Origin: Chitinophaga pinensis
GTDB lineage: Bacteria > Bacteroidota > Bacteroidia > Chitinophagales > Chitinophagaceae
DNA length: 64,000 nucleotides
Direction of reading: 5' to 3'
Assembly (NCBI GenBank): GCA_943368955.1
Contig: CALRLY020000009.1
Location: 8,983-72,982 of the forward strand
Part shown: one piece after another, positions 1 to 64,000 of the stretch
Numbering within the stretch: the first letter of the stretch is position 1
How the letters are laid out: the number at the start of each line of letters is the position of its first letter
Notes under the pieces: model-generated
The model's database searches: none
The model's input: only the letters and a program-made list of their open reading frames with translations
Told to the model about the DNA's origin: nothing
Translations under genes and position numbers: made by a program

Positions 1-445
1 CGGTGATGAGTTGTTCTTTGGCGGTGGGCATGCTGGTCCAACCGTTGCCCAGGTACTGCGACGTACGGTTGTTGATGTTCAGCAGCGCTTCCTGCTGTGC
101 AATGCCCACCAGCATGGCCGTCATGGTTTTACCGGCTGATGCCCAGTACCAATTGCTGTCGGCCGTAAATGTACCGAAGTAGCGCTCGGCTACGATCTTT
201 CCGCCTTTGAGGATGATAAAAGCTTTTGTGTTTTTGCTTTGCAGGTAGGTGTACAAGTCGTTGAGTTGGGTGGTGTTCCAGCCCAGCGAGGCGGGGGTGG
301 TGGTTTGCCAGTCGGTCCCGGTCAGCGGTGGAAAATAGAGGGAAACGGGCGGTGGCGTGGGGGGTGCAGGGGTTTCGTTGTTCTTCTTTTTGCAGGCGGT
401 AACCAATACTACCAGCAGCAGGAGGAGGGAAGCAGATTTTTTCAT
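1..445 (-). CDS. Serine hydrolase (beta-lactamase/PBP-like family) lipoprotein, 3' end beyond the window
   Basis: My own translation from ATG 445: MKKSASLLLLLVVLVTAC (lipobox), a Pro-rich linker, then YLQSKNTKAFIILKGGKIVAERYFG...WYWASAGKTMT with an SxxK motif. Not in the ORF track because it runs off the edge. Confidence 0.85.
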   Translation of the reverse strand, partial: MKKSASLLLLLVVLVTACKKKNNETPAPPTPPPVSLYFPPLTGTDWQTTTPASLGWNTTQLNDLYTYLQSKNTKAFIILKGGKIVAERYFGTFTADSNWYWASAGKTMTAMLVGIAQQEALLNINNRTSQYLGNGWTSMPTAKEQLIT

Positions 446-628
446 AGAAAATGTGTTGATCAGGATCAGACGTTAAACTGCTTCAAAAGTTTAAAATGTA
501 CTGAAACATTTATTCTTTGAACGAAACATCCGTCATCTTTCTGAATAGAACGCCTTTATACTAATATTATTTCGATTCGGATTCCGCCACGTTCTTTGCA
601 GGAGACGAGGCCGGGAACAGGATAGTTA

Positions 629-752
629 ACCTGACAGGGTAGGTTCGTTTTAGAAATTGTATGCCATAGGGCTGACTGCAAAAGAGAGCTCAAGCTGTCA
701 GGTCGTATTACGTACGACACTTCCTCCAGTTGATGTGACTGGGAAACAGTCA
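629..752. repeat. Cluster of intergenic inverted repeats (REP-like or structured RNA)
   Basis: ACCTGACAG (629-637) / CTGTCAGGT (695-703); GTCGTA-N5-TACGAC (702-718); TGACTG-GGAAA-CAGTCA just beyond the pcrA stop. Confidence 0.4.
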
Positions 753-755
753 TCC

Positions 756-3215
756 TCACTCCACAATCCGCAGCTTCGCATAATTCAGCATGATCTTCTT
801 CTCGCCGTTCAGTTCAAACTTCACCGTAGCAATAGGGTTGTGAGCAGCACCTTCCATTTTCACCACTTCGCCAAAGCCGAACTTCTGGTGTTCCACCCGC
901 TGGCCTTCCTGCAGGTTGCTGGTATCGCTGGCCACAAAATCGGCGCCGGGGGTATGTTCGACTGTCTGCGGGCGTGCTGGAGGTGTAACGTACGAGGGTG
1001 TGGTTCCTTTTTTACCGGGAGGAGCGCCGTAGCGTTTTTCGGCACGGGCCGCTTCGTCAACCCCGGAGCGGTTGCCCCAGCCTTTCATGCGGTCGAACGC
1101 TGAGCCACCACCCCCAAAAGAGGAGCTTTGGTTGCGCAGGCCACCGCCGGCGTAGCTTTTATCTACAAAGGCTTCGGGCAGTTCATCGAGGAAGCGGCTG
1201 GGGTCGTTCTGCACCACCTGCCCGAATTTATAGCGGGTGTTGGCGTAGGTGATCCAGAGTTTCTTTTTGGCCCGGGTAATGACCACATAAAACAGGCGCC
1301 GCTCTTCTTCCAGTTCTTCCCGGGTGTTGATGCTCATGGCATTGGGGAACAGCAGTTCTTCCAGCCCGGCGGCAAACACGCATTCAAATTCCAGTCCCTT
1401 GGCCGCATGGATGGTCATGAGTTTCACACTATCGCTGTCGGGGTCCTTTTCATCGGCATCGGTGAGCAGGGTGATCTGCTGCAGGTAGGCGCCGAGGGTA
1501 ACGGGGCCGAGTTGCAGTTGTTCCGGCGTGGGCGCTGCATCGAAGCTGAGTTGCTGTTGCGACGTTTCGGCCGCTAATGGGTCTTTTTGGTCCAGTACAA
1601 TGCCGTCTTCATCAATCTGCTGCCGGTTCTGCGTATCATCCACCCATTCTTTAATGGAGTTAAGTAACTCCTGGATGTTTTCATACCGTTGCAGTCCTTC
1701 CGTGCTTTTATCGTTGAACAGTTCTTTTACGAGGTTGGTCTGCTTGCCCACATGCACCGCCACTTCGTAGGCATTGTTTTTCTGCAGCATACTGCCGAAG
1801 CTGCGGATCATGGTCACAAACGTATCAAGTGCTTCCAACGTACCCGCCTTGAAGCCAAACTCTCCGGCACGGGTGAGCACTTCCCACATGCTGATGTTGC
1901 GTTCGTTGGCATACAGCACACATTTGTCGACCGTGGTTTTGCCGATGCCCCGAACGGGATAGTTGATGATGCGTTTCAGCGCCTCTTCATCTCTTGGGTT
2001 GACGATCAGCCGCAGGTAGGCGAGTAAGTCTTTGATTTCTTTCCGCTGGTAGAAGCTGATGCCGCCGTAAATAATGTAGGCAATGCCCATGCGGCGCAGG
2101 CTTTCTTCAAAGGCACGGCTTTGGGCGTTGGTGCGGTAGAGGATGGCAAAATCTTTATTGCGGAAATGATTGCGGAGTTTTTGTTCCTGGATGGTATCGG
2201 CCACGAATTTGCCTTCGTCGTTATCGGTGAGTGTGCGGACGAGGCGGATTTTTTCGCCCTCACCGTTTTCGGTAAACAGGGTTTTTTCAATCTGTCCTTT
2301 GTTGTTGGCAATCACTTCGTTGGCTACATGCAGGATGTTTTTGGTGCTGCGGTAGTTCTGCTCCAGCTTCACCACGTGCACATCATCGTAGTCTTTCTGA
2401 AACAGCAGAATGTTTTCAATGGTGGCACCCCGGAAGCTGTAAATGCTTTGAGCATCATCGCCCACCACGCACACGTTTTCGTGCATGGCGCCGAGGAGTT
2501 TGATGATTTCGTACTGGGCCGGGTTGGTATCCTGGTACTCATCAATCATAATGTATTTGAACTTGCGCTGGTACTTGCTCAGGCTTTCGGGAAAATGTTT
2601 CAGCAGCTCATAGAATTTCAGCAGCAGGTCGTCGAAATCCATCGCCCCGTTTTTGAAGCAGCGTTTGGCATAGGCATCATAGATCTGCGCAATGGCGGGA
2701 CGGTTGGCCCGCATGTCTTCCTGCTGAATATGCCAGTCGTTCTTATATTCTTCGGCCGTAACCAATCCGTTTTTGGCGGAAGAAATGCGGTTGTACACCG
2801 TGTTGGGTTTGTAATGCTTATCGTCGAGGTTCAGCTCGTTGATAACGGTCTTCAATACGCTCTTGGCATCATCGGTATCGTAAATGGTGAAGTTGTTAGG
2901 GTAGCCCAGTTTATCGGCTTCGGCACGCAGAATGCGGGCAAACACACTGTGAAAGGTACCGATGTACAGGTTGCGGGCTTCGTGGTTGCCCAGGATATGC
3001 TCCACCCGCTCTTTCATTTCTTTGGCTGCCTTGTTGGTGAAGGTGAGCGCCAGTATATGAAATGCATCCACACCCTGTGCCATCAAATGGGCAATACGGG
3101 TGGTAAGTACTTTGGTTTTTCCACTGCCGGCCCCGGCCACAATCATGAGCGGTCCGTCCTTATGCAACACTGCTTCTTTCTGCCGCTCGTTCAGTCCGTT
3201 TAAGTAATCCTTCAT
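756..3215 (-). CDS. pcrA: ATP-dependent DNA helicase PcrA/UvrD
   Basis: Walker A AGAGSGKT, DEYQD, VGDDAQSIYSFRGA, LEQNYRST, TIHAAKGLEF, EEERRLFYV, and a C-terminal Tudor-like RNAP-binding domain. Confidence 0.96.
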   Translation of the reverse strand: MKDYLNGLNERQKEAVLHKDGPLMIVAGAGSGKTKVLTTRIAHLMAQGVDAFHILALTFTNKAAKEMKERVEHILGNHEARNLYIGTFHSVFARILRAEADKLGYPNNFTIYDTDDAKSVLKTVINELNLDDKHYKPNTVYNRISSAKNGLVTAEEYKNDWHIQQEDMRANRPAIAQIYDAYAKRCFKNGAMDFDDLLLKFYELLKHFPESLSKYQRKFKYIMIDEYQDTNPAQYEIIKLLGAMHENVCVVGDDAQSIYSFRGATIENILLFQKDYDDVHVVKLEQNYRSTKNILHVANEVIANNKGQIEKTLFTENGEGEKIRLVRTLTDNDEGKFVADTIQEQKLRNHFRNKDFAILYRTNAQSRAFEESLRRMGIAYIIYGGISFYQRKEIKDLLAYLRLIVNPRDEEALKRIINYPVRGIGKTTVDKCVLYANERNISMWEVLTRAGEFGFKAGTLEALDTFVTMIRSFGSMLQKNNAYEVAVHVGKQTNLVKELFNDKSTEGLQRYENIQELLNSIKEWVDDTQNRQQIDEDGIVLDQKDPLAAETSQQQLSFDAAPTPEQLQLGPVTLGAYLQQITLLTDADEKDPDSDSVKLMTIHAAKGLEFECVFAAGLEELLFPNAMSINTREELEEERRLFYVVITRAKKKLWITYANTRYKFGQVVQNDPSRFLDELPEAFVDKSYAGGGLRNQSSSFGGGGSAFDRMKGWGNRSGVDEAARAEKRYGAPPGKKGTTPSYVTPPARPQTVEHTPGADFVASDTSNLQEGQRVEHQKFGFGEVVKMEGAAHNPIATVKFELNGEKKIMLNYAKLRIVE

Positions 3216-3386
3216 GGCTGCAAGTTATACCAAAATGGATGAATGAAGGAGGGATCGCTTGCGGAGTAGCCGGAGGCAGATCCACAGGCGGTTCACTTTT
3301 TTTAACCGGCTTCCTGTTCATGTGTTGTGCTCGTAAGCAGCCAGTTGAAACAGTTGAAGTAATGGATGTTTCTGAGCCGTTGTTTT

Positions 3387-3455
3387 GTACCTTTTTGCTT
3401 GTCCAAAAAGGTACCCAAAAAAGACACCCGAGATCGAATACGCCCCGATCTCGGG
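3387..3455. repeat. Tandem perfect hairpins in a long intergenic region (REP/MITE-like)
   Basis: GTACCTTTTTG-N6-CAAAAAGGTAC (3387-3414) and CCCGAGATCG-N9-CGATCTCGGG (3427-3455). Confidence 0.55.
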
Positions 3456-3718
3456 AGGGTACCCTGATTTGCCTTTCGTGCTACTGTAGTGCCCAACAGA
3501 GGGTCCTTGATGTCGTTCACTTGTTGGCGAGACTTTGGTGCAGTTGGGTTTTTAATAGACAAACAGGTTAACGAGTAGTTGCCCCGGCATTACATCAAAC
3601 TATTATAACGTAACGAAATGGGGAAAAGAAATCGGTATTTTTTCTGTGAGAAAAAAGTCAAGAGGGCCATATACCCGGATCGGTCTCCGGTGTACAGCCT
3701 GGCAAAACCGGCGCCGCC

Positions 3719-3991
3719 TTAGTAATCCAGCTCAGCTGCTGCCAGCATATCCAGCGTACGCAGTCCGTACTGCTGCAGCACCAGGTTGCATTCATGCAGC
3801 AGAAACTGGGGTACACCGGCTGCAAAGAAATCGGCGTAGTACCAGTAGTGCAACAGACGTTCCGTAGTTCCATCGGCCAGACGTTTGTTGTACAGCATCC
3901 ATTGAATGCGTGACAACTCGGTGTCGGACAAATGATTGAAGGCACCGCTGTTGAGCAAATGCCGGGAAAGGTTGATCACTTGATATTCCAT
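3719..3991 (-). CDS. Small hypothetical protein (90 aa)
   Basis: ATG-start ORF filling an intergenic gap without overlapping another gene; protein-like composition; no family recognised. Confidence 0.6.
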   Translation of the reverse strand: MEYQVINLSRHLLNSGAFNHLSDTELSRIQWMLYNKRLADGTTERLLHYWYYADFFAAGVPQFLLHECNLVLQQYGLRTLDMLAAAELDY

Positions 3992-4143
3992 ACCGGAAAA
4001 TTTTGGTGAATTACTTATAAGAGTATGAAGTTCGTGTGAATGTTGCTTTACTAAATTGTTAACGCCGCAGGTTGTGTATTACCTGTGCATAAACATGGTA
4101 GTTCTGTCAATGATGTATCTTCGAAGCAAGATTGCACTCACAC

Positions 4144-4977
4144 ATGATACGACCCGGACACTACAACCGCCTCACTGTTGACCGCATGAAAGAGGCAGGC
4201 GCTTTTCTCAACGATGGCAAACAGGGCTTGCTGCTACCCAAGCGGTTTGTACCGAAAGGCACCCGTGTGGGTGATGAGCTTACGGTATTTGTGTATCATG
4301 ATTCCGATGACCGGCTCATTGCCACTACCCAGCAACCCAAAGCGGTGGTGGGCGATATTGCTCTGCTGAAGGTGGTGGGCAACAGTCCGCATGGCGCTTT
4401 TCTCGACTGGGGGTTGATGAAAGACCTGTTTGTACCCAAGAGCAAACAAATTTCACCCATGCGGCTTGGCGGAGAATATCTTGTTCAATTGTACATTGAT
4501 GAACAGACCGGTCGCATTGCTGCCAGCCAGTACCTTGAACATTTACTCAGCAACGAAGAGCTTACGGTTAAAGAAAAAGAAGTGGTGCAGTTGATCGTGT
4601 ACCGAAAAACCGACCTGGGATATGTGATGATCATCAACAACAAACACATCGGGCTGCTGCATTTCAACGAAGTGTTCCGGGAGCTGGAAGTGGGCGACCG
4701 TATGGAAGGATACATTAAGACCATCCGCCCCGATCAAAAAATTGATCTCACCCTGGGTAAGCCGGGTTACCAGCGGGTGGAAGATGAGTCTTCTAAAATT
4801 CTTCGTTTGTTGCAGGAGCACAACGGCTACCTGCCGTATCACGATAAAAGTGACCCCGATGAAATTTATTCGTTTTTCGGCATGAGTAAAAAGGCGTTTA
4901 AAATGGCAGTGGGAAAATTGTATAAAGAGCGGAAGATAGAATTAACAACTACCGGAATCAAGCAGGCGGCCATTTAA
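4144..4977 (+). CDS. cvfB: CvfB-family S1 RNA-binding domain protein
   Basis: Repeated S1-like units (GAFLDWGLMKDLFVP; GLLHFNEVF) and a C-terminal winged helix (FGMSKKAFKMAVGKLYK). Start moved to ATG 4144. Confidence 0.9.
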   Translation: MIRPGHYNRLTVDRMKEAGAFLNDGKQGLLLPKRFVPKGTRVGDELTVFVYHDSDDRLIATTQQPKAVVGDIALLKVVGNSPHGAFLDWGLMKDLFVPKSKQISPMRLGGEYLVQLYIDEQTGRIAASQYLEHLLSNEELTVKEKEVVQLIVYRKTDLGYVMIINNKHIGLLHFNEVFRELEVGDRMEGYIKTIRPDQKIDLTLGKPGYQRVEDESSKILRLLQEHNGYLPYHDKSDPDEIYSFFGMSKKAFKMAVGKLYKERKIELTTTGIKQAAI

Positions 4978-7900
4978 ACAGTTTCTTTTACAAACAAAAC
5001 AGACACGGTTGTTCCAACCCCTTTGCTGCTTTCGATCTGCAGGTGGGCACCCATCATTTTCAGTACATCTTTAATAATCAGGTAGCCGAGACCGTTCCCT
5101 TTCCGGTGATCGGTGTTGACAGAGGAAATGACCGTTTCGTCCGACAGGAGATTGGTAACCTGTTCAACACTCATGCCGCTGCCTTCATCTGCAACCTGTA
5201 GTTGCAGGTGGTTGTCTGTTTCCATACTCCGCACCACAATGGTTCCTTTTTCTGAAAAATGGATGGCATTGGAAACGAGGTTATAAATAAGAATCCGGAA
5301 CGGCTCTTCAAACTGGTGCAGTGTAAGTTCTGGGTTTACGTCGTTCCGCAGTTGCAGCTTTTTTTCATGTGCAACGGAAAGTAATACTCCAAACACCTGG
5401 TTTACCAATACGGAAGGCTGCACTGTTTCTTTCAGCAAACGCCGGTTTTTGTTCTGGTATTTAATCCAGTTCAGAATATTGGTCGAAAGAAACTGCAGTT
5501 CCTGTGCCGTGTTGGTCATCTCCTTCAAGGTTTCGTCGGCAAGTTCTGCAGGCATTTCCTTCTTTTTTTCAACGAGTTTGCGGCCCGCAACAGCCAGGAA
5601 TTTCAAGGGGGTGATGATGTCGTGGCTGATAATGGAGATCAGGCGGGTTTTGATGGTGTCGTTTTTTTCCAGCAGTGTATTCTGCAGCTGCAATTCTTTT
5701 GTTTTTTCAGCAACCAGCCGTTCCAGCCGTTTCTGGTTTTTGGTGAGTTGCAGTGTACGCAGTTCAAACAGCAATATGGTTGTACCGAACAGGAATACAA
5801 TTCCCAGCAAATAAAACCACCATTGCAGGTACCAGGGAATGCTAATGGAAAAACCAATGGTGATTGTTTCATAATTCTGCTGCCCGAATCCGTTTTTTTT
5901 GCGGATGCGCATCACGTGTTTTCCGGCAGGAATATTACTCAGTGTTATGGCAAGTTCGGGTTCCAATGCCACGGGCTTCCAATAGGTGGTATCGTTCAGC
6001 TGGTATTCGAGATACATGTTTTCTGTATTGGCCCATGCCGGAATACCCAGCCGGAACACCAGATCGTTTGTTCCGGAAGGCAGCCGTTTGAGTTGAATGG
6101 AATCGGGATGATACCGGTTGCCATTGATGACGATTTCATCAATATAAATTTTACCGGTTGGTAAAATCAGGTTTGCTTCCCGGGGCCGCACCCATACCAG
6201 GCCGTCCATTGATGGAAAAGAAATGGTCTGGTTGTTCAAAACCAGCGCACAAGGGGTGCATCCGCCGTTCAGCTCCGTCATTTCCATACCATCTTTCTTT
6301 CCCAGGTAGTGATAATACACCTGGTCTGTTTTATTTTTAACAGCTGCAATCAAATCGGCAATCGCTGCTTTAAACAACCCCCGGTTGGTGCTCATCCAGC
6401 AGTAGCCCTCTTCATCGGGTACGAAACAATGCGTGTAAAGGAGATACTTCATTTTGTCCAGCGGCATTTGTTGTACAACTCCTTTGTGTAACACATAATA
6501 CCCGGCACCATATGTGCCGAAAAACAAGTAGTCTTTGTATTTCCATAAACTGCGTACACAGTATCCCTGTTTCTGAAAAACCGTATCGGCACGAAGGGTA
6601 TTGTAATCAAATAACAGCAGTCCAAAACAACCAGCTACGGCCAGCTTTCCGGGTTCTGTTTCCAGTAAATTGTACGCAGGCATCGTGCCTTCGGTGTTGG
6701 TAAAACGGTACACCAGGTGCAAACTATCTTCTTTTACCTCACTAATTCCATCATTATTCAGCAGAAACAACCGATTGGCAGCTGTAGTCATGATGGTTTG
6801 CGAACTCAGGCGGAATTTCTTAAAAACCTTATGTGTCTTTTTTTTGAAGTTGTAACTGTTAAGGTGGTTGCCTTTTATGTTTGTAAGATATTGTGTATAG
6901 TACAACACAGAGTCGGCTGTCAGGTGTGTAAAAAAATTAAACTTGTCCGAAATGGGTAACGGAATTCCCTTGGTGCTGCTTTCACTAACAAGTACCCCTT
7001 CATTGGTAAGCACGGCTCCGTTCTGCAGTTCAATTTGTGCGTAGTAGGAGTTTCTGTATTGCATACCGGTAGTTGTGCTTTTCATGGTTCGGGCACTTAC
7101 AGATCGTACAACGTATAATCCTTTCGAGTCTGTTCCAATGAACAGTGTTTTCATGGACTTGCTGTATTGTGCAAAGCGAATGAATGCGGTGAGGTTCAGC
7201 CCCTCAAACAACAGTTCGGCCTGCAGGTTGTTTTCTGTATCGGTTTCCAGCAACCAAACAGTGTTGTTGTGGATATAAATGGCAGCAGACATTCCGTATT
7301 CCCAAAACAGGGATTCAGGATTTATGTCCAACACACGGTTGCTGTTTTTGATTGTTACTTCCACCGGAATGGCCGATTTCCCGGCAACATGAAACAGGGA
7401 CACCCCGTTTTCTTTGCTGACCAGGAAAATTTGTTCCTGCAGCTGGAAAATTTTATCAAACCGTTTGTTGATGTTTAAGAATAGTGGATCGGCAGCATCC
7501 GGAACAGCAAAGCACAACTTCCGTTCACGCAGCAATAAACCCGTATCTGCTGACAAGGGAACCAGGTTTGAAGTCATGATAAAAGGAGATGTTCTTCCGC
7601 CTGATGTTTGTTTCGAAATATAGAGTTTGTCCGAAACAGTAAGAAGCCGGAACATGCTCCATCTGTTCCTGTTGTACTCTGCTGATTGTTTTCTTGGTTT
7701 GATGCGGTTTTTGTCAACCTGGAACAACTTTCCCGATGCATCGGCCATCAGAATCTCCTGTTGCTGGTTGCGTATACAAAACTGGGTTCTTTCTGCTTCA
7801 ATACCCAGTGTGTTTTCTTTTGTGTACGTTTTGATATCTGCACCATTGAACCGTACAAAGCCGGCTTCGGTTGCCAGCCACAGGAAACCGGTTTGTTCAT

Positions 7901-8036
7901 CCCATTGCATTCCCTGTATGCCATTAGAGGGCATATTGTTTTCTGTACTGTAGTTCATCACCTGGAAAGCGTTGGACTGCGCCAGCGTGGCGGCGTACAG
8001 GCACATACACAGAAAAAATGAAAGAAACGGTTTCAT
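4974..8036 (-). CDS. Sensor histidine kinase with periplasmic beta-propeller and Y_Y_Y domain
   Basis: Signal peptide, Reg_prop-like repeats (GFLWLAT, GYCWMSTNRGL), Y_Y_Y-like segment, TM helix, H-box IISHDIITPL, N-box NLVSNAIHF, DEGSGM and GNGLGY. Confidence 0.92.
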   Translation of the reverse strand: MKPFLSFFLCMCLYAATLAQSNAFQVMNYSTENNMPSNGIQGMQWDEQTGFLWLATEAGFVRFNGADIKTYTKENTLGIEAERTQFCIRNQQQEILMADASGKLFQVDKNRIKPRKQSAEYNRNRWSMFRLLTVSDKLYISKQTSGGRTSPFIMTSNLVPLSADTGLLLRERKLCFAVPDAADPLFLNINKRFDKIFQLQEQIFLVSKENGVSLFHVAGKSAIPVEVTIKNSNRVLDINPESLFWEYGMSAAIYIHNNTVWLLETDTENNLQAELLFEGLNLTAFIRFAQYSKSMKTLFIGTDSKGLYVVRSVSARTMKSTTTGMQYRNSYYAQIELQNGAVLTNEGVLVSESSTKGIPLPISDKFNFFTHLTADSVLYYTQYLTNIKGNHLNSYNFKKKTHKVFKKFRLSSQTIMTTAANRLFLLNNDGISEVKEDSLHLVYRFTNTEGTMPAYNLLETEPGKLAVAGCFGLLLFDYNTLRADTVFQKQGYCVRSLWKYKDYLFFGTYGAGYYVLHKGVVQQMPLDKMKYLLYTHCFVPDEEGYCWMSTNRGLFKAAIADLIAAVKNKTDQVYYHYLGKKDGMEMTELNGGCTPCALVLNNQTISFPSMDGLVWVRPREANLILPTGKIYIDEIVINGNRYHPDSIQLKRLPSGTNDLVFRLGIPAWANTENMYLEYQLNDTTYWKPVALEPELAITLSNIPAGKHVMRIRKKNGFGQQNYETITIGFSISIPWYLQWWFYLLGIVFLFGTTILLFELRTLQLTKNQKRLERLVAEKTKELQLQNTLLEKNDTIKTRLISIISHDIITPLKFLAVAGRKLVEKKKEMPAELADETLKEMTNTAQELQFLSTNILNWIKYQNKNRRLLKETVQPSVLVNQVFGVLLSVAHEKKLQLRNDVNPELTLHQFEEPFRILIYNLVSNAIHFSEKGTIVVRSMETDNHLQLQVADEGSGMSVEQVTNLLSDETVISSVNTDHRKGNGLGYLIIKDVLKMMGAHLQIESSKGVGTTVSVLFVKETV

Positions 8037-8084
8037 GGCAGGGTGCAACAAGGTAAGCTTTCTGCACCAATTAGCAGTGACCGG

Positions 8085-11000
8085 TTACCGCAAAACACTG
8101 ATGGTTCCTTTACGTACTTCACCGGTGCCGTTGTTCAGCCGGATGAGGTATATGTACAAACCTGCAGGAACTGCTGCTCCTTTGTAGGTTCCGTTCCAGG
8201 GATTGGTATTATACTGCCGGCGCCGCAGCAGTTCCTGTCCCCAGCGGTTAAAGAGCGTGACTTCTGCTTCGGGGTAGGCCTGCAGCCCGGGAATACGCCA
8301 AACATCGTTAATGCCATCACCGTTGGGTGAAAAGGCATTGGGGATGTACAGCCCGCTGATCACTTCAACAAATACAGAATCGGAAGCCGAGCATCCTTGC
8401 GTTTGGTGGGTAGCGGTAAGAGTGTACCAGGTGCTGGTGCCGGGCGTTGCAACGGGGGTGAGAAGCTGTGGATTATTCAGTCCTGTGGCAGGTGTCCATA
8501 CGAACCGATGGACAGCTGCATTGCCCACTGTTGCATTGAGCACTACCGGCGTGCCGGCTACAATCAGTTGATTGGTGCCGGCATTAACATTGGGTAATGG
8601 GTGTACAATTGCCTGCTGTATATTTTGTAAACCCACGCAACCGTTGGTGTCTTCAGCCATCAGTTCCACCCGGTATTGACCATCTGCAGGATAGGTATGG
8701 TAAAATGGTAACGGGGAAGTTGTTACGCTGGTGTTGCCATTGCCCCAGTTCCATCGCCACTTCGCCAGTGGTGCAGAACCCGGCGCAGAGGCATCGGTCA
8801 CCCGCAGGGAATCACCCACACAAACCGGCCCGCTGATGGAAAACTGTGCCACCGGGTTTTTATAAATGCGGATCTGTTGCGTTGCTGTATCGCTTACACA
8901 AAGCCGGTCGCTGGTGGTTACCAGCCGTATGGTATAGAGCCCGTCGTCTATGTACGTAAAAGCATAGCCGTTGGTTGGTTTTTGGTTGGTGGTGGTTCCG
9001 TTCCCCAGGTCCCAGTACCATTGCTGAATGGTGCTGCCGGTTACTGCAGAGGAATCACGGATGACAACGGTGGTGCCTGCGCAGGCGGCGGTATCAACCC
9101 GGAACAGGGCTAAAGGACGGTGTTGCAACTCCATGGTTTTGGTTGTGTCGCCGATGCAGCCATTGCTGCTCACTGTTTGCAGCTGCACGGGAAAGAGGCC
9201 TGCCGCCGGAAACCGGTATTGCTGCTGTTCGCCGCTGAACGTAACTCCCCCGGGAAAGGTCCAGTTGATCTCCGTTGCCGTAAAGCCAGCAGGGTTGCGG
9301 TTGCTGAACTGCAGGGTATCGTTTGCGCACAGGCGGCCTGTTACTGTAAAGTCAATTGCCGGTTGGGGCTGTACCTGAACGGTGAGAAACGCCTGTTCGG
9401 TATTGCTGCAGGCATCAATATCAGGCGCTGAATAGGTAATGGGAATATCAATGCTGCCGGCACGGTTGAGCCGCAGTACAACCGGGCAACTGTATAAAAA
9501 GTATTTGCGACTGTTCAGCAGGATTGAGTCAACGGGCTGTGGATTGCTGATGGTTTGCGTTGCGGCTCCGTTCAGTTCCGGTACACGGCCCAGCTCCCAG
9601 GTAAGGCTGTTCACCCGGTAGGCCAGCCGGGCTGTAAGGGTGAAGGGCGCATTAATGCAGGTAAAACTGTCAACGGTTCCTGCTGTGTTCCGTGTGTTTT
9701 GAATACTTCCGTAGGCGTTGAGGTTGTTGACAAATGTGCCGGTGTTATATGCATAGCTTTCATAAAAGCCGGCACCATACAGCGTGGCAATAAAGGTGGA
9801 ATCGCAGGTGATGGTGTGCTGGGCGGCAGCCCCGGCGAGCCGCTTGACCACCACAACATAAGCGGGGTTGGCCGGGTGCGGAATCACTTCCGCACCGGAA
9901 GGAGCAACGCCGTCAATCCGCAGAGTGGAAACGCCGCTGGCTTTTGTAATGATGTTTACATGATTCAAATCAATTGCCTGGTTGCGTGTATGGTAAAACA
10001 CGGCTTTTTTCACACCCTGTTCCACGGGGCTCAGGTAAATCATTTCCGGGTCGCCCATGGGTGGATCGGTGGTTCCGCTGCATTGATTGGATGAAACCAT
10101 GTACTGGCTCACCAGCACCGGTTCGTCTGACTCAATATAATCGCCACCGGTACTTGAAAACTCATAGTAGAAATTGTTGATCAGTCCGGTCAGCGGCACT
10201 CCATTACGCTTTACAACGGTGTTAGGTTTTCGTACAGCCACCCGGTACAGGTTCAGAAACGGAGCGGTGAGCGGATCGCCCAGGCTTACTTTGCCGTAAT
10301 AGGTAAGATAGCGGGTGCCCCAGGTATTGGCGGGAAAGATCTGTTGCTGAATCACCTCACCGCCGTTTCCGTTGCAGATGGTGTTTCTGCTGCTGCCCGA
10401 AAACACGGCAACGGGGTGGCATTGGCCATCGGTACCGCTGACTGATACAATTTTACTGCCCGTGAGATCTTTGCCGGTAAGTCCGCCGGTTCTCTTTCCA
10501 AAGACATTGTAAATTTCTCCCCGTTGCAGGGTTACGGTATAGGTAACACCGGGTAGCCATCCTCCTTCGGTTGAATCGGCCGGGGTGATTTCCAGTTTTG
10601 TATGGTCTTCGGCCGCCACTGTATAAAACCAGGAGTAGCTGTCGGGGAAATTGGATACCTGTGTGTAGTTGAGCGAGTAGTAACTGTAACCAAATGTTTC
10701 CACCGGCATGAGCATGGTGGCTGCCGAGGAAACAGAACCATACTGATGTGCGTATGCCACCACGGGAACTGAACTTTTAATGTGAATGCCCCTGGTTGAA
10801 AGTCCTTCATTCCGCAAACGGGCATCTTCTGCACCGGTTTTGGGCAGTACAATGGAAAAATCAACGCTGTTGGCCGGAATCATTACGGTTCTGCTCCAGC
10901 TGGTACCATTGACCGACACCGTTACCGTTGCGGCCGTTTCGGTACTCAGGTACAACACATGCGTTTGGCTGTTGGCGGGGTTGCCTTGTGTAAACAGTAC

Positions 11001-11180
11001 ATTGTGCCCATACCCCAGCCAGAACTCGGTTCCCCTGTTGGAGCGGTTTTGAGCAGTAACACCTAGTGCCAGGAACATCAGCATACAGGCTGCAGCAACA
11101 ACAGCAGCATACCGGCCGCCTGCCTGCTTATGCAGTTGCAGAAGCGCCGGTTCAGTAATTAACGTTGTACAAACTCGCAA
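8085..11180 (-). CDS. T9SS-secreted surface protein: IgGFc-binding domain, about 3 PKD domains, gliding-motility (CHU_C/type B) C-terminal domain
   Basis: N-terminal SNRGTEFWLGYG; QQQIFPANTWGTRY; PKD motifs WTFPGG/WDLGNG/WNWGNG; CTD IPNAFSPNGDGINDVW...FNRWG...WNG. Start uncertain (TTG 11180 or ATG 11084). Confidence 0.85.
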   Translation of the reverse strand: MRVCTTLITEPALLQLHKQAGGRYAAVVAAACMLMFLALGVTAQNRSNRGTEFWLGYGHNVLFTQGNPANSQTHVLYLSTETAATVTVSVNGTSWSRTVMIPANSVDFSIVLPKTGAEDARLRNEGLSTRGIHIKSSVPVVAYAHQYGSVSSAATMLMPVETFGYSYYSLNYTQVSNFPDSYSWFYTVAAEDHTKLEITPADSTEGGWLPGVTYTVTLQRGEIYNVFGKRTGGLTGKDLTGSKIVSVSGTDGQCHPVAVFSGSSRNTICNGNGGEVIQQQIFPANTWGTRYLTYYGKVSLGDPLTAPFLNLYRVAVRKPNTVVKRNGVPLTGLINNFYYEFSSTGGDYIESDEPVLVSQYMVSSNQCSGTTDPPMGDPEMIYLSPVEQGVKKAVFYHTRNQAIDLNHVNIITKASGVSTLRIDGVAPSGAEVIPHPANPAYVVVVKRLAGAAAQHTITCDSTFIATLYGAGFYESYAYNTGTFVNNLNAYGSIQNTRNTAGTVDSFTCINAPFTLTARLAYRVNSLTWELGRVPELNGAATQTISNPQPVDSILLNSRKYFLYSCPVVLRLNRAGSIDIPITYSAPDIDACSNTEQAFLTVQVQPQPAIDFTVTGRLCANDTLQFSNRNPAGFTATEINWTFPGGVTFSGEQQQYRFPAAGLFPVQLQTVSSNGCIGDTTKTMELQHRPLALFRVDTAACAGTTVVIRDSSAVTGSTIQQWYWDLGNGTTTNQKPTNGYAFTYIDDGLYTIRLVTTSDRLCVSDTATQQIRIYKNPVAQFSISGPVCVGDSLRVTDASAPGSAPLAKWRWNWGNGNTSVTTSPLPFYHTYPADGQYRVELMAEDTNGCVGLQNIQQAIVHPLPNVNAGTNQLIVAGTPVVLNATVGNAAVHRFVWTPATGLNNPQLLTPVATPGTSTWYTLTATHQTQGCSASDSVFVEVISGLYIPNAFSPNGDGINDVWRIPGLQAYPEAEVTLFNRWGQELLRRRQYNTNPWNGTYKGAAVPAGLYIYLIRLNNGTGEVRKGTISVLR

Positions 11181-11763
11181 GTTCCATCAGTTCTTTAATG
11201 TTCACCGCATTCGTTTTTTCGTAGATGCGGCTCTTAATCGTGGATACCGTATTCATTTTCAGGTTCAGCACCTCCGATATGTCTTTTGTTCCCATTCCTT
11301 TCAGTACATAATGCATGACTTCCAGTTCCCGGGGTGCGAGGGAAGAAAACGGATTCTGCCGCTGCAGAAAGACGGGTCCGGGTTCTTCTGCGGGTTCATT
11401 TTCCAGGAACCGTGTGAGTACTTTAATGATTTCTTCTTCGCCGGCCGTTTTGGAAAGATAGTAATGAATATCATATTGCTTCAGCGCCTCGGCATACACT
11501 TCGGCCGGTTGCATCGAAAAAATAAGTAACTGCAGGTGGGGATATACACGCCGGATGTTGGGAATAATTTCCAGTGAGTTGCCATCGGCCAGGATGATGT
11601 CAAGGACAAGATGTGTGTATTTTTTCTTCACCAGTTCTTTCATCACTTCATGGCAAAAGCTCACTTCGGTTACCTGCTGCTGGCCCAGGTTCACCTGCAG
11701 GTACAGTTTCATTCCTTTGCGGATCATACTGTGATCATCTGCTATGAGAATTTCCTTTTGCAT
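11152..11763 (-). CDS. NarL/LuxR-family response regulator
   Basis: Receiver ILIADDH...LVLDI...SK plus LuxR HTH LAPRELEVM...KDISEVLNLKMNTVSTIKSRIYEK. Confidence 0.93.
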   Translation of the reverse strand: MQKEILIADDHSMIRKGMKLYLQVNLGQQQVTEVSFCHEVMKELVKKKYTHLVLDIILADGNSLEIIPNIRRVYPHLQLLIFSMQPAEVYAEALKQYDIHYYLSKTAGEEEIIKVLTRFLENEPAEEPGPVFLQRQNPFSSLAPRELEVMHYVLKGMGTKDISEVLNLKMNTVSTIKSRIYEKTNAVNIKELMELASLYNVNY

Positions 11764-11775
11764 GGTTGATAACTA

Positions 11776-14700
11776 CTAACGTATTAATGTAAACGATCCT
11801 TTGACGGTCTCTTTTTTATCGTTGTTCAGAATGATCAGGTAGGTAAACAGCCCCGGCGGCTGGGAAACTCCTTTGATGGTACCATCCCACGGCCTTGTAT
11901 TGTAGTTACGGCTGCGCAGGATTTGTTGTCCCCACCGGTTGTACACAATCACCTCTGCATCGGGGTATAGTTCCAGTCCGGGAATACGCCACACATCATT
12001 CACCCCGTCGCCATTGGGTGTAAAGGCATTGGGAATAAAGAGCTTTGAAATGACTGCTACCGTTACATTGTCAATTGCTGTACAAAGGCTGGTGCGGTTT
12101 ACCACACGTATCGTATACCGGGTGGTGGAGTCGGGCGAAGCCAACGGGTTGAGGATGGATGTGTTGTTGAGTCCGCTTGGGGGCGACCAGTTGATCTGGT
12201 AGTCGGCTGCATTACTCAAGCTGCCCCGGATTACTACTGTTCCGCCAGGGTTTATAAAGAAATCGGGCCCCGCATCCAGGTCGGGTGCCGGAGAAATCTG
12301 CACTGTTCTTGTGGTAAGGGCCGAACCGCATCCGGCTGTATCAATCACAGCAAGTGTGATTGTGTAGGTTCCGGCTGTGGTATAACTGTGCGTGAAGGGC
12401 GGACGCTGGTTGCTGCTGCCACTGCCGAGGTTCCAGTTCCACTGGCGTATCGTTCCGGGATCTGATGCATTCAGCACCAATGGTTTGTTGACACAGAGTG
12501 TGTCGCCGGTAATGGTAAAGGAAGCAATAGGATTGGGGCGGATGGCCGGGACCGTTACCATCACCGTATCACTGCTGCAGCCTGGTCCTGTGCTTACGGC
12601 ATGCCGGATGGTATAGCCGGTTGCAGCAGGAGCAAAGCTGCGTACAAAAGCCGGGCTGGTGGTGCTGGTAGTTGTAAATCCTTCGCTGGTATTCCAGTAC
12701 CAGGTAGTGGGCACCGTATTGTTGAACGGTGTGGAAGAAGTGAACGTAAAACTGCTGTCGGCACAGGGTAATCCGCTCACTGTAAATATTGCCGAAGGCA
12801 ACGCTGCTACCACCACCTGCCGACTGATGGTATCACTTACACAACCCAATGAGGAAGCAACAGACAGACGTACCGTGTACGTTCCCGTAGCCGGATACCG
12901 ATAGTAAATCGGTTGGTTGCTGGTATTTACTTGTGTAACTCCGTTTCCGAAATTCCAGGAGTAGGCGCTGATGGTTCCAATGTTGAGTTGCGATTGATCG
13001 GTGAAGCGGATGGAATCGCCGATACAGATGTTTCTGTCGAACAGGAAACCTGCTACCGGTTTTTCACGAATGAGCACAGTGCGGGTAACCGGTTCACTGG
13101 CACAGTTACCGGCCGATACAGCTGCCAGGCTTACGCTATAAGTTCCGGGTTGTGTATACGCATAACGAAAAGCAGCATTGTTGGTGCTGTTGACAACCGT
13201 ACCATCGCCGAAGTTCCACTGCCAGTTGCTGATGGTTCCGGGTGTTAAGGTGGAGTTGTCGGTAAATGTAAGTGAGTCGCCGGCGCAGGCTTCGGTTTTG
13301 CTGATAGTGAAAGCAGCCACCGGTTTCACCGACACTACTAATGTTTTGGTAAGCGTATCGCTTACACAACCGTTGGCAGATTGTACAGCCAGCTGCACAT
13401 TATAGTTGCCGGTGCCGGCAAATTTGTAGCGGAAGGGAGTTCCGTTGGTGTTGGTTCTGCTGTTGCCATCGCCAAAGTTCCAGTACCAGGAGGTGATGGT
13501 TCCGCTGCTGATGGAAGAGGTATCAACAATCAATACAGAATCGGCGGCATTGATACAGTTGTTCCGGTCGAATCCGAAGCGGGCTACCGGGGTTGGAGCA
13601 ACGGTAATGGTGCGGAACACCGTATCGCTTTTGCAGCCACCGGTACCTGTTACCACCAGGAAGGCTGTAAACGTGCCGGCTGTGGCATACCGGTGTGTAA
13701 CCGGGTTGGCATTGGTGGTGGTGACCGTATTTCCGTCGCCGAAATGCCAGTTGCGGCTGGTGAGGCTGCCGGCGGGTGTGGAGTTATCAGTAAACACAAG
13801 GTCTTTGTTCTGGCACACCGATGCAGCGGCTGCAAAAGCAGCCAACGGTTTAGGGTTGACGGTTATGCTGCGGGAACTGGTATCGCTGCATCCGATGGAT
13901 GATTGCACCACCAGGGAAGTGGTATAGGTTCCTTGTGCCGTGTAAGCATACAGGAATGGGTTGTTGCTGCTGTTGGTGCGGGTGTTTCCATCCCCAAAAT
14001 TCCAGTTCCAACGGATGATGCTGCCCGATGCAACCAAAGAACTGTCGGTGAACCGGATGGAATCGCCCAGGCAGGCGGCATTGCTGATGCCGAACTTCGA
14101 AACCGGTTTTGTACTGATCTGCACGGTGCGCAGCACTGTATCGCTGATGCAGCCCTTGTCGGATACGGTCACCAGCCGGACGGTGTACGTTCCTGCCGCT
14201 GCATACCGGTGAGCAACGGGGTTGGCGTTGGTGGTTGTTATGGTGCGTCCGTCGCCAAAACTCCACCACCGGGTGCTGATGCTGCCCACGCCAATGGTGG
14301 TACTGTCGCTCACCCGTATGGAGTCGCCCACACAGGTGCTGCCCAGAATACCGAAGGCCGCTGCCGGTTTGCTGTTAAGCGGAATGGTTTTGGTGGTATC
14401 GTGTGTGCAGCCGTTATCCGCAATAAGGGTATAAGTAATCACCTGCGGGTCGTTATTAGCAAATTTCTTTGCCGCATTTTCGGTTGTTTGCGTGGTATTG
14501 TCGGAAAAGTCCCACCGGTAGCGGTTGATGTTAAATCCTTTTTTATCCGACGTGCCGGTGAAAAATACAGTATCAATGGCACAGCCCTGTCCGCCCACCT
14601 CGAAATCGGCAACAGGTCCCGGCCGCACCTCAACTTCAATTTCTGCAAATTCTGTTTGAGCGCAGTTTTCAATGACTGCGGCCGAGTAGGTTACGGGAAT

Positions 14701-16428
14701 CACATACTTCCCCGGTTGTGTGAACACAAAGTCACGGTTGAGGGAGTACACGTAATACGTACGCTTATTGATTTCTTCTGTCCGAACCGGAACAGGGTTG
14801 TTCAGTGTGGTATCGTTACCGGGCGTAACGCCGGGGATACCGCTCAGCTGCCAGGTGATGGATGTGGCGGGAAAGGCCAGTTTGGCAAACAGTTTCACCG
14901 GCGTATTGGTGCAGGTAAAGGTGTCGGTGGCGGGGGTGGTTTTTAAGGTGTTTTCAAGAGAACTGTAGTTGTTGAGGTTTTTGATAAAGGTGCCGATATT
15001 GTATCCGTAGCTTTCGAAGAGCCCCAGTCCGTACACCGTTCCGTTAAAAACCGAATCGCAGGTGATGCGGTGCTGTGCTGCTGCTCCGGTAAGCCGGGCC
15101 ACGGCAACGGAATAGCCGGGCAGGTTGGGGTGTGCTTTAGTGTTGACAGGATTAAAGGGATTGCCATTCAACCGCAGGGAGGCAAGTCCAGCCGTAGGAA
15201 CAATTACATTAATATAATTATAATCAATGAAGCGGTTGCGGGTGGCATAAAACAACACGTCTTTTTTTCCCTGTTCCAGGGGTGAGAGGTACCACATCTC
15301 CGGATCGCCATAAGCGGTGGAGCTGAGCATGTGACAGCGGTTGCCGCCGGGGGTATATTGCGCCATCAGCACGGGCTTGTCGGCTTCAATATAATCGCCG
15401 CCTGTACTGTCGAGGTATTCATAATACCGGTTATTGATGATGCCGGTCATGATCGTACCATTGCGTTGTACCACGGTTGATGGATCATCCACCAATATGC
15501 GGTAAAAGTTTTTAAACGGGTCGTTGATGTTGGTGGAGGTGTTGTTGAGGGTATGGTAGGTAAGATAGCGGGTACCCCATGCCTGTGCCGGAAACACCTG
15601 TTGCTGCATCACTTCCCCTCCATCGCCGTAACACAGCCGGATGCCGCTGCTGCCCGAAAACAAGGCAATGGGGTGGCATTTGCCATCAGCCCCGGGTACA
15701 GAAAGCACCTTGCTGCCGGTAAGATCTTTACTGGCGGCATTCAGCGAGCTGCCGCTGCCCAGCTTTCCCATTACGTTATAAATCTGTCCTTTATTCAGGT
15801 TCACCGTATACGTTTGGCCGGGCAGCCATCCGTTGCGTGTGGTGTCGGAAGGAGTGATTTCAAGCCGGGTGTTATTTTCGGTGGCAATCACATAAAACCA
15901 GGCGTACCAGGAGGGGCCGTTTTGGGTGAAGGTGGCAGGAGGGTTCGGGGGTTTGGATCCCGACTGTGATTGAGAATAGTTCAGTGAAAAGTATTTGTAG
16001 CCAAACGTTTCTGCGGGCATCAGCATGGTGGCACCCGATACCTGTGTGTTGTACACATGGGCATAGGCTACAATCGGGGTATCACTTACAATATGTATGG
16101 CCCGGTCAAAGGTTCCTTCCGTAAACATACGGGCATCGGCAACTCCTGATTTGGGAATGATAACGGCAGCGTTAACAGTGTTGGCCGGAATATTAACCGT
16201 TTGACTCCACGTGGTGTTCGTAACCGATACCGTTACTCTGGCAGGGGCATCGGTACTCAGGTATAACACAAGATCCTGGGTATTGGTGGGGGGCTCAAAA
16301 TCAAAGGTCCAGCAATAGCCGTATCCCAGCCAGAACTCTTTTCCCCGGTTGGACTTATCCTGTGCTTCAGCTGGTAAAAGAGCCAACAGCAGCATGGAAA
16401 TGGATATGAAAAGCACACAACGCTTCAT
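11776..16428 (-). CDS. Large T9SS-secreted surface protein: IgGFc-binding domain, about 9 PKD domains, CHU_C CTD
   Basis: Signal peptide; SNRGKEFWLGYG; QQQVFPAQAWGTRY; repeated W[NSH]FGDG PKD motifs; CTD IPNAFTPNGDGVNDVW...YNRWG. Paralog of 8085-11180. Confidence 0.88.
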   Translation of the reverse strand: MKRCVLFISISMLLLALLPAEAQDKSNRGKEFWLGYGYCWTFDFEPPTNTQDLVLYLSTDAPARVTVSVTNTTWSQTVNIPANTVNAAVIIPKSGVADARMFTEGTFDRAIHIVSDTPIVAYAHVYNTQVSGATMLMPAETFGYKYFSLNYSQSQSGSKPPNPPATFTQNGPSWYAWFYVIATENNTRLEITPSDTTRNGWLPGQTYTVNLNKGQIYNVMGKLGSGSSLNAASKDLTGSKVLSVPGADGKCHPIALFSGSSGIRLCYGDGGEVMQQQVFPAQAWGTRYLTYHTLNNTSTNINDPFKNFYRILVDDPSTVVQRNGTIMTGIINNRYYEYLDSTGGDYIEADKPVLMAQYTPGGNRCHMLSSTAYGDPEMWYLSPLEQGKKDVLFYATRNRFIDYNYINVIVPTAGLASLRLNGNPFNPVNTKAHPNLPGYSVAVARLTGAAAQHRITCDSVFNGTVYGLGLFESYGYNIGTFIKNLNNYSSLENTLKTTPATDTFTCTNTPVKLFAKLAFPATSITWQLSGIPGVTPGNDTTLNNPVPVRTEEINKRTYYVYSLNRDFVFTQPGKYVIPVTYSAAVIENCAQTEFAEIEVEVRPGPVADFEVGGQGCAIDTVFFTGTSDKKGFNINRYRWDFSDNTTQTTENAAKKFANNDPQVITYTLIADNGCTHDTTKTIPLNSKPAAAFGILGSTCVGDSIRVSDSTTIGVGSISTRWWSFGDGRTITTTNANPVAHRYAAAGTYTVRLVTVSDKGCISDTVLRTVQISTKPVSKFGISNAACLGDSIRFTDSSLVASGSIIRWNWNFGDGNTRTNSSNNPFLYAYTAQGTYTTSLVVQSSIGCSDTSSRSITVNPKPLAAFAAAASVCQNKDLVFTDNSTPAGSLTSRNWHFGDGNTVTTTNANPVTHRYATAGTFTAFLVVTGTGGCKSDTVFRTITVAPTPVARFGFDRNNCINAADSVLIVDTSSISSGTITSWYWNFGDGNSRTNTNGTPFRYKFAGTGNYNVQLAVQSANGCVSDTLTKTLVVSVKPVAAFTISKTEACAGDSLTFTDNSTLTPGTISNWQWNFGDGTVVNSTNNAAFRYAYTQPGTYSVSLAAVSAGNCASEPVTRTVLIREKPVAGFLFDRNICIGDSIRFTDQSQLNIGTISAYSWNFGNGVTQVNTSNQPIYYRYPATGTYTVRLSVASSLGCVSDTISRQVVVAALPSAIFTVSGLPCADSSFTFTSSTPFNNTVPTTWYWNTSEGFTTTSTTSPAFVRSFAPAATGYTIRHAVSTGPGCSSDTVMVTVPAIRPNPIASFTITGDTLCVNKPLVLNASDPGTIRQWNWNLGSGSSNQRPPFTHSYTTAGTYTITLAVIDTAGCGSALTTRTVQISPAPDLDAGPDFFINPGGTVVIRGSLSNAADYQINWSPPSGLNNTSILNPLASPDSTTRYTIRVVNRTSLCTAIDNVTVAVISKLFIPNAFTPNGDGVNDVWRIPGLELYPDAEVIVYNRWGQQILRSRNYNTRPWDGTIKGVSQPPGLFTYLIILNNDKKETVKGSFTLIR

Positions 16429-16553
16429 GCAACAGGAGCCAATATTCAGATTTTTAAGGAACAGGCTTAGTAGAATTAATTCTACAAATTATCAAATAGT
16501 TCTGTGTTAACCTTGTCCCGATTTTAGATTTTATCTTCTTTAAACTAAGCAAA

Positions 16554-19500
16554 ATGACCAACTTCTGCTTTGGGAAAACGCAGCGTTTTCTGCTGCTGCT
16601 TTCATTTTCCCTCTTTACGTTGATTGTACAAGCGCAAACTACATTCAACACCACCAACTGGCGATATAGTAATCCCAGGCAATTCGGCTTTACAATTCTC
16701 GACCTTGATTTTTTTGATGACAACCGGGGAATTGCAGTAGGAGCCGGAGGACTTTCCTATACGAGAGATGGTGGCAAATCATGGATCTATGGTCCGCTTA
16801 CCTATGTGAATGCTGCTGGTCAGGTAACTGTTACCACCCTTAATGATGTTCACTTTATAACATCCGGAACAGCCTATGTGGTGGGCAACTCGGGTATGAT
16901 GGCCAAAACCACAGACGGAGGTGCCACCTGGTCGTTTGTAACCACACCTCTTTTTAATAACAGTCGTAATATCAATGCCGTTTGGTTTGTAAATGAAAAT
17001 ACAGGCTATATCGGCGGACAATGGAATACATCTGATTCCATTCCCAAATTATATGTTACCCGCAATGGTGGTGCCTCCTGGGACTCCATCAGTGCACCCA
17101 TCGGGGGTAAAACAAGGGTGGGCTATATCAACAACCCCAACCTGGCCCCCATTGATCTGGATATCAATGCCAAGGGCAAGGAAATTTTTCGGATTGAGTT
17201 CCTGGATGAAAGCACCGGCTATGTTTCTGGTAGTGGCAGCAGCATCTTTATTCCCATAACCCGTGCCAATGCCAACTGTACTGCTGCTACTACAACTGTT
17301 ACTACCGGTTCTAACAATGCGTCTTTACTCTGGAAGGTAAAAAATGGAGTACTTACCGATTATTCGTTGAGTAAAGAACGCTTAGGGTATACGGGAATTA
17401 ATAACAATACCATCGCCTGTACTACCTTATATGGTACCATAACGCCACAGTCGCAGCAATTCAGGGCGATGAATATCATCAACGACTCTACGGTAGTATT
17501 GATGTCGTTTAATAACAATGTTGTGGTGAAGGTGATGACCGGTGTGAACGACAGTACCCGGAACATCAACCTTCCTTCTGCTTTTGAAAAGGGCCGGTAT
17601 CAGCTGCTCAATTTTCCATTTCCCCCCACACAGGGTCCGCAAGCCGGGCCTTCCATACCTAGCCCGCAAGTGCTGAATGCATCCAATCCTTACGTAATTG
17701 TAAGAGCTGCTAATGGAAAACTGTTTGCTACGTCTGGCTCCAGTACTTTTGCTCCGGAAAACCGTATCTGGACATCCATTGATACCGGCAGAAACTGGGT
17801 ACAAGAGCGCAGTTTGCCCACAGGCGAAAATTTCAGCACCTTCACCACCTGGGTGTTGGAAATTACACCCACCGGCCGCTTTGTAGCGGGCGGCGATAAC
17901 GGTGTGGTTTCTGATTCCATACCTGGTGGTCGGTGGGCCAGTACCTACAAGACCAACCCCGTAGCGTTAACATCTGTAGATATTGACTTTCCTGATTGTG
18001 ATAATGGAATTGCGGTAGGCGGCGCATCTATTACTGTTACAGAAGACGGCGGAAAAACCTGGCAGGATAAACGACGTGCCGATTTTGCGAATCTGAATAT
18101 CAGTATTACCGGTATTTCCTACGTAAGTCCCGGCCGTGCCTACCTTACTACCAATGCCGGAACCTTGTACATTACAACCGATAAGGGCACCACACTGGAT
18201 CCATTGTATGCCAATGCCAACCTGCAGATTGATGATGTGGCTGCCATTGGAAATGATACCATCTGGGCTGTTGCTTACAGTGCTTTTTCTGTTCCTGCAG
18301 CCAACCGCACTTCATCTGTACTTCGTTCTGTTGACGGTGGTGCTACCTGGCAGCAGGTGGGTGGTTTTCCGGTGGGCACCACTTCTCCCCGCATCAGCCG
18401 CATGAGTTTTGCCAACCGTCAGGTTGGATACATTGCCGGTTCCCGCAATGCAGTATATAAAACTACCGATGGCGGTGTTACCTGGACGAATATCAGTCCG
18501 TTCCCTTCTTTGAACAACGCTCCAACCGGCTTCGCCAGTGCGTTTGTTACCTACCAGGAAATTCAGGCGCTGGATGAAAATACAGTGGTTGTCATTGGTA
18601 ATATGTTCACCAACACCGGTGTGCGCCGTGTATATAAAACCACCGATGGCGGTGCCACCTGGCAGGATATTACCGGAAATATTGCAACCGATTCTCCCGG
18701 AAACATTGTGGGTCTGCGCATGCATGATGGCAACAATGGTTATGTAACGTCTGGCAACAATCTTTTTAAAACAACGAATGGTGGTGCTACCTGGGTAAAA
18801 GATATCGCTCCTGCCACTAATATTTTTGAAACCCTTGGTTTTGCGCCTTCCAAAGTAGCGCCTTCAGTAGCTATGGAAAACAGGCTCTTGTTTGTAACCG
18901 GTATTTCTGTGCCACGTGCAAACGGAACCATGATGGAATATGGCGACACTACGTTGCTGAATGTTACAAGTTCCGTAACAGTAACAAATGCCTCCTGTAC
19001 CAACCCGAATGGCGGAAGCATTACCGTAACAGCCAATGGAGGTATCAGACCATATTCTTACAGCATTAACGGGGTTACCTACCAGCCGTCCAACGTATTC
19101 TCCGGTTTAACGCAGGGGGCACGTACCGTGTATATCCGTGATGCTTATTGTAACCTCGATTCGTTGCCGGCACAGGTTGGCTTTATCAACAACCTGACCG
19201 TGGCCGTGAGTCCTGCCGATACTTCTGTCTGCTCCGGTGCACCTGTTCCCTTACGTGCAACAGCTACCCAGGGTGCCAGCTTTGCCTGGGCGCCTGCTTC
19301 TAATCTATCGGCTGCCAACATCAGTAACCCCGTGGCTACACCAACTGCTCCGGTACAATATACTGTAACAGCAACCCTGAACGGTTGTACCGCAACAGCT
19401 ACTGCTACGGTTGGCATCCGTCCCAATCCGTTTGTAACTGCGGGTGAAGACAAAACCATCCTTGCGGGTACCAGCGTTATGCTGAACGGAAATGGCGACC

Positions 19501-19943
19501 GCACCAATACCACTTCGATTCAATGGGCGCCGAATGTGAATGTTACCGGCGGCAATACCTTTACCCCGGTGGTGAAGCCTGCAAATACCACAACGTATAC
19601 CATCACCGTTCGCAACAGGGATAATTGTACTTCCACCGATCAGGCAACAGTTACCGTTATTCCGTATTGCGCCAAGGTAATGAAAGCCTTTACGCCCAAC
19701 GGCGATGGTGTGAATGACCGCTGGGTGGTTACCGATGGAACGGCCTGCGTTACAAGAGTGGCCGTAACCGTTTTCAACCGTTCCGGTATCATCGTGTACA
19801 AAAACGACAACTACCAGAACGATTGGGACGGAACCTTCAAAGGAAAAGCAATTCCCGACGGTACGTATTATTATTCTGTATCCTACTACCTGATCAGCGG
19901 TACGGTATCGCTGCTCACCGGTGATGTAACCATTCTTCGTTAA
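16554..19943 (+). CDS. T9SS-secreted Asp-box (BNR/YCF48-like) beta-propeller protein with SprB-type repeat and CHU_C CTD
   Basis: About 10 Asp-box motifs (e.g. KTTDGGATW, RSVDGGATW), SprB-like YSYSINGVTYQPSNVFSGL, CTD AFTPNGDGVNDRW. Confidence 0.85.
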   Translation: MTNFCFGKTQRFLLLLSFSLFTLIVQAQTTFNTTNWRYSNPRQFGFTILDLDFFDDNRGIAVGAGGLSYTRDGGKSWIYGPLTYVNAAGQVTVTTLNDVHFITSGTAYVVGNSGMMAKTTDGGATWSFVTTPLFNNSRNINAVWFVNENTGYIGGQWNTSDSIPKLYVTRNGGASWDSISAPIGGKTRVGYINNPNLAPIDLDINAKGKEIFRIEFLDESTGYVSGSGSSIFIPITRANANCTAATTTVTTGSNNASLLWKVKNGVLTDYSLSKERLGYTGINNNTIACTTLYGTITPQSQQFRAMNIINDSTVVLMSFNNNVVVKVMTGVNDSTRNINLPSAFEKGRYQLLNFPFPPTQGPQAGPSIPSPQVLNASNPYVIVRAANGKLFATSGSSTFAPENRIWTSIDTGRNWVQERSLPTGENFSTFTTWVLEITPTGRFVAGGDNGVVSDSIPGGRWASTYKTNPVALTSVDIDFPDCDNGIAVGGASITVTEDGGKTWQDKRRADFANLNISITGISYVSPGRAYLTTNAGTLYITTDKGTTLDPLYANANLQIDDVAAIGNDTIWAVAYSAFSVPAANRTSSVLRSVDGGATWQQVGGFPVGTTSPRISRMSFANRQVGYIAGSRNAVYKTTDGGVTWTNISPFPSLNNAPTGFASAFVTYQEIQALDENTVVVIGNMFTNTGVRRVYKTTDGGATWQDITGNIATDSPGNIVGLRMHDGNNGYVTSGNNLFKTTNGGATWVKDIAPATNIFETLGFAPSKVAPSVAMENRLLFVTGISVPRANGTMMEYGDTTLLNVTSSVTVTNASCTNPNGGSITVTANGGIRPYSYSINGVTYQPSNVFSGLTQGARTVYIRDAYCNLDSLPAQVGFINNLTVAVSPADTSVCSGAPVPLRATATQGASFAWAPASNLSAANISNPVATPTAPVQYTVTATLNGCTATATATVGIRPNPFVTAGEDKTILAGTSVMLNGNGDRTNTTSIQWAPNVNVTGGNTFTPVVKPANTTTYTITVRNRDNCTSTDQATVTVIPYCAKVMKAFTPNGDGVNDRWVVTDGTACVTRVAVTVFNRSGIIVYKNDNYQNDWDGTFKGKAIPDGTYYYSVSYYLISGTVSLLTGDVTILR

Positions 19944-19954
19944 CGCAAATTCAA

Positions 19955-20863
19955 ATGAATCTGAATATGAAAAAGATAGTCATGGCGCTCCTCACGGTAT
20001 GTTTGGCTTTCCAGGCAGGCGCCCAGCAATTACAAACTTCTTCGTTGTATGATATGCAGGGTGTATTGCACAACCCATCCACTGCCGGTGTGAATTATTC
20101 AAAAATGATCGGGGCTACATACCGTACACAATGGAACGGTATCAGTGGTGCTCCCCGTACGGCCACTGTTTTTGGCTCGTTTGATTTGCCAGATCAAAAA
20201 CTTGGGCTGGGTGGTTATCTCTATAGCGATAAAACAGGACCTACTTCCCGTACCGGCCTGCAGCTGGCTGTTGCCAAGCACATACCGGTGGGCGATGATG
20301 GTAATTTTTCTTTGGGTATTGAAGGCCGCTTTCAGCAGTTTTCCATTAACAAAAGTGAGCTCTCAGACCAGCTTGGGAATGATCCGGCGATCGGGGCTGC
20401 CAATAACCGCCTCAAGGCCGATGCCGGATTTGGTATGTCTTATACCAACAAAAAATTCCAGATCGGGGCTTCTGTTTCACAATTACTGCAGAGCAAACTC
20501 AATTTTTATGAGGGCAACCTCAGCACCAGTGCACAAGCCCGCCTGTACCGTCATTATTATTTTCACGGATCTTACAACTGGCAAACAGATGCCGAAACAG
20601 TCATTCGACCCAATGTGTTAGTGATTTACCTGCCCAATGCCCCAACCGAAGTGCAAACCGGTGTGCGGGTTGAGCACAAAAACGTTTTCTGGTGGGGAGC
20701 TGCCTGGCGCTGGAAACAGCAGGTGATGCTTTCTGCAGGGGTGAACGTCGGTAAAAATTTCAACATCGGGTATTCCTTTGATGTGTACCAACGGCCTGTA
20801 CAAACCGTATACGGTGGCTTGTTTGGTCACGAATTTCTGCTTCGTTACAGCATTTCAAAATAA
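19955..20863 (+). CDS. PorP/SprF-family T9SS outer-membrane protein
   Basis: NPSTAG, YRTQWNGISGAPRTAT, DKTGPTSRT, C-terminal GYSFD...HEFLLRY; lies directly after a type-B CTD gene. Confidence 0.9.
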   Translation: MNLNMKKIVMALLTVCLAFQAGAQQLQTSSLYDMQGVLHNPSTAGVNYSKMIGATYRTQWNGISGAPRTATVFGSFDLPDQKLGLGGYLYSDKTGPTSRTGLQLAVAKHIPVGDDGNFSLGIEGRFQQFSINKSELSDQLGNDPAIGAANNRLKADAGFGMSYTNKKFQIGASVSQLLQSKLNFYEGNLSTSAQARLYRHYYFHGSYNWQTDAETVIRPNVLVIYLPNAPTEVQTGVRVEHKNVFWWGAAWRWKQQVMLSAGVNVGKNFNIGYSFDVYQRPVQTVYGGLFGHEFLLRYSISK

Positions 20864-20918
20864 GTGGATTGAAAAACCATCCGGCATCTTGTTGTCCGGT
20901 TACTCGGTTTACCTGTAC

Positions 20919-20944
20919 GGCCCGCTTCGGCGGGCCTTTTTTTT
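20919..20944 (+). terminator. Intrinsic terminator
   Basis: GGCCCGC-TTCG-GCGGGCC followed by T8. Confidence 0.9.
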
Positions 20945-21074
20945 GCCGTTACGGCCATTGTGACATAGGTTACTGGAAGCCGATTCAACTGGTTAGATAT
21001 TTGCAGTCTGTTGTTCGGTACTGTAAATTGAGCAACAGTTGTAAACAAAACGTATCATCTTAAAAAAACAAACT

Positions 21075-22496
21075 ATGTTTTTTCAACACGTGTATGACAA
21101 GTCGCTGGCACAAGCCAGTTATTTTATTGGTTGCCAGAAAGCAGGTGTGGCCATTGTAATTGACCCCAAGCGGGATGTGGATACCTACCTGGAAATTGCC
21201 AAACAAAACAAAATGAATATCACGCATGTGGCTGAAACCCATATCCATGCTGATTTTCTGTCTGGCAGCCGGGAACTGGCAGCACTCACCGGTGCCAAAT
21301 TGTATTTGAGTGATGAAGGCGGTCCGGGTTGGGAGTATGAATTTGAGCATGTTGGGCTGAAAGATGGTTCCACGTTTATGGTGGGCAACCTCAAATTTGA
21401 AGTGTTGCATACCCCCGGTCATACCCCAGAAAGTATCAGCTTTTTGCTGACCGATACACCGGCCAGTCCCGAGCCTGTTATGCTGTTCACCGGTGATTTT
21501 GTGTTTGTTGGCGATATTGGCCGCCCCGACCTGCTGGAAGAAGCCGCCGGAATGGTGGGAACCAAAGAGGCCGGTGCACATGAAATGTATAAATCCATCA
21601 ACCGCTTTAACGCCTTGTCCGATTATATCCAGGTATGGCCCGGTCATGGTGCCGGCAGCGCCTGCGGAAAAGCATTGGGTGCCGTGCCCAGCTCCACAGT
21701 TGGGTATGAAAAAGTGCGTAACTGGGCCTTCCAGTACAGCAAAGACGAAACCGGCTTTGTGAAATTCCTGCTGGAAGATCAGCCCGAGCCGCCGAAGTAT
21801 TTTGCGATGATGAAAAAGCTGAACAAGGTGAACCGTCCGCTGCTCACCGAAGTTCCCCAGCATAAGCAACTCGGTGCAGCCGAATTTAAGGAAGCATACG
21901 ACAAAGGGGTGAAGGTGATTGACACCCGTACTAAAACGGAATTTGCCGCCGGTTTCATTCCCGGTAGTATCAATATTCAGAATAACAATTCACTGGCTAC
22001 CTGGGCCGGCTGGTTCCTGGAGTACAACGAGCCCTTTATCCTGGTGGCTGCTCCGGAGCAGATGGAAGATATCACCCGCAAACTCATGCGCATTGGCCTG
22101 GATACTATTTATGGCTATGTGGCAGGCGTAACCGTTTGGACAGAATTGGGCAATCACCTGGAAGAACGGGATGATATTGGCCTGGATGAATTCAAACAAC
22201 TGGTTGGTAAAGAAGATGTGCAGGTGGTGGATGTACGTGGCGCAGCAGAATACAAAGCCGGTCACGTTGATGGTGCGATCAATTTGTTTGTAGGTAAAAT
22301 TGGTAAGAATCTGGATAAAATTGACGCCTCTAAGCAGGTAGTCATACATTGCCAGGCAGGCGACCGTTCTTCGATTGCGGCTTCTGTTCTTGCAAAGCAT
22401 GGTGTAAAGGTGAAGAATTATACAGGTGGTTTCAGCGAGTGGGCCAACACCGGTAATCCTGTGGTTACAGGAACCGACGAATTGGTAACAGCCTGA
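21075..22496 (+). CDS. MBL-fold persulfide dioxygenase-like hydrolase fused to two rhodanese domains (Blh/CstB-like)
   Basis: THIHADFLSG, HTPGHTPES, FTGDFVFVGDIGRPDL, PGHGAGSACGK; rhodanese IDTR and VDVR...HCQAGDRS. Confidence 0.9.
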   Translation: MFFQHVYDKSLAQASYFIGCQKAGVAIVIDPKRDVDTYLEIAKQNKMNITHVAETHIHADFLSGSRELAALTGAKLYLSDEGGPGWEYEFEHVGLKDGSTFMVGNLKFEVLHTPGHTPESISFLLTDTPASPEPVMLFTGDFVFVGDIGRPDLLEEAAGMVGTKEAGAHEMYKSINRFNALSDYIQVWPGHGAGSACGKALGAVPSSTVGYEKVRNWAFQYSKDETGFVKFLLEDQPEPPKYFAMMKKLNKVNRPLLTEVPQHKQLGAAEFKEAYDKGVKVIDTRTKTEFAAGFIPGSINIQNNNSLATWAGWFLEYNEPFILVAAPEQMEDITRKLMRIGLDTIYGYVAGVTVWTELGNHLEERDDIGLDEFKQLVGKEDVQVVDVRGAAEYKAGHVDGAINLFVGKIGKNLDKIDASKQVVIHCQAGDRSSIAASVLAKHGVKVKNYTGGFSEWANTGNPVVTGTDELVTA

Positions 22497-22519
22497 GGTC
22501 ATTAGGTCCTGTAATATGC

Positions 22520-22553
22520 AAAGCCGTTTCTGCAAAAGCAGAGGCGGCTTTTT
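22520..22553 (+). terminator. Intrinsic terminator
   Basis: AAAGCCG-TTTCTGC-AAAA-GCAGAGG-CGGCTTTTT. Confidence 0.75.
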
Positions 22554-22680
22554 GTTGGGCCATCGTTGAAACAGGAGTAATCGGGCGCAGCTGCTTTGCT
22601 TGCCGCTCATCCATTTCAGGCACCGGGCTGATAGAATTCACTTAATTTGAAGCTTCTTTTCACATCAAACTTTCTGCAAC

Positions 22681-25600
22681 ATGAGAAAACTTGTTTTCTT
22701 CTGTTGGCTATTGCTTGCCGCAGCAGCCAACGCCCAGGAAACATTTCCTGTAAACGACGTAGCCGATAACCGGAGCGGACTGTATGCGTTCACGAATGCC
22801 ACCATTGTGCAGCATTCCGGTTCCACCTTAACCAATGCCACGCTGCTGATCAAAGAAGGACGCATTGTAGCGGTGGGCACCAGTGTAAAAGTGCCCGCTG
22901 AAGCCGTGGTGGTGGATTGTGCCGGTAAGTACATCTATCCATCCCTGATCGACCTTTATGCAGATTACGGATTGCCTGCAGTTGCCCGCCAGCAGGGCCG
23001 CTTCAACTTCGGGGCCCCGCTGCAATTTGTTTCGAATCAGAAAGGTCCCTTTGGCTGGAACCAGACCATCCGCACTGATGTGGATGCTGCCACCCAGTTT
23101 GCAGTGGATGATGCCAAGGCAAAAACCTGGCGGGATCTGGGTTTTGGTACAGCGCTTATTCACCATCGGGATGGAATTGCCCGTGGCACCGGTGCTGTGA
23201 TCACCTTCGCCAATGCAGAAGAAAACCTGGTGGTACTTAAAGACAAAGCTTCGGCGCATTATTCGTTCAATAAAGGAACCTCCACTCAATCGTACCCGGG
23301 TTCGCTCATGGGCAGTATTGCCCTGCTGCGCCAAACCTTCCTCGATGCAGCCTGGTACAAATCCAATCCACTTGCAGAAGGAGTGAACCTCACCCTCCGC
23401 CTGTGGAATGAACAACAAACACTTCCCCAGATTTTTGAAGCCAACGATAAATGGAACGTGCTGCGGGCCGATCGTATTGGCGATGAATTTGGCGTACAAT
23501 ATATTTTCAAAGCCGGCGGAAATGAATACCAACGTATCAATGAAATGGCTGCCACAAAGGGTACATTCATTCTGCCGCTGAATTTTCCGGCAGCGATGGA
23601 TGTAGACGATCCCAACGATGCCCGCTTTGTGTCGCTCCAGGATATGAAGCACTGGGAAATGGCACCCTCCCTGGCTGCCCTGTTTGAAAAAGCAGGCATC
23701 AATTTTTGTCTGACTGTTTCTGACTTGCGTGATCCCAAACAGTTCTGGGCCAACCTCCGCAAAGCCCTGCAGTATGGTTTGAGCGAAGCCAAAGCAATGG
23801 ATGCCCTCACAAAAGTACCTGCGAATGCTCTCGGCATTTATGATAAAGTGGGAAGCCTGGAGCCGGGTAAACTTGCCAATTTCATTATTACCAACGGACC
23901 CTTGTTCCAGGAGCGGACAGCGATTCTGCACAACTGGATCCAGGGACAGAAATACGGGGTGAAAGAAGAAAGCTGGCAGGAAGTGAAAGGATGGTACACC
24001 GTAACAGTGAATCATCCCTCAGGTGTAAAATCATACACAGTAGATGTAAAAAACAACAGCACCGCCTCGGTACTGGCCAAAGACACGCTCACCGCACGCT
24101 TCAGCTACGATGGGAAGCAGGTGAAACTCAGCTTCCCCGAAGCAAAGGGCAGCCGCAACAACATCCGCCTCAGCGGTATTGCCAATGAGCAGGTGTGGAG
24201 TGGTTTGGGCGATGATGCCAACGGCAACCGCTTTACGTGGACAGCCACCTTCAGCAAGGCAGGTGAAACCAAGACAGACAGCACCCGTACACGTCCGCTC
24301 CCCGCTATGGGAAAACTGATGTATCCGTTTAATGGATACGGATTTGAAGAATTACCGAAACAGGAAACAATTCTGATTAAGAACGCAACGGTTTGGACCA
24401 ACGAAAAAGAAGGGATTCTGCAGAACACCGATGTGCTGCTGAAGAATGGAAAAATTGCGGCCATCGGTAAAAATCTGTCCGAGCCTGGTGCCCGAGTTAT
24501 TGACGGTACCGGCAAACATCTCACCGCCGGCTTGATTGATGAACACTCGCATATTGCTGCTGCTTCCATCAACGAGGGCGGACAAAGTGTGACCTCAGAA
24601 GTACGGATCCAGGACAACCTCAACCCCGATGATATCAATATTTACCGCCAGCTCAGCGGTGGTGTCACCACGTCGCACATCCTGCATGGTTCGGCGAACA
24701 CCATTGGCGGGCAAACACAACTCATCAAACTGCGCTGGGGCGTCAATGCCGAACAGTTGAAGTTTGAAGGATGGACCGGCTTCATCAAGTTTGCCCTCGG
24801 TGAAAACGTAAAACGTTCTTCTTCGCAACAAAGCAACCGCTTCCCCGATTCACGCATGGGTGTTAGCCAGTTGTTGTTCGATGCGTTTACCCGTGCCAAA
24901 GAATATGAAGCGGCCTGGCAGAAATACGAAGCCGAGCGGAAGAAAAATCCCAAAGTAACCGCTCCCCGCCGTGACCTGGAGCTGGAAGCGCTGGTGGAAA
25001 TCATGAACAAAAAACGTTTCATCACCTGCCACAGCTATGTGCAGAGTGAAATCACCGATATGATGCGGGTGGCCGAGCAATTCGGCTTTACCCTCAACAC
25101 CTTCACGCATATCCTCGAGGGATATAAGGTGGCCGATAAAATGAAACAGCACGGAGCTGCCGTTTCCACGTTCTCGGATTGGTGGAATTATAAAATGGAA
25201 GTGGTGGATGCCATTCCGTTCAACGCTTCGCTCATGCACCGCATGGGACTGAATGTAGCCATCAATTCCGATGATGCAGAAATGGCCCGCCGCCTCAATC
25301 ACGAAGCGGCCAAGAGTATTAAATACGGCGGCATGAGTGAGGAAGATGCGTTGAAAATGGTAACGCTCAATCCGGCTATTATGCTACATGTCGACGACCG
25401 GGTGGGCAGTATCCGTGTAGGGAAAGATGCAGATGTGGTGTTGTGGAGCGATCACCCGCTGAGTGTTTATGCGATGGCGATGCACACCATTGTGGATGGG
25501 ATTGTGTACTACGACCGGGAAAAAGATACCCAGTTGCGGATACAAATCGCAAAAGAACGGGCCCGGTTGATTGCACGCATGACAGGTGAAAAACGCATGG

Positions 25601-25722
25601 GAGCACCCACCGTACCCTTTGCGCCCAGTATGGAAATCATGCACACCTGCAGCGATCACAATCACAAGCATGGTTTGTTCGTGATTGATGCTGATGAACT
25701 GAACCTGAATGGTAACAACTAA
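22681..25722 (+). CDS. Secreted amidohydrolase-family protein with two amidohydrolase domains
   Basis: Signal peptide; two urease-like beta-sandwich/TIM units (IYPSLID..., LTAGLIDEHSH); TFTHILEG, NSDD, VGSIRVGKDADVV. Confidence 0.88.
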   Translation: MRKLVFFCWLLLAAAANAQETFPVNDVADNRSGLYAFTNATIVQHSGSTLTNATLLIKEGRIVAVGTSVKVPAEAVVVDCAGKYIYPSLIDLYADYGLPAVARQQGRFNFGAPLQFVSNQKGPFGWNQTIRTDVDAATQFAVDDAKAKTWRDLGFGTALIHHRDGIARGTGAVITFANAEENLVVLKDKASAHYSFNKGTSTQSYPGSLMGSIALLRQTFLDAAWYKSNPLAEGVNLTLRLWNEQQTLPQIFEANDKWNVLRADRIGDEFGVQYIFKAGGNEYQRINEMAATKGTFILPLNFPAAMDVDDPNDARFVSLQDMKHWEMAPSLAALFEKAGINFCLTVSDLRDPKQFWANLRKALQYGLSEAKAMDALTKVPANALGIYDKVGSLEPGKLANFIITNGPLFQERTAILHNWIQGQKYGVKEESWQEVKGWYTVTVNHPSGVKSYTVDVKNNSTASVLAKDTLTARFSYDGKQVKLSFPEAKGSRNNIRLSGIANEQVWSGLGDDANGNRFTWTATFSKAGETKTDSTRTRPLPAMGKLMYPFNGYGFEELPKQETILIKNATVWTNEKEGILQNTDVLLKNGKIAAIGKNLSEPGARVIDGTGKHLTAGLIDEHSHIAAASINEGGQSVTSEVRIQDNLNPDDINIYRQLSGGVTTSHILHGSANTIGGQTQLIKLRWGVNAEQLKFEGWTGFIKFALGENVKRSSSQQSNRFPDSRMGVSQLLFDAFTRAKEYEAAWQKYEAERKKNPKVTAPRRDLELEALVEIMNKKRFITCHSYVQSEITDMMRVAEQFGFTLNTFTHILEGYKVADKMKQHGAAVSTFSDWWNYKMEVVDAIPFNASLMHRMGLNVAINSDDAEMARRLNHEAAKSIKYGGMSEEDALKMVTLNPAIMLHVDDRVGSIRVGKDADVVLWSDHPLSVYAMAMHTIVDGIVYYDREKDTQLRIQIAKERARLIARMTGEKRMGAPTVPFAPSMEIMHTCSDHNHKHGLFVIDADELNLNGNN

Positions 25723-25732
25723 ATTATTTCAC

Positions 25733-27043
25733 ATGAAGAAGATCATTCAACTACTGACACTTTTTATCGCCACCCTGGCTGCTACAGCCCAGGAAACGGT
25801 GTACCCGGCGAAGGAATACAAAGGACTGCAGTTTATTACAAACGGAACCGTGCATGTGGGGAACGGACAGGTGCTGGAAAATGCCACCATCAAAATCAAC
25901 AATGGAAAAATTGTGGAAGTGGGTACGACTATTGCCATACCTGCCGGTGAGGTAAAGGTGTTTGATGCCAAAGGGAAACATGTGTACCCGGGACTTATTC
26001 TCTCCCATTCCCAGCTGGGCCTGGTGGAGGTGAACAGCGTTCGGGCCACCATTGATCATACCGAAGTGGGTACGATCAATCCTTCTATCCGTTCCATTGT
26101 TGCCTACAACACCGACTCCAAAGTGATCAATACGTTAAAATACAACGGAATCCTGTTGGCGAATGTAGTGCCGCAGGGCGGACTCATCAGCGGTTCCTCT
26201 TCTGTGGTACAGCTCGATGCCTGGAACTGGGAAGACGCTGCTTACGATAAAGACGGCCGCATGCACTTTTATATGCCCAGCCTGGTAGCCCGTCCCAATC
26301 TCTTTGCATTTACCGGTACCGACAGCCGTCAGCCGACCGATGTGGTGCGGGAAGGACTGGGCCGTATTGAAGAAGTGAAACAGTTTTTCCGGGAAGCCAA
26401 GGCCTACATTGCACAAGCAAAACCGGAGAAAATCAACCTCAAGTTTGAAGCCACCCGCCGCCTGTTTGAGAAAAAACAAAAACTGTTTGTACACTGCGAC
26501 CTGGTGAAGGAAATACTCGTGGCTATTGATTTTGCAAAAGAGTTTGGTTTTGAAGTGGTGATTGTGGGCGGCAGCGAAAGCTGGCAGATTGCCGACCTGC
26601 TGAAACAAAACAACCTGGCGGTGATTCTGAGCCAGCAACATAGTTTGCCCACCACCCAGGACGATGATGTGGATCTTCCTTACAAAACAGCGGCCATTCT
26701 GCACAAAGCCGGTGTACTGGTGGCTATTAATGATGAAGACGGTCAGACCCGTGGCCGCAACCTTGCTTTCAATGCCGGTACAGCTGCCGCTTATGGTATG
26801 GGTAAAGAAGCCGCTCTCAGCGCCATTACGCTCCATGCAGCAAAAATTCTGGGCATTGAGCAGCACACTGGTTCCCTTGAGCCCGGTAAAGATGCCAATA
26901 TTGTGATTTCTGTTGGCGATATTCTCGATATGCGTACGAGCATCATCACCCATGCGTTTATCCAGGGCCGACAGGTAAGCCTGGAGAACAAGCATACGCA
27001 ATTGTATGAACGCTACAAGCAGAAGTTTGGATTACAGCCCTGA
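25733..27043 (+). CDS. Secreted amidohydrolase-family protein
   Basis: Signal peptide MKKIIQLL...; HVYPGLI; GSLEPGKDANIVI. Start moved to ATG 25733. Confidence 0.88.
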   Translation: MKKIIQLLTLFIATLAATAQETVYPAKEYKGLQFITNGTVHVGNGQVLENATIKINNGKIVEVGTTIAIPAGEVKVFDAKGKHVYPGLILSHSQLGLVEVNSVRATIDHTEVGTINPSIRSIVAYNTDSKVINTLKYNGILLANVVPQGGLISGSSSVVQLDAWNWEDAAYDKDGRMHFYMPSLVARPNLFAFTGTDSRQPTDVVREGLGRIEEVKQFFREAKAYIAQAKPEKINLKFEATRRLFEKKQKLFVHCDLVKEILVAIDFAKEFGFEVVIVGGSESWQIADLLKQNNLAVILSQQHSLPTTQDDDVDLPYKTAAILHKAGVLVAINDEDGQTRGRNLAFNAGTAAAYGMGKEAALSAITLHAAKILGIEQHTGSLEPGKDANIVISVGDILDMRTSIITHAFIQGRQVSLENKHTQLYERYKQKFGLQP

Positions 27044-27064
27044 TAGATGATTCTAAAAAATCGG

Positions 27065-27096
27065 AAAGCCGGCACATACCAATGCGCCGGCTTTTT
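27065..27096 (+). terminator. Intrinsic terminator
   Basis: AAAGCCGGC...GCCGGCTTTTT. Confidence 0.75.
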
Positions 27097-27143
27097 CGTT
27101 CCTGTCTAAAACACAGTATCTTAGCGTCTGAAAATTCCTTACT

Positions 27144-27545
27144 ATGAAGAAAATCTTAATTGCCTTATTGCTGGTACCTGTGGTACTAACCTCCTGCAGA
27201 AAGCCGCAGGACGTTCCACCTATGACGAGTGTGTTGCTGCAAAACGAATGGAAAGTGGGTTTACTGCGTGATAACAGCAATAATCTGACTTCTCTTTACA
27301 CCAACTGGTTGTTTACCTTCCGGGCCGACAGTACGGTATTAATCACGAACGGAACCACACAACTGTCGGGTACCTGGAGTGAAAACGTAAATACCAAAAA
27401 ATTCAACCTCAACATCAATGCACCTACGTTCCAGGCGGCCTTGTTAAGCCGTGAATGGGATATTGTACTCGTTGGGCCACTTCGTATCCGCCTGGCGAAT
27501 GATAAATTTACACCCACGCAGGAGCTATACTTCGACAAACCCTGA
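27144..27545 (+). CDS. Hypothetical lipoprotein (lipocalin-like beta fold possible)
   Basis: Lipobox LTSC; EWKV...WLFTF...SGTWS pattern. Confidence 0.7.
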   Translation: MKKILIALLLVPVVLTSCRKPQDVPPMTSVLLQNEWKVGLLRDNSNNLTSLYTNWLFTFRADSTVLITNGTTQLSGTWSENVNTKKFNLNINAPTFQAALLSREWDIVLVGPLRIRLANDKFTPTQELYFDKP

Positions 27546-27553
27546 GCCTCGTC

Positions 27554-28048
27554 CTATTTATTTTTCGGGTAATCAAACAATAGAAATTCTTTTTTTGCTG
27601 TTGCTATGTCTTTCCAGCTGTTGGCATGTATCAGCACGGCAAAAACAGAACAGGTAGGCATATTGTCAATTCGCACCTGTGTGAGCCTGTTGGCATAATC
27701 GGTAATACCGGGATTGTGTGCCACCAGCGCCACGCAGTTGTACTGATTGTTCATTTCGCAAAGCGTTTCCTCAATTACTTCAGGCGACGCTAAATATAGT
27801 TGTTCTGCCCAGGCAATGGAAGGTTGTTGCTTCTGTTCCCATTCCAGCGCCATCAGGCTGGCGGTTTGGCGGGCCCGGATGGCCGTACTGCTGATGAACA
27901 GATCGGGCCGCAGCTTGTGCTTTTGCAGACGGCCGGCCATCAGGGGTGCATCGTGCAGACCCCGTTCGTTGAGCGGCCGTTCAAAATCAGATTGATGGGG
28001 GTTGGCCCAGCTGCTTTTAGCATGGCGGATGAGTAAGAGGGTTTTCAT
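27554..28048 (-). CDS. sixA: SixA-type histidine phosphatase
   Basis: LLIRHAKSSW, DFERPLNERG, SSTAIRARQT, VAHNPG. Confidence 0.9.
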   Translation of the reverse strand: MKTLLLIRHAKSSWANPHQSDFERPLNERGLHDAPLMAGRLQKHKLRPDLFISSTAIRARQTASLMALEWEQKQQPSIAWAEQLYLASPEVIEETLCEMNNQYNCVALVAHNPGITDYANRLTQVRIDNMPTCSVFAVLIHANSWKDIATAKKEFLLFDYPKNK

Positions 28049-28080
28049 ACTGTAAAGATGTTGTTTTTTAAGGCCTGAAA

Positions 28081-28105
28081 TAAAAAACGCCGGAAAAATC
28101 CGGCG
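28081..28105 (-). terminator. Intrinsic terminator after purF
   Basis: On the minus strand CGCCGG-N6-CCGGCG followed by T6. Confidence 0.65.
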
Positions 28106-28198
28106 ATGATGACGTTGGTACAGGTTCCAATATAGATTTTAAAGACGGTAGTAAAATCATACAAAAATGCTGCCAAAACCTGCCAAAACCTGCAATTA

Positions 28199-30046
28199 TT
28201 AATATCCACGTACATTTTTTCCTTCCAGGTAATTGAGTAAAGCCTTGTTGCACACCTTGTTCCCACCCGGAGTGGGATAGTTGCCGGTAAAGTACCAGTC
28301 GCCGGTGTTGGTGGGACAACTGGCGTGCAGGTCCTCAATATTTTGATAGATTACTTGTACCGGTATTGTAAAGTCTTTGGGTGTGATGAGTTCCGCAATT
28401 TTATCGCTGATTTCTTCCGTGGTGAAGGGCTTGTAAATGCGGCGTACCACATTTTCGGTATGCAGTTGGTTGTTGCGGCTCAGTTCTTTGATGGTGTCCT
28501 GCACCTCCTGGATGAGGTCGCCCATCCCACGTTCCTGCAGCAGCTGAATGGCCGCCCGGAAGGCCACAAAATCGCCCAGCTTGCTCATGTCAATGCCATA
28601 GCAATCGGGGTAGCGGATCTGCGGCGCCGATGAAACGATGATGATCTTTTTGGGCTTCAGGCGGCCCAGCATGCGCACAATGCTTTCTTTGAGTGTGGTG
28701 CCCCGCACAATGGAATCATCAATCACCACAAGGGTATCCTGGTAATCACGGATGGTGCCGTAGGTGACATCGTACACGTGCTGCACCATTTCGTTGCGGC
28801 TGCTGTCTTCGGTAATGAAGGTGCGCAGCTTCACATCTTTGATGGCAATTTTTTCCTGTCGAATTTTACGGGTGATCATTTCCGTTAGCTTCTCCTCATC
28901 AAACTCACCATTCCAGCTCATGATGCGCTGTACCTTGATCTGGTTGAGGTAATCTTCCATACCCTTTACCAGTCCGAAGAATGCCACTTCAGCGGTATTG
29001 GGAATATAGGAGAAGATGGTATTCTTGAGGTCATAATCAATATGCTCCAGCACCCGCTTGCTGAGTTTGTGCCCGAGGGTGATACGTTCCCGGTAAATTT
29101 TTTCATCGCTGCCCCGGCTGAAGTAAATGCGTTCAAAGGAGCAGGCCCTGCGTTCTTTCGGTTCGAGGATCTGCTCAATATGGTAATGTCCGTCGGGCTC
29201 GGTAATGAGCGCCTGTCCGGGCATCAGTTCCAGCACTTCATTTTCACCTACGTTGAAGGTGGTGCGGATGGCCGCCCGTTCGCTGGCCGCCACAATCACA
29301 TCGTCGTTGATGTAGTAGTAAGCCGGGCGGATGCCGTGTGCATCCCGCAGCACAAAGCTGGTGCCGTTGCCCGTCATGCCACCCACGGTAAAACCACCAT
29401 CGAAGAGCGGGGCTGCTTTTTTCAAGACATTGTTGATGTTGGGGCTGTTGGGGTGTTGCTCATCTTCCTTCACCAGGAAATGATGCACCACTTCCATCAT
29501 GGCGGCGAGGTCGCTTTGTTTCTGAAACTCACCGGGGTCAATATTTATCAGGGCAAATAACTCTTCTGTATTGACGAGATTGAAGTTGCCGGCCAGGGCC
29601 AGGTTGCGGGAAGGGTGTGTATTTCGTTTGATGAAAGGATGGCAGAATTCAACGTTGTTTTTGCCCTGGGTGCCGTAGCGCAGGTGGCCCAGCATTACTT
29701 CGCCCAGGTAGGGCAGGTGCCCCTTCAGTAAACCCGGGTGGTGTTTGATATCGGGCAGGTATTTTTCGAGTTCGGTAACTTCCTGGCCAATTTTAAAGAA
29801 CAGATCGGCAATGGGCTGGTTGTTGCTGCTGCGGATGCGGTGCAGAAACGGGTAACCCGGCTCCACATCCAGCTTTACAGTGGCAATACCGGCGCCGTCC
29901 TGTCCCCGGTTGTGCTGCTTTTCCATGAGCAGGTACAGCTTGTTGAGGCCGTACACAGCCGATCCCTGCGTTTTAAGGTAGTGCGAAAGGGGTTTGCGCA
30001 AACGAATGAAGGCCAGGCCGCATTCGTGTTTGATTTCGTCGCTCAT
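28199..30046 (-). CDS. purF: Amidophosphoribosyltransferase
   Basis: Propeptide MSDEIKHE then catalytic CG, HNRGQDGAG, HLRYGT, CSFERIYFSRG, PRPP motif VIDDSIVRGTT. Start moved to ATG 30046. Confidence 0.93.
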   Translation of the reverse strand: MSDEIKHECGLAFIRLRKPLSHYLKTQGSAVYGLNKLYLLMEKQHNRGQDGAGIATVKLDVEPGYPFLHRIRSSNNQPIADLFFKIGQEVTELEKYLPDIKHHPGLLKGHLPYLGEVMLGHLRYGTQGKNNVEFCHPFIKRNTHPSRNLALAGNFNLVNTEELFALINIDPGEFQKQSDLAAMMEVVHHFLVKEDEQHPNSPNINNVLKKAAPLFDGGFTVGGMTGNGTSFVLRDAHGIRPAYYYINDDVIVAASERAAIRTTFNVGENEVLELMPGQALITEPDGHYHIEQILEPKERRACSFERIYFSRGSDEKIYRERITLGHKLSKRVLEHIDYDLKNTIFSYIPNTAEVAFFGLVKGMEDYLNQIKVQRIMSWNGEFDEEKLTEMITRKIRQEKIAIKDVKLRTFITEDSSRNEMVQHVYDVTYGTIRDYQDTLVVIDDSIVRGTTLKESIVRMLGRLKPKKIIIVSSAPQIRYPDCYGIDMSKLGDFVAFRAAIQLLQERGMGDLIQEVQDTIKELSRNNQLHTENVVRRIYKPFTTEEISDKIAELITPKDFTIPVQVIYQNIEDLHASCPTNTGDWYFTGNYPTPGGNKVCNKALLNYLEGKNVRGY

Positions 30047-30174
30047 GATAATGAAGTAAGAGCCGTTTGAAAAACCTTTGAGCCGCAAATGTAGGCCACC
30101 TTTAGGAGATTTTTTTATCAAATACGTAAGAGCGGTTTACCTTTTTGGTCTTTTCCTCTCCCTTAGATGCCGGC

Positions 30175-30738
30175 TTATAAGCCAGCTACTTCATGCACCG
30201 GATGCAACCGCTCCGCCAGCCACAAAAATTCTTTGGTAAAGGTATCAATGGCTTTTTGGTAGGCGGGATCAATCAGGTTGCCTGCGGCATCAAATTTTTT
30301 ATCAACGCCGCCCACTACCAGCATGTACGGACTGGCAATGCCAAACAGCGCATTGATGAGCAGTTGCATTTGCTGCGTAGCCCGCATGCCGCCCATAGGG
30401 CCCGGACTGGCGGTTGCAATACCAAAGGCTTTGTGCTGCTGTTTGGGATAGTGATCGAGCAGGTTTTTCAGGGCCGGTGTGTAACTGCCGTTGTATTCGG
30501 GGGTAACTAAAATAAAGGCCTGTGCATCGAAGATGCGCTGACTGAGGGGCTTGAACCGGTCGGGGGTTGTTTCCACAGAGGTAAATACGTCCTGCAGCAG
30601 GGGCAGATCCCATTCCCGCACATCCAGTATGCCTACCTGGTGATCGGTGTTTGCCCGCAGGTGTTGTTGTAAAAACAAGGCAACCCGGTGTGTGACGCTT
30701 TCGGTACGGGGGCTGCCCGATAGTATTTCAATATTCAT
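30175..30738 (-). CDS. NADPH-dependent FMN reductase
   Basis: LSGSPR, VTPEYNGSYTPALKNLLD, GPMGGMRA. Confidence 0.9.
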   Translation of the reverse strand: MNIEILSGSPRTESVTHRVALFLQQHLRANTDHQVGILDVREWDLPLLQDVFTSVETTPDRFKPLSQRIFDAQAFILVTPEYNGSYTPALKNLLDHYPKQQHKAFGIATASPGPMGGMRATQQMQLLINALFGIASPYMLVVGGVDKKFDAAGNLIDPAYQKAIDTFTKEFLWLAERLHPVHEVAGL

Positions 30739-30743
30739 AATCT

Positions 30744-31454
30744 TCAATGGTTTATGGGTGTTTCAATGATCAGAAACTCCGTTTCGGTGGTTGTTTGAAT
30801 GTGGATGCGGTCTGTTTCCCAGAAACCGGCCGCATCTCTTGTGTTTAATTCCTGGTTGTTTGCTGTTAATTTCCCCTCTATAACAAAAATGAAAACCGCT
30901 TTGTTGAGTGGATGGAGTTGATACGTGATTTCCTTTCCTTGCTCCAACCAGCCGAGGCTGAGCTTTGCATTCTGGTTGATCCAGCAGTGCTGCGTTCCTT
31001 CTTCGTTGCTGATGATGGTCACCAGCTGATTGTGCCGCTTTTCTTTGGGAAAGTAGCGGCGCTGGTACCGGGGGTTGATGTTTTGCAGTTTGGGTTCGAT
31101 CCAGATCTGCAGAAAGTTGACTTCTTCTGTGCCGATATTGTATTCCTCGTGCCGCAGTCCGCTGCCGGCGCTCATGATCTGCACCCAGCCGGCATCCAGT
31201 TCTTCGCTATAGCCCAGGGAGTCTTTATGGTTCATGCGGCCTTTGAGCAGGATGCTGATGATTTCCATGTTCTGGTGGGGGTGTAGCCCAAAACCCTTAC
31301 CTGCTTCCACAAAGTCGTCATTGAACGCTTTCAGCAGGCCGAAGCCGTTGCGTTGCGGATTGCAATACGAAGAAAAGGAAAAGGTGAAATGACTTTTCAG
31401 CCACCCGATATCTTTCAGTCCCCGTTCGTTGGCGGGGAAAAGTAGTTGTGCCAT
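30744..31454 (-). CDS. Pirin-family protein (YhhW-like)
   Basis: GWLKSHFTFSF, NDDFV...GFGLHPHQNMEI, HKDS, MSAGSGLRHEE. True start MAQLLF at 31454; the 318-aa track ORF overlaps osmC. Confidence 0.92.
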   Translation of the reverse strand: MAQLLFPANERGLKDIGWLKSHFTFSFSSYCNPQRNGFGLLKAFNDDFVEAGKGFGLHPHQNMEIISILLKGRMNHKDSLGYSEELDAGWVQIMSAGSGLRHEEYNIGTEEVNFLQIWIEPKLQNINPRYQRRYFPKEKRHNQLVTIISNEEGTQHCWINQNAKLSLGWLEQGKEITYQLHPLNKAVFIFVIEGKLTANNQELNTRDAAGFWETDRIHIQTTTETEFLIIETPINH

Positions 31455-31465
31455 TGCGCTTGTGT

Positions 31466-31846
31466 TTACTGTATGGTTACGTCGAGCTGAATGCTTCCTG
31501 CCAGCGTTTTGGATACGGGACAAGCCTTGGCCACCTGGATCAACCTGCCCTGTTGCTCTTCCGGAACCGGATGCTCCAGCTGCAGCTCCCGGGTGATGAT
31601 GGTTTGCCCGTCTTTCCGTTCCAGCGAAACCCGTACTTCGATGCGACCAACGTTCCAGCCTTTGTGATTGGTATACATCCGCAGCGTGGCCAGGGTACAA
31701 CTGGCGAGGGCTGCTTCCAGCAACTCATCGGGCGAAGGAGCGCTGTCTTTGCCTCCCACATCTTCCGGCTCATCGGCATAAAACGTATGCCGGCCGTTGG
31801 TATGCGTGATGCGGTAAAGTTCTGTTTCGATGAAAGAGGTGACCAT
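31466..31846 (-). CDS. OsmC-family protein
   Basis: ADEPEDVGGKDSAPSPDELL...ASCT...CPVSKTL (two conserved Cys). Confidence 0.9.
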   Translation of the reverse strand: MVTSFIETELYRITHTNGRHTFYADEPEDVGGKDSAPSPDELLEAALASCTLATLRMYTNHKGWNVGRIEVRVSLERKDGQTIITRELQLEHPVPEEQQGRLIQVAKACPVSKTLAGSIQLDVTIQ

Positions 31847-31850
31847 ATAT

Positions 31851-32711
31851 TCAGCTTAAAGTGCCAAAGGTACCGGCTTTCCACTGCGCCAGCGCTTCCT
31901 GAATTTCTTCCTGGGTGTTCATTACAAACGGACCGTATGCAGCAATGGGTTCGTCAATGGGTTCACCGCTCAACAGCAACAAATGGGTTTCGTTGTTGGT
32001 ATGTACGGTTATTATTGACTCCTCCTGTTCAAACACCACCAGGTCATCTTCTCTGCCCACCTGTTCACTGTTGAACAGTACTGTTCCCTTCAGCACAAGG
32101 ATGGCAGTGTTATCGCCGGCAGGTACTTTCAGTTCAACTGCTGCATCGGCCTTGGCCACCACATCAAAGATGTTTATGCGGGTAAAGGTTCGGGCAGGTC
32201 CTTTTACTCCATTCAGTTCGCCGGCAATCACACGGATGAGACCTTTCCCTTCGGCTAATTCCACCCGTGGAATTGCCGAAGCAGCAATATCTTGATAGGC
32301 AGGTGCTGTGTTTTTGTAACGGGCCGGCAGGTTGAGCCATAACTGGGCCGAGTGCAATACACCACCGGTGCGACTGAATTCCTCTTCATGAAATTCTTTG
32401 TGCAGAATACCCGAACCGGCGGTCATCCATTGCACATCGCCGGCAAACAGTTTTCCTTTGCCACCACTGCTGTCTTCATGTGCCAGGGCACCTTCCCACA
32501 AAATGCTTACCGTTTCAAAACCTTTGTGCGGGTGCACATCCACCCCACGGGGATGATGGGTGGGCAGCAGTTGCCAGGGCGCCACATAATCAAGCATCAG
32601 AAAAGGGCTGAGGTCCTTCCATATATCGGAGCGGATATAGCCTTTTACTTTAAAGCCATCGCCCACCATGTGAGGCGGCGCCGCTTTTCTGATGTACCTG
32701 ATTGATTTCAT
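31851..32711 (-). CDS. Pirin-family protein (long type with pirin_C)
   Basis: PFLMLD, HPHKGFET, HEDS, WMTAGSGILHKE, QLWLNLP, YGPFVMNT. Confidence 0.93.
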   Translation of the reverse strand: MKSIRYIRKAAPPHMVGDGFKVKGYIRSDIWKDLSPFLMLDYVAPWQLLPTHHPRGVDVHPHKGFETVSILWEGALAHEDSSGGKGKLFAGDVQWMTAGSGILHKEFHEEEFSRTGGVLHSAQLWLNLPARYKNTAPAYQDIAASAIPRVELAEGKGLIRVIAGELNGVKGPARTFTRINIFDVVAKADAAVELKVPAGDNTAILVLKGTVLFNSEQVGREDDLVVFEQEESIITVHTNNETHLLLLSGEPIDEPIAAYGPFVMNTQEEIQEALAQWKAGTFGTLS

Positions 32712-32739
32712 TGATTCTTTGTTTTGAAGAATATTCTGT

Positions 32740-33261
32740 TTATTGCTTGATGAACTGTATGTTGAGGAGCAGCTTCACGTCATCGCTCACCACTACACCG
32801 CCTGCTTCTGTAACAGCATCCCAGCTCAGTCCGAATTCCTTGCGCTTGATGGTTCCTTCTGCTTCAAAACCCACTTTGGTTTGTCCCCAGGGATCCACCA
32901 TCAAACCGTTGTAAGAAGCGTTCAGCTCCACTGGCTTGGTTACATCACGGATGGTGAGGTCGCCTTTCAGTACATAACCTTCTCCGGCTTTGCTGAAAGA
33001 AGAGGAAGTGAACGTCAGCTGGGGATAGGTTTCGGCGTTGAAGAAATCGTCGCTTTTCAGGTGACCATCCCGCTGCTCGTTGCGTGTGTCAATGCTGTTG
33101 ATGTCGGCACTAAAGCTCACCTGTGCATCGCTGAAGTCTTCAGCAGCTGCTGTAAGCTCGGCATCAAAGGTTTTGAACTGACCGGTAACGGTGGTGATCA
33201 TGAGGTGTTTTACCTTAAAGAGGATTTCGCTGTGTGCGGCGTCAATTTTGTACGTTGCCAT
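32740..33261 (-). CDS. yceI: YceI-family lipid/polyisoprenoid-binding protein
   Basis: IDAAHSEI.FKVKHLMI, SIDTRNEQRDGHLKSDDFF, GDLTIRDVTKPV, DPWG. Confidence 0.92.
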   Translation of the reverse strand: MATYKIDAAHSEILFKVKHLMITTVTGQFKTFDAELTAAAEDFSDAQVSFSADINSIDTRNEQRDGHLKSDDFFNAETYPQLTFTSSSFSKAGEGYVLKGDLTIRDVTKPVELNASYNGLMVDPWGQTKVGFEAEGTIKRKEFGLSWDAVTEAGGVVVSDDVKLLLNIQFIKQ

Positions 33262-33310
33262 TTCTGTATTGATTTTTGATGTTATGAATGAAAAATGAGT
33301 GACTTGTTTG

Positions 33311-34021
33311 TTATGCCATTGGCACTTCCATCAGCAGCAGTTGTGCATCGGTATCTGCCACAATGCTGAGTGTTGCTGTTTCGCTGATGCCGAGTCCGTC
33401 ACGGCGCTGTAACGAAATGCCATTAACCGTTACTTCTCCTTCCAGTACAAACGCATATACTCCGTTGTTACTGTTGTGCAACGGGTAGCTGGTGGAAAAA
33501 CCCTGATCGAAGTGTCCCAGGCTGAACCAGGCATCCTGGTGAATCCAAACCCCTTCATCGTTGGAGTTGGGACTCAGCACCTGCAGCAGGTTGTTTTTCA
33601 GTTTTGCGGCATCCAGTGTTACCTGGTCGTACCTGGGCTCTACGTTTTGTTGATTGGGAAAGACCCAGATCTGCAGAAATTTCACCTCCCGGTCACGGTT
33701 GGCATTCATTTCACTATGGGCAATACCCGTACCGGCGCTCATGACCTGGATATCGCCCTGGCGGATGATGGCTTCGTTGCCCATACTGTCACGGTGCTTG
33801 AGATCGCCGCTGAGCGGAATGGAAATGATTTCCATATTATCGTGCGGATGGGTACCAAAGCCCATGCCGGCAGCCACGGAATCATCGTTCAGTACCCGCA
33901 GGGCGCCAAACCGGATGCGGGAAGGATCATAATACCCCCCAAAGCTGAAGCTATGGTGACTGTTGAGCCAGCCGTGGTTGGCGTGGCCCCTGGTTGCTGC
34001 TTTGTGTAAAATTGTTTTCAT
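33311..34021 (-). CDS. Pirin-family protein (YhhW-like)
   Basis: RGHANHGWLNSHHSFSF, FGALRVLNDD, HPHDNMEI, HRDSMG, HSE. Confidence 0.93.
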   Translation of the reverse strand: MKTILHKAATRGHANHGWLNSHHSFSFGGYYDPSRIRFGALRVLNDDSVAAGMGFGTHPHDNMEIISIPLSGDLKHRDSMGNEAIIRQGDIQVMSAGTGIAHSEMNANRDREVKFLQIWVFPNQQNVEPRYDQVTLDAAKLKNNLLQVLSPNSNDEGVWIHQDAWFSLGHFDQGFSTSYPLHNSNNGVYAFVLEGEVTVNGISLQRRDGLGISETATLSIVADTDAQLLLMEVPMA

Positions 34022-34032
34022 AATGCCTCTTA

Positions 34033-34052
34033 ATTACATGTACATACACGTA
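34033..34052. promoter_or_regulatory. Candidate MarR operator upstream of the pirin operon
   Basis: TACATGTA-CA-TACACGTA imperfect palindrome; its ATGTACATACA core recurs upstream of marR. Confidence 0.55.
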
Positions 34053-34068
34053 TTTGTTCAAAAAAATT

Positions 34069-34527
34069 TTATTCTTCTTTGATCCGGATCTGCTCCAGCA
34101 ACAGGTTCAGTTGCAGGGCATCGGTTTCTTTCATTTCGATCAGTTCATCAAACAACTGGTTGATGCGTTTGGTGGTTTGCTCCAGCAGTTTTTTTCCGTT
34201 TTCGGTAAGCGACATAACGGTGTGGCGTTTGTCATTTTGATCGGTCGATCGTTTCACCAGCTTTTTACTTACCAGGCGGTCAATGATGCGGGGCACGTTA
34301 GAGCTCTTTTCAATCATGCGCCCGGCAATATCTTTCACGCACATTTCCTGTGGATCTTTCCCCCGGAGTATGCGCATGACATTGTATTGTTCCTGTGTAA
34401 TTCCAAACTCTTTCAGCTCCCGGCTCATGCTGGTTTTGAGCCACCAGGCAGTGTACATGATGTTCAGTCCGGCTTTGTGCGTTTCGTTCCTGAACTTTGT
34501 GCTTTGTATGGCTTTCTCGAGTTTCAC
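34069..34527 (-). CDS. MarR-family transcriptional regulator
   Basis: FGITQEQYNVMRIL...IAGRMIEKSSNVPRIIDRLVSKKLVKR...DKR. Likely start GTG 34527. Confidence 0.9.
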   Translation of the reverse strand: MKLEKAIQSTKFRNETHKAGLNIMYTAWWLKTSMSRELKEFGITQEQYNVMRILRGKDPQEMCVKDIAGRMIEKSSNVPRIIDRLVSKKLVKRSTDQNDKRHTVMSLTENGKKLLEQTTKRINQLFDELIEMKETDALQLNLLLEQIRIKEE

Positions 34528-34531
34528 GTTG

Positions 34532-34553
34532 CAAATATATGTACATACATGCA
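34532..34553 (-). promoter_or_regulatory. marR promoter -7 box with an overlapping palindromic operator
   Basis: Minus-strand TATATTTG (TAnnTTTG) at 34539-34532; ATGTA-CA-TACAT perfect palindrome at 34539-34550. Confidence 0.55.
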
Positions 34554-34579
34554 ATTTTCAAAATCATTTTTCATGCTAC

Positions 34580-34605
34580 AAAAAAAGCCTGCAAGGCAGG
34601 CTTTT
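34580..34605. terminator. Bidirectional terminator-like hairpin
   Basis: A7-GCCTGC-AAG-GCAGGC-TTTT. Confidence 0.7.
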
Positions 34606-34881
34606 CAACATGAGTTAAGGGGTTTTTGTTTTTGAAAGGATACCGGATTTCCAGGTTCATATTTCTTTTACAACTGGCTTTCCGGAAAAGGATTTTATTC
34701 GAAGCATATACCAAATGTAACAGCAGCAATGGATAAATTTCTTACAGAATTCAACAACAATTCTGAAAATATAGGCTTAACTATGATTGACATCTATAAT
34801 AGTATCTAGCAGCGAATACGAATATATTATCTTGTTGAATTATTAATTGAAAACCCTCTGATATTGTTTAACATAAAGAGC

Positions 34882-35289
34882 TCACTTTACATTTCTGAAT
34901 TCTTCAGTAATGTAATTCATGCCCTTATAAACCTGTAGTATAGCCTGAATCATTTCTTCTTTTTGTGCTGATTTGGGCAGAAATCCGTTAGCACCTGTCT
35001 CCATAAGCCGCTTAACATAATTATGATCACTATGAACCGAAATGCCCAATACTTTCACTGATGGGAAATGTTCTTTAATAAAAGCACTTGCTTCAAAGCC
35101 GTTAACAGGAGTCATATTAATATCCAGCAAAACCACGTCGGGTTTTACTTTGGCTACCAGTTCAATTGCTTCCTGGCCATTTGCACATTCTCCAATCACT
35201 TCAATTCGGTCGTCGGAGCTGAGAAATCGTTTCCAGATTTCTCTGACAGGGGCAAAATCATCAGCTATCAGGATTTTAATTTTTTCCAT
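34882..35289 (-). CDS. Single-domain response regulator (NarL-type receiver only)
   Basis: ILIADD, VLLDINM, SVH, FLPK; no output domain. Confidence 0.88.
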   Translation of the reverse strand: MEKIKILIADDFAPVREIWKRFLSSDDRIEVIGECANGQEAIELVAKVKPDVVLLDINMTPVNGFEASAFIKEHFPSVKVLGISVHSDHNYVKRLMETGANGFLPKSAQKEEMIQAILQVYKGMNYITEEFRNVK

Positions 35290-35319
35290 GGCACACGGGT
35301 TCATGATTCGGGGGTACTG

Positions 35320-35970
35320 CTAAAATACAAAATTCGAATCGTTTAGTAAACTTAGTAAGCTGGCTGTATTTCTCTGGTTTAATTTTTTTAAAATATTATG
35401 CCGGTGAACCTGAACAGTTTTATAAGAAATATTCATCTTTTCAGCAATTTCTTTTGATGTAAAACCACTTTTAACCAGTTTTACTACTTCCTTTTCTTTT
35501 TCGGTTAGTTGTGTCAGACTCTTTTTAGAATCTTCAGCTGTATGTTCATTTATCAATTCATATGCCATTTTTTCCTGGATATCATTGCTGATGAATCGTT
35601 TTTCGCTCATGATCGCAAATATGGCCTGGGTCATCTCTTCTTTTTTTGCATTTTTACTTACAAAGCCATTGGCGCCGCATTTGATCATTTTCCGTACAAC
35701 CCCGGGCTGATCATGCATAGATACTGCCAGTATTTTTATGCCTGGTTTTAATTTTTTTATCAGTTCGGCCATTTCAAACCCGCTGACGGGCGACATATTG
35801 ATATCCAGCAGCACCACATCAATGGCTTTTTTTTGAATGAGTTCCATGGTTGTATCCATATTGCTGACTACGTCAACAATCATGAATTGCTTCTCTGCTT
35901 CCAGAATTACTTTCCATGCCTGTCCAACCAGTGCATGATCATCGATAATAAGGATTTTGATTTGGTTCAT
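35320..35970 (-). CDS. NarL/LuxR-family response regulator
   Basis: ILIIDDH...VLLDINM...VSK plus LTEKEKEVV...IAEKMNISYKTVQVHRHNILKKL. Confidence 0.93.
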   Translation of the reverse strand: MNQIKILIIDDHALVGQAWKVILEAEKQFMIVDVVSNMDTTMELIQKKAIDVVLLDINMSPVSGFEMAELIKKLKPGIKILAVSMHDQPGVVRKMIKCGANGFVSKNAKKEEMTQAIFAIMSEKRFISNDIQEKMAYELINEHTAEDSKKSLTQLTEKEKEVVKLVKSGFTSKEIAEKMNISYKTVQVHRHNILKKLNQRNTASLLSLLNDSNFVF

Positions 35971-35985
35971 ATAAAAACGGGTGTT

Positions 35986-38900
35986 TTAGATTATGGGTAT
36001 TTCTACTGTAACGCAACATCCTTGTCCGGGACTGCTTTCAATTTCAAACGTACCACCATACACTTCTGCTCTTGCAACAGTACTGCTGAGTCCTACTCCT
36101 TTCTTTGTTCGCTGTGCGTCAAAACCCTTGCCGTCATCTTTCACAAGAATACGCAGGTGGTTTTTATCTGTTTTCTCAAAGAGTAAACTGCAATTCTTTG
36201 CTTCAGAATACTTGATTGTATTATTCAGTAACTCCTGGCTGATTCGGTAGAGCACAAGACTTCGTTCATTAGTGAGTTCAAGATTAAGGGAATCGTCTAT
36301 TTGCAAATGGAACTCGATAGTCGAGGCTTTTGCAAGGAGCGTGACCAGGTCTTTGACGGCAACAGTTAATCCAATATCTTTCAGGCTGGGTGGTGTAAGG
36401 CGCCGGCTCAACACCCTTATTTCTTCAATTGCTTTTCTGATGAGTGCGTGTATCTCGTCTATGGTACGCTTTGAAGTAAACGCCTCGCTTTCTGCAAGCT
36501 GCATGTACAGGCTTGCTGTTGTGAGTATCTGGTTTACGTTGTCATGCAGCTCATGCCCAATGAGTTCCCTTTCGTTTTCCTGTGCAATAATAAAAGCTTC
36601 GTTCATCTTCCGTTGGGTGTTCACTTTTTCTTTGACTAACTTTTCATTCAGTCGTACCCGTTGGGTATTATCTTCAATCGTGCCAAGGATAGTATCGGGG
36701 TTTCCTTGCTCATCATATTCCAGAACGCCCCTGCAGTGCATGTACCGGTAGCTTCCGTTGGCAACACGGTACCGGTAGCTTGCTTCCCATACGGGTTGTT
36801 TATTTTTCAGACTGTGCTCTAACGTTTGCTGCAAAGCTGTAATATCATCAGGGTGTACCTTACTAAAGTTGAAGGCAGAAGTGCGAACTTCCGGACAGTT
36901 TTGATAGCCGGTTACTTTATAAAACACCTCATTGAATTCAACAATGTGGCTGTTAAGATTCCACTCGTATATGATCTGGTTGGTGGCTGTTGAAATAGCA
37001 CGGTATCTTGTATTGAGGTTCTTAATGGATTCTTCCGCTTGTTTTTCGGCTGAAATATCACGGTATAAAACAGAAACACCGCCATCACGTGTAGGATAAA
37101 CAAGTATGTTCAGCCATATAGGTCCATTTCCAAAGTCATAGTTACCGGTAATGGTTTGTTGTTCTTTATTTTTCCGTACCTGCTCCAGAACCTCGTAAAA
37201 ATATACTTTGGTAATCGGAAACAATTCCCAGATGTTCTTACCAATCATTTCCTCCCTTGATTTTCCAACAAATTGACAGGCGCTGTCGTTAACAAACAAT
37301 AATCTGTAATTACAGTCAACTACATAAAATCCGTCTGTAATACTGGTAAGAATTGTTTCAGACAGGGAGGCATATTCTTTGAGTTGCTGTTCGCTTTTCA
37401 TGACATCAGTAATGTCAATGACAATTCCCACAACCCGAGTAGCTGTGTTTTCATGAAATTCTACTTCAGCTATAGTTCTTATCCATTTATGGTTTCCTTT
37501 TTTTGTGACAATTTCAAAAGTTTCATCACACTTTATCATTTCCCTGTTCAACAGCTTGTGAAACACAGCTACCGCTTTGTTCATGCTTTCTCCCTCCGGA
37601 TAAAACGACATAATTTCATCAATAACCGGTGAGTAACCTGGTTCTGTTTCATAGATATCACACATGATTCTGTTCCAGGTTGCACGCTTGTTGATCAGGT
37701 CCAGTTCATACGTTCCAACTTTGCCTATTTTAATACTCTCTTCCAGCAAACTGTCCGTTCTTTTTTGATGTGTGATATCATAGTGAATCCCTGCCGATCC
37801 TGTTAATCGTCCTTCATTGTCATAAATGGGAATACCGCTAATGAGTACATCAATGATTTCACCGGATTTTTTTCTCATTCTGATTTCATAGCTGTCTGAA
37901 ATCCCGGCTTTTCTTTTTGCAACCACCTGATCCATAAATGCTCTTTGGGCAGCGGGTAAAAATATTTCAGAAGCTTTATTGCCAACAAGTTCTTCTTCAT
38001 TGTAGCCGGTTAAATTGCAAAAGGTATCATGAGCACGTGTAATAATTTCATTATTGTCTACTTCAAGTAACCCCAACTTCATATTTTCAATGAGATTGTT
38101 GTATTTAAATTCCTTTTGTGCCGACTCAAGCTGGGCGTGTTTTTCTTGAGATATATTACGGATGATAACCAGTGCCATTTTGTTTTCGGCAGGTACAATA
38201 CGTGCTTCATAGTAGTAGGTGTTATTATCGCTTGTTTTTTTAAATTCAAAAATGACCAGAGTTTGTGTTCGTATACTTTCCTCAATATTTTTCAGCAGCA
38301 GGCTCCCGGTTTCAACACACATTACAGTACTGATAGTATCACCTACTACCGGTAAGCGGTTTTTAAAAAGTATAGTTTTTTCTGGCACATGAAAGTAATG
38401 AATAATGCCTGCTTCATCTACTTTCAAAATTTTATCGGGCAGGGCATTTACCATAGCACTCTGCATGTGTAGTGCTTCTTTTAATTCCTGTTCCTGCTTC
38501 ATAAGCTGCGAATAGGAAAGTTTTAATTCTTCCCGCAGCATTTTTTCTTCATGGATGTCGGTAATGGAGCCTGTCATCCGTTCAGGCACTCCCTTTTCAT
38601 TTCTGCTGATCTTTGCTCTTGATTTATACCATCTGTATGTTCCATTTGCCAGTTTTAGTCTGAATTCGGTTTTGTAAATCGGTGTTATGCCATTCAGGTA
38701 TGCGCTTCGTAAAAGAGCCCTTGATATTTGATCTTCCGGATGAATAAGGGAAGTATAAAAGCTGTCTGAGTCTGCTGGAATTTCATGCAGCTGATAGCCG
38801 AGCTCAGGAAACAGTCGTTCTGAAATAAAATTGTTTTTCGGGTTTTCAAAATTCACTTCTCTTATAAAATCATTTGAACCATCAACAGCCCGGGCAAATC

Positions 38901-40467
38901 GATCATTGCTTTCTTTCAGTCGTAATTCAAACTCTTTTTTTTCTGTAATATCTTTTAGAATGCCGTATACACCGATTGTTTTATTGTTTACAATTATTGG
39001 CAGGTTTAATACTTCAATGGCCACCGGCTTACTGAAAACATTTTCAATCCACAGCTCATATTGTTTTTTTTCTCCCTGCAGCACACAATTTAACAATTCC
39101 TGAACCTCTTGTTTTTTTTCAGTTGGAACAAAGGATAAAAAATTTAAGCCAATTGCCTGTTCTCTTGAAAGTCCGCTGATTTTCAAAGCTTCATCATTTA
39201 TTTCTGTGAAGCAGCCCTGCGTATCTAATGCAAATACCGGATTTGGGTTTTGATGAAACAGTGAACTGTATTCCTCTTTCTTTTGTTCCAGTTCAAGCTG
39301 CATCTTCTTTTGCTGATCTATATCTTGAAAAGCACCATAAATGCGCCTGTTTTTATGATCATGCACTTCTGCAGCTCCTATACTTCTGACCCAAAGTTTT
39401 TTCCCCTTTGCCGTAATGATCTGAAGATCTTCTTCAAAGGGAATTCCATGTTCAATGCATTGTTTAACTTTTTCAATGATGATGGGTCTGCTGTAAACGG
39501 GTTCATAAAAATCAATTGCTTTATGAACATCGGGAATATAACCGTCGTTTACTTCGTGAATGGTTTTTGTGGTTTCTGACCAATAGAGGGTTTCCGTTTC
39601 AAGATCTAAGTCCCATGATCCGATTCTTGCGGCTGCATTTGTTTTTTGCATCAGTTCCTTTAACCGACGCAATACATTTTGTTGTGTTATTTCGTTGGTG
39701 ATATTTTCAAATCGCCAGATATGTCCCTTGTAGGTTTCATTCTGATAAACGGGGAAGTGCTGGTGCCTGAGAACTGTACCGGCAGCGGTTTCCACTACTG
39801 AATTCTGTTTTCCATCCGGTTGTTTAAGAAGTTTGTTAATGCGTGCAATGGTTTCTTTTTCGTTTTTTAGCAGCGGTTCAACCAGTTGAAGAACTTCTGT
39901 ATAGTATAATCCGTAAATCGTCTCCGGTGTTGTTTCCAGGCCAAAGAGCAACATCAGTTGTTTGTTGGCGTATACGACCTTATACTCCTCATTTGTGAAA
40001 AGGATGCCCTCATCTGTTTGCTGCAGGAGGGATTGAAAATATTCTTCCAGGAAGGCTTCTTTTTGAGAAACATCGCTGACTGGTTGTTGCAATGTTCCCT
40101 CGGTGGTTGTTTGCTGTATGAAAAAGTTTGTAAGCTCCCCCTTCCTGTTGCGAATGGGCAGTGCAGTGAGATGTGCCCAATAGGGTGCCCCTGTTTTTGT
40201 ATAATTGAGAACCTCGCATTCAAACCCCTTTTTTTCTCGTACCCGGGAGTTTATATAGGATAAGACATCTGCATCTGTTTCAGGACCGGGCATCAGTTGA
40301 CCAGGCCGTTTTCCTATTAGTTCCTCTTTCGGGTAGCCGCTGATTTGTTCGATCGTATGATTGCACCATATGATTTCACCTGATGCGTTGGTAATCAAAA
40401 AGCCATCGGCTTCGTTGCTGCCCAACATTTGTTCGTAAGCAGAAATAGTTTGTTGCGATGTATTCAT
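35986..40467 (-). CDS. Cytoplasmic multi-PAS/PAC histidine kinase (HisKA_3, NarX/UhpB class)
   Basis: Many PAS/PAC repeats ending in DITE/DITH-like motifs; ERELIGHELHDNVNQIL; NNTIKYS; DDGKGFD; GVGL; no TM segment. Confidence 0.92.
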   Translation of the reverse strand: MNTSQQTISAYEQMLGSNEADGFLITNASGEIIWCNHTIEQISGYPKEELIGKRPGQLMPGPETDADVLSYINSRVREKKGFECEVLNYTKTGAPYWAHLTALPIRNRKGELTNFFIQQTTTEGTLQQPVSDVSQKEAFLEEYFQSLLQQTDEGILFTNEEYKVVYANKQLMLLFGLETTPETIYGLYYTEVLQLVEPLLKNEKETIARINKLLKQPDGKQNSVVETAAGTVLRHQHFPVYQNETYKGHIWRFENITNEITQQNVLRRLKELMQKTNAAARIGSWDLDLETETLYWSETTKTIHEVNDGYIPDVHKAIDFYEPVYSRPIIIEKVKQCIEHGIPFEEDLQIITAKGKKLWVRSIGAAEVHDHKNRRIYGAFQDIDQQKKMQLELEQKKEEYSSLFHQNPNPVFALDTQGCFTEINDEALKISGLSREQAIGLNFLSFVPTEKKQEVQELLNCVLQGEKKQYELWIENVFSKPVAIEVLNLPIIVNNKTIGVYGILKDITEKKEFELRLKESNDRFARAVDGSNDFIREVNFENPKNNFISERLFPELGYQLHEIPADSDSFYTSLIHPEDQISRALLRSAYLNGITPIYKTEFRLKLANGTYRWYKSRAKISRNEKGVPERMTGSITDIHEEKMLREELKLSYSQLMKQEQELKEALHMQSAMVNALPDKILKVDEAGIIHYFHVPEKTILFKNRLPVVGDTISTVMCVETGSLLLKNIEESIRTQTLVIFEFKKTSDNNTYYYEARIVPAENKMALVIIRNISQEKHAQLESAQKEFKYNNLIENMKLGLLEVDNNEIITRAHDTFCNLTGYNEEELVGNKASEIFLPAAQRAFMDQVVAKRKAGISDSYEIRMRKKSGEIIDVLISGIPIYDNEGRLTGSAGIHYDITHQKRTDSLLEESIKIGKVGTYELDLINKRATWNRIMCDIYETEPGYSPVIDEIMSFYPEGESMNKAVAVFHKLLNREMIKCDETFEIVTKKGNHKWIRTIAEVEFHENTATRVVGIVIDITDVMKSEQQLKEYASLSETILTSITDGFYVVDCNYRLLFVNDSACQFVGKSREEMIGKNIWELFPITKVYFYEVLEQVRKNKEQQTITGNYDFGNGPIWLNILVYPTRDGGVSVLYRDISAEKQAEESIKNLNTRYRAISTATNQIIYEWNLNSHIVEFNEVFYKVTGYQNCPEVRTSAFNFSKVHPDDITALQQTLEHSLKNKQPVWEASYRYRVANGSYRYMHCRGVLEYDEQGNPDTILGTIEDNTQRVRLNEKLVKEKVNTQRKMNEAFIIAQENERELIGHELHDNVNQILTTASLYMQLAESEAFTSKRTIDEIHALIRKAIEEIRVLSRRLTPPSLKDIGLTVAVKDLVTLLAKASTIEFHLQIDDSLNLELTNERSLVLYRISQELLNNTIKYSEAKNCSLLFEKTDKNHLRILVKDDGKGFDAQRTKKGVGLSSTVARAEVYGGTFEIESSPGQGCCVTVEIPII

Positions 40468-40584
40468 TATGGTTTATCAGGTAATAGAATCGGAAAATAG
40501 CCATTGCAAACCGATATTTCAATTTACTATTATATACATCTTTTACCAACTGAAAGTTGATTAATTGGGGTAAACACTATAACT

Positions 40585-40606
40585 GTATAGATATTTGTAT
40601 CTATAC
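40585..40606. promoter_or_regulatory. Perfect inverted repeat upstream of the PAS kinase
   Basis: GTATAGATA-TTTG-TATCTATAC. Confidence 0.45.
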
Positions 40607-40809
40607 GGAGAGACTCCCTTTTTAAGGTTTTTTAATCTGGCTTGGGGCAATTGCCATTCGTTGGCCGGGAGAAAAAGGCGGTATTATATAAAATGATGAG
40701 CAGCCATCATTCCCAAGATTCCTCACATGAAATCCGTTTGAAACAACTGCAGCTTTCAGATCTGATGCTTGATGTGAAAGCGCTTTTCGGTTTTCTTATT
40801 CGTTTTCAA

Positions 40810-42180
40810 TCAGTTTGTTACAATTGCCTGGGGAAACAGCAATTTCACCTGTTCGCAGGACTGGTAGTCGGGGTCTACTTTCAGGTAAAATGTTTTGGCA
40901 TTTTTCTGAAACCATTTTTCCAGCTGTTGTTGTTTTTTATCTTCCAGTGCCCGGCTGGCGATTTTACTGTAATCGTCTTTCAGATTTTCCCGGTGTGGTT
41001 CGGTACGGGAAATGAGGTAAACGATGCGAACACCTTTTTTACCCCGCTCTTCGGTAAACGCCACAGGTTGTGAATATTCGCCGGGTTTCAATTGTTCCAG
41101 TATTACCACAATATCTTTTTCCAACTGATCAATGGTGATGATGGAAGATCCGTCGGGTCCGGATTTACGGCCGCCGGTAAATTTTGATTGTTCTTCGTCG
41201 GAGTACTTGCTTACCGCTTCGCCGAAGTTGATGGTTCCCGCTACGAGCTTGGAACGTACGGTATCCAGCTTGTTGATGGCCAGGCGTATATCTTCTTCAT
41301 TAATACGGGGCACTTTCAGGATATGCCGGATGGTGATTTCGTCGCCATTGATGGAAACGCACTGGATGATGTGATAACCGAATTTGGATTTGATCACCCG
41401 AGATACCTGGCCTTCTTTCAGGCTCATGGCAGTATTAAAAAAGGTTGGGTCCCACTGGTTGTCGCTGCGGTTGAGCACATACATGCCGCCCGACTGTTTG
41501 CTTCCCGGATCGTCGGTGTACAAAGAGGCGAGGGTTTCAAACCGCTTTTCACCTGCTTCCACCATGCGCTTGAATTCTTTCAGTTCATCCTGTGCATATT
41601 CTTCCATTTCACGGCCGGCTTTGGGATACACCACTATTTCGCCAATTTCCAGTTCCGTTTCGTAAAAAGCAAGGCTGTCTTTAGGGATGCGGTCAAAAAA
41701 AGCCTTCACCTCAGTGGGGGTGATTTTTACGTTTTCAATGATTTTGCCCCGCATGGCTGTTGCCAGTTTCCCTTCTCTGATGGGTTCTCTCATTTCTTCC
41801 CTGAACTGGTAGAGCGTTTTTCCGGTAATTTGTTCAATCACCTCCCGGGAACCATACTGCTGAATGAAATAACGGATCCGGTTATCAATTTCGGCTTCCA
41901 CTTCTTCATCACTTACCGGCAGTGAGTCTTTTTCTGCCTGGATGGCCATCATTTTATTGATGATGACCTGTTGAATGAGGAAGCACTCGGGGTTGGGAGG
42001 TAATTCTGCTTCCTGCCGTTTGGCATCGGCAATCTGGTTATCAATATCCGATTTCAGAATAATACGATCGCCCACCACACCAATAATCTTATCGGCCACA
42101 ATTTTTTTGGGCTGTGCTATAGCGGCAGCGTGCAACAGCACAACTGCCAGTAAGAAGAAGAATTGTTTTTGCATGTGCAT
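40810..42180 (-). CDS. surA: SurA-type peptidyl-prolyl isomerase chaperone
   Basis: Signal peptide, ADKIIGVVG.RIILKSDI, parvulin motifs FETLASLYTDDPGS and VSRVIKSKFGYHII. Confidence 0.88.
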   Translation of the reverse strand: MHMQKQFFFLLAVVLLHAAAIAQPKKIVADKIIGVVGDRIILKSDIDNQIADAKRQEAELPPNPECFLIQQVIINKMMAIQAEKDSLPVSDEEVEAEIDNRIRYFIQQYGSREVIEQITGKTLYQFREEMREPIREGKLATAMRGKIIENVKITPTEVKAFFDRIPKDSLAFYETELEIGEIVVYPKAGREMEEYAQDELKEFKRMVEAGEKRFETLASLYTDDPGSKQSGGMYVLNRSDNQWDPTFFNTAMSLKEGQVSRVIKSKFGYHIIQCVSINGDEITIRHILKVPRINEEDIRLAINKLDTVRSKLVAGTINFGEAVSKYSDEEQSKFTGGRKSGPDGSSIITIDQLEKDIVVILEQLKPGEYSQPVAFTEERGKKGVRIVYLISRTEPHRENLKDDYSKIASRALEDKKQQQLEKWFQKNAKTFYLKVDPDYQSCEQVKLLFPQAIVTN

Positions 42181-42247
42181 CAAAAATAAAAGAGAAGACT
42201 GTGCGGGGCGCACAGCCATCTCTTATTTAACATTCTGTTTTTTACAA

Positions 42248-45046
42248 TCAAAGGGTTCGTTTCACCTCTTCCTGCTCAAAAGCAACTACGGTATCGCCCA
42301 CGTTGATGTCGCTGAAGTTTTTCACCGTTAAACCACATTCCATATTGTTGTTCACTTCTTTTACATCGTCCTTGAAGCGTTTGAGACTTGCCAATTCGGC
42401 GAAGGCTCCTTCCTGGCGGGGATATACCAGTACACCATCCCGGAAGAGGCGCACTTTGGCATCACGCTTGATTTTTCCTTCGAGTACAAAGCAACCGGCA
42501 ACGGTAGCTTTATCGAACTTGTACACTTCACGGATTTCAACGGTGGCCACTTCTTTCTCAGTAATCTTGGGTTCCAGCATTCCTTCCATGGCGCTCTTGA
42601 CTTCTTCAATGGCGTTGTAGATGATGGAGTAGTTTTTGATTTCCACCCCTTCCTGCTCTGCCAGGCGGGCCGCCTGCATAGACGGACGCACGTTGAACCC
42701 GATCAGGATGGCATCGGAAGCACTGGCGAGTGTTACGTCGGCTTCTGAAATCTGACCCACCGCACGGTGTACCACGTTCACTGCAATTTCCGGTGTAGAG
42801 AGTTTCTGCAACGAATCGGTCAGGGCTTCTACCGAACCGTCCACATCACCTTTGATGATGAGGTTGAGTTCTTTAAAGTTGCCCAAAGCCAGACGGCGTC
42901 CGATTTCATCGAGCGTAATATGTTTCTTCGTGCGGATGCCCTGCTCACGCAGAATTTGTGCCCGGCGGTTGGCAATGTCTTTGGCTTCTGATTCGTCTTC
43001 ATACACTTTGAACTTTTCACCAGCCTGAGGCGCACCATTCAAACCCAGAATTTGCACAGGTGTGGACGGGCCTGCTATTTCAATGCGCTGATTCCGCTCA
43101 TTGAACATGGCTTTTACACGACCGTAATACTGTCCGCTTACAACCAGGTCGCCCTGTTCCAGGGTTCCGTTTTGCACCAGTACGGTTGCCACATAGCCAC
43201 GGCCTTTATCCAGCGACGCTTCAATGATCGAACCGGTACCTTCCCGTTCAGGGTTGGCTTTGAGATCGAGCAGCTCAGCTTCCAGCAGGATTTTTTCAAG
43301 GAGCTTATCTACATTCAATCCTTTTTTGGCAGAAATTTCCTGGCTTTGGTATTTACCGCCCCATTCTTCCACCAACAGGTTCATTTGCGACAGCTGCTCA
43401 TATATTTTCTGCGGGTTGGCACCGTCTTTATCTATTTTGTTGACAGCAAAGATCATGGGTACGCCGGCAGCCTGGGCGTGGCTGATGGCTTCTTTTGTCT
43501 GCGGCATCACGGCGTCATCTGCTGCCACCACAATCACCGCAATATCGGTCACCTTGGCGCCACGGGCACGCATAGCCGTAAATGCTTCGTGACCGGGCGT
43601 ATCGAGGAAGGTGATACTTTTTCCGCTGGCGGTTTTTACTTCGTAAGCACCGATATGCTGGGTAATACCTCCGGCCTCGCCGCTAACTACATTGGCCTGA
43701 CGCACATAGTCGAGCAAGGATGTTTTACCATGATCCACGTGACCCATGATGGTTACAATCGGTGCACGGGATACCAGGTCGGCTTCATCATCTTCTTCCA
43801 CCTCTTCTTCCATTTCCAGCTGCTTTTCCATATCAATAAACTCAACGGTAAAGCCAAACTCTCCTGCCACCAGTTCAATTACCTCTGCATCCAGTCGTTG
43901 GTTGATGGATACCATCAGTCCCAGGCTGAAACATTTTGCCACCACTTCTGTGGGTGTTACATCCATGAGACTGGCGAGTTCGCTGGCGCTGATGAACTCC
44001 GTCACCTGCAGTACATTGCTGTCGCCGCCTTCGCCCTGGTGTTCGGCCATTTCCTCCCGCTTGAGTTTGCGGTATTTGGCTTTCAGGCTCTTGCCTCGTC
44101 CGCCGGCGCCACTGAGTTTGGCCTGTGTTTCACGCAGTTTATCCTGGATTGCTTTTTCATCAATGACCTTATCTTCTCTCCGGGGGCCTCCGCCATGGGG
44201 CGTATGCGGGCCTCTTCTGCCACCGCCTCCGCCATGCGGACCTCTGCGGTCGCCACCCCGTTGATCGGGACGGGCCTGCTTGTCTTCAATGGCCGGTGTG
44301 CTTCCTTTTTTATCAATGGGAATGCGCTTGCGCTTCCGTTTTTCTTTGTCCGATGGTTTGGGCCTGGTATCGGGATTAACCGGCAAGTCAATTTTGCCGA
44401 GAATTTTCGGACCTTCCAGCACTTCGGCCCGGATGTTTTCAATCACCACCTGCTCTTGTGCCGGAGCAACGATTTCAGGGGTGGCAGTCTCTGCCGGTTG
44501 TTCCACCTGGGGGGGAGCCGCAGGCGCTTCTGTTACCGGAACCTCTGGTGTTTCTTCTTTCTTTTTGACCGTTTTTTTCGGACGGGTGGAGGTTTCCAGT
44601 TTATCAAGATCTATTTTGGCAATTACTTTCGGCCCTTCGATTTCAGGCACTTCCACTTTTGCCACTTCCGGTTCTGCAATTACAGGAGCCGGAACTTCCA
44701 CCGGTGCCGGTTCAACAGGTTCTTCAGCAACCACTGGTTTCGGCTCTTCCTTCACCACTACCTTTTTAACTTCTTTTCTGAACGAAACCTCTTCTTCCTC
44801 TTTCTTTTTCTTAGCCTCGCCCATACCACCTTTGGGTATTTCTATCTGGTCGCTTTTGAGTTTGGCTGCTTTGTCCGATGAAAATTCTGCCTGCAGGGAC
44901 CGGTACATCTCTTCGGTAAGCCTGGCGGTAGGCTTGAGATCGTCACGGCTGAATCCCTTCCCGGCCAAAAAGTCAATCAGGGTGTCTTTCCCGATATTGA
45001 ACTCTTTAGCTGCGGCCATTAAACGTGGTGTATTACTTTCAGACAT
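42248..45046 (-). CDS. infB: Translation initiation factor IF-2
   Basis: [47 protein letters not shown]. Confidence 0.98.
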
Positions 45047-45109
45047 TCAGTTGTTTTATAATGAAATTTAAAGTTTCTCTGTTCGGTGTTTCAGGGTTAG
45101 TCTGCAGGG

Positions 45110-46357
45110 TTATTCATTTTCAAACTCCTCTGCCAGAATGCGGCGCACTTCTTCAATGGTTTCTTTTTCAAGATCGGTGCGGCGTTCAAGTTCCTCAGTT
45201 GTCAGCTGCATTACGCTGCGGGCTGTATCGCAACCAATTCGTTTGAAGGAGTCAATCACCCAACCTTCAATTTCATCGGAGAATTCGTTGAGGTCAATAT
45301 CAAATTCATCTTCTTCTCCTTCTGTATCACGGTATACATCAATTTCGTAACCGGTTAATTCGCAGGCCAGTTTGATGTTTACACCCCGCTTACCAATTGC
45401 CAGCGATACCTGGTCGGGTTTCAGGTACACATCTGCGTGTTTCCCTTCCTGGTCAATATTCATGCTGGTGATTTTGGAAGGCGTGAGTGAACGTTGAATG
45501 AGCAGGTTGATGTTATTGGTGAAATTGATGACATCAATGTTTTCATTTTTCAGTTCCCGTACAATGCCATGAATACGGCTGCCTTTCATACCTACGCAGG
45601 CGCCAACGGGATCAATGCGGTCGTCGTAGCTTTCTACGGCTACTTTGGCACGCTCACCGGGCTCCCGTACTATTTTGCGGATTACAATGAGGCCGTCAAA
45701 AATTTCAGGCACTTCAATTTCCAGCAGCTTGGCCAGGAAATCGGGGCTGGTGCGGGAGAGAATGATGACAGGCGTATTGTTTTTGAGTTCCACCCGGCGG
45801 ATTACAGCACGGATGTTTTCACCTTTTTTGAAATAGTCTTGCGGAATCTGTTCGCTCTTGGGAAGAATCAGTTCATTCCCTTCCTCATCGAGCAGGAGCA
45901 CTTCTTTTTTCCAAACCTGGTATACTTCGGCACTGATGATTTCGCCAATGCGGTCTTCGTATTTTTTTACCAACAGGTTTTTCTTGAGATCGCTGATGCG
46001 GCTGGCCAGCGTTTGCTTGGCAGCAAGAATCGCACGGCGGCCAAAATCGTGGATGTCCACATCTTCATACAATTCTTCTCCCACTTCATAATCGGGTTCA
46101 ATCTTCACAGCATCGGTGTAGGCAATCTGCGCCAGTGGATCTTCCACCTGTCCGTCTTCCACAATGGTGCGGCGGCGCATAATTTCCAGGTCTCCCTTTT
46201 CTGTATTAACGATAACGTCGAAGTTGTCATCGCTGCCGTATTTTTTACGGAGTAATGTTTTAAATACATCTTCCAGCACTTTCATCATGGTGGGGCGGTC
46301 AATGTTTTCCGCATCCTTAAACTCCTGGAAACTCTCGATTAAGTTGATACTTGCCAT
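45110..46357 (-). CDS. nusA: Transcription termination factor NusA
   Basis: S1 domain, REPGERAKVAV, DPVGACVGMKGSRI, SLAIGKRGVNIKLA. Confidence 0.98.
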   Translation of the reverse strand: MASINLIESFQEFKDAENIDRPTMMKVLEDVFKTLLRKKYGSDDNFDVIVNTEKGDLEIMRRRTIVEDGQVEDPLAQIAYTDAVKIEPDYEVGEELYEDVDIHDFGRRAILAAKQTLASRISDLKKNLLVKKYEDRIGEIISAEVYQVWKKEVLLLDEEGNELILPKSEQIPQDYFKKGENIRAVIRRVELKNNTPVIILSRTSPDFLAKLLEIEVPEIFDGLIVIRKIVREPGERAKVAVESYDDRIDPVGACVGMKGSRIHGIVRELKNENIDVINFTNNINLLIQRSLTPSKITSMNIDQEGKHADVYLKPDQVSLAIGKRGVNIKLACELTGYEIDVYRDTEGEEDEFDIDLNEFSDEIEGWVIDSFKRIGCDTARSVMQLTTEELERRTDLEKETIEEVRRILAEEFENE

Positions 46358-46399
46358 AACACAAAGGTTTAAATAGAGGTGGTTGTATGAAACCAGCCG

Positions 46400-46870
46400 T
46401 TAGAATACAATTTGAATTTTTGTTGATTTGATTTGTTCCGTTAAAAATGTATGTTGAATCACTTCCTGTTTTTTGCCTTTTCCTTTCACTTCTTCCAGTT
46501 GCACTTCTGTATCGGTTGCAGCCAGCAGTTTGCCCGAAAATTTGTGTCCGTCTTTGAGCAGAATTTCAACGGGCCGCCCCAGGTTTTTTACATACTGGCG
46601 TGTGAGCTTCAATGGTTCATCCAGCCCGGGCGACGATACTTCCAGCTCAAACTCGCCCGGCGGAAACAGACCGGTTTCTTCCAGCTGCTTGTACAGGGAG
46701 CGGTTGCAGGTAATACAGTAGCTTAAGGAAACACCCTGATCAGCATCCAGCAGCACTTGTATTTTATTGCCGGGTTTCACTTTTACATCCACCAGGAAAT
46801 AGCCCGGTTCTGCTGCAATGAGTTCGTTTACGTAACCGGTAATGCGTTCTGTTTTTTGTTCAATGTTCAT
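46400..46870 (-). CDS. rimP: Ribosome maturation factor RimP
   Basis: LEVSSPGLDEPL; first gene of the rimP-nusA-infB operon. Confidence 0.95.
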   Translation of the reverse strand: MNIEQKTERITGYVNELIAAEPGYFLVDVKVKPGNKIQVLLDADQGVSLSYCITCNRSLYKQLEETGLFPPGEFELEVSSPGLDEPLKLTRQYVKNLGRPVEILLKDGHKFSGKLLAATDTEVQLEEVKGKGKKQEVIQHTFLTEQIKSTKIQIVF

Positions 46871-46876
46871 GGTACT

Positions 46877-46908
46877 GAAAGAAAGAAGGGAACGTCCCCG
46901 TTCCCTTC
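46877..46908 (-). promoter_or_regulatory. rimP leader terminator-like hairpin (attenuator candidate)
   Basis: Minus strand GAAGGGAACG-GGGA-CGTTCCCTTC followed by TTTCTTTC, 6 nt before the rimP ATG. Confidence 0.65.
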
Positions 46909-46928
46909 CACTGTTTCTTTTTCCGCTG

Positions 46929-46936
46929 CAAATGTA
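46929..46936 (-). promoter_or_regulatory. -7 promoter box of the rimP operon
   Basis: TACATTTG on the minus strand matches Bacteroidota TAnnTTTG. Confidence 0.55.
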
Positions 46937-47049
46937 CGGTAAGGGGTGTGAATTATAAAATTCTTTTTACCGGTTTGCAGCCACATGTTCCGGAACAGGT
47001 TTACAAGAATCTTCACAAAAATGGAGGCTGAATGCAGTAATTTTGCACC

Positions 47050-47271
47050 ATGTTACGAGTTTTGCTGATCGGCCTTCTTCTTTATTTTTTATACCGGTTT
47101 ATTGTGCATTTCCTGGTGCCCGTTATACGAACAGCCCGCCAGGTAAAACAGCAGATGGATGCAATCCGCAGCCAGGTGAACCGGCCTTATACACAGGAAC
47201 CTGCATCGCAGCCTGCTTCTCAGCCTGCTGCCCGCACCGGCGATTACATTGAGTTTGAAGAGGTGCGTTGA
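47050..47271 (+). CDS. Small membrane protein, DUF4834-like
   Basis: N-terminal TM helix and C-terminal GDYIEFEEV motif. Confidence 0.75.
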   Translation: MLRVLLIGLLLYFLYRFIVHFLVPVIRTARQVKQQMDAIRSQVNRPYTQEPASQPASQPAARTGDYIEFEEVR

Positions 47272-47369
47272 TGAGCGGGCCCACCCGATTGTGTGTTTCT
47301 GCCAGCTGCAGAAATTAAACCCCTTTCAAAAGAACGATTTTTCTATCTTTGCCCCCGCCTGAAACGGCC

Positions 47370-47443
47370 GGATCCTTAGCTCAGACGGTTAGAGCATCTG
47401 ACTCATAATCAGAGGGTCGTAGGTTCAAATCCTACAGGATCCA
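47370..47443 (+). tRNA. tRNA with CAT anticodon (elongator Met or Ile2)
   Basis: Acceptor GGATCCT/AGGATCC, anticodon arm TCTGA-CTCATAA-TCAGA, T-loop GTTCAAATC; TATCTTTG promoter box at 47344-47351; CCA not encoded. Confidence 0.95.
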
Positions 47444-47451
47444 CGAAAGAA

Positions 47452-47525
47452 ACAGCCGGAAAGAACGGAAGACGGGAAACGGTTTCAAATCGCTTGTTGT
47501 TCTCTCTTCCTGCTTTCCGGTTTTT
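47452..47525 (+). terminator. Long hairpin terminator after the tRNA
   Basis: AGCCGGAAAG...GGAAGA...TCTTCC...CTTTCCGGTTTTTT. Confidence 0.55.
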
Positions 47526-47581
47526 CATCTTTACAGGTCTTAACCTTTGCTTAACCGTTAAGCAGATACATTTGTCGTTCT

Positions 47582-48331
47582 ATGATGAAGAAATTATCAA
47601 TCGTACTGTTGCTGGCTGGTGCCGCTTTTTCGCTGCAGGCCCAGGAAGCTGAACCCAACAAGAAGAAAAAGGACTGGTCGAAAGTCAATCTTTCCAACCG
47701 CCCTAAGGATCATCTCATGTTTCAGGTGGGCATGCATAGCTGGACGCAGCGTCCCGATACCTTCGCCACCAAGGGTTTGTCCCGTTCGTTCAATGCCTAT
47801 TTTATGTTCGACTTTGTGTTTAAAACCGATCCCCGTTTCAGTGTGGGGCTAGGTGTGGGCGTAGGAACAGACCGTATTTCCTTTGATAATGAAGCCGGCC
47901 GGGATCTTAACATCATCAACGGCAATGGCATTACCTTTCGCAGGAATACAGGAGCCGACAGTACCATTCGTTACAGAAGCATCGGGTTACATTCTGCTTT
48001 CCTCGAAGCTCCGGTTGAAATCCGCTTTATGACCAAGCCGGAAACACCGAATAAAAGCTGGAAGTTTGCCTTGGGTATGAAGGTGGGTACGATGGTTTCA
48101 GCTGTTGATAAAACCCGTTTTGAGCGGGATGCTGCCGGCAACTTACAGTATAATACAAAAGTAAAAGACCGGAAAAACTTCAACAACTTACGCCTGGCAG
48201 CCCAGGCACGGGTGGGCTATGGCAACATCGGCCTGTTTGCACAATACCAGATTAACGATTTCATCAAAGAAGGACAAGGCCCCAGCCAGGTGCGGCCCTT
48301 CAGCGTTGGACTGACTGTTACGGGACTGTAA
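47582..48331 (+). CDS. Outer-membrane beta-barrel protein (PorT/OMP_b-brl-like)
   Basis: Signal peptide, alternating amphipathic strands, LEAPVEIRF, C-terminal FSVGLTVTGL. Confidence 0.78.
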   Translation: MMKKLSIVLLLAGAAFSLQAQEAEPNKKKKDWSKVNLSNRPKDHLMFQVGMHSWTQRPDTFATKGLSRSFNAYFMFDFVFKTDPRFSVGLGVGVGTDRISFDNEAGRDLNIINGNGITFRRNTGADSTIRYRSIGLHSAFLEAPVEIRFMTKPETPNKSWKFALGMKVGTMVSAVDKTRFERDAAGNLQYNTKVKDRKNFNNLRLAAQARVGYGNIGLFAQYQINDFIKEGQGPSQVRPFSVGLTVTGL

Positions 48332-48353
48332 ACAGCCAGCATACATAATTCGG

Positions 48354-48387
48354 GCGGATGGTATTATTGCCATCCGCTTTTTCTTTT
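48354..48387 (+). terminator. Intrinsic terminator
   Basis: GCGGATGG-N8-CCATCCGC-TTTTTCTTTT. Confidence 0.8.
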
Positions 48388-48430
48388 ACGGCCTATACAA
48401 CAGGAATCCTGTTACTTTTGTACTACTGAA

Positions 48431-49627
48431 TTGATTGATGTGATTGAACGCAAACTCGGATTAAAAGAAAACGAACGGGCTGTACTGGTGGGCCTCATCC
48501 ATAAAAACCAGTCGGAACTGCAGGTGAAAGAATACCTCGATGAACTGGCCTTCCTGGCCGAAACAGCGGGTGCGGCAGCCGTGAAACGCTTTACGCAAAA
48601 ACTGCCACACCCCGACAGTAAAACCTTTGTAGGCAAGGGAAAGCTGGAGGAAATCAGAACGTACATAGAAGGACGGGATATTCAACTGGTGATTTTTGAC
48701 GACGAGCTCACCGGCGCCCAGATCATGAATATTGAAAAAGTACTGGGCGTGTACACCATTGACCGAAGCGACCTCATCCTCGATATTTTTGCCAGCCGTG
48801 CCAAAACAGCCCAGGCCAAAACACAGGTGGAACTGGCCCAGTACCAGTACCTGCTGCCCCGGCTCAAAGGGATGTGGACACACCTCGAACGGCAGGGAGG
48901 CGGTATTGGCTCACGTGGGCCCGGAGAAACAGAAATTGAAACCGACCGCCGGATTGTAAAAGATAAAATTGCCCTCTTACGCAGACGGCTAACCGAAATT
49001 GATAAGCAGGCGCTCACCCAGCGTAAAGAGCGGGGCGAGTTTATACGTGTGGCGCTGGTGGGTTACACCAACGTAGGCAAAAGCACTATTATGAACCTCA
49101 TGAGCAAGAGCGATGTGTTTGCCGAAAACAAACTGTTTGCCACGCTCGACACCACAACCCGGAAGGTGGTGTTTGAAATCACCCCGTTTTTGCTGAGCGA
49201 TACGGTGGGCTTTATCCGCAAGCTGCCGCATCACCTGGTGGAAAGTTTTAAAAGCACGCTGGATGAAGTGCGGGAAAGCGATGTGCTGCTGCATGTGGTG
49301 GATATTTCGCATCCGCAGTACGAAGATCAGATGCAGGTGGTGAATAAAACCCTGCAGGAGATGAACTGTGCCGATAAGCCCGTGCTGACCGTTTTCAACA
49401 AAATGGATTTGTATGAAACCAATCATTTCGATGAGTGGCTGGAAGAAGGCGTGAAAGAAATGATTTTGCGGGAATTAAAAGAACGCTGGGAGCATGATAC
49501 CAATGGGCATTGTGTATTTATATCGGCCCTGGAGCGCAGGAATATTGACGAACTGCGGCACACCATTCTACAGCAGGTAAAAGAAATGTACCGGGTGCGG
49601 TATCCCTACAAAACCGGATTTTTCTAA
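48431..49627 (+). CDS. hflX: GTPase HflX
   Basis: GPGETEIETDRR, VGYTNVGKST, FATLDTTTR, DTVGFIRKLPH, NKMD. Confidence 0.97.
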   Translation: MIDVIERKLGLKENERAVLVGLIHKNQSELQVKEYLDELAFLAETAGAAAVKRFTQKLPHPDSKTFVGKGKLEEIRTYIEGRDIQLVIFDDELTGAQIMNIEKVLGVYTIDRSDLILDIFASRAKTAQAKTQVELAQYQYLLPRLKGMWTHLERQGGGIGSRGPGETEIETDRRIVKDKIALLRRRLTEIDKQALTQRKERGEFIRVALVGYTNVGKSTIMNLMSKSDVFAENKLFATLDTTTRKVVFEITPFLLSDTVGFIRKLPHHLVESFKSTLDEVRESDVLLHVVDISHPQYEDQMQVVNKTLQEMNCADKPVLTVFNKMDLYETNHFDEWLEEGVKEMILRELKERWEHDTNGHCVFISALERRNIDELRHTILQQVKEMYRVRYPYKTGFF

Positions 49628-49638
49628 GTAACAGTTTC

Positions 49639-49998
49639 ATGAACTCCAAAACCTATCACTGGCATAAACTGGCCGAAACAGTGGAAGAGCTCAACTGGCA
49701 GGACAATCAGTTGTGCGAAGTGGTGGTAGACGGAAAAACCATTTGCCTGTCGCTTCACCAGGGGCAGGTACATGCCTGTGCGCATAAATGTCCGCATGCG
49801 GGTGGGCGCATGGTTGCCGGCTGGCAGGATGCATTGGGCAACCTGGTATGTCCGCTGCACCGGTACCGCTTTGATCCCCGCACGGGTCGTAATAGCAGCG
49901 GCGAAGGGTACTACCTCAAAACCTACCCGGTGGAAGTGCGTTCCGATGGGGTATATGTAGGAGTAGAAGCTGGCGGGCTCTTTGGTTTTTTTCGATAA
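49639..49998 (+). CDS. Rieske (2Fe-2S) ferredoxin-like protein
   Basis: CPHAGG...CPLHRYRFD (CxH...CxxH). Confidence 0.9.
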   Translation: MNSKTYHWHKLAETVEELNWQDNQLCEVVVDGKTICLSLHQGQVHACAHKCPHAGGRMVAGWQDALGNLVCPLHRYRFDPRTGRNSSGEGYYLKTYPVEVRSDGVYVGVEAGGLFGFFR

Positions 49999-50067
49999 AA
50001 AATTCAAAAGGAGTGGGGAAAAAATGTGAAATCCCCTTATTTTTGCAGCCCCGAAAGGGAAAGGTAT

Positions 50068-50141
50068 TCCTCCTTAGCTCAGTTGGTTAGAGCATCTGAC
50101 TGTTAATCAGAGGGTCTCAGGTTCAAGTCCTGAAGGGGGAG
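50068..50141 (+). tRNA. tRNA-Asn(GTT)
   Basis: Acceptor TCCTCCT/AGGGGGA, anticodon arm TCTGA-CTGTTAA-TCAGA, GTTCAAGTC T-loop, discriminator G; TATTTTTG promoter box at 50038-50045. Confidence 0.96.
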
Positions 50142-50149
50142 CTGAAAAT

Positions 50150-50190
50150 CAAGCAGTTACGAGGTAGAATCCGTAGCTGCTTTTTTCTTT
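50150..50190 (+). terminator. Hairpin plus T-tract after tRNA-Asn
   Basis: AAGCAGTTACG-N10-CGTAGCTGCTT (one G-U pair) followed by a T-run. Confidence 0.65.
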
Positions 50191-50208
50191 GCACCAAGAG
50201 TTGCACCA
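50189..50208. repeat. Direct repeat at the island junction (possible integrase arm-type sites)
   Basis: TTGCACCA-AGAG-TTGCACCA. Confidence 0.4.
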
Positions 50209-50416
50209 TAACCAATTAAGAACATTGACATGGTTTTCGAATGCAAACGAGAATCATCTCTCCAACACGGCCTATCTTTCATATAATTATAATCAAAAGA
50301 AACCTGTTTTAAAGCTCAACGCAAAACTATTTTCTGTATCTATTTTGGTTGTATTTATAAAAGTCTCAATGTAGTATATTGTAACTAGATTCATTATTTT
50401 ACCACCAAAACACACT

Positions 50417-50992
50417 ATGGATAAGCTAACATCCCTCAATCTGTCATTCGACAGGATTCTCATTCAAATCATAGTTCCGGGGCTAACTGCAATTTTTCCT
50501 TATTTCCTGCTCTTTTTAAACCATCGCCCCAAAGCAAAAGATTACTTCTACAATAACCAATCTGTTACAATTACGGCCATTACCTTGATTTCTCTTATTG
50601 CTGGTATGTTATTGGAAAACTTTGGAGGCCGATTTGAGGTCTGTTATCTGGATAGGAGAATGCGAAAACGGAATTCAGATTTTGATGTAATCTGGAATAA
50701 GTACTTAAGTATATCCTACAGGGATGAGCCAATTGGCCAACGCTATTTGAGAAATATTCTACTTCGATTGAAGTTTGAAATTTCAATGGGTATTGCTATG
50801 ATACCAATGATGACAGGATTATTAATTCTCAACTATCAACTTCATATATTTGAATCCTTCTATTTGACCTTACTTTTAATGGTTCTTATGCCGGTAACCA
50901 TATCTATCTACTTACTTTTTTACGAGGCCCGGAGTAGTTCATTAATTTTGGATAAAACCAGAAGGTTATTGGTGGAAAATTTTAATACTTAA
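50417..50992 (+). CDS. Hypothetical integral membrane protein (about 4 TM)
   Basis: Two pairs of hydrophobic helices separated by a charged loop; no family recognised. Confidence 0.75.
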   Translation: MDKLTSLNLSFDRILIQIIVPGLTAIFPYFLLFLNHRPKAKDYFYNNQSVTITAITLISLIAGMLLENFGGRFEVCYLDRRMRKRNSDFDVIWNKYLSISYRDEPIGQRYLRNILLRLKFEISMGIAMIPMMTGLLILNYQLHIFESFYLTLLLMVLMPVTISIYLLFYEARSSSLILDKTRRLLVENFNT

Positions 50993-51071
50993 TGTGCTAG
51001 TAATTCTTCCGTTTAGGGTGTTCAATTTTTTTAATTGATTTTTTTGGAAGGCAGCTTTAATGGGGTAAATA

Positions 51072-52082
51072 ATGGCAACCAATAAACATGCTATAATAAG
51101 GTATCATGCTTTAGACCAGTGTTTTAGCAACCCTGGTCGTAGGTATTTTATTGACGACCTTATTACAGCGTGTGGTGATGCCTTATATGAATACACCGGA
51201 TCATCTGAAGGGGTAAAAAGGAGGCAGATTTTCGAGGATATTAAATTCATGGAAAGTGAGCAAGGTTGGTCCATACCACTGGAAAGATTGAAGGATGGGA
51301 AGCAGGTTTATTACAGATATTCTGACAAATCATTTTCAATCAAGAATCAGGCTGTTAATGAAGCAGAAGCCAAACAATTAAAGGAAACCTTGTCCATCCT
51401 TACAAGATTCAAGGGAATGCCTCAATTTGAATGGATGGAAGAAATGCATGTTAGGCTTGAATCAATCTTCAATTTTAAAAGTAACACAAATGTTATAGTT
51501 GGCTTCGAGCAAAATCAATACTTGAAAGGTCTCAACCATTTTTCAGAGTTATTCCATGCAATACAATATAAGAAAGTATTGTCCATTCAATACAGGGGTT
51601 TTAAACAAACTAAACCTTCACAGGTAAACTTTCACCCTTATTACTTGAAACAGTATAATAGTCGCTGGTTTCTTTTTGGTTACAATGAGAAGTACGACAA
51701 CATAAGCAATTTGGCTTTAGATCGTATTATTAATTTTAAACCAATCAATAAGAAATACCAGGATAACAAGACCATAAATTTTGAAGAGTATTTCGAAGAT
51801 GTTGTTGGGGTAACTGTTTCTAATCGGGCTTCGGTTGATAAAGTTCATCTTGAAATAGCCCCTTCACTTTGGCCTTATATTGAAAGCAAGCCAATTCACG
51901 GATCACAGCGTGTAGTCTCAAAGAAGGGTGGTGAAGTAGTAATAGAGCTTACAGTGCAGTTGAACTATGAATTAGTAACCACACTTTTTGCTTATGGCGA
52001 AGGGGTCAAAGTATTGCAACCAGACAGCTTGAAAAAGGAAATGATAACAAAGGCAAAAGCCTTAATAAACAAGTATTTATAA
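51072..52082 (+). CDS. WYL-domain transcriptional regulator (wHTH-WYL-WCX)
   Basis: N-terminal wHTH (RRQIFEDIKFME...YYRY); WYL core FHPYYLKQYNSRWFLFG...NLALDRII; C-terminal VKVLQPDSLK WCX motif. Confidence 0.92.
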   Translation: MATNKHAIIRYHALDQCFSNPGRRYFIDDLITACGDALYEYTGSSEGVKRRQIFEDIKFMESEQGWSIPLERLKDGKQVYYRYSDKSFSIKNQAVNEAEAKQLKETLSILTRFKGMPQFEWMEEMHVRLESIFNFKSNTNVIVGFEQNQYLKGLNHFSELFHAIQYKKVLSIQYRGFKQTKPSQVNFHPYYLKQYNSRWFLFGYNEKYDNISNLALDRIINFKPINKKYQDNKTINFEEYFEDVVGVTVSNRASVDKVHLEIAPSLWPYIESKPIHGSQRVVSKKGGEVVIELTVQLNYELVTTLFAYGEGVKVLQPDSLKKEMITKAKALINKYL

Positions 52083-52083
52083 C

Positions 52084-52120
52084 CTATGCATATACACTGC
52101 ACACATAGTATTCATCTTTG
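52084..52120 (+). promoter_or_regulatory. Internal promoter with a palindromic operator candidate ahead of the MTase-kinase gene
   Basis: CTATG...CATAG (52084-52108) containing TGCA-N7-TGCA; CATCTTTG -7-like box at 52113-52120. Confidence 0.45.
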
Positions 52121-52143
52121 CTTCGTCAATCACAAAATAGTAT

Positions 52144-54603
52144 ATGATGAAGGAATTTAAGATAGAAGAGATATTGCCAGTTGAAGCATTGAAGTCCAAA
52201 ATTTGGTCAATGTTTGATATTCTAAGAAGTGAACGAATCGCTTCAGAAGATTATCATGTGTTATTGTTCCTTCTGTCTGCATATAAAGACGGATTATTCA
52301 ATACTGAGATTCTCAATGAGAACAGTAATTTGAATGAAAGGCTTGTACGTTGTTTGCATAACTCTGAATCAGAGTTAACAAATCAATACAATGCAATACT
52401 TGCAACTTTTGAGCCGCTTGTGATGCGACTATCTGAAAACGGCACAAGGCATATAATAAGTGCATTGGGTGAATTGAACTTGGCAATATTGGATGAACAC
52501 TTTGCTGATATTTTTGATGCTGTTTTATATCGTATCACACAATCTCAAGGCAGATTTGGCGGTGAGTTTATACAGCCTGTTGAGTTGACTCGCTTCATAT
52601 GTGGCCTGGCCGAATTGCAACCCAATTCAAAGGTTTACAATCCTTTTGCCGGATTGGCTTCATTTGGTGTATACCTTGATCAAGGACAAGATTATTTTGG
52701 TCAGGAATTAAATCAAAAAACATGGGCTTTGGGGGCATTGCGTATAATGGCATATCAAAGACCCGGCACTTCAAGATATGTTTGTGACGACTCTATAAGT
52801 CATTGGCCGGCTACTTCAGAAAAATTTGATTTTATTGTAGCCAATCCTCCTTACGGAATGCGTCTTGGCAACCAATACAGGGAGATAGAACCTGAGTTCC
52901 GCACTATAGAACAGTTTCTGCTCGAAAAAGGGGTGCATTCTTTAAATGAAAAGGGCAAGCTGATTGCATTATTACCACAGGGAATTTTGTTTAGGGGTTT
53001 GCATGAGCAGCGTTTAAGAGAATTTCTCGTTGATGAGGATTTGATTGATACAATTATATCATTACCAGGGGGCTTGCTTTTAAATACAGGTATTCCATTA
53101 ATAATAATGGTATTGAATAAAAACAAGAAGATACCTGGCAAAGTTAGATTTGTAGATGCGAAGAAATTCGTTGATTCTAAGAGCCCGAGAGAAAGAGTGC
53201 TTAATGATTATGGGTTGAATAGTTTTCTGTATGGTAGTAAAAATGATTCTGATATTCTCCGTCTTGTTTCTAACGATGAGATAAGAGCATTCGATTATAA
53301 TCTTAGTGTCCCTCGTTATTTCCAAAAGCAGGTTGAGGGGGTGAAACTTGGTGAAATCATAGAGTTTGTTAGAGGCCAAAGAGTAAACTTGCCTCCAACA
53401 GGCAAGCTAATTCGTATTCGAGATTTAAAGGATGATAAAATTGATTTTCGTTTAGACGAAGCAACAATTGAAGATTTAGAACTGAGAAGGCCCGATATTC
53501 ATCAGATAACAGAATCATGCTTACTGTTAGCTGTTCGCTGGAAGACCTTAAAGCCCACATATTTCGAGTATAAAGGTGAAGCAATCTATCGAAGTCAGGA
53601 TATATTGTCTTTCAAAGTAAATGAGGCAATTGCAGATAAGGCATTTTTAATTAATGAGCTTCATGCTGATTATGTTCAGGAACAATTGGAGTCCTATCGT
53701 TTAGGGGCATCTGTAATGCCTTTTCTCCGAAAGGATGACCTGATGGAAGTTGTTATCAAACTGCCTTCTCTTCAGGAGCAAAGAGCGAAGGTTCAGGGTA
53801 TATATGAACTTTCCGATAAGATTAAGAGCCTGCAAGTTGAAAGGAATGCTTTGGCTCATGGTAAGTCACTAAAGCAATTCAGTGAGTTTGCATCGCTGAA
53901 ACACACACTTGGCAGGCCAAGACAAAATATCCTGGATTGGTCAGATAATCTGCTTCATTTTTTAAATGAAAAACGGGAAGGTTTTGAAGCATTGAATAAA
54001 GCCTTTATTGAGTTTTATGATACTGACATAATCTCCGCTTTAAAGGAAATTAAGAGGGATGTTAACTTCATAACTGATGTTCTCGAAAAGGGCGAAAATG
54101 GGTTTGTTTTAAGTGAATATGAGACAAACATTATTCCACTCTCAGATATCAATAGCCTGATTAATGAGCTTTCTAACAATGGATTCAACTTTAAAATCAA
54201 GAAATTGCCTTTAAAGTCGGAGAAGCTTAAAGACCGTGGCATTTCAGCAAACCGGATATTATTCAAAACACTTTTGGATAACATCTTAACGAATGCAAAT
54301 AAATATGCATTCAGTAAACGGGAGTCAGGAAATGAAGTGGTTGTGGAATTAACTGAAGTAGAGGATATTCTCTCTATGGAGGTGAAAAACAACGGGAAGC
54401 CATTTCCCAAAAACTTCGATCGGGAAAAGTTTATTACAAAATATTCCACGGCTGATACTGCTGCGGGTACTGGTTTAGGTGGCTACGACATACATCGCAT
54501 TGCCTCGCACTTTAGTAATCCTGATTGGGAATTGTCATTAAATGAAGATCCCATCTACCCGGTAAAATTCAAGTTTCAATTTCCAATTAAATTAATGAAT
54601 TGA
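52144..54603 (+). CDS. Fusion protein: HsdM-like N6-adenine methyltransferase, single HsdS-like TRD, histidine kinase (DHp + HATPase_c)
   Basis: HsdM_N-like KIWSMFDILR; GGEFIQP; motif I variant N166PFAGLAS; GQELN; motif IV N234PPY; LPGGLLLNTGIP; YNLSVPRY; TRD VKLGEI...IKLPSLQEQ; H-box SLKH587TLGRP; N-box DNILTNANKYA; KNNGKPF; GTGLGGY. Confidence 0.85.
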   Translation: MMKEFKIEEILPVEALKSKIWSMFDILRSERIASEDYHVLLFLLSAYKDGLFNTEILNENSNLNERLVRCLHNSESELTNQYNAILATFEPLVMRLSENGTRHIISALGELNLAILDEHFADIFDAVLYRITQSQGRFGGEFIQPVELTRFICGLAELQPNSKVYNPFAGLASFGVYLDQGQDYFGQELNQKTWALGALRIMAYQRPGTSRYVCDDSISHWPATSEKFDFIVANPPYGMRLGNQYREIEPEFRTIEQFLLEKGVHSLNEKGKLIALLPQGILFRGLHEQRLREFLVDEDLIDTIISLPGGLLLNTGIPLIIMVLNKNKKIPGKVRFVDAKKFVDSKSPRERVLNDYGLNSFLYGSKNDSDILRLVSNDEIRAFDYNLSVPRYFQKQVEGVKLGEIIEFVRGQRVNLPPTGKLIRIRDLKDDKIDFRLDEATIEDLELRRPDIHQITESCLLLAVRWKTLKPTYFEYKGEAIYRSQDILSFKVNEAIADKAFLINELHADYVQEQLESYRLGASVMPFLRKDDLMEVVIKLPSLQEQRAKVQGIYELSDKIKSLQVERNALAHGKSLKQFSEFASLKHTLGRPRQNILDWSDNLLHFLNEKREGFEALNKAFIEFYDTDIISALKEIKRDVNFITDVLEKGENGFVLSEYETNIIPLSDINSLINELSNNGFNFKIKKLPLKSEKLKDRGISANRILFKTLLDNILTNANKYAFSKRESGNEVVVELTEVEDILSMEVKNNGKPFPKNFDREKFITKYSTADTAAGTGLGGYDIHRIASHFSNPDWELSLNEDPIYPVKFKFQFPIKLMN

Positions 54604-54605
54604 TT

Positions 54606-55787
54606 ATGGAAGATATACTCTACAATATCCTTTGGATTGATGACGAACATGAATCACTTGCAGGCACAAAAGGGCGTGCAAAGAGAAATGGCATTATTCT
54701 GATACCTTTCAAATCGCTAAATAGCGGTATGTCTGAATTGGAAAACAATTATCCTTTTTATGACGGGGTGTTATTAGATGCTAAGTTTTTTGAGAACGAA
54801 GACGATGTGAAAGGCTCAGAGGATACCTATAATGTGCATCGGGCGAAGGAGCGATTATTACAGCTCAAAAAGAAATTTGAAGTATTCATTCTTACAGGTC
54901 AGGCGGAAGCATATGAGGATAAGACTTTCAAAAAAGCCTTCACTAAGGTTTACAAGAAAGGTAGTGATGACGAGATAGACCGTTTATTTGCCGATATTAA
55001 ATTAGCTGCAGCAACCCAGGAGGACACTCAAATACGCCATGCATACAAACGGGTTTTTGATGTTTGTACAGAAAAGTATATTGGAGAATTGGCAGGTCAG
55101 GATGTATTGAATCTCCTGAAGGTTAACGATGACTTAAACATCGACAATCACTTTAATGCTATCCGAAAAATCGTTGAGGATTTGTTTACAGCTTTCAGTA
55201 AGTATCGTTTACTTCCGCTTGAATTTGTTACACCTGGTGTTGCGTTAAATGAGAGTAGCAAATTTTTAGCAGGTAAAGCCGCTGACGGTACTCCTTTCAT
55301 TGAAAAGGGCTATCAGCATTCAGAAGAAACTCATTTGCCGTTGCTAATTGCTTCTTCTTTGAGAAGCATACTTTCTATAACGCAAGCAGGTTCTCACAGG
55401 TCTAATATCGATTTGCATGTTAAAACCATCAAAACCCCATTCCTTTTTAGGAGTGTGCTATTTCAACTTTTAGATGTGCTTACTTGGTTTAAGCTATATG
55501 TAGATTCAAACCCTAAGACAGAGAACTGGATAAGAATTGCCAATGTAGCTGAGTCTATACCTGAATCAGCTGAAGATTCCGTAATGGGCAAAGTGATAAA
55601 TGTAAACCAACAAAAGGGCTTTGCTTTTTTCAAGCCAGATGCAATTGGTGATAATGTTTTTATACCTCCACACTTGGTAGCAAATAATTCATTAGAAGAT
55701 CAAATGCCTGTTCGTGTGGTGACTGAAGAATACATTGATAACAGGACGGGAGAAACTAAAACAAGAGTAAAACGAATTGTGAACTAA
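54606..55787 (+). CDS. Response-regulator-like protein: receiver, helical (HEPN/DUF4145-like?) domain, cold-shock-like OB domain
   Basis: ILWIDD, GVLLD58, VFILTG and VYKK give an intact receiver; the middle domain has FNAIRKIVEDLF and ILSITQAGSH; the C-terminus has GKVINVNQQKGFAFF...DNVFIP. ATG lies 2 nt after the upstream stop (TTG 54600 is an alternative). Confidence 0.75.
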   Translation: MEDILYNILWIDDEHESLAGTKGRAKRNGIILIPFKSLNSGMSELENNYPFYDGVLLDAKFFENEDDVKGSEDTYNVHRAKERLLQLKKKFEVFILTGQAEAYEDKTFKKAFTKVYKKGSDDEIDRLFADIKLAAATQEDTQIRHAYKRVFDVCTEKYIGELAGQDVLNLLKVNDDLNIDNHFNAIRKIVEDLFTAFSKYRLLPLEFVTPGVALNESSKFLAGKAADGTPFIEKGYQHSEETHLPLLIASSLRSILSITQAGSHRSNIDLHVKTIKTPFLFRSVLFQLLDVLTWFKLYVDSNPKTENWIRIANVAESIPESAEDSVMGKVINVNQQKGFAFFKPDAIGDNVFIPPHLVANNSLEDQMPVRVVTEEYIDNRTGETKTRVKRIVN

Positions 55788-55797
55788 TAAAACAACT

Positions 55798-57360
55798 ATG
55801 GCAAGAGAATTAGAAAGAGATGAACTGCACCGCACCATCTGGCAAATAGCAAACGATTTGAGAGGCAGTGTTGATGGCTGGGATTTTAAAACCTATGTAT
55901 TGGGTATGTTATTCTATCGGTTCATTTCAGAGAACCTTACATCCTACATTAGTAAGGAGGAACAACGTACCGGCCAAAAGAACTTCAACTATGCCGATAT
56001 TTCGGATAAAGATGCTGAGTTGGGCAGAGTGGATACGGTGAAAGAGAAAGGCTTTTATATTCTACCATCTGAGTTGTTTGTAAACGTTCGTAAAAAGGCG
56101 AAGACAGATGAAAATCTTAATGAAACACTGAGCCGTGTTTTCAAAAATATTGAGCATTCAGCTAAAGGAACAGAAAGCGAAGGCGATCTGAAAGGCTTGT
56201 TCGATGATATGGATGTGAACAGTAATAAACTGGGTGCAACCGTTACCAAGCGTAATGAAGCACTGGTTAAAATATTGGATGCAATAGGCGACTTGAAATT
56301 AGGCGATTATCAGGACAATAGCATTGATGCCTTTGGCGATGCTTATGAGTTTCTGATGACCATGTATGCCAGCAATGCTGGAAAATCGGGCGGTGAATTT
56401 TTTACCCCTCAGGAAGTTTCTGAACTATTGGCCGAAATAACGGTTGTGGGCAAAAAACAGGTGAATAAAGTATATGACCCTGCTTGTGGTTCAGGCTCAC
56501 TGTTGTTGAAGTTTGCGAAAGTACTTGGTAAAGAAAATGTAAGGCAGGGATTTTTTGGGCAGGAGGTAAATATTACTACCTACAACCTTTGCCGCATCAA
56601 CATGTTTTTACACGACATCAATTATGAAAAATTTGATATTGCACATGGCGATACACTAACAGACCCCAGGCATTGGGATGATGAACCATTTGATGCCATT
56701 GTTTCCAATCCGCCTTATTCCATTAAATGGGAGGGCGATGCCAATCCTTTGTTGATTAACGACCCCCGTTTTTCACCTGCTGGGGTATTAGCCCCCAAAA
56801 GCAAAGCCGACCTTGCCTTTACCCTGCACATGCTGCATTGGCTTTCCACTTCGGGAACTGCCGCTATTGTTGAGTTTCCCGGGGTGTTGTACCGGGGTGG
56901 TGCGGAGCAGAAAATTCGCAAGTACCTGATTGATAACAATTATGTAGATGCGGTGATACAACTGCCTCCCGACCTGTTTTTTGGAACTACCATAGGCACT
57001 TGCATTATTGTATTGAAGAAAAGCAAGAAGGATAATGCTACCTTATTTATTGATGCATCAGCCGAGTTTGTTCGGAGTGGTAACAAGAACAAACTTACCG
57101 ATACCAACCGCAAGAGAATACTCAACGCTTATATTGAACGGAAATACGAAGCTCATTTTGCAAAGTTGGTATTGAACAGCGATATCGCTGAAAACGATTA
57201 CAATATTGCCGTAAGCAGTTATGTGGAGCAGGAAAACACTTCTGAGGAGGTGGACATTTCAACACTGAATGCCCATATTGCCGAGATAGTGATTAAGCAA
57301 AATAAGCTGCGTTCTGCTATTGATGAAATAATTGCTGATTTAGAAGGAGGTAGCTTATGA
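55798..57360 (+). CDS. hsdM: Type I restriction-modification methyltransferase subunit M
   Basis: IWQIANDLRGSVDGWDFK, GKSGGEFFTP, YDPACGSGSLL, IVSNPPY. Confidence 0.97.
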   Translation: MARELERDELHRTIWQIANDLRGSVDGWDFKTYVLGMLFYRFISENLTSYISKEEQRTGQKNFNYADISDKDAELGRVDTVKEKGFYILPSELFVNVRKKAKTDENLNETLSRVFKNIEHSAKGTESEGDLKGLFDDMDVNSNKLGATVTKRNEALVKILDAIGDLKLGDYQDNSIDAFGDAYEFLMTMYASNAGKSGGEFFTPQEVSELLAEITVVGKKQVNKVYDPACGSGSLLLKFAKVLGKENVRQGFFGQEVNITTYNLCRINMFLHDINYEKFDIAHGDTLTDPRHWDDEPFDAIVSNPPYSIKWEGDANPLLINDPRFSPAGVLAPKSKADLAFTLHMLHWLSTSGTAAIVEFPGVLYRGGAEQKIRKYLIDNNYVDAVIQLPPDLFFGTTIGTCIIVLKKSKKDNATLFIDASAEFVRSGNKNKLTDTNRKRILNAYIERKYEAHFAKLVLNSDIAENDYNIAVSSYVEQENTSEEVDISTLNAHIAEIVIKQNKLRSAIDEIIADLEGGSL

Positions 57361-58580
57361 GCAGGATATATAAATTGATACAAGAGCTTTGTCCTGATGG
57401 AGTTGAGTTTAGGTATTTAAATGAACTCGGCTTCTTTTACGGAGGTTTATCAGGAAAAACAAAAAGTGATTTTGAAAATGGCAATGCGAAGTTTATATCC
57501 TACATGAATATTTATTCAAATATTGCAGTTAAAACCGATGTAAACGATTTTGTAAATGTTGGAGAAAATGAAAATCAAAATAGAATTGAAATAGGAGATG
57601 TACTATTCACTGGTTCATCAGAAACACCAGATGAATGCGGCATGTCATCAGTTGTAACTAAAGATGTCATTGAACCATTGTATTTAAATAGTTTCTGTTT
57701 CGGATTTCGTTTGCATAATAAAGATCTCTTTTTACCTGATTTTTTGAAGTATCTTTTTAGGAGTGATGAACTAAGGAGGCAAATTGCTCAAACGGCAAGT
57801 GGAGTGACAAGATTCAATGTTTCTAAAAAGCGTTTTGGAAAATTGCTGATTCCTTTGCCACCACTTGAAGTTCAGGAAGAAATAGTCAAAACCCTCGATT
57901 TGTTCACTGAATTGGAAGCTGAATTGGAAGCTGAATTGGAAGCCAGGAAAACGCAATATACGCATTACAGAGATGCTTTACTTCGTTTTGAGGGTAAAGA
58001 AGTGGAATGGAAAACGTTGGGGGAATTAGGTAATGTTTGCATGTGCAAACGAGTTTTTAAAGAGGAAACTTCAACAAGCGGTGATATTCCTTTTTACAAA
58101 ATTGGAACTTTTGGCAAGAAACCAGACTCCTTCATTTCAAAGGAACTTTATCAAGAATATAGAAATAGATTTTCATTTCCTAAAAAGGGCGATATTCTAA
58201 TATCTGCCTCAGGGACAATTGGAAGAACAGTTATTTACGATGGGGAGCCAGCATATTTCCAAGACAGTAATATTGTATGGATAGATAATGACGAAACCTA
58301 TGTAACAAACAAATTCCTATTCCACTATTATAAAATTGTAAAGTGGCAAACAGATACAGGCGGAACAATTGTGAGGCTTTATAATGACAACATTAAAAAA
58401 ACTAGGATTCCAGTTCCATCTAAAAAAGAGCAAGAAAGAATCGTTGCGATTTTAGACAAATTCGATGCATTGGTAAATGATATTTCAATTGGTCTACCAG
58501 CAGAAATTGAAGGCCGTAGAAAGCAATACGAGTATTATCGCAACCGATTGTTGACATTTAAAGAAATAGCCAATGGATAA
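57357..58580 (+). CDS. hsdS: Type I RM specificity subunit S (two TRDs)
   Basis: LIQELCPDGVEF start; conserved PLPPLEVQEEIV...ELEAELEAELEARKTQY.YRD.LL.F; second repeat PVPSKKEQERIVAILDKF...RRKQYEYYRNRLLTF. Confidence 0.96.
   Translation: MSRIYKLIQELCPDGVEFRYLNELGFFYGGLSGKTKSDFENGNAKFISYMNIYSNIAVKTDVNDFVNVGENENQNRIEIGDVLFTGSSETPDECGMSSVVTKDVIEPLYLNSFCFGFRLHNKDLFLPDFLKYLFRSDELRRQIAQTASGVTRFNVSKKRFGKLLIPLPPLEVQEEIVKTLDLFTELEAELEAELEARKTQYTHYRDALLRFEGKEVEWKTLGELGNVCMCKRVFKEETSTSGDIPFYKIGTFGKKPDSFISKELYQEYRNRFSFPKKGDILISASGTIGRTVIYDGEPAYFQDSNIVWIDNDETYVTNKFLFHYYKIVKWQTDTGGTIVRLYNDNIKKTRIPVPSKKEQERIVAILDKFDALVNDISIGLPAEIEGRRKQYEYYRNRLLTFKEIANG
57907..57942 (+). repeat. 12-bp tandem repeat x3 in the hsdS central conserved region
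   Basis: (CTGAATTGGAAG)x3, encoding the ELEA repeats. Confidence 0.9.
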
Positions 58581-61500
58581 ATACTATATAGTTGCTGAAA
58601 ATCCGGAAAGTACCGTTGTAGCGGAGTATCAGACTCCCTACATACGAGAAACTGCCTACCAAACAGAAGACCAATTGGAAAAGGCATTTATCCAATTGCT
58701 GCAAGGTCAGGCTTATGATTATTTAACCATTACCAGTGAAGCAGCACTTACCAATAATCTTCGTTTGCAATTACAGAAGCTGAACAACTATACCTTCAGC
58801 GATAAAGAGTGGGATCATTTTTTTAAAAGCAAAATTGCGAACCCAAATAGCGGAATTGAAGAAAAAACATCTTTGATACAGGAAGACCATATTCAAATCC
58901 TGGATTGTGATGATGGCACAAAAAAGAACATTTACCTGCTGGATAAAACGAATATCCATAACAATCAATTGCAGGTCATTAATCAATATGAAGTTGCAGA
59001 TGGGCAGCGACCAAACCGGTATGATGTTACTATACTGGTAAACGGTTTACCATTGGTACATATTGAGTTAAAGAAAAGGGGTGTAGATATTAAAGAAGCC
59101 TTCAACCAGATTAACCGTTATAACCGTGAATCTTTCTGGAGTGGCTCAGGCTTGTTTGAGTATGTGCAATTATTCGTCATATCCAACGGAACTTATACTA
59201 AGTACTACAGCAACACCACAAGGTTTTCGCATGTAAAGGAACAAAGCCGCAGTGCTACAGTCAATAAGAAACGAACCAGTAACAGCTTTGAGTTTACTTC
59301 CTGGTGGGCAGATGCCAATAACCGTCCGATTACAGACCTGATGGATTTTGGTCGCACTTTTTTCGCCAAGCACACATTGTTAAATGTTCTTTGCAAGTAC
59401 TGCGTGTTTACAACAGACAAACTGTTATTGGCTATGCGTCCTTACCAGATTGTGGCAACAGAAAGGATTTTAGGACGAATCAATACAGCCAATAACTACA
59501 AAGCCTATGGTAGTATTAATGCCGGTGGGTATATATGGCATACAACAGGCAGCGGCAAAACGCTTACATCGTTCAAAACGGCACAATTAGCCAGCAAGTT
59601 GCCATTCATAACCAAAGTGTTGTTTGTGGTAGACAGGAAAGACCTGGACTATCAAACCATGAAGGAATATGATAAGTTTGAAAAGGGAGCTGCAAACAGT
59701 AATACCAACACTTCCATTCTAAAGAAGCAACTAAGCGACCCTAAGGCAAACATTATCATTACTACGATTCAGAAATTATCTATTCTGATAAAGAAAGAAA
59801 AGAATCACCTGGCCTTCAAAGAGTCGATTGTAATAATATTTGATGAATGCCATCGTTCGCAGTTTGGCGATATGCATAAGGCTATCACCAAAGCCTTTAA
59901 GAAATATTTTCTGTTCGGTTTTACCGGTACACCCATATTTGCTATCAATGCCAGCAGCAGCAACAAACCCGATTTAAAAACCACAGAACAGGCTTTTGGT
60001 CAAAAGCTGCACACTTATACCATTGTAGATGCCATCAATGATAAAAATGTGCTGCCGTTTCGTATTGACTACATACGAACAATGAAAGAGCAGGAAGAAA
60101 TTAAGGATGAAAAAGTTTGGGACATAGATAGAGAAAGGGCATTGGCAGCACCACAACGTATAAGCAATGTGGTAACTTATATTTTAGAACATTTTGACCA
60201 GAAGACAAAGCGAAACAGCAAACCTTACAACTTTACTTCCTTAAAGAACATTTACGAAGTTGTATCTGCGAAGGACCGTAACAAAATTGAAGAAGTAAAA
60301 CAGAAAATCAGACTCACAGGCTTCAATTCCATTTTTGCAGTGAGTTCTATCGACTTTGCTAAATTGTATTACAATGAGTTTAAAACGCAACAAAGCAGCT
60401 TGCCGGAATTACAGCGTTTGAAAGTGGCCACTATTTTCAGCTTTGGTGTAAACGATGATGATGAAGATGGGCTGCCTGATGAGAACTCAGAAGGTACAGA
60501 AGGCCTGAGTGTATCTGATAGAGATTTTCTGGAAAAAGCAATCAGCGATTACAACCAGATTTTCAAAACGAATTATGATACATCAACCGAAAAATTCCAG
60601 AACTACTATAAGGATGTATCCCTGCGAATGAAGAACAGGGAAATTGATTTACTTATTGTAGTAAATATGTTCCTGACGGGTTTTGATGCTACCACACTCA
60701 ATACACTTTGGGTAGATAAAAACCTTAGGTTACATGGCCTGCTACAGGCATATTCCAGAACCAACCGCATTTTAAATTCGGTAAAAACGTTTGGAAACAT
60801 TGTTTGCTTCAGAAACTTGGAGAAGGCTACCAATGAAAGTATCGCATTGTTTGGCGATAAAGAAGCCGGAGGTATTGTACTGCTAAAAACCTTTGATGAA
60901 TATTATAATGGCTATAAGGATGGTGAAAAAACATACCCTGGATACGTTTCACTCATCAACGAACTCATTGCCAAATTTCCGGTGGGTGAACAGATAATAG
61001 GAGAGCAAAATCAAAAAGCCTTTATCCGTTTGTATGGTTCCATTCTAAAAGCAAAAAATATACTCACCACTTTTGATGAATTTACAGGAAGGGAAATACT
61101 TAGTGAAAGGGATGTACAGGATTACCATAGCATGTACATCAATCTTTACCATGAGTTCCGAAACAGAAATACGGGTGATGCAGAAAATGTGAATGATGAT
61201 ATTGTTTTTGAAATGGAGTTGATAAAGCAAGTAGAGATCAATATCGACTACATTTTGGAACTCATCAGAAAATATCATGAAGGTCACCTAAGGGATAAGG
61301 AGATAATCATCAGTATCAACAAGGCAATTGATTCCAGTGTAGAATTACGGAACAAAAAAGACCTTATTGAAAAGTTCATTCAATCACTTACACCGGGCTC
61401 AAAGGTTACAGATGATTGGGAGAGTTTTGTTGAACAAAAAAAGCTGGAAGAATTAGATCAAATTATTGTTGAAGAAGAGCTTGATAAAGAAGAGACCTAC

Positions 61501-61689
61501 AAGTTTATCCACAATGCTTTTCGGGATGGATATGTACAAACTACCGGTACTGGATTAGCGAAGATTCTTCCACCGGTTTCGAGGTTTACACCTACTGGCG
61601 AAAGAACCCAAAAAAGAGAATCTGTTATTGAGAAAATTAAGGCATTCTTCAACAGGTTCTGGGATATTTCAGGTGGTATGTTGGAATAA
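58573..61689 (+). CDS. hsdR: Type I RM restriction subunit R (EcoR124I-like)
   Basis: Nuclease RYDVTILVNGLPLVHIELK...QINRY; helicase WHTTGSGKTLT, DECHRSQFG, GFTGTP, FLTGFDA, QAYSRTNR. Confidence 0.97.
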   Translation: MDKYYIVAENPESTVVAEYQTPYIRETAYQTEDQLEKAFIQLLQGQAYDYLTITSEAALTNNLRLQLQKLNNYTFSDKEWDHFFKSKIANPNSGIEEKTSLIQEDHIQILDCDDGTKKNIYLLDKTNIHNNQLQVINQYEVADGQRPNRYDVTILVNGLPLVHIELKKRGVDIKEAFNQINRYNRESFWSGSGLFEYVQLFVISNGTYTKYYSNTTRFSHVKEQSRSATVNKKRTSNSFEFTSWWADANNRPITDLMDFGRTFFAKHTLLNVLCKYCVFTTDKLLLAMRPYQIVATERILGRINTANNYKAYGSINAGGYIWHTTGSGKTLTSFKTAQLASKLPFITKVLFVVDRKDLDYQTMKEYDKFEKGAANSNTNTSILKKQLSDPKANIIITTIQKLSILIKKEKNHLAFKESIVIIFDECHRSQFGDMHKAITKAFKKYFLFGFTGTPIFAINASSSNKPDLKTTEQAFGQKLHTYTIVDAINDKNVLPFRIDYIRTMKEQEEIKDEKVWDIDRERALAAPQRISNVVTYILEHFDQKTKRNSKPYNFTSLKNIYEVVSAKDRNKIEEVKQKIRLTGFNSIFAVSSIDFAKLYYNEFKTQQSSLPELQRLKVATIFSFGVNDDDEDGLPDENSEGTEGLSVSDRDFLEKAISDYNQIFKTNYDTSTEKFQNYYKDVSLRMKNREIDLLIVVNMFLTGFDATTLNTLWVDKNLRLHGLLQAYSRTNRILNSVKTFGNIVCFRNLEKATNESIALFGDKEAGGIVLLKTFDEYYNGYKDGEKTYPGYVSLINELIAKFPVGEQIIGEQNQKAFIRLYGSILKAKNILTTFDEFTGREILSERDVQDYHSMYINLYHEFRNRNTGDAENVNDDIVFEMELIKQVEINIDYILELIRKYHEGHLRDKEIIISINKAIDSSVELRNKKDLIEKFIQSLTPGSKVTDDWESFVEQKKLEELDQIIVEEELDKEETYKFIHNAFRDGYVQTTGTGLAKILPPVSRFTPTGERTQKRESVIEKIKAFFNRFWDISGGMLE

Positions 61690-61741
61690 CTTTTCAAAGG
61701 CAAACCAACCTGAACATTTAATAATGAAATAAAAAACAGAT

Positions 61742-62653
61742 ATGGCACTATACATAAATCACACCGGCAAACTCAAGGAGGTAAAAGAAAAGCCCTTCAA
61801 ATTGGAAAAAGACATACAGAAAGTGTTTGAAGCCAATCTGTGTGATATTATGGGCTTGGAATTGGTGAAGAGTGAGTTTACCATCAAAAACAAGCGTATA
61901 GATACGTTGGCTTATGATACACAGGCTTCCGCCTTCATCATTATTGAGTACAAGCGGGACAAGAATATTAGTGTGGTGGACCAGGGTTTTACCTACCTGA
62001 GTCTGATGCTGGAAAACAAAGCTGATTTTATTGTAGAGTATAACGAAAGTCTGAAACGCAACCTGAAACGGGAGGATGTAGATTGGAGCCAAACAAGGGT
62101 TGCATTTGTATCTACCAATTTTACCGACAACCAGGTGCAGGCAACAAACTTCAAAGACATTGCCATTGAATTATGGGAGGTAAAACAGTTTGAGAATGAT
62201 ACCATCATGATCAATCCTGTCAAGAAATCAAATGCAGCCGAAAGTATCAAGCCATTAACCCAGAATAAGGAAGCACTTAAAAAGGTAACCGAAGAAATAA
62301 AGGTCTACACAGAGGAAGAACATCTGTCAAAAACCAGCGAAGCCATTGCCGAATTGTATGAGAAATTCAGGCAAGGAATACTGCAATTGGCTGATGAAAT
62401 CGAAATCAAGCCAAAGAAGATGGAAATAGGCTTTAGAAAAGACAGTAAAGTGTTTGCAGATATATGTATCCTGAAAAACTCCCTGAAAATGTGGATTAAC
62501 TTAAAAAAAGGAAAATTAGATGACCCCAAGCAGCTGGCAGAAGATGTTTCAGAAAAAGGGCATTGGGGCAATGGAGATTATCAATTACAGGTTGAGTCTG
62601 ATGTAAATCTTGAATACATTATGAGCTTGATAAAGCAAGCAATAAAGAAATAA
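61742..62653 (+). CDS. Predicted PD-(D/E)xK nuclease (NucS-like N-terminus) with DUF5655-like C-terminal domain
   Basis: LEKDIQ...RIDTLAYD...FIIIEYKRD...DQGFTY; C-terminal IEIKPKKMEIGF...KGHWGNGDY. Confidence 0.75.
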   Translation: MALYINHTGKLKEVKEKPFKLEKDIQKVFEANLCDIMGLELVKSEFTIKNKRIDTLAYDTQASAFIIIEYKRDKNISVVDQGFTYLSLMLENKADFIVEYNESLKRNLKREDVDWSQTRVAFVSTNFTDNQVQATNFKDIAIELWEVKQFENDTIMINPVKKSNAAESIKPLTQNKEALKKVTEEIKVYTEEEHLSKTSEAIAELYEKFRQGILQLADEIEIKPKKMEIGFRKDSKVFADICILKNSLKMWINLKKGKLDDPKQLAEDVSEKGHWGNGDYQLQVESDVNLEYIMSLIKQAIKK

Positions 62654-62710
62654 AAACATTTTCTTGATACTTGGAATGCAGCAAATGTTTTATCTAAAAT
62701 TGGTTTGTTT

Positions 62711-64000
62711 ATGACTGAAGTAAAAAAAGAAGATAATAAGTCTGAGTGCAAACTCTGGTTTTCTAGGTGGTCAAACTTTAATATGCAAGCTTACAGGGAT
62801 GACATGAGTCTTTCTGTAATTTGTTGGTCATTTGCATTTCTTGCAATAGTTGTAGTTTTCCAAACACCAATACAACAGTTTCTTAACTATTTCATAGTAG
62901 ACCCGTTTTTGTCTCTTTGTAAAAAGACATTCGTCGTTGATATTATTTTTTTAACATTATTATCCATATCGCTTATATTTTTTGTTCAGCAGATCAGAAA
63001 GCACAAGGTTCCAACATTAAACTCGTTGGTTTTATCTACTGTTATTTTCAGTTTGTATTATTTTGTATTTAAAAATGAGAATGGTTATGTGTTTTACCAT
63101 TTTACTATTGAATATTTAAATCAATTTACATACTCATTTGTCTCAATATTTAGTATGTTAATTTTAAGTATTTCATATCGTTTATATCAACTGCCACTTA
63201 CAAAAGGTCCTTCAAGGTTTTCATTCATAGAGGATAGTCCCTCAATAGAGAAATATAATGATGTATATAGTAGATCGTTATATGCGGAATCGGTGGCCAA
63301 ACATTTAGAAAGCACATCTACTGATGAATCATTTGCCGTTGGAGTAATAGGAGATTGGGGTTCGGGGAAAAGTGATTTTATGAATCGATTAAAGAAATGT
63401 TTGGAACAAAATAATGACAATATAGTATTTACATTTAATCCATGGCGGATTAATAAAGTAGATGGCATAGTTGAGGAGTTTTTTAATTCTTTATCAAAGC
63501 ATCTTGAACCTTTTAATCAATCAATAGGTAGTATAATTAACGATTATTCTTCCAGGGTTTTAAAAGGCGCAAGAGAGACTCAATTGAAGCTAATTGACGC
63601 CTTAATTGATAACTGGTTTCAAGAGAAAGATATTCATGAGAGATATAAAAAAATAAATGATTCTATAAAGGCTACGTCAAAGAGATTAGTTGTTTTCATA
63701 GATGACGTTGATCGTTTAACAGCAAAAGAGATCATAGAGGTTTTACGAATAATAAGAAATACTGCAAGTTTTGCTAACACATTTTTTATTGTTAGTATCG
63801 ATCAAAAATATATAATTGAAGTTTTAAAAAACACAAAAGAGATCACAAATGAAGAAGAATATCTTAAGAAAGTTTTTCAGCTTACGATCACTCTTCCGAC
63901 ATTTAAAAAGCAAGTATTTACCAATGAATTTAAGAAACACATTTTAACCTCTGATCTTTCAGAAAAAGAGAAACGTTTATTATCTTCTAACTTTTCAATT
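62711..64000 (+). CDS. KAP-family P-loop NTPase with N-terminal TM helices, truncated by the window edge
   Basis: My translation from ATG 62711 is open to the window end: about 4 hydrophobic helices, Walker A GVIGDWGSGKS, FNPW, Walker B LVVFIDDVDRL, YLKKVFQL. Confidence 0.9.
   Translation, partial: MTEVKKEDNKSECKLWFSRWSNFNMQAYRDDMSLSVICWSFAFLAIVVVFQTPIQQFLNYFIVDPFLSLCKKTFVVDIIFLTLLSISLIFFVQQIRKHKVPTLNSLVLSTVIFSLYYFVFKNENGYVFYHFTIEYLNQFTYSFVSIFSMLILSISYRLYQLPLTKGPSRFSFIEDSPSIEKYNDVYSRSLYAESVAKHLESTSTDESFAVGVIGDWGSGKSDFMNRLKKCLEQNNDNIVFTFNPWRINKVDGIVEEFFNSLSKHLEPFNQSIGSIINDYSSRVLKGARETQLKLIDALIDNWFQEKDIHERYKKINDSIKATSKRLVVFIDDVDRLTAKEIIEVLRIIRNTASFANTFFIVSIDQKYIIEVLKNTKEITNEEEYLKKVFQLTITLPTFKKQVFTNEFKKHILTSDLSEKEKRLLSSNFSI

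Follow-up and report, generated by a model that had tools for sequence, protein, structure and literature searches.

A predicted histidine kinase with a type I methylase-like sensor module beside restriction systems of Bacteroidota

Introduction

The inputs of two-component systems are, with few exceptions, small molecules, membrane states or light. A gene located beside a type I restriction-modification (R-M) operon, in the 64,000-nucleotide stretch of Chitinophaga pinensis DNA analysed here (the window), raises the question of what a histidine kinase might perceive through a methylase, and to whom it would report. The original prediction, made from the DNA letters alone, read this gene as a three-part fusion of an HsdM-like methyltransferase, a single target recognition domain (TRD) and a histidine kinase. 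Homology searches and structural models indicate that the gene encodes a kinase bearing a copy of the type I methylase and DNA-recognition core as its predicted sensor, and that the kinase and the protein encoded directly downstream probably form a previously undescribed two-component switch beside restriction systems of the Bacteroidota; no description of the methylase-TRD-kinase fusion was found in the published literature. If this is true, a sensor composed of a DNA methylase and a DNA-recognition domain would represent a new class of kinase input, and a receiver protein whose output domain is a cold-shock OB fold a new class of output. The family (at least 135 clusters at 50% identity) is large enough for structure-function work.

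Architecture of the kinase gene

The gene is an uninterrupted frame encoding 819 aa, and its domains are listed in Table 1 together with the neighbouring genes. A chain of this kind could result from an assembly or frameshift artefact that fused a methylase gene with a kinase gene, and the original prediction had allowed that resequencing might expose it as such. However, full-length homologues with the same open frame of approximately 819 aa number more than 900 proteins from independent assemblies, occur in the genomes of 34 species and fall into at least 135 clusters at 50% identity. Conservation across assemblies thus answers the question against an artefact, which retains next to no probability and is regarded as ruled out, and the three-part fusion is real. 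Conservation is given below for 135 representatives of the family that are 33-56% identical to the window kinase. As had been claimed, no transmembrane segment is found in the 819-aa kinase, its most hydrophobic stretch (residues 304-322) being a conserved methylase strand motif. In Foldseek searches with the whole kinase model, the top match is a single-chain M-S methylase of Vibrio vulnificus YJ016 bound to Ocr (7EEW), followed by HsdM, PacII M1M2S and EcoKI.

Table 1. Features of the kinase gene and its neighbourhood (window positions)
Feature	Position	Strand	Evidence or detail
WYL-WCX transcriptional regulator (BrxR/CapW/PafBC-like), first cassette gene	51072..52082	+	Pfam WYL 1.9e-13, WCX 1.7e-10
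Predicted sensor histidine kinase with HsdM-like methylase and single-TRD input module	52144..54603	+	819 aa
N-terminal helical domain, residues 1-117	52144..52494	+	Partly aligns with HsdM N-terminal region
N6-adenine methylase fold, residues 118-396	52495..53331	+	Pfam N6_Mtase, E 4e-42
Single HsdS-type TRD, residues 397-542	53332..53769	+	PADLOC Specificity_I, 1e-9
HsdS conserved-region helix PSLQEQ..., residues 543-575, connector to kinase	53770..53868	+	AF2 helix 543-571
DHp-like helical bundle, residues 576-650; H-box SLKHTLGRPRQNI	53869..54093	+	AF2 helices; H587 invariant
CA (HATPase_c) ATP-binding domain, residues 662-817	54127..54594	+	Pfam HATPase_c
Predicted cognate response regulator (partner), 393 aa	54606..55787	+	REC 1-146, helical domain 147-310, OB fold 320-393
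Canonical HsdM of adjacent type I R-M	55798..57360	+	Pfam HsdM_N and N6_Mtase, 9e-115
Canonical HsdS, two TRDs	57357..58580	+	Pfam Methylase_S, two stretches, 4.5e-49
HsdR restriction subunit	58573..61689	+	Pfam HSDR_N, ResIII/SWI2_SNF2, T1R_D3, EcoR124_C; PADLOC REase_I

The methylase-TRD input module

The N-terminus of the kinase is helical in the AF2 model (residues 7-134), and Pfam HsdM_N was not detected there. The N6_Mtase fold that follows carries the SAM motifs NPFAGLASF and GQELN and the motif IV NPPY at residues 234-237. The original prediction had matched residues ~1-395 to the neighbouring HsdM, a likeness borne out from residue 60 onwards: residues 60-396 align at 27% identity (E 6e-30), with paired motifs GGEFIQP/GGEFFTP, NPPY in both and YNLSVPRY/YNIAVSSY. 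This alignment ends at HsdM residue 479 of 520, the kinase having no counterpart of the last ~40 residues of HsdM. The SAM-binding residues are kept nearly throughout the 135 representatives (N166 in 133, P167 in 134, E188 in 129 and D229 in 131, with G170 also conserved in at least 129). The Asn of NPPY (N234) is retained in 60 of the 135 and replaced elsewhere by Ser (24), Thr (16) or His (14), while the aromatic residue is Leu or Ile in 24; the catalytic (N/D)PP(Y/F/W) is thus not under selection across the family. Judged from these alignments, selection acts on the kinase residues and not on the methylase catalytic residues, and the input module is most likely a sensor rather than an enzyme. 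Methylation by the window copy itself may nevertheless occur, since NPPY is intact there.

The TRD was predicted to resemble one half of HsdS and to end in the conserved helix, and the searches agree. PADLOC Specificity_I models span residues 396-605 (E 1e-9), and Pfam Methylase_S matches residues 474-564 weakly (20.8 bits, E 5e-4, under the cut-off of 22). In pairwise BLAST the TRD is too diverged from the neighbouring HsdS for a significant match (E 0.078), and the alignment stops at a common P-S-x-x-EQ motif, LPSLQEQ in the kinase and VPSKKEQ in HsdS. Conservation of the TRD equals that of the methylase core, without hypervariability. At one locus (L002) the fusion is 99% identical to that of the window and HsdM and HsdR are 98% identical, whereas the genuine HsdS is only 40% identical.

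Set beside the type I methylase core (HsdM2-HsdS1, as in EcoKI and EcoR124I; 7EEW), the kinase has in common the HsdM-type fold, the SAM motifs, NPPY and a TRD followed by the conserved PSLQEQ helix. It differs in having one non-hypervariable TRD and one conserved helix in place of two variable TRDs and two conserved helices, in the degeneracy of the catalytic motif across the family, in the continuation of its conserved helix into a histidine kinase, and in having no HsdR of its own.

The connector helix and the histidine-kinase module

The conserved helix was claimed to run without a break into the DHp domain and to double as the signalling helix. Q546 is invariant (135/135), its distance to H587 is fixed at 41 aa in 116 of the 135 representatives, and a hydrophobic stripe stays in phase over residues 543-610. 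The fixed length and the in-phase stripe fit a signalling helix and favour continuity; the AF2 monomer speaks against the latter, as it breaks the helix at residues 572-575 (HGKS), with low confidence (pLDDT <50 at 567-592), a break across which the stripe runs on.

The putative phospho-acceptor H587 (codon 53902-53904) sits within SLKHTLGRPRQNILDW, at the junction of the first two of four modelled DHp helices (576-588, 590-609, 615-625 and 629-650), and is invariant in 119 close homologues and in all 135 distant representatives. The H-box HTLGRP(R/L)QNI resembles the HisKA motif HELRTPLxxI; the residue after the His is Thr or Ser, and no acidic residue occupies this place. The DHp is divergent: in 30 orthologues, searched with an E-value limit of 10, none of the HisKA-type Pfam DHp models (HisKA, HisKA_2, HisKA_3 and similar) gave a match. 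The CA domain is matched by Pfam HATPase_c at residues 705-788 in the window kinase (28.3 bits against a cut-off of 26.4) and in 30 of 30 orthologues (best E 2e-10). It presents N, G1, F and G2 boxes, among them the N-box DNILTNANKY (N713/N717), the G2 box GTGLGG (G775-G780) and a G1 box NNG (N749-N750-G751) in which Asn replaces Asp, a substitution shared by ThkA, a kinase of solved structure (3a0t). N717, G777 and G779 are, like H587, invariant (135/135), and N713, N749 and G751 are kept in 122, 131 and 133 representatives, in agreement with the H-box and the N, G1 and G2 boxes originally predicted.

The same C-terminus might instead belong to a GHKL/MORC-type ATPase involved in remodelling of DNA or of the methylase, the whole being an ATP-dependent orphan methylase with no phosphorelay. 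Pfam HATPase_c spans kinases and GHL ATPases alike, HATPase_c_2 matches weakly in 20 of 30 orthologues, and Iyer, Abhiman and Aravind are said to have described GHKL ATPases in R-M contexts in 2008. Against this stand the invariant His in its HisKA-like H-box and the residue at position 713, the site of the catalytic Glu in the ExxxNxxD motif of GHL/MORC ATPases, which is Asn in 122 and Glu in only 2 of the 135 representatives. Further, a C-terminal profile compared with the PDB retrieves histidine-kinase CA domains only, plus one GHKL protein kinase, RsbW, with MORC, MutL, GyrB and Hsp90 ATPases absent from its matches; NCBIfam adds weak histidine-kinase matches such as PorY, VanS and CpxA. 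Finally, the gene that follows at every locus is translationally coupled to the kinase gene and encodes a receiver protein whose Asp is invariant. The ATPase identity, which the original prediction had named as a threat to its own reading, is accordingly rejected on the N-box Asn and the PDB matches and is very improbable. Because of the invariant His, the histidine-kinase-type N-box and the cognate receiver protein immediately downstream, the C-terminus is assigned as a true histidine kinase and not a MORC/GHL ATPase, as predicted from sequence and models.

The partner receiver protein

The partner, the WYL gene and the link with type I R-M do not figure in the original prediction. The ATG of the partner (54606) lies 2 nt past the kinase stop. 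Its N-terminal domain is modelled with (beta-alpha)5 topology (pLDDT 80 for the AF2 model) and matches PorX, FixJ, KdpE, PhoB and Spo0F in Foldseek searches, with TM scores of 0.70-0.77 against isolated REC domains. The REC quintet of DD, D, T/S and K is present: in 35 sequences down to 28% identity, D12, D13, the putative phospho-acceptor D58 (codon 54777-54779) and K118 never vary, and residue 97 is always Thr or Ser. Pfam Response_reg matched none of 32 orthologues at E up to 10, the receiver being divergent. The partner lies directly downstream of the kinase at 34 of 34 close and 3 of 3 distant loci (37/37), and the identities of the two proteins co-vary (Spearman rho 0.79, p 1e-49); kinase and partner are thus predicted to constitute a two-component system.

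The C-terminus of the partner, with CspA-type matches and a match to Pfam S1CSD-TOTE-2, adopts a cold-shock/S1-type OB fold. The helical domain between receiver and OB fold has four invariant residues (R187, F220, H264 and L280), and its Arg/His pair hints at catalysis. A HEPN/DUF4145 identity for this domain was rejected: there was no Pfam match in 32 orthologues and none to PF13643 in the window's own genome, hhalign gave a probability of 0.4% against 1.3% for a REC control (a weak comparison, with a four-sequence profile), and the Rx4-6H motif of HEPN is lacking, R187 and H264 being 77 residues apart. Foldseek searches of PDB and viral structures with the partner returned REC and CSD matches only, no recognisable nuclease fold was found in it by Pfam, hhalign or Foldseek, and PADLOC gave only a marginal match to PDC-M16B (E 0.008).

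The cassette and its type I R-M neighbourhood

The first gene of the cassette encodes a WYL protein (PADLOC WYL 2e-28) whose PDB matches are PafBC-type regulators. Of 37 loci, 34 have a WYL homologue no more than 10 kb from the kinase, and in approximately 30 it is directly upstream and co-oriented. The gene after the kinase-partner pair encodes HsdM or HsdR in 21 of 28 loci, and 22 Methylase_S ORFs occur among the genes downstream of the cassette. Neighbouring genes are often separated by no more than 14 nt, the distance from the partner stop to the hsdM start in the window being 10 nt. Identities of the kinase and of the adjacent HsdM do not correlate (rho 0.01), and co-inheritance with the adjacent R-M system was rejected as the cause of the linkage. 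The WYL gene, kinase and partner form a mobile three-gene cassette that heads unrelated type I R-M operons in approximately 80% of loci. An adjacent type I system is absent from approximately 20% of the loci with enough flank (L004, L009, L012, L013, L027 and L029), and the cassette may therefore work on its own.

The island has a GC content of 37% compared with 48% in the remaining window, and the kinase family was met in 3 of 400 sampled Bacteroidota genomes. Between positions 50300 and 63000, intrinsic terminators and sigma-70 promoters were not above chance, in a scan whose promoter models were of the sigma-70 and not of the Bacteroidota type. PADLOC matches to mad2 and mad5 of the MADS system reflect general HsdM/HsdS homology, the genuine HsdM scoring far higher, and MADS was rejected.

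A proposed guard phosphorelay and its alternatives

The reading preferred here, with a probability of about 0.62, is a cytoplasmic phosphorelay in which the methylase-TRD module serves as a sensor or decoy that guards or backs up type I restriction. The input module would be paralogous to the type I methylase core, consisting of a SAM-binding HsdM-like fold with one HsdS-type TRD, and would act as sensor or decoy instead of modifying DNA. Through the HsdS-derived helix of fixed length it would be coupled to the H587-bearing DHp and the histidine-kinase-type ATP-binding domain, such that a conformational change in the methylase-TRD module would alter the kinase/phosphatase balance. The phosphoryl group would pass from H587 to D58 of the partner, whose cold-shock-type OB fold is predicted to bind RNA or single-stranded DNA (ssDNA); once phosphorylated, the regulator would target either of these nucleic acids. 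The upstream WYL protein would be a repressor. We infer that the output is either an RNA/ssDNA-directed effector or a regulator. Candidate signals include DNA mimics of the Ocr/ArdA type, loss of SAM or an abnormal DNA ligand, and SAM-destroying phage enzymes would empty the conserved SAM pocket of the input module. Sensing of anti-restriction by a decoy is only a tentative choice of trigger. Equally speculative, and well short of even odds, is the fuller proposal that this is the first histidine kinase with a type I methylase decoy as input, in which Ocr/ArdA binding or SAM destruction would cause the receiver-OB protein to attack or sequester RNA or ssDNA. Such a guard would back up whichever type I system adjoins the cassette; since the cassette joins many unrelated type I systems, it may reveal how bacteria monitor the integrity of restriction, and would extend the short list of known guards (PrrC, PARIS and Ronin) by one that works through a phosphorelay.

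The original prediction regarded a homodimer of the fusion as an M2S-like DNA reader. In this form an M2S1-like clamp would read a fixed, probably palindromic bipartite site and flip the target adenine into the NPPY pocket, unmodified non-self DNA turning the kinase on. The methylase-TRD fold does match DNA-bound M2S1, TaqI and CamA structures, NPPY is intact in the window copy, a conserved TRD could equal one conserved target, and a connector of fixed length suits allosteric coupling. However, the catalytic Asn is lost in 75 of the 135 representatives, besides the 24 with Leu or Ile at the aromatic position, so that most members of the family could not mark self DNA, nor can the adjacent R-M systems supply the mark, being unrelated and variable in specificity. 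In HsdS the two conserved helices are packed antiparallel, in contrast to the parallel helices of a DHp; HsdS-type packing thus does not easily accommodate a continuous parallel connector, which argues against an M2S1-like quaternary arrangement. With a TRD conserved like the rest of the protein and a degenerate NPPY in the majority of family members, sequence-specific reading of methylation is not favoured as the input, and this part of the original prediction is considered unlikely.

Control of R-M expression deserves consideration too, the kinase then sensing infection or cellular state and the cold-shock domain serving as an RNA chaperone, antiterminator or translational regulator of hsdMSR in concert with the WYL repressor. 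Cold-shock proteins are known as antiterminators, the partner has no recognisable nuclease fold, and the cassette genes share the orientation of hsdM, hsdS and hsdR and lie in close succession with them. There is also precedent in Ambrosia, where an XRE regulator and a two-component module control RM-like genes (10.1101/2025.09.30.679545). Yet the gap of 10 nt between partner and hsdM, and an operon with no terminator-like sites above chance, leave the regulator without an obvious RNA element as its site of action; a conserved RNA target is unlikely, given that the neighbouring R-M systems share no sequence relationship; approximately 20% of loci have no adjacent R-M at all; and the middle domain of the partner, with its invariant Arg and His, hints at catalysis instead. 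Expression control is thus judged quite unlikely.

Comparison with known defence systems

PrrC/EcoprrI and PARIS are backup layers that are triggered when type I restriction is attacked. Only this guard concept is shared with the cassette, as they employ an anticodon nuclease or an ABC-ATPase/TOPRIM pair and no phosphorelay. A closer likeness is found in Ronin, composed of HsdM, HsdS and RonA, in which HsdMS holds and then releases a 61-aa membrane toxin (Silas et al., 10.1101/2023.04.06.535777). The HsdMS decoy of Ronin is triggered by Ocr/ArdA independently of NPPF, and the system often occurs in genomes that also carry full type I systems (10.1101/2023.04.06.535777). Both thus appear to use an M/S module without a nuclease of its own as a sensor that is independent of motif IV catalysis. 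In the cassette, unlike Ronin, M/S module and kinase form a single chain with predicted phosphotransfer to a REC-OB protein, and the phylum is a different one, the two systems being compared by description.

That two-component modules act in phage defence is established by the precedents of Detocs and Ambrosia. Detocs comprises the TPR-kinase DtcA, the buffer receiver DtcB and the REC-PNP effector DtcC (10.1101/2023.01.24.525353), and resembles the cassette as an anti-phage phosphorelay whose response regulator has a non-DNA-binding output. It differs in its TPR sensor, its ATP nucleosidase effector and its third gene for a buffer receiver; the cassette has no stand-alone receiver gene and does not hold the Detocs gene set. 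Ambrosia, from Gammaproteobacteria, comprises the XRE protein AbrR, the N6-methylase AbrA, the HATPase kinase AbrB, the REC-wHTH protein AbrC and the HNH protein AbrD (10.1101/2025.09.30.679545). As at the locus described here, its repressor, N6-methylase, histidine kinase, response regulator and restriction nuclease are brought together in a single defence cluster. The cassette is set apart by its gene architecture and differs at every position, as Ambrosia has separate methylase and kinase genes, a wHTH output, a type IV HNH nuclease and an XRE rather than a WYL regulator.

The fusion protein and its family

The fusion, in which an HsdM-like methylase, a single HsdS-type TRD and a histidine kinase share one chain, proves to be a genuine three-part protein as originally predicted, with the family carried by 135 full-length representatives and 34 species genomes. 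A word-indexed search returned 923 homologues; the best 120 of these, on which length and Pfam domains were judged, are almost all approximately 819 aa long and bear the same Pfam domains as the fusion, which rules out an artefactual origin. An exhaustive search of representatives at 50% identity gave at least 150 listed matches, at least 135 of them full length (780-940 aa), and these 135 share 33-56% identity with the fusion. The 34 species genomes are almost without exception Bacteroidota. Of 400 evenly sampled Bacteroidota genomes only three carry the family, each of a different genus, and the island around it has a GC content of 37% against 48% in the remainder of the window. Its distribution is patchy, as for a mobile defence gene.

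Pfam places N6_Mtase at residues 118-396 (E 4e-42), a weak Methylase_S match at 474-564 and HATPase_c at 705-788, the last scoring over its gathering cut-off. Residues 396-605 are covered by the type I specificity-subunit models of PADLOC (E 1e-9), and NCBIfam gives weak matches alone, over 640-789, all of them to histidine kinases (PorY, VanS and CpxA among them). Pairwise alignment of residues 60-396 with the neighbouring HsdM (27% identity, E 6e-30) encloses the motifs from which the likeness had been proposed; the TRD and the neighbouring HsdS are too divergent for pairwise BLAST. The predicted lack of a TM segment also holds, as the stretch of highest hydrophobicity is a conserved methylase strand. 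The best Foldseek match of the predicted model is 7EEW, a single-chain M-S methylase whose crystal structure includes Ocr.

One contig labelled as a Christensenellaceae MAG (L016) carries a cassette, comprised of WYL regulator, kinase and partner genes, that is 61-76% identical to those of Bacteroidota; it was probably mis-binned, a transfer into Firmicutes being the less likely reading. Some loci hold a truncated or broken fusion gene (777 aa for L010, 658 aa for L017, fragments for L034 and L035), which may reflect decay or MAG assembly error; L010 and L017 nonetheless keep an intact partner gene.

Features of the window. The island is the low-GC stretch that holds the cassette and the type I genes.
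Feature	Position	Strand	Evidence	Context
Region before island	1-50400		GC 48%	Housekeeping rimP-nusA-infB, outer-membrane beta-barrel protein, HflX, Rieske protein
191-aa ORF	50417-50992		Weak, sub-threshold NCBIfam BA5345 (E 8e-4); no match in Pfam or PADLOC	Just upstream of WYL gene
Island	51072-64000		GC 37%	
WYL regulator	51072-52082			Cassette
Fusion (kinase)	52144-54603	+	Open frame, 819 aa	Cassette
Partner (response regulator)	54606-55787	+	Most likely start ATG 54606; 393 aa	Cassette; 2 nt past kinase stop
hsdM, hsdS, hsdR	55798-61689			Genuine type I system, downstream of cassette
HsdS	57357-58580		40% identical to L002:15214-16446	HsdM, HsdR and fusion 98-99% identical to those of L002
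PDC-S18 protein	61742-62653		303 aa; PADLOC end-to-end match (E 5e-139)	Directly after hsdR; operon continues into gene
KAP-family P-loop NTPase	62705-64000		E 3e-41	Runs off window end; operon/defence island continues

The kinase domain and its connector

Judged by its residues, the C-terminus of the fusion is a histidine kinase, in keeping with the original prediction. H587, N717, G777 and G779 are invariant across the 135 representatives and N749 and G751 almost so, and a profile search of the PDB with the last 264 residues matches CA domains of histidine kinases (YycG, HprS, ThkA, FixL and KdpD), with one further match to the related kinase RsbW. The N-box, DNILTNANKY, presents Asn and not Glu at the catalytic position of GHL ATPases (N713, found in 122/135 representatives), and the unusual Asn of the G1 box is common to ThkA. 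The DHp region is divergent, since it matches none of the Pfam HisKA models and its H587 is followed by Thr or Ser rather than an acidic residue. The AF2 monomer (pLDDT 83) folds this part into helices at 576-588, 590-609, 615-625 and 629-650 and then an alpha/beta domain at 662-817, with low confidence at 567-592.

The proposal that the HsdS helix runs unbroken into the kinase is partly borne out by spacing and periodicity, although the monomer model breaks the helix at the HGKS segment. The invariant Q546, in the PSLQEQ motif, stands 41 residues before H587 in 116 of the 135 representatives and 39 before it in a further 14, against wide variation in all the other inter-motif distances. Averaged over the family, the hydrophobic stripe shows no phase shift at helical periodicity between 543 and 610, HGKS included. 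This supports a role for the conserved HsdS helix as a putative signalling helix. The conserved helices of HsdS pack antiparallel and those of DHp domains parallel, which makes the "M2S-like" dimer that had been envisaged hard to reconcile geometrically.

The partner response regulator

Pfam reports a single match in the partner, a C-terminal S1/CSD-like domain, but its N-terminus bears a receiver signature (D12, D13, D58, T97, K118) that is invariant in 32 orthologues and kept, with Thr or Ser at 97, in three further partners of 28-33% identity. In the AF2 model (pLDDT 80) residues 6-146 form a (beta-alpha)5 domain, 148-300 a helical domain and 326-392 an OB barrel, and Foldseek against the PDB returns the response regulators PorX, LvrB, FixJ, KdpE, PhoB and Spo0F. 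The C-terminus matches CspA-type cold-shock proteins and, in most orthologues, also the S1CSD-TOTE-2, OB_RNB and phage ssDNA-binding models. The predicted output is a nucleic-acid-binding OB fold together with an unassigned helical domain bearing the invariant residues R187 and H264. A HEPN/DUF4145 identity for this middle domain was tested and found to lack support.

In 34/34 loci, and in three distant ones as well, the kinase gene is followed immediately by the partner gene, and the identities of the two proteins covary strongly (Spearman 0.79, p 1e-49). Nothing argues more strongly for a putative phosphorelay than this pairing, and conserved residues and predicted folds together show the two genes to encode a presumptive sensor kinase and response regulator.

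The input module and its proposed role

Five residues of the SAM pocket (N166, P167, G170, E188 and D229) are kept in at least 129 of the 135 representatives, but only 60 retain the catalytic Asn of NPPY (replaced by Ser in 24, Thr in 16 and His in 14), and the aromatic position is Leu or Ile in 24. Even among homologues at least 69% identical, the Asn is lost in 14/119. The TRD matches the methylase core in conservation. The closest genome, L002, provides an internal control, its fusion being 99% and its HsdM and HsdR 98% identical to those of the window, with the genuine HsdS at just 40%. Given the Asn loss, the conserved TRD and this control, neither methyl transfer nor variable sequence specificity would be the reason for retention of the family. 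At the level of residue conservation, the apparent input is thus shown to be a methylase-TRD module retained for a purpose other than catalysis, and the module looks like a sensor.

The cassette keeps company with type I restriction. Directly after the partner gene, 18/28 loci encode a canonical HsdM and 3/28 an HsdR, and 22 Methylase_S ORFs occur among the genes further on. Of the 30 loci whose sequence extends far enough, 24 have an HsdM-like gene in the 10 kb downstream. Intergenic gaps are often -3 to 14 nt. A WYL-WCX regulator is directly upstream and co-oriented in approximately 30/37 loci, with a WYL homologue within 10 kb of the kinase in 34/37. Among the adjacent HsdM proteins the median identity is 30%, and how far they diverge shows no correlation with the divergence of the fusion (rho 0.01, p 0.88); it follows that the cassette repeatedly became attached to unrelated type I systems, which points to a functional tie to type I restriction as a class.

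The kinase-partner pair would guard or monitor type I restriction, with anti-restriction or decoy sensing as a tentative trigger (probability about 0.3) suggested by analogy. In its sensing logic the input module has its nearest precedent in Ronin, an HsdMS decoy that responds to Ocr, ArdA and Aop1 as triggers and works without its NPPF motif (10.1101/2023.04.06.535777). That the TRD-bearing module instead reads foreign DNA is an unlikely alternative given a TRD no more variable than its methylase core, and control of R-M expression by the pair is slightly less likely again. Two-component modules are functional in phage defence in Detocs (10.1101/2023.01.24.525353) and Ambrosia (10.1101/2025.09.30.679545). 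A literature search found no paper on the methylase-TRD-kinase fusion or its partner, and the system, akin both to these modules and to R-M decoys, is new in its input and its output.

The surrounding island

The island, where GC drops, starts immediately behind the housekeeping and other genes listed for the region before it. The PDC-S18 protein, of a PADLOC candidate defence family, combines DUF5655 with a weak NucS/HSDR_N_2-like nuclease N-terminus. The difference in HsdS between the window and L002 reflects, from the identities tabulated, a recent swap of specificity (TRD) within the genuine type I system. Two loci without a downstream type I system carry a distant second methylase-like gene upstream (L012:6900-7997 and L013:6027-7124), with 21% identity over 40% of the fusion length. 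Other defence modules occur within some of the linked type I operons or immediately behind them: in Lacihabitans (L001/L019), hsdS and hsdR are separated by TIR/ThsB-like genes, DUF6088 and AbiEii, and on one JGI contig hsdR is followed by a CBASS set (SMODS, bacterial HORMA, AAA and NUDIX).

Follow-up and report, generated by a model that had tools for sequence, protein, structure and literature searches.

What does a receiver-domain protein without a DNA-binding output do when its gene lies between a histidine kinase gene and a type I restriction-modification (R-M) operon? The original prediction, made for a 393-residue product encoded in the window (the whole 64,000-nucleotide stretch of DNA that we analyzed), was that such a protein might be a phosphorylation-gated RNase or RNA-binding toxin. 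Two-component relays have been shown to act as immune systems only recently, in Detocs (10.1101/2023.01.24.525353) and Ambrosia (10.1101/2025.09.30.679545). We conclude that the gene encodes the receiver of a putative phosphorylation relay made up of two proteins, which occurs almost exclusively beside type I restriction systems in Bacteroidota. Our literature searches found no published description of this kinase/response regulator pair.

The open reading frame extends from ATG 54606 to TAA 55785-55787. An in-frame TTG at 54600 is a less likely start because homologs begin MEDI.YNILWIDDE. The 393-aa product is confidently modeled as three domains (AF2, pLDDT 94.7): a divergent receiver, a helical domain of ~170 aa and a cold-shock/S1-like barrel. 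Its features are as follows.

54606..55787, + strand: response-regulator-like effector gene, 393 aa (open reading frame call; AF2 model with pLDDT 94.7, pTM 0.81)
54606..55013, + strand: receiver (REC) domain, residues 1-136 (profile match to 3jte, Foldseek, residue conservation)
54639-54644, + strand: acidic pair D12/D13, conserved REC residues
54777-54779, + strand: D58, the phospho-acceptor, a conserved REC residue
54894-54896, + strand: T97, a conserved REC residue
54957-54959, + strand: K118, a conserved REC residue
55014..55541, + strand: helical output domain, residues 137-312 (AF2 model of the domain alone, pLDDT 94.7, pTM 0.91)
55164-55166, + strand: R187, invariant in the family
55176-55178, + strand: E191, near-invariant in the family
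55395-55397, + strand: H264, invariant in the family
55578..55784, + strand: cold-shock/S1-like OB fold, residues 325-393 (Pfam PF22707; five strands in the model)

The family to which this protein belongs, collected at E<=1e-3 and clustered at 50% identity, contains at least 869 clusters, and would add a large, phylum-wide branch to the known defensive relays. We scored residue conservation on 129 representatives and repeated the scoring on an independent set of 79 species genomes, which agreed. Three residues are invariant among the representatives: D58, R187 and H264. The residues on which the original prediction was built, namely D12-D13, D58, T97, K118, FNAIRKIVEDLF (183-194), ILSITQAGSH264 and the C-terminal GKVINVNQQKGFAFF...NVFIP, all lie where it had placed them. 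Its assertion that the output is not a helix-turn-helix (HTH) also holds, with no HTH found by Pfam, NCBIfam or PADLOC or in the AF2 model; across the whole protein and each domain separately, the OB fold was the only match that Pfam, NCBIfam and PADLOC produced. The protein also has a cognate kinase gene directly upstream and sits in a defense context.

The receiver had been said to carry a complete catalytic set (DD, D58, T and K), and this set proved to be 94-100% conserved across the family: D12 at 94-100%, D13 at 99-100%, D58 at 100%, T/S97 at 100% and K118 at 99-100% (129 representatives and 79 species genomes). The family profile matches the receiver structure 3jte (E=1.2e-4) with the catalytic residues aligned. 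By Foldseek, the AF2 model resembles REC structures with a TM of 0.70-0.76, normalized to the target, and an rmsd of about 3 A, and residues 6-136 alternate between strands and helices in a manner fitting (beta/alpha)5. Receivers were the only Foldseek matches to the full-length model, and phmmer and hmmsearch against PDB sequences returned only a receiver (E 1e-4) and a marginal CspA. Pfam Response_reg (PF00072) did not match the window protein even at E<=10 and matched just one of the 129 family members (E 0.004). Because PF00072 is nearly blind to the family, we place this receiver on a divergent branch. It nonetheless keeps every residue needed for D58 to accept phosphate, and is predicted to be phospho-competent.

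A candidate phosphate donor is encoded immediately upstream.

52144..54603, + strand: sensor histidine kinase, 819 aa, with an HsdM-like N6_Mtase, a single TRD, an H-box and HATPase_c (Pfam)
53902-53904, + strand: H587, the H-box histidine of the kinase, invariant in 16/16 homologs

The kinase is soluble, and the response regulator gene is translationally coupled downstream of it, the kinase stop lying 2 nt before the regulator start. This order recurs in all 16 Bacteroidota loci and in 75 of 80 species genomes, with the two genes overlapping or 0-22 nt apart. In a phylum sample of 401 genomes, the full-length TRD-kinase was present in exactly the 14 genomes that have the regulator, plus one divergent pair; no alternative partner of the kinase appeared in the 401 genomes, making the pairing strict. 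Kinase homologs are fusions of 800-940 aa in which neither the H-box His nor the N, G1 and G2 boxes vary (16/16 homologs). In the methylase part, four of 16 homologs have a canonical motif IV (NPPY, F or W) and the other 12 a degenerate one, with variants including SPPI, NPPL, TPPF and FPPV; the window kinase retains NPPY and has an altered motif I. Sequence identity in the TRD follows that in the methylase part or is higher, and TRD swapping was not seen. Judging from the Pfam matches in the kinase (N6_Mtase, E 4e-42; Methylase_S, E 5e-4), its sensor derives from R-M subunits, and we infer that the methylase/TRD module is what senses. Such an input would be the first DNA-reading sensor domain of a histidine kinase, and having an R-M methylase/specificity module there makes a route from trouble at the DNA or the restriction complex to a cytoplasmic signal testable.

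Kinases and receivers have been tied to restriction before. Two-component-like HEF_HK/Response_reg_2 pairs accompany R-M systems and paraMORC ATPases (Bellieny-Rabelo et al. 2021, PMC8011034); Ambrosia is a validated system of this kind, whose AbrC carries a wHTH (10.1101/2025.09.30.679545). Our pair is like these in coupling a kinase and a receiver to R-M genes and in having a receiver missed by Pfam Response_reg. However, HEF_HK kinases are built from HATPase_c_3, HEF_HK and HATPase_c and occur mainly with type II/IV R-M and C5 methylases, whereas here a methylase and a TRD are fused into the kinase. We rejected a link between the two groups: PF19191 was not detected in the kinase nor PF19192 in the regulator, PF19192 was also negative across the whole genome from which the window comes, and hhalign to six Response_reg_2 proteins gave a probability of 8%, over the receiver only. 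PADLOC v2.0.0 models gave no match at E<=1 to the kinase core, the REC domain or the middle domain.

The genes surrounding the pair connect it to type I restriction.

50068..50142, + strand: tRNA-Asn, left edge of a low-GC island
51072..52082, + strand: WYL-WCX regulator heading the cluster (Pfam, PADLOC)
55798..61689, + strand: type I R-M genes hsdM-hsdS-hsdR (Pfam, PADLOC)
55798-57360, + strand: hsdM (Pfam, PADLOC)
57357-58580, + strand: hsdS (Pfam, PADLOC)
58573-61689, + strand: hsdR (Pfam, PADLOC)

The hsdMSR genes begin 10 nt after the regulator's stop. The island, with a GC content of 0.36 against 0.50 outside, also encodes a DUF5655 protein and a KAP NTPase. Further loci were recovered in a search seeded with a 14-sequence alignment. 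A WYL homolog lies within 6 kb of the regulator in 64 of 80 loci, and a separate hsdM within the same distance in 63 of 80, including nearly all of the 15 loci viewed in detail; these hsdM genes are of unrelated types. The position of the regulator relative to hsdMSR varies, being upstream in the window and in locus L001, and downstream in locus L002. An attenuator or antiterminator reading of the locus was ruled out by the gene gaps of 2-10 nt and by there being no excess of terminators.

What, then, does the receiver control? The original prediction had picked out R187..E191 and ..SH264 in the middle domain, and these turned out to be exactly the invariant positions of the family there: R187 and H264 at 100% and E191 at 95-99% (129 representatives and 79 species genomes). 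Further residues that we annotate in the domain are Q260, S263, D290 and W294. The original prediction had also likened the domain to HEPN, and for this part the outcome is mixed. In HEPN domains, helix 2 carries an acidic residue and is separated from helix 3 by an insert, and helix 3 ends with a His (Anantharaman et al. 2013, PMC3710099). The helix order of the isolated-domain model (DSSP) fits a HEPN four-helix bundle that has such an insert; E191 sits on helix 182-199, and H264 is at the end of helix 246-262 or in the loop there. Thus, helix order and residue placement fit, but no significant match was obtained and the Arg of the HEPN Rx4-6H motif is absent. No Arg is conserved 4-6 residues upstream of H264 in the family alignment, nor was a conserved Arg seen at L256, the residue aligned to the DUF4145 Arg, and position 260 (-4 from H264) is Q in 64%, N in 16% and G in 11%. 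R265-x5-H271, a candidate Rx4-6H motif, was ruled out as it is not conserved in the family.

Homology searches with the middle domain were largely silent. Pfam matched none of 49 middle domains, phmmer and hmmsearch found nothing among PDB sequences, and a region-restricted homolog search recovered the same family and no other architecture. Foldseek with the isolated domain gave nothing at E<=0.001 in either PDB (best E 1.8) or BFVD (best E 0.9), and so produced neither a significant HEPN or nuclease match nor a rival non-nuclease fold. HepT and other HEPN toxins are among the top matches listed (E 2-6), with a TM of about 0.47 that is no better than that of generic four-helix bundles such as PsbQ. 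In hhalign against home-made alignments, the middle domain scored a probability of 0.3-0.9% to DUF4145 and 0.4% to HepT, but the DUF4145-HepT positive control scored just 0.3%. As these two true HEPN families miss each other, the assay is underpowered. In its only alignment to DUF4145, which is non-significant, H264 falls opposite the catalytic His and Q260 opposite the Asn; a greedy alignment, also weak, is co-linear and pairs E191 with the helix-2 Glu.

The HEPN identity of the helical domain is thus unproven. Our preferred reading is that it is a very divergent HEPN-type RNase that has lost the canonical Arg and would use the helix-2 Arg; it is possibly a new domain, an RNA cutter related to HEPN. 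As modeled, it resembles the DUF4145-like branch and the c2405 family of HEPN in its four-helix bundle, the helix 2-3 insert, the helix-2 Glu and an exposed His where helix 3 ends. It differs in its greater size of about 170 aa, in two additional N-terminal helices and a beta hairpin, and in having its invariant Arg on helix 2 in place of the motif Arg. The c2405 family is recorded as having the His without the Arg (PMC3710099), and DUF4145 is often fused to type I HsdR; a DUF4145-HsdR fusion is present in locus L001. With its R/E/H triad and no detectable relatives, the domain would be a new effector domain, unless it belongs to HEPN, in which case it would be a new catalytic solution on that fold.

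The C-terminal cold-shock or S1 fold that had been proposed was recovered more directly. Pfam S1CSD-TOTE-2 (PF22707) matches it with a score of 28.1 bits, just above its cut-off of 27 (E 2e-6), the AF2 model contains a five-strand barrel (325-334, 339-344, 351-353, 368-377 and 384-392), and KGFAFF and NVFIP resemble RNP1 and RNP2, respectively. Other family members match CSD (best E 3e-9), OB_RNB and Rho_RNA_bind, and CspA matches with the family profile are marginal. About 15% of the 129 representatives lack the fold, as do nine of the 16 Bacteroidota loci sampled, so that RNA binding would not extend to the whole family. TOTE conflict systems comprise TPR, OB, TBP and Effector (Aravind et al. 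2022, cited in PMC12458937). The likeness to them is that this OB fold passes a Pfam model built from TOTE S1/CSD domain 2; the neighborhood here has no TPR, TBP or TOTE effector, and the OB module alone is common to both.

The most likely role of the locus is that of a defensive phosphorelay resembling Detocs, which would guard type I restriction, or extend it, with an RNA-directed effector. Tentatively, and as a reading that could well be right, we regard the protein as the response-regulator half of a dedicated two-gene phosphorelay acting as, or together with, an anti-phage system. In such a relay, the methylase/TRD module would report an event at the level of DNA or the restriction complex, candidate signals being foreign DNA that is unmodified or a DNA mimic with which a phage counters restriction. 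From there the signal would travel through a conserved helix into the kinase, and phosphate on H587 would be handed to D58. Phosphorylation of D58, probably by way of receiver dimerization, would turn on the helical domain, with R187, E191 and H264 as its candidate active site and the cold-shock fold, where present, supplying RNA to it. The predicted outcome is growth arrest or abortive infection, backing up type I restriction. A more specific 'restriction guard' version is possible, if doubtful: here the decayed HsdM-TRD would be the first known histidine kinase sensor working at the level of DNA, or of anti-restriction proteins, and non-self DNA or a phage DNA mimic attacking type I enzymes would trigger His-to-Asp transfer, with infection aborted by a HEPN-like RNase not recognized before, whose Arg has been relocated.

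Detocs (DtcA-DtcB-DtcC; Rousset et al.) established that relays from a histidine kinase to a REC-effector can be anti-phage; it consists of a TPR-kinase (DtcA), a stand-alone receiver (DtcB) and a REC-effector (DtcC) (10.1101/2023.01.24.525353). Our pair is similar in placing a soluble kinase beside a receiver protein that carries an effector domain in place of a DNA-binding output, in its modular effector slot, in the abortive infection proposed to follow His-to-Asp transfer, and in a phospho-acceptor that is likewise D58. The sensor, however, is TPR repeats in Detocs and HsdM/TRD here; this cluster has no TPR and no stand-alone buffer receiver equivalent to DtcB; the Detocs effector is a PNP ATP nucleosidase, whereas here it is a helical domain with or without a CSD; and linkage to WYL and type I R-M is obligate for our pair.

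The analogy to PrrC that was drawn originally is apt as far as context goes, PrrC being an effector whose gene sits inside a type I hsd operon. Control of PrrC comes from an ABC-type ATPase domain and from the protein's direct association with EcoprrI and the T4 Stp peptide. Like the genes of the anticodon nucleases PrrC and RloC, the present effector gene lies in or beside a type I R-M operon; its product, like theirs, is proposed to serve as a backup once restriction comes under challenge, and has an RNA-directed output of HEPN type, although only as a candidate. In contrast to PrrC, whose HEPN domain keeps Rx4-6H, the helical domain lacks that motif, and control would fall to a dedicated kinase and a receiver domain.

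The output could instead be a non-catalytic RNA- or ssDNA-binding regulator that tunes the expression or activity of the adjacent hsdMSR without killing the cell, phosphorylation altering how the helical domain and CSD bind transcripts or the type I enzyme, for example in restriction alleviation after DNA damage or while a new specificity establishes. The CSD/S1 fold, the placement of the gene 10 nt upstream of hsdM in one operon, the tight linkage to type I R-M and a WYL regulator, and the related R-M-linked Ambrosia, proposed to work by regulation, are all consistent with this, as is the lack of a detectable nuclease signature (Pfam on 49 domains, Foldseek). We nevertheless consider it unlikely. 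The R/E/H triad is invariant although many members have no OB fold, which argues for catalysis or a very specific ligand over general nucleic-acid binding. In addition, the gene lies upstream of hsdMSR in some loci (window, L001) and downstream in another (L002), the intergenic gaps are too short for an attenuator or terminator, and the output module is shuffled in the manner of an effector (see below).

Granting catalysis, the helical domain might be another kind of effector enzyme (a DNase, a nucleotide- or NAD-degrading enzyme, or a protein-modifying one) that is based on R187/E191/H264 and switched by D58. An invariant polar triad in a domain without detectable relatives would suit such an enzyme, the output modules are swappable, and Detocs demonstrates that REC-gated effectors can attack small molecules. 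But most members are fused to CSD, S1, OB_RNB or Rho-type RNA-binding folds, suggesting a nucleic-acid substrate, and topology and motif positions fit HEPN better than the other all-alpha enzymes that could be named, making this alternative quite improbable.

Four helices bearing one invariant His behind a receiver also recall an HPt domain, in which H264 would take the phosphate from D58 and pass it to an unlinked receiver in a multistep relay. This is very improbable, as the best 50 Foldseek matches include no HPt structure even though the PDB holds many, H264 lies at a helix end or loop rather than mid-helix, and an HxxKG-type motif is absent. Moreover, the invariant R and E on another helix would be unexplained, and no second receiver gene is conserved nearby in the loci examined.

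Returning to the proposed defensive relay, its distribution is patchy. The regulator occurs in 14 of 401 Bacteroidota genomes (about 3.5% of species), spread over 13 of 179 genera, and proteins near 77% identical are found in different orders, which we attribute to horizontal transfer. That the genes are an ordinary housekeeping two-component pair lying near restriction genes by happenstance is scarcely credible: Bacteroidota do have many two-component systems, and the core of this kinase is a conventional one, but this patchiness, the occurrence of such similar proteins in different orders, the low-GC island at a tRNA, the near-constant linkage to diverse type I R-M operons and a WYL regulator, and a sensor of R-M subunit origin all speak against it.

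Finally, the signaling and output parts have not always traveled together. Of 604 pairs of homologs whose REC domains are at least 70% identical, 83 have middle domains below 40% identity, and the reverse, similar middle domains with dissimilar REC domains, is true of 75 of 550 pairs. The receiver and kinase have thus recombined repeatedly with output modules between lineages, as defense effector modules do. Recombination this clean provides natural chimeras for experiments. For instance, loci L149 and L168 have REC domains that are 96% identical and middle domains that are 22% identical, with divergence starting around residue 150, where the middle domain begins.

The 393-aa open reading frame at 54606-55787 (ATG at 54606, TAA at 55785-55787), singled out in the original prediction, proved to be real and is very probably the receiver half of a dedicated phosphorelay linked to restriction-modification (R-M). 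Its partner is the histidine kinase gene directly upstream, and both lie in a stretch of the window with a GC content of 0.35-0.40, compared with ~0.50 outside it.

This low-GC stretch spans 50150-64000, and its genes of interest are all on the + strand:

50068-50142, tRNA-Asn; GC falls from ~0.50 to 0.36 exactly here, and the low-GC stretch starts directly after
50417-50992, + strand, multi-pass membrane protein of 191 aa, flanked by the tRNA and the WYL gene; weak match to the BA5345 family (E 8e-4)
51072-52082, + strand, WYL-WCX regulator
52144-54603, + strand, 819-aa fusion of an HsdM-like N6-methylase, one target recognition domain (TRD) and a histidine-kinase core
54606-55787, + strand, the receiver protein
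55798-61689, + strand, canonical type I hsdM-hsdS-hsdR
61742-62653, + strand, directly after hsdR, protein of 303 aa; DUF5655 at the C terminus and, at the N terminus, a weak HSDR_N_2/NucS-like nuclease signature
62705-64000, + strand, running off the window, KAP-family P-loop NTPase whose N-terminal region is hydrophobic

Because only 2 nt separate the kinase gene from the receiver gene and 10 nt the latter from hsdM, we infer a single transcription unit. In its entirety, the defence cluster has the look of an island inserted at tRNA-Asn. KAP-family NTPases are common in defence islands, and the DUF5655 protein may be a further defence gene.

The residues named in the original prediction were each found at their positions, and its reading of a complete receiver, no helix-turn-helix (HTH) output and a C-terminal cold-shock-type OB fold held up. 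An AF2 model from a 129-sequence alignment (pLDDT 94.7, pTM 0.81) has three domains: a (beta/alpha)5 domain (residues 6-136), an all-helical domain with one small beta hairpin (139-300) and a five-strand barrel (325-392). Pfam missed the receiver at a cut-off as loose as E<=10; the family profile matched the receiver structure 3jte (E=1.2e-4) with DD, D58, T and K aligned, and the N-terminal domain superposed on dozens of receiver structures (Foldseek, TM 0.70-0.76). We assessed conservation in two independent sets, 129 representatives of 50%-identity clusters and 79 species genomes. In both, D58, R187 and H264 are invariant and only T or S occupies position 97; D13 and K118 are kept in 99-100%, D12 in 94-100% and E191 in 95-99%. 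The receiver, with D12, D13, D58, T97 and K118 all in place, is phospho-competent, and the helical output domain bears an invariant polar triad (R187, E191, H264). No HTH or other DNA-binding output was found in the protein. The barrel scored 28.1 bits against Pfam S1CSD-TOTE-2 (threshold 27), and other family members matched CSD (3e-9), OB_RNB and Rho_RNA_bind. Most members carry this RNA-binding-type OB fold, which is missing from 20 of the 129 representatives.

The family comprises 748 clusters at 90% identity, and 869 at 50% identity with E<=1e-3. Public annotations call its members 'hypothetical protein' or 'cold shock CspA family protein', and the partner 'N-6 DNA methylase'. All 16 loci sampled from Bacteroidota have an ORF of 763-939 aa that either overlaps the receiver gene or stops no more than 4 nt from its start. 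The partner is likewise adjacent (overlapping or 0-22 nt away) in 75 of 80 further species genomes, the other five loci looking like contig ends or broken genes. Distant partners retain the N6_Mtase, Methylase_S and HATPase_c architecture, and the kinase's H-box His and N, G1 and G2 boxes are invariant across homologues. The kinase is conserved and translationally coupled to the receiver. When 401 genomes of the phylum were searched with a TRD-plus-kinase profile, full-length matches occurred only in the 14 receiver-bearing genomes; one additional genome with a match has a divergent receiver gene directly downstream. This confinement indicates one-to-one pairing, as in cognate two-component partners.

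The kinase input is R-M-derived, and its sequence suggests that the partner serves as a sensor rather than as an active methylase. In alignment, the window's fusion protein keeps NPPY and has an altered motif I, and motif IV is canonical in just 4 of 16 homologues, including those at loci L017-L029, with variants such as SPPI, NPPL, TPPF, FPPV and IPSV in others; the kinase boxes are invariant. Cassette swapping is typical of HsdS specificity subunits. Domain-wise identities to the window's copy gave no sign of it in the partner's TRD, where identity falls off smoothly and equals or exceeds that of the methylase part (for example, 71-82% versus 54-73%). A TRD conserved and unswapped in this way points to a constant ligand and not to shifting DNA target sequences. 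A distant kinase homologue, at L027:6794-9607, has an additional HARE-HTH domain at its N terminus. Such DNA-binding modules are typical of restriction enzymes, and the presence of one here strengthens the idea of a DNA-contacting input part.

The pair sits in a defence-island context beyond the window as well: within 6 kb there is a WYL homologue at 64 of 80 loci and a separate hsdM at 63 of 80. These hsdM genes belong to differing lineages (22-41% identity), and the kinase-receiver module precedes hsdM in the window and at locus L001 but follows hsdS at locus L002, so the link to type I R-M appears functional and not merely inherited. The receiver is patchily distributed (14/401 genomes), proteins 72-83% identical occur across Sphingobacteriales, Chitinophagales, Flavobacteriales, Cytophagales and Bacteroidales, and a few members come from MAGs labelled Christensenellaceae, Halanaerobiales, Oceanicaulis, Paceibacterota, Leptospiraceae and Algicola (L111, L129, L133, L141, L164, L168), reflecting either real transfer beyond Bacteroidota or binning contamination. 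Together these patterns indicate spread by horizontal transfer.

Within the family, modules have been shuffled. Among 604 protein pairs with receivers at least 70% identical, 83 have middle domains less than 40% identical; conversely, receivers are less than 40% identical in 75 of 550 pairs whose middle domains are at least 55% identical. Between loci L149 and L168, the receivers are 96% identical and the output domains 22%, diverging abruptly at about residue 150, the start of the middle domain. Since kinase DHp/CA identity tracks the receiver and not the output, receiver and kinase form one evolutionary unit, and middle domain and C-terminal tail another. L107 and L136 are a further pair of loci with recombined receiver-kinase and output modules. 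Defence systems show the same shuffling pattern between their sensor and effector modules. There are at least three output types: CSD-bearing, with another small beta domain, and tail-less (~300 aa). R187 and H264 are kept in all of them and E191 in nearly all, which argues that the helical domain is the core output and the OB fold accessory.

The original prediction also tentatively read the middle domain as a degenerate DUF4145/HEPN domain. Modelled alone, it folds confidently (AF2, pLDDT 94.7, pTM 0.91), and it has no detectable relatives: there was no significant match in Pfam (49 members), a PDB sequence-profile search, PADLOC or Foldseek (best E 1.8 in PDB, 0.9 in BFVD). HEPN proteins made up 6 of the top 50 PDB rows (HepT 6m6u and 7bxo; 7ae6; 1wwp) at TM ~0.47, scoring no better than generic four-helix bundles. 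Using DUF4145 and HepT sequence sets gathered from genomes, one local hhalign alignment to DUF4145 (E 0.22, probability 0.3%) aligned H264 with the catalytic His and Q260 with the conserved Asn, and a greedy, co-linear alignment over 91 columns (E 0.06, probability 0.9%) set E191 on the helix-2 Glu. The true-HEPN positive control, DUF4145 against HepT, performed no better (E 0.17, probability 0.3%), so these figures neither support nor exclude homology. HEPN domains are four-helix bundles in which inserts frequently separate helix 2 from helix 3. Helix 2 bears a conserved acidic residue, and the catalytic motif sits where helix 3 ends and the loop leading to helix 4, a helix that is sometimes kinked, begins (PMC3710099). 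In the model, R187 and E191 lie on helix 182-199, an insert follows (200-245), and helix 246-262 stops just before S263-H264, followed by helices 267-275 and 279-300. Helix order, E191 and H264 therefore fit HEPN anatomy, but no match is significant and the Arg of Rx4-6H is missing; the c2405 HEPN family likewise keeps the His without the Arg (PMC3710099). We rejected R265-x5-H271 as an equivalent, as the string is not conserved in the family. That the middle domain is an RNase of HEPN descent is a tentative reading, somewhat more doubtful than probable.

In the mechanism we propose, the HsdM/TRD module would sense foreign DNA or interference with type I enzymes, the kinase would phosphorylate D58, and receiver dimerisation would switch on the helical domain; HEPN RNases are usually dimers with a composite site (PMC13092281). 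The helical domain would then cleave RNA, with the CSD recruiting substrate, and infection would be aborted or growth stopped. We place this entire chain only just short of an even chance. An unlikely alternative is that the protein regulates the R-M system by binding RNA/ssDNA without catalysis, and less likely again is that the helical domain is an enzyme of another kind. An HPt-like relay is improbable, and a housekeeping role more improbable still.

We take the pair to be a defensive two-component relay with an undescribed sensor-kinase architecture: full-text literature searches yielded no description of it, and no PADLOC v2 (2023) model matched any part, save weakly the OB fold. The nearest working analogue is Detocs, also a kinase with a REC-effector, although its sensor and effector differ and only Detocs has a buffer receiver. 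HEF_HK/Response_reg_2 pairs and Ambrosia are likewise R-M-linked relays, but their kinase architecture and Pfam families differ, and those Pfam families were sought in our pair and not found. PrrC, inside type I operons, is an analogue by context.

At loci L001 (12636-15419) and L002 (1850-7443), the type I operons hosting the pair are also broken up by accessory genes encoding a DUF1016/YhcG nuclease, Fic, 23S rRNA IVS four-helix proteins and DUF3644, and the HsdR of L001 bears an N-terminal DUF4145 HEPN domain.
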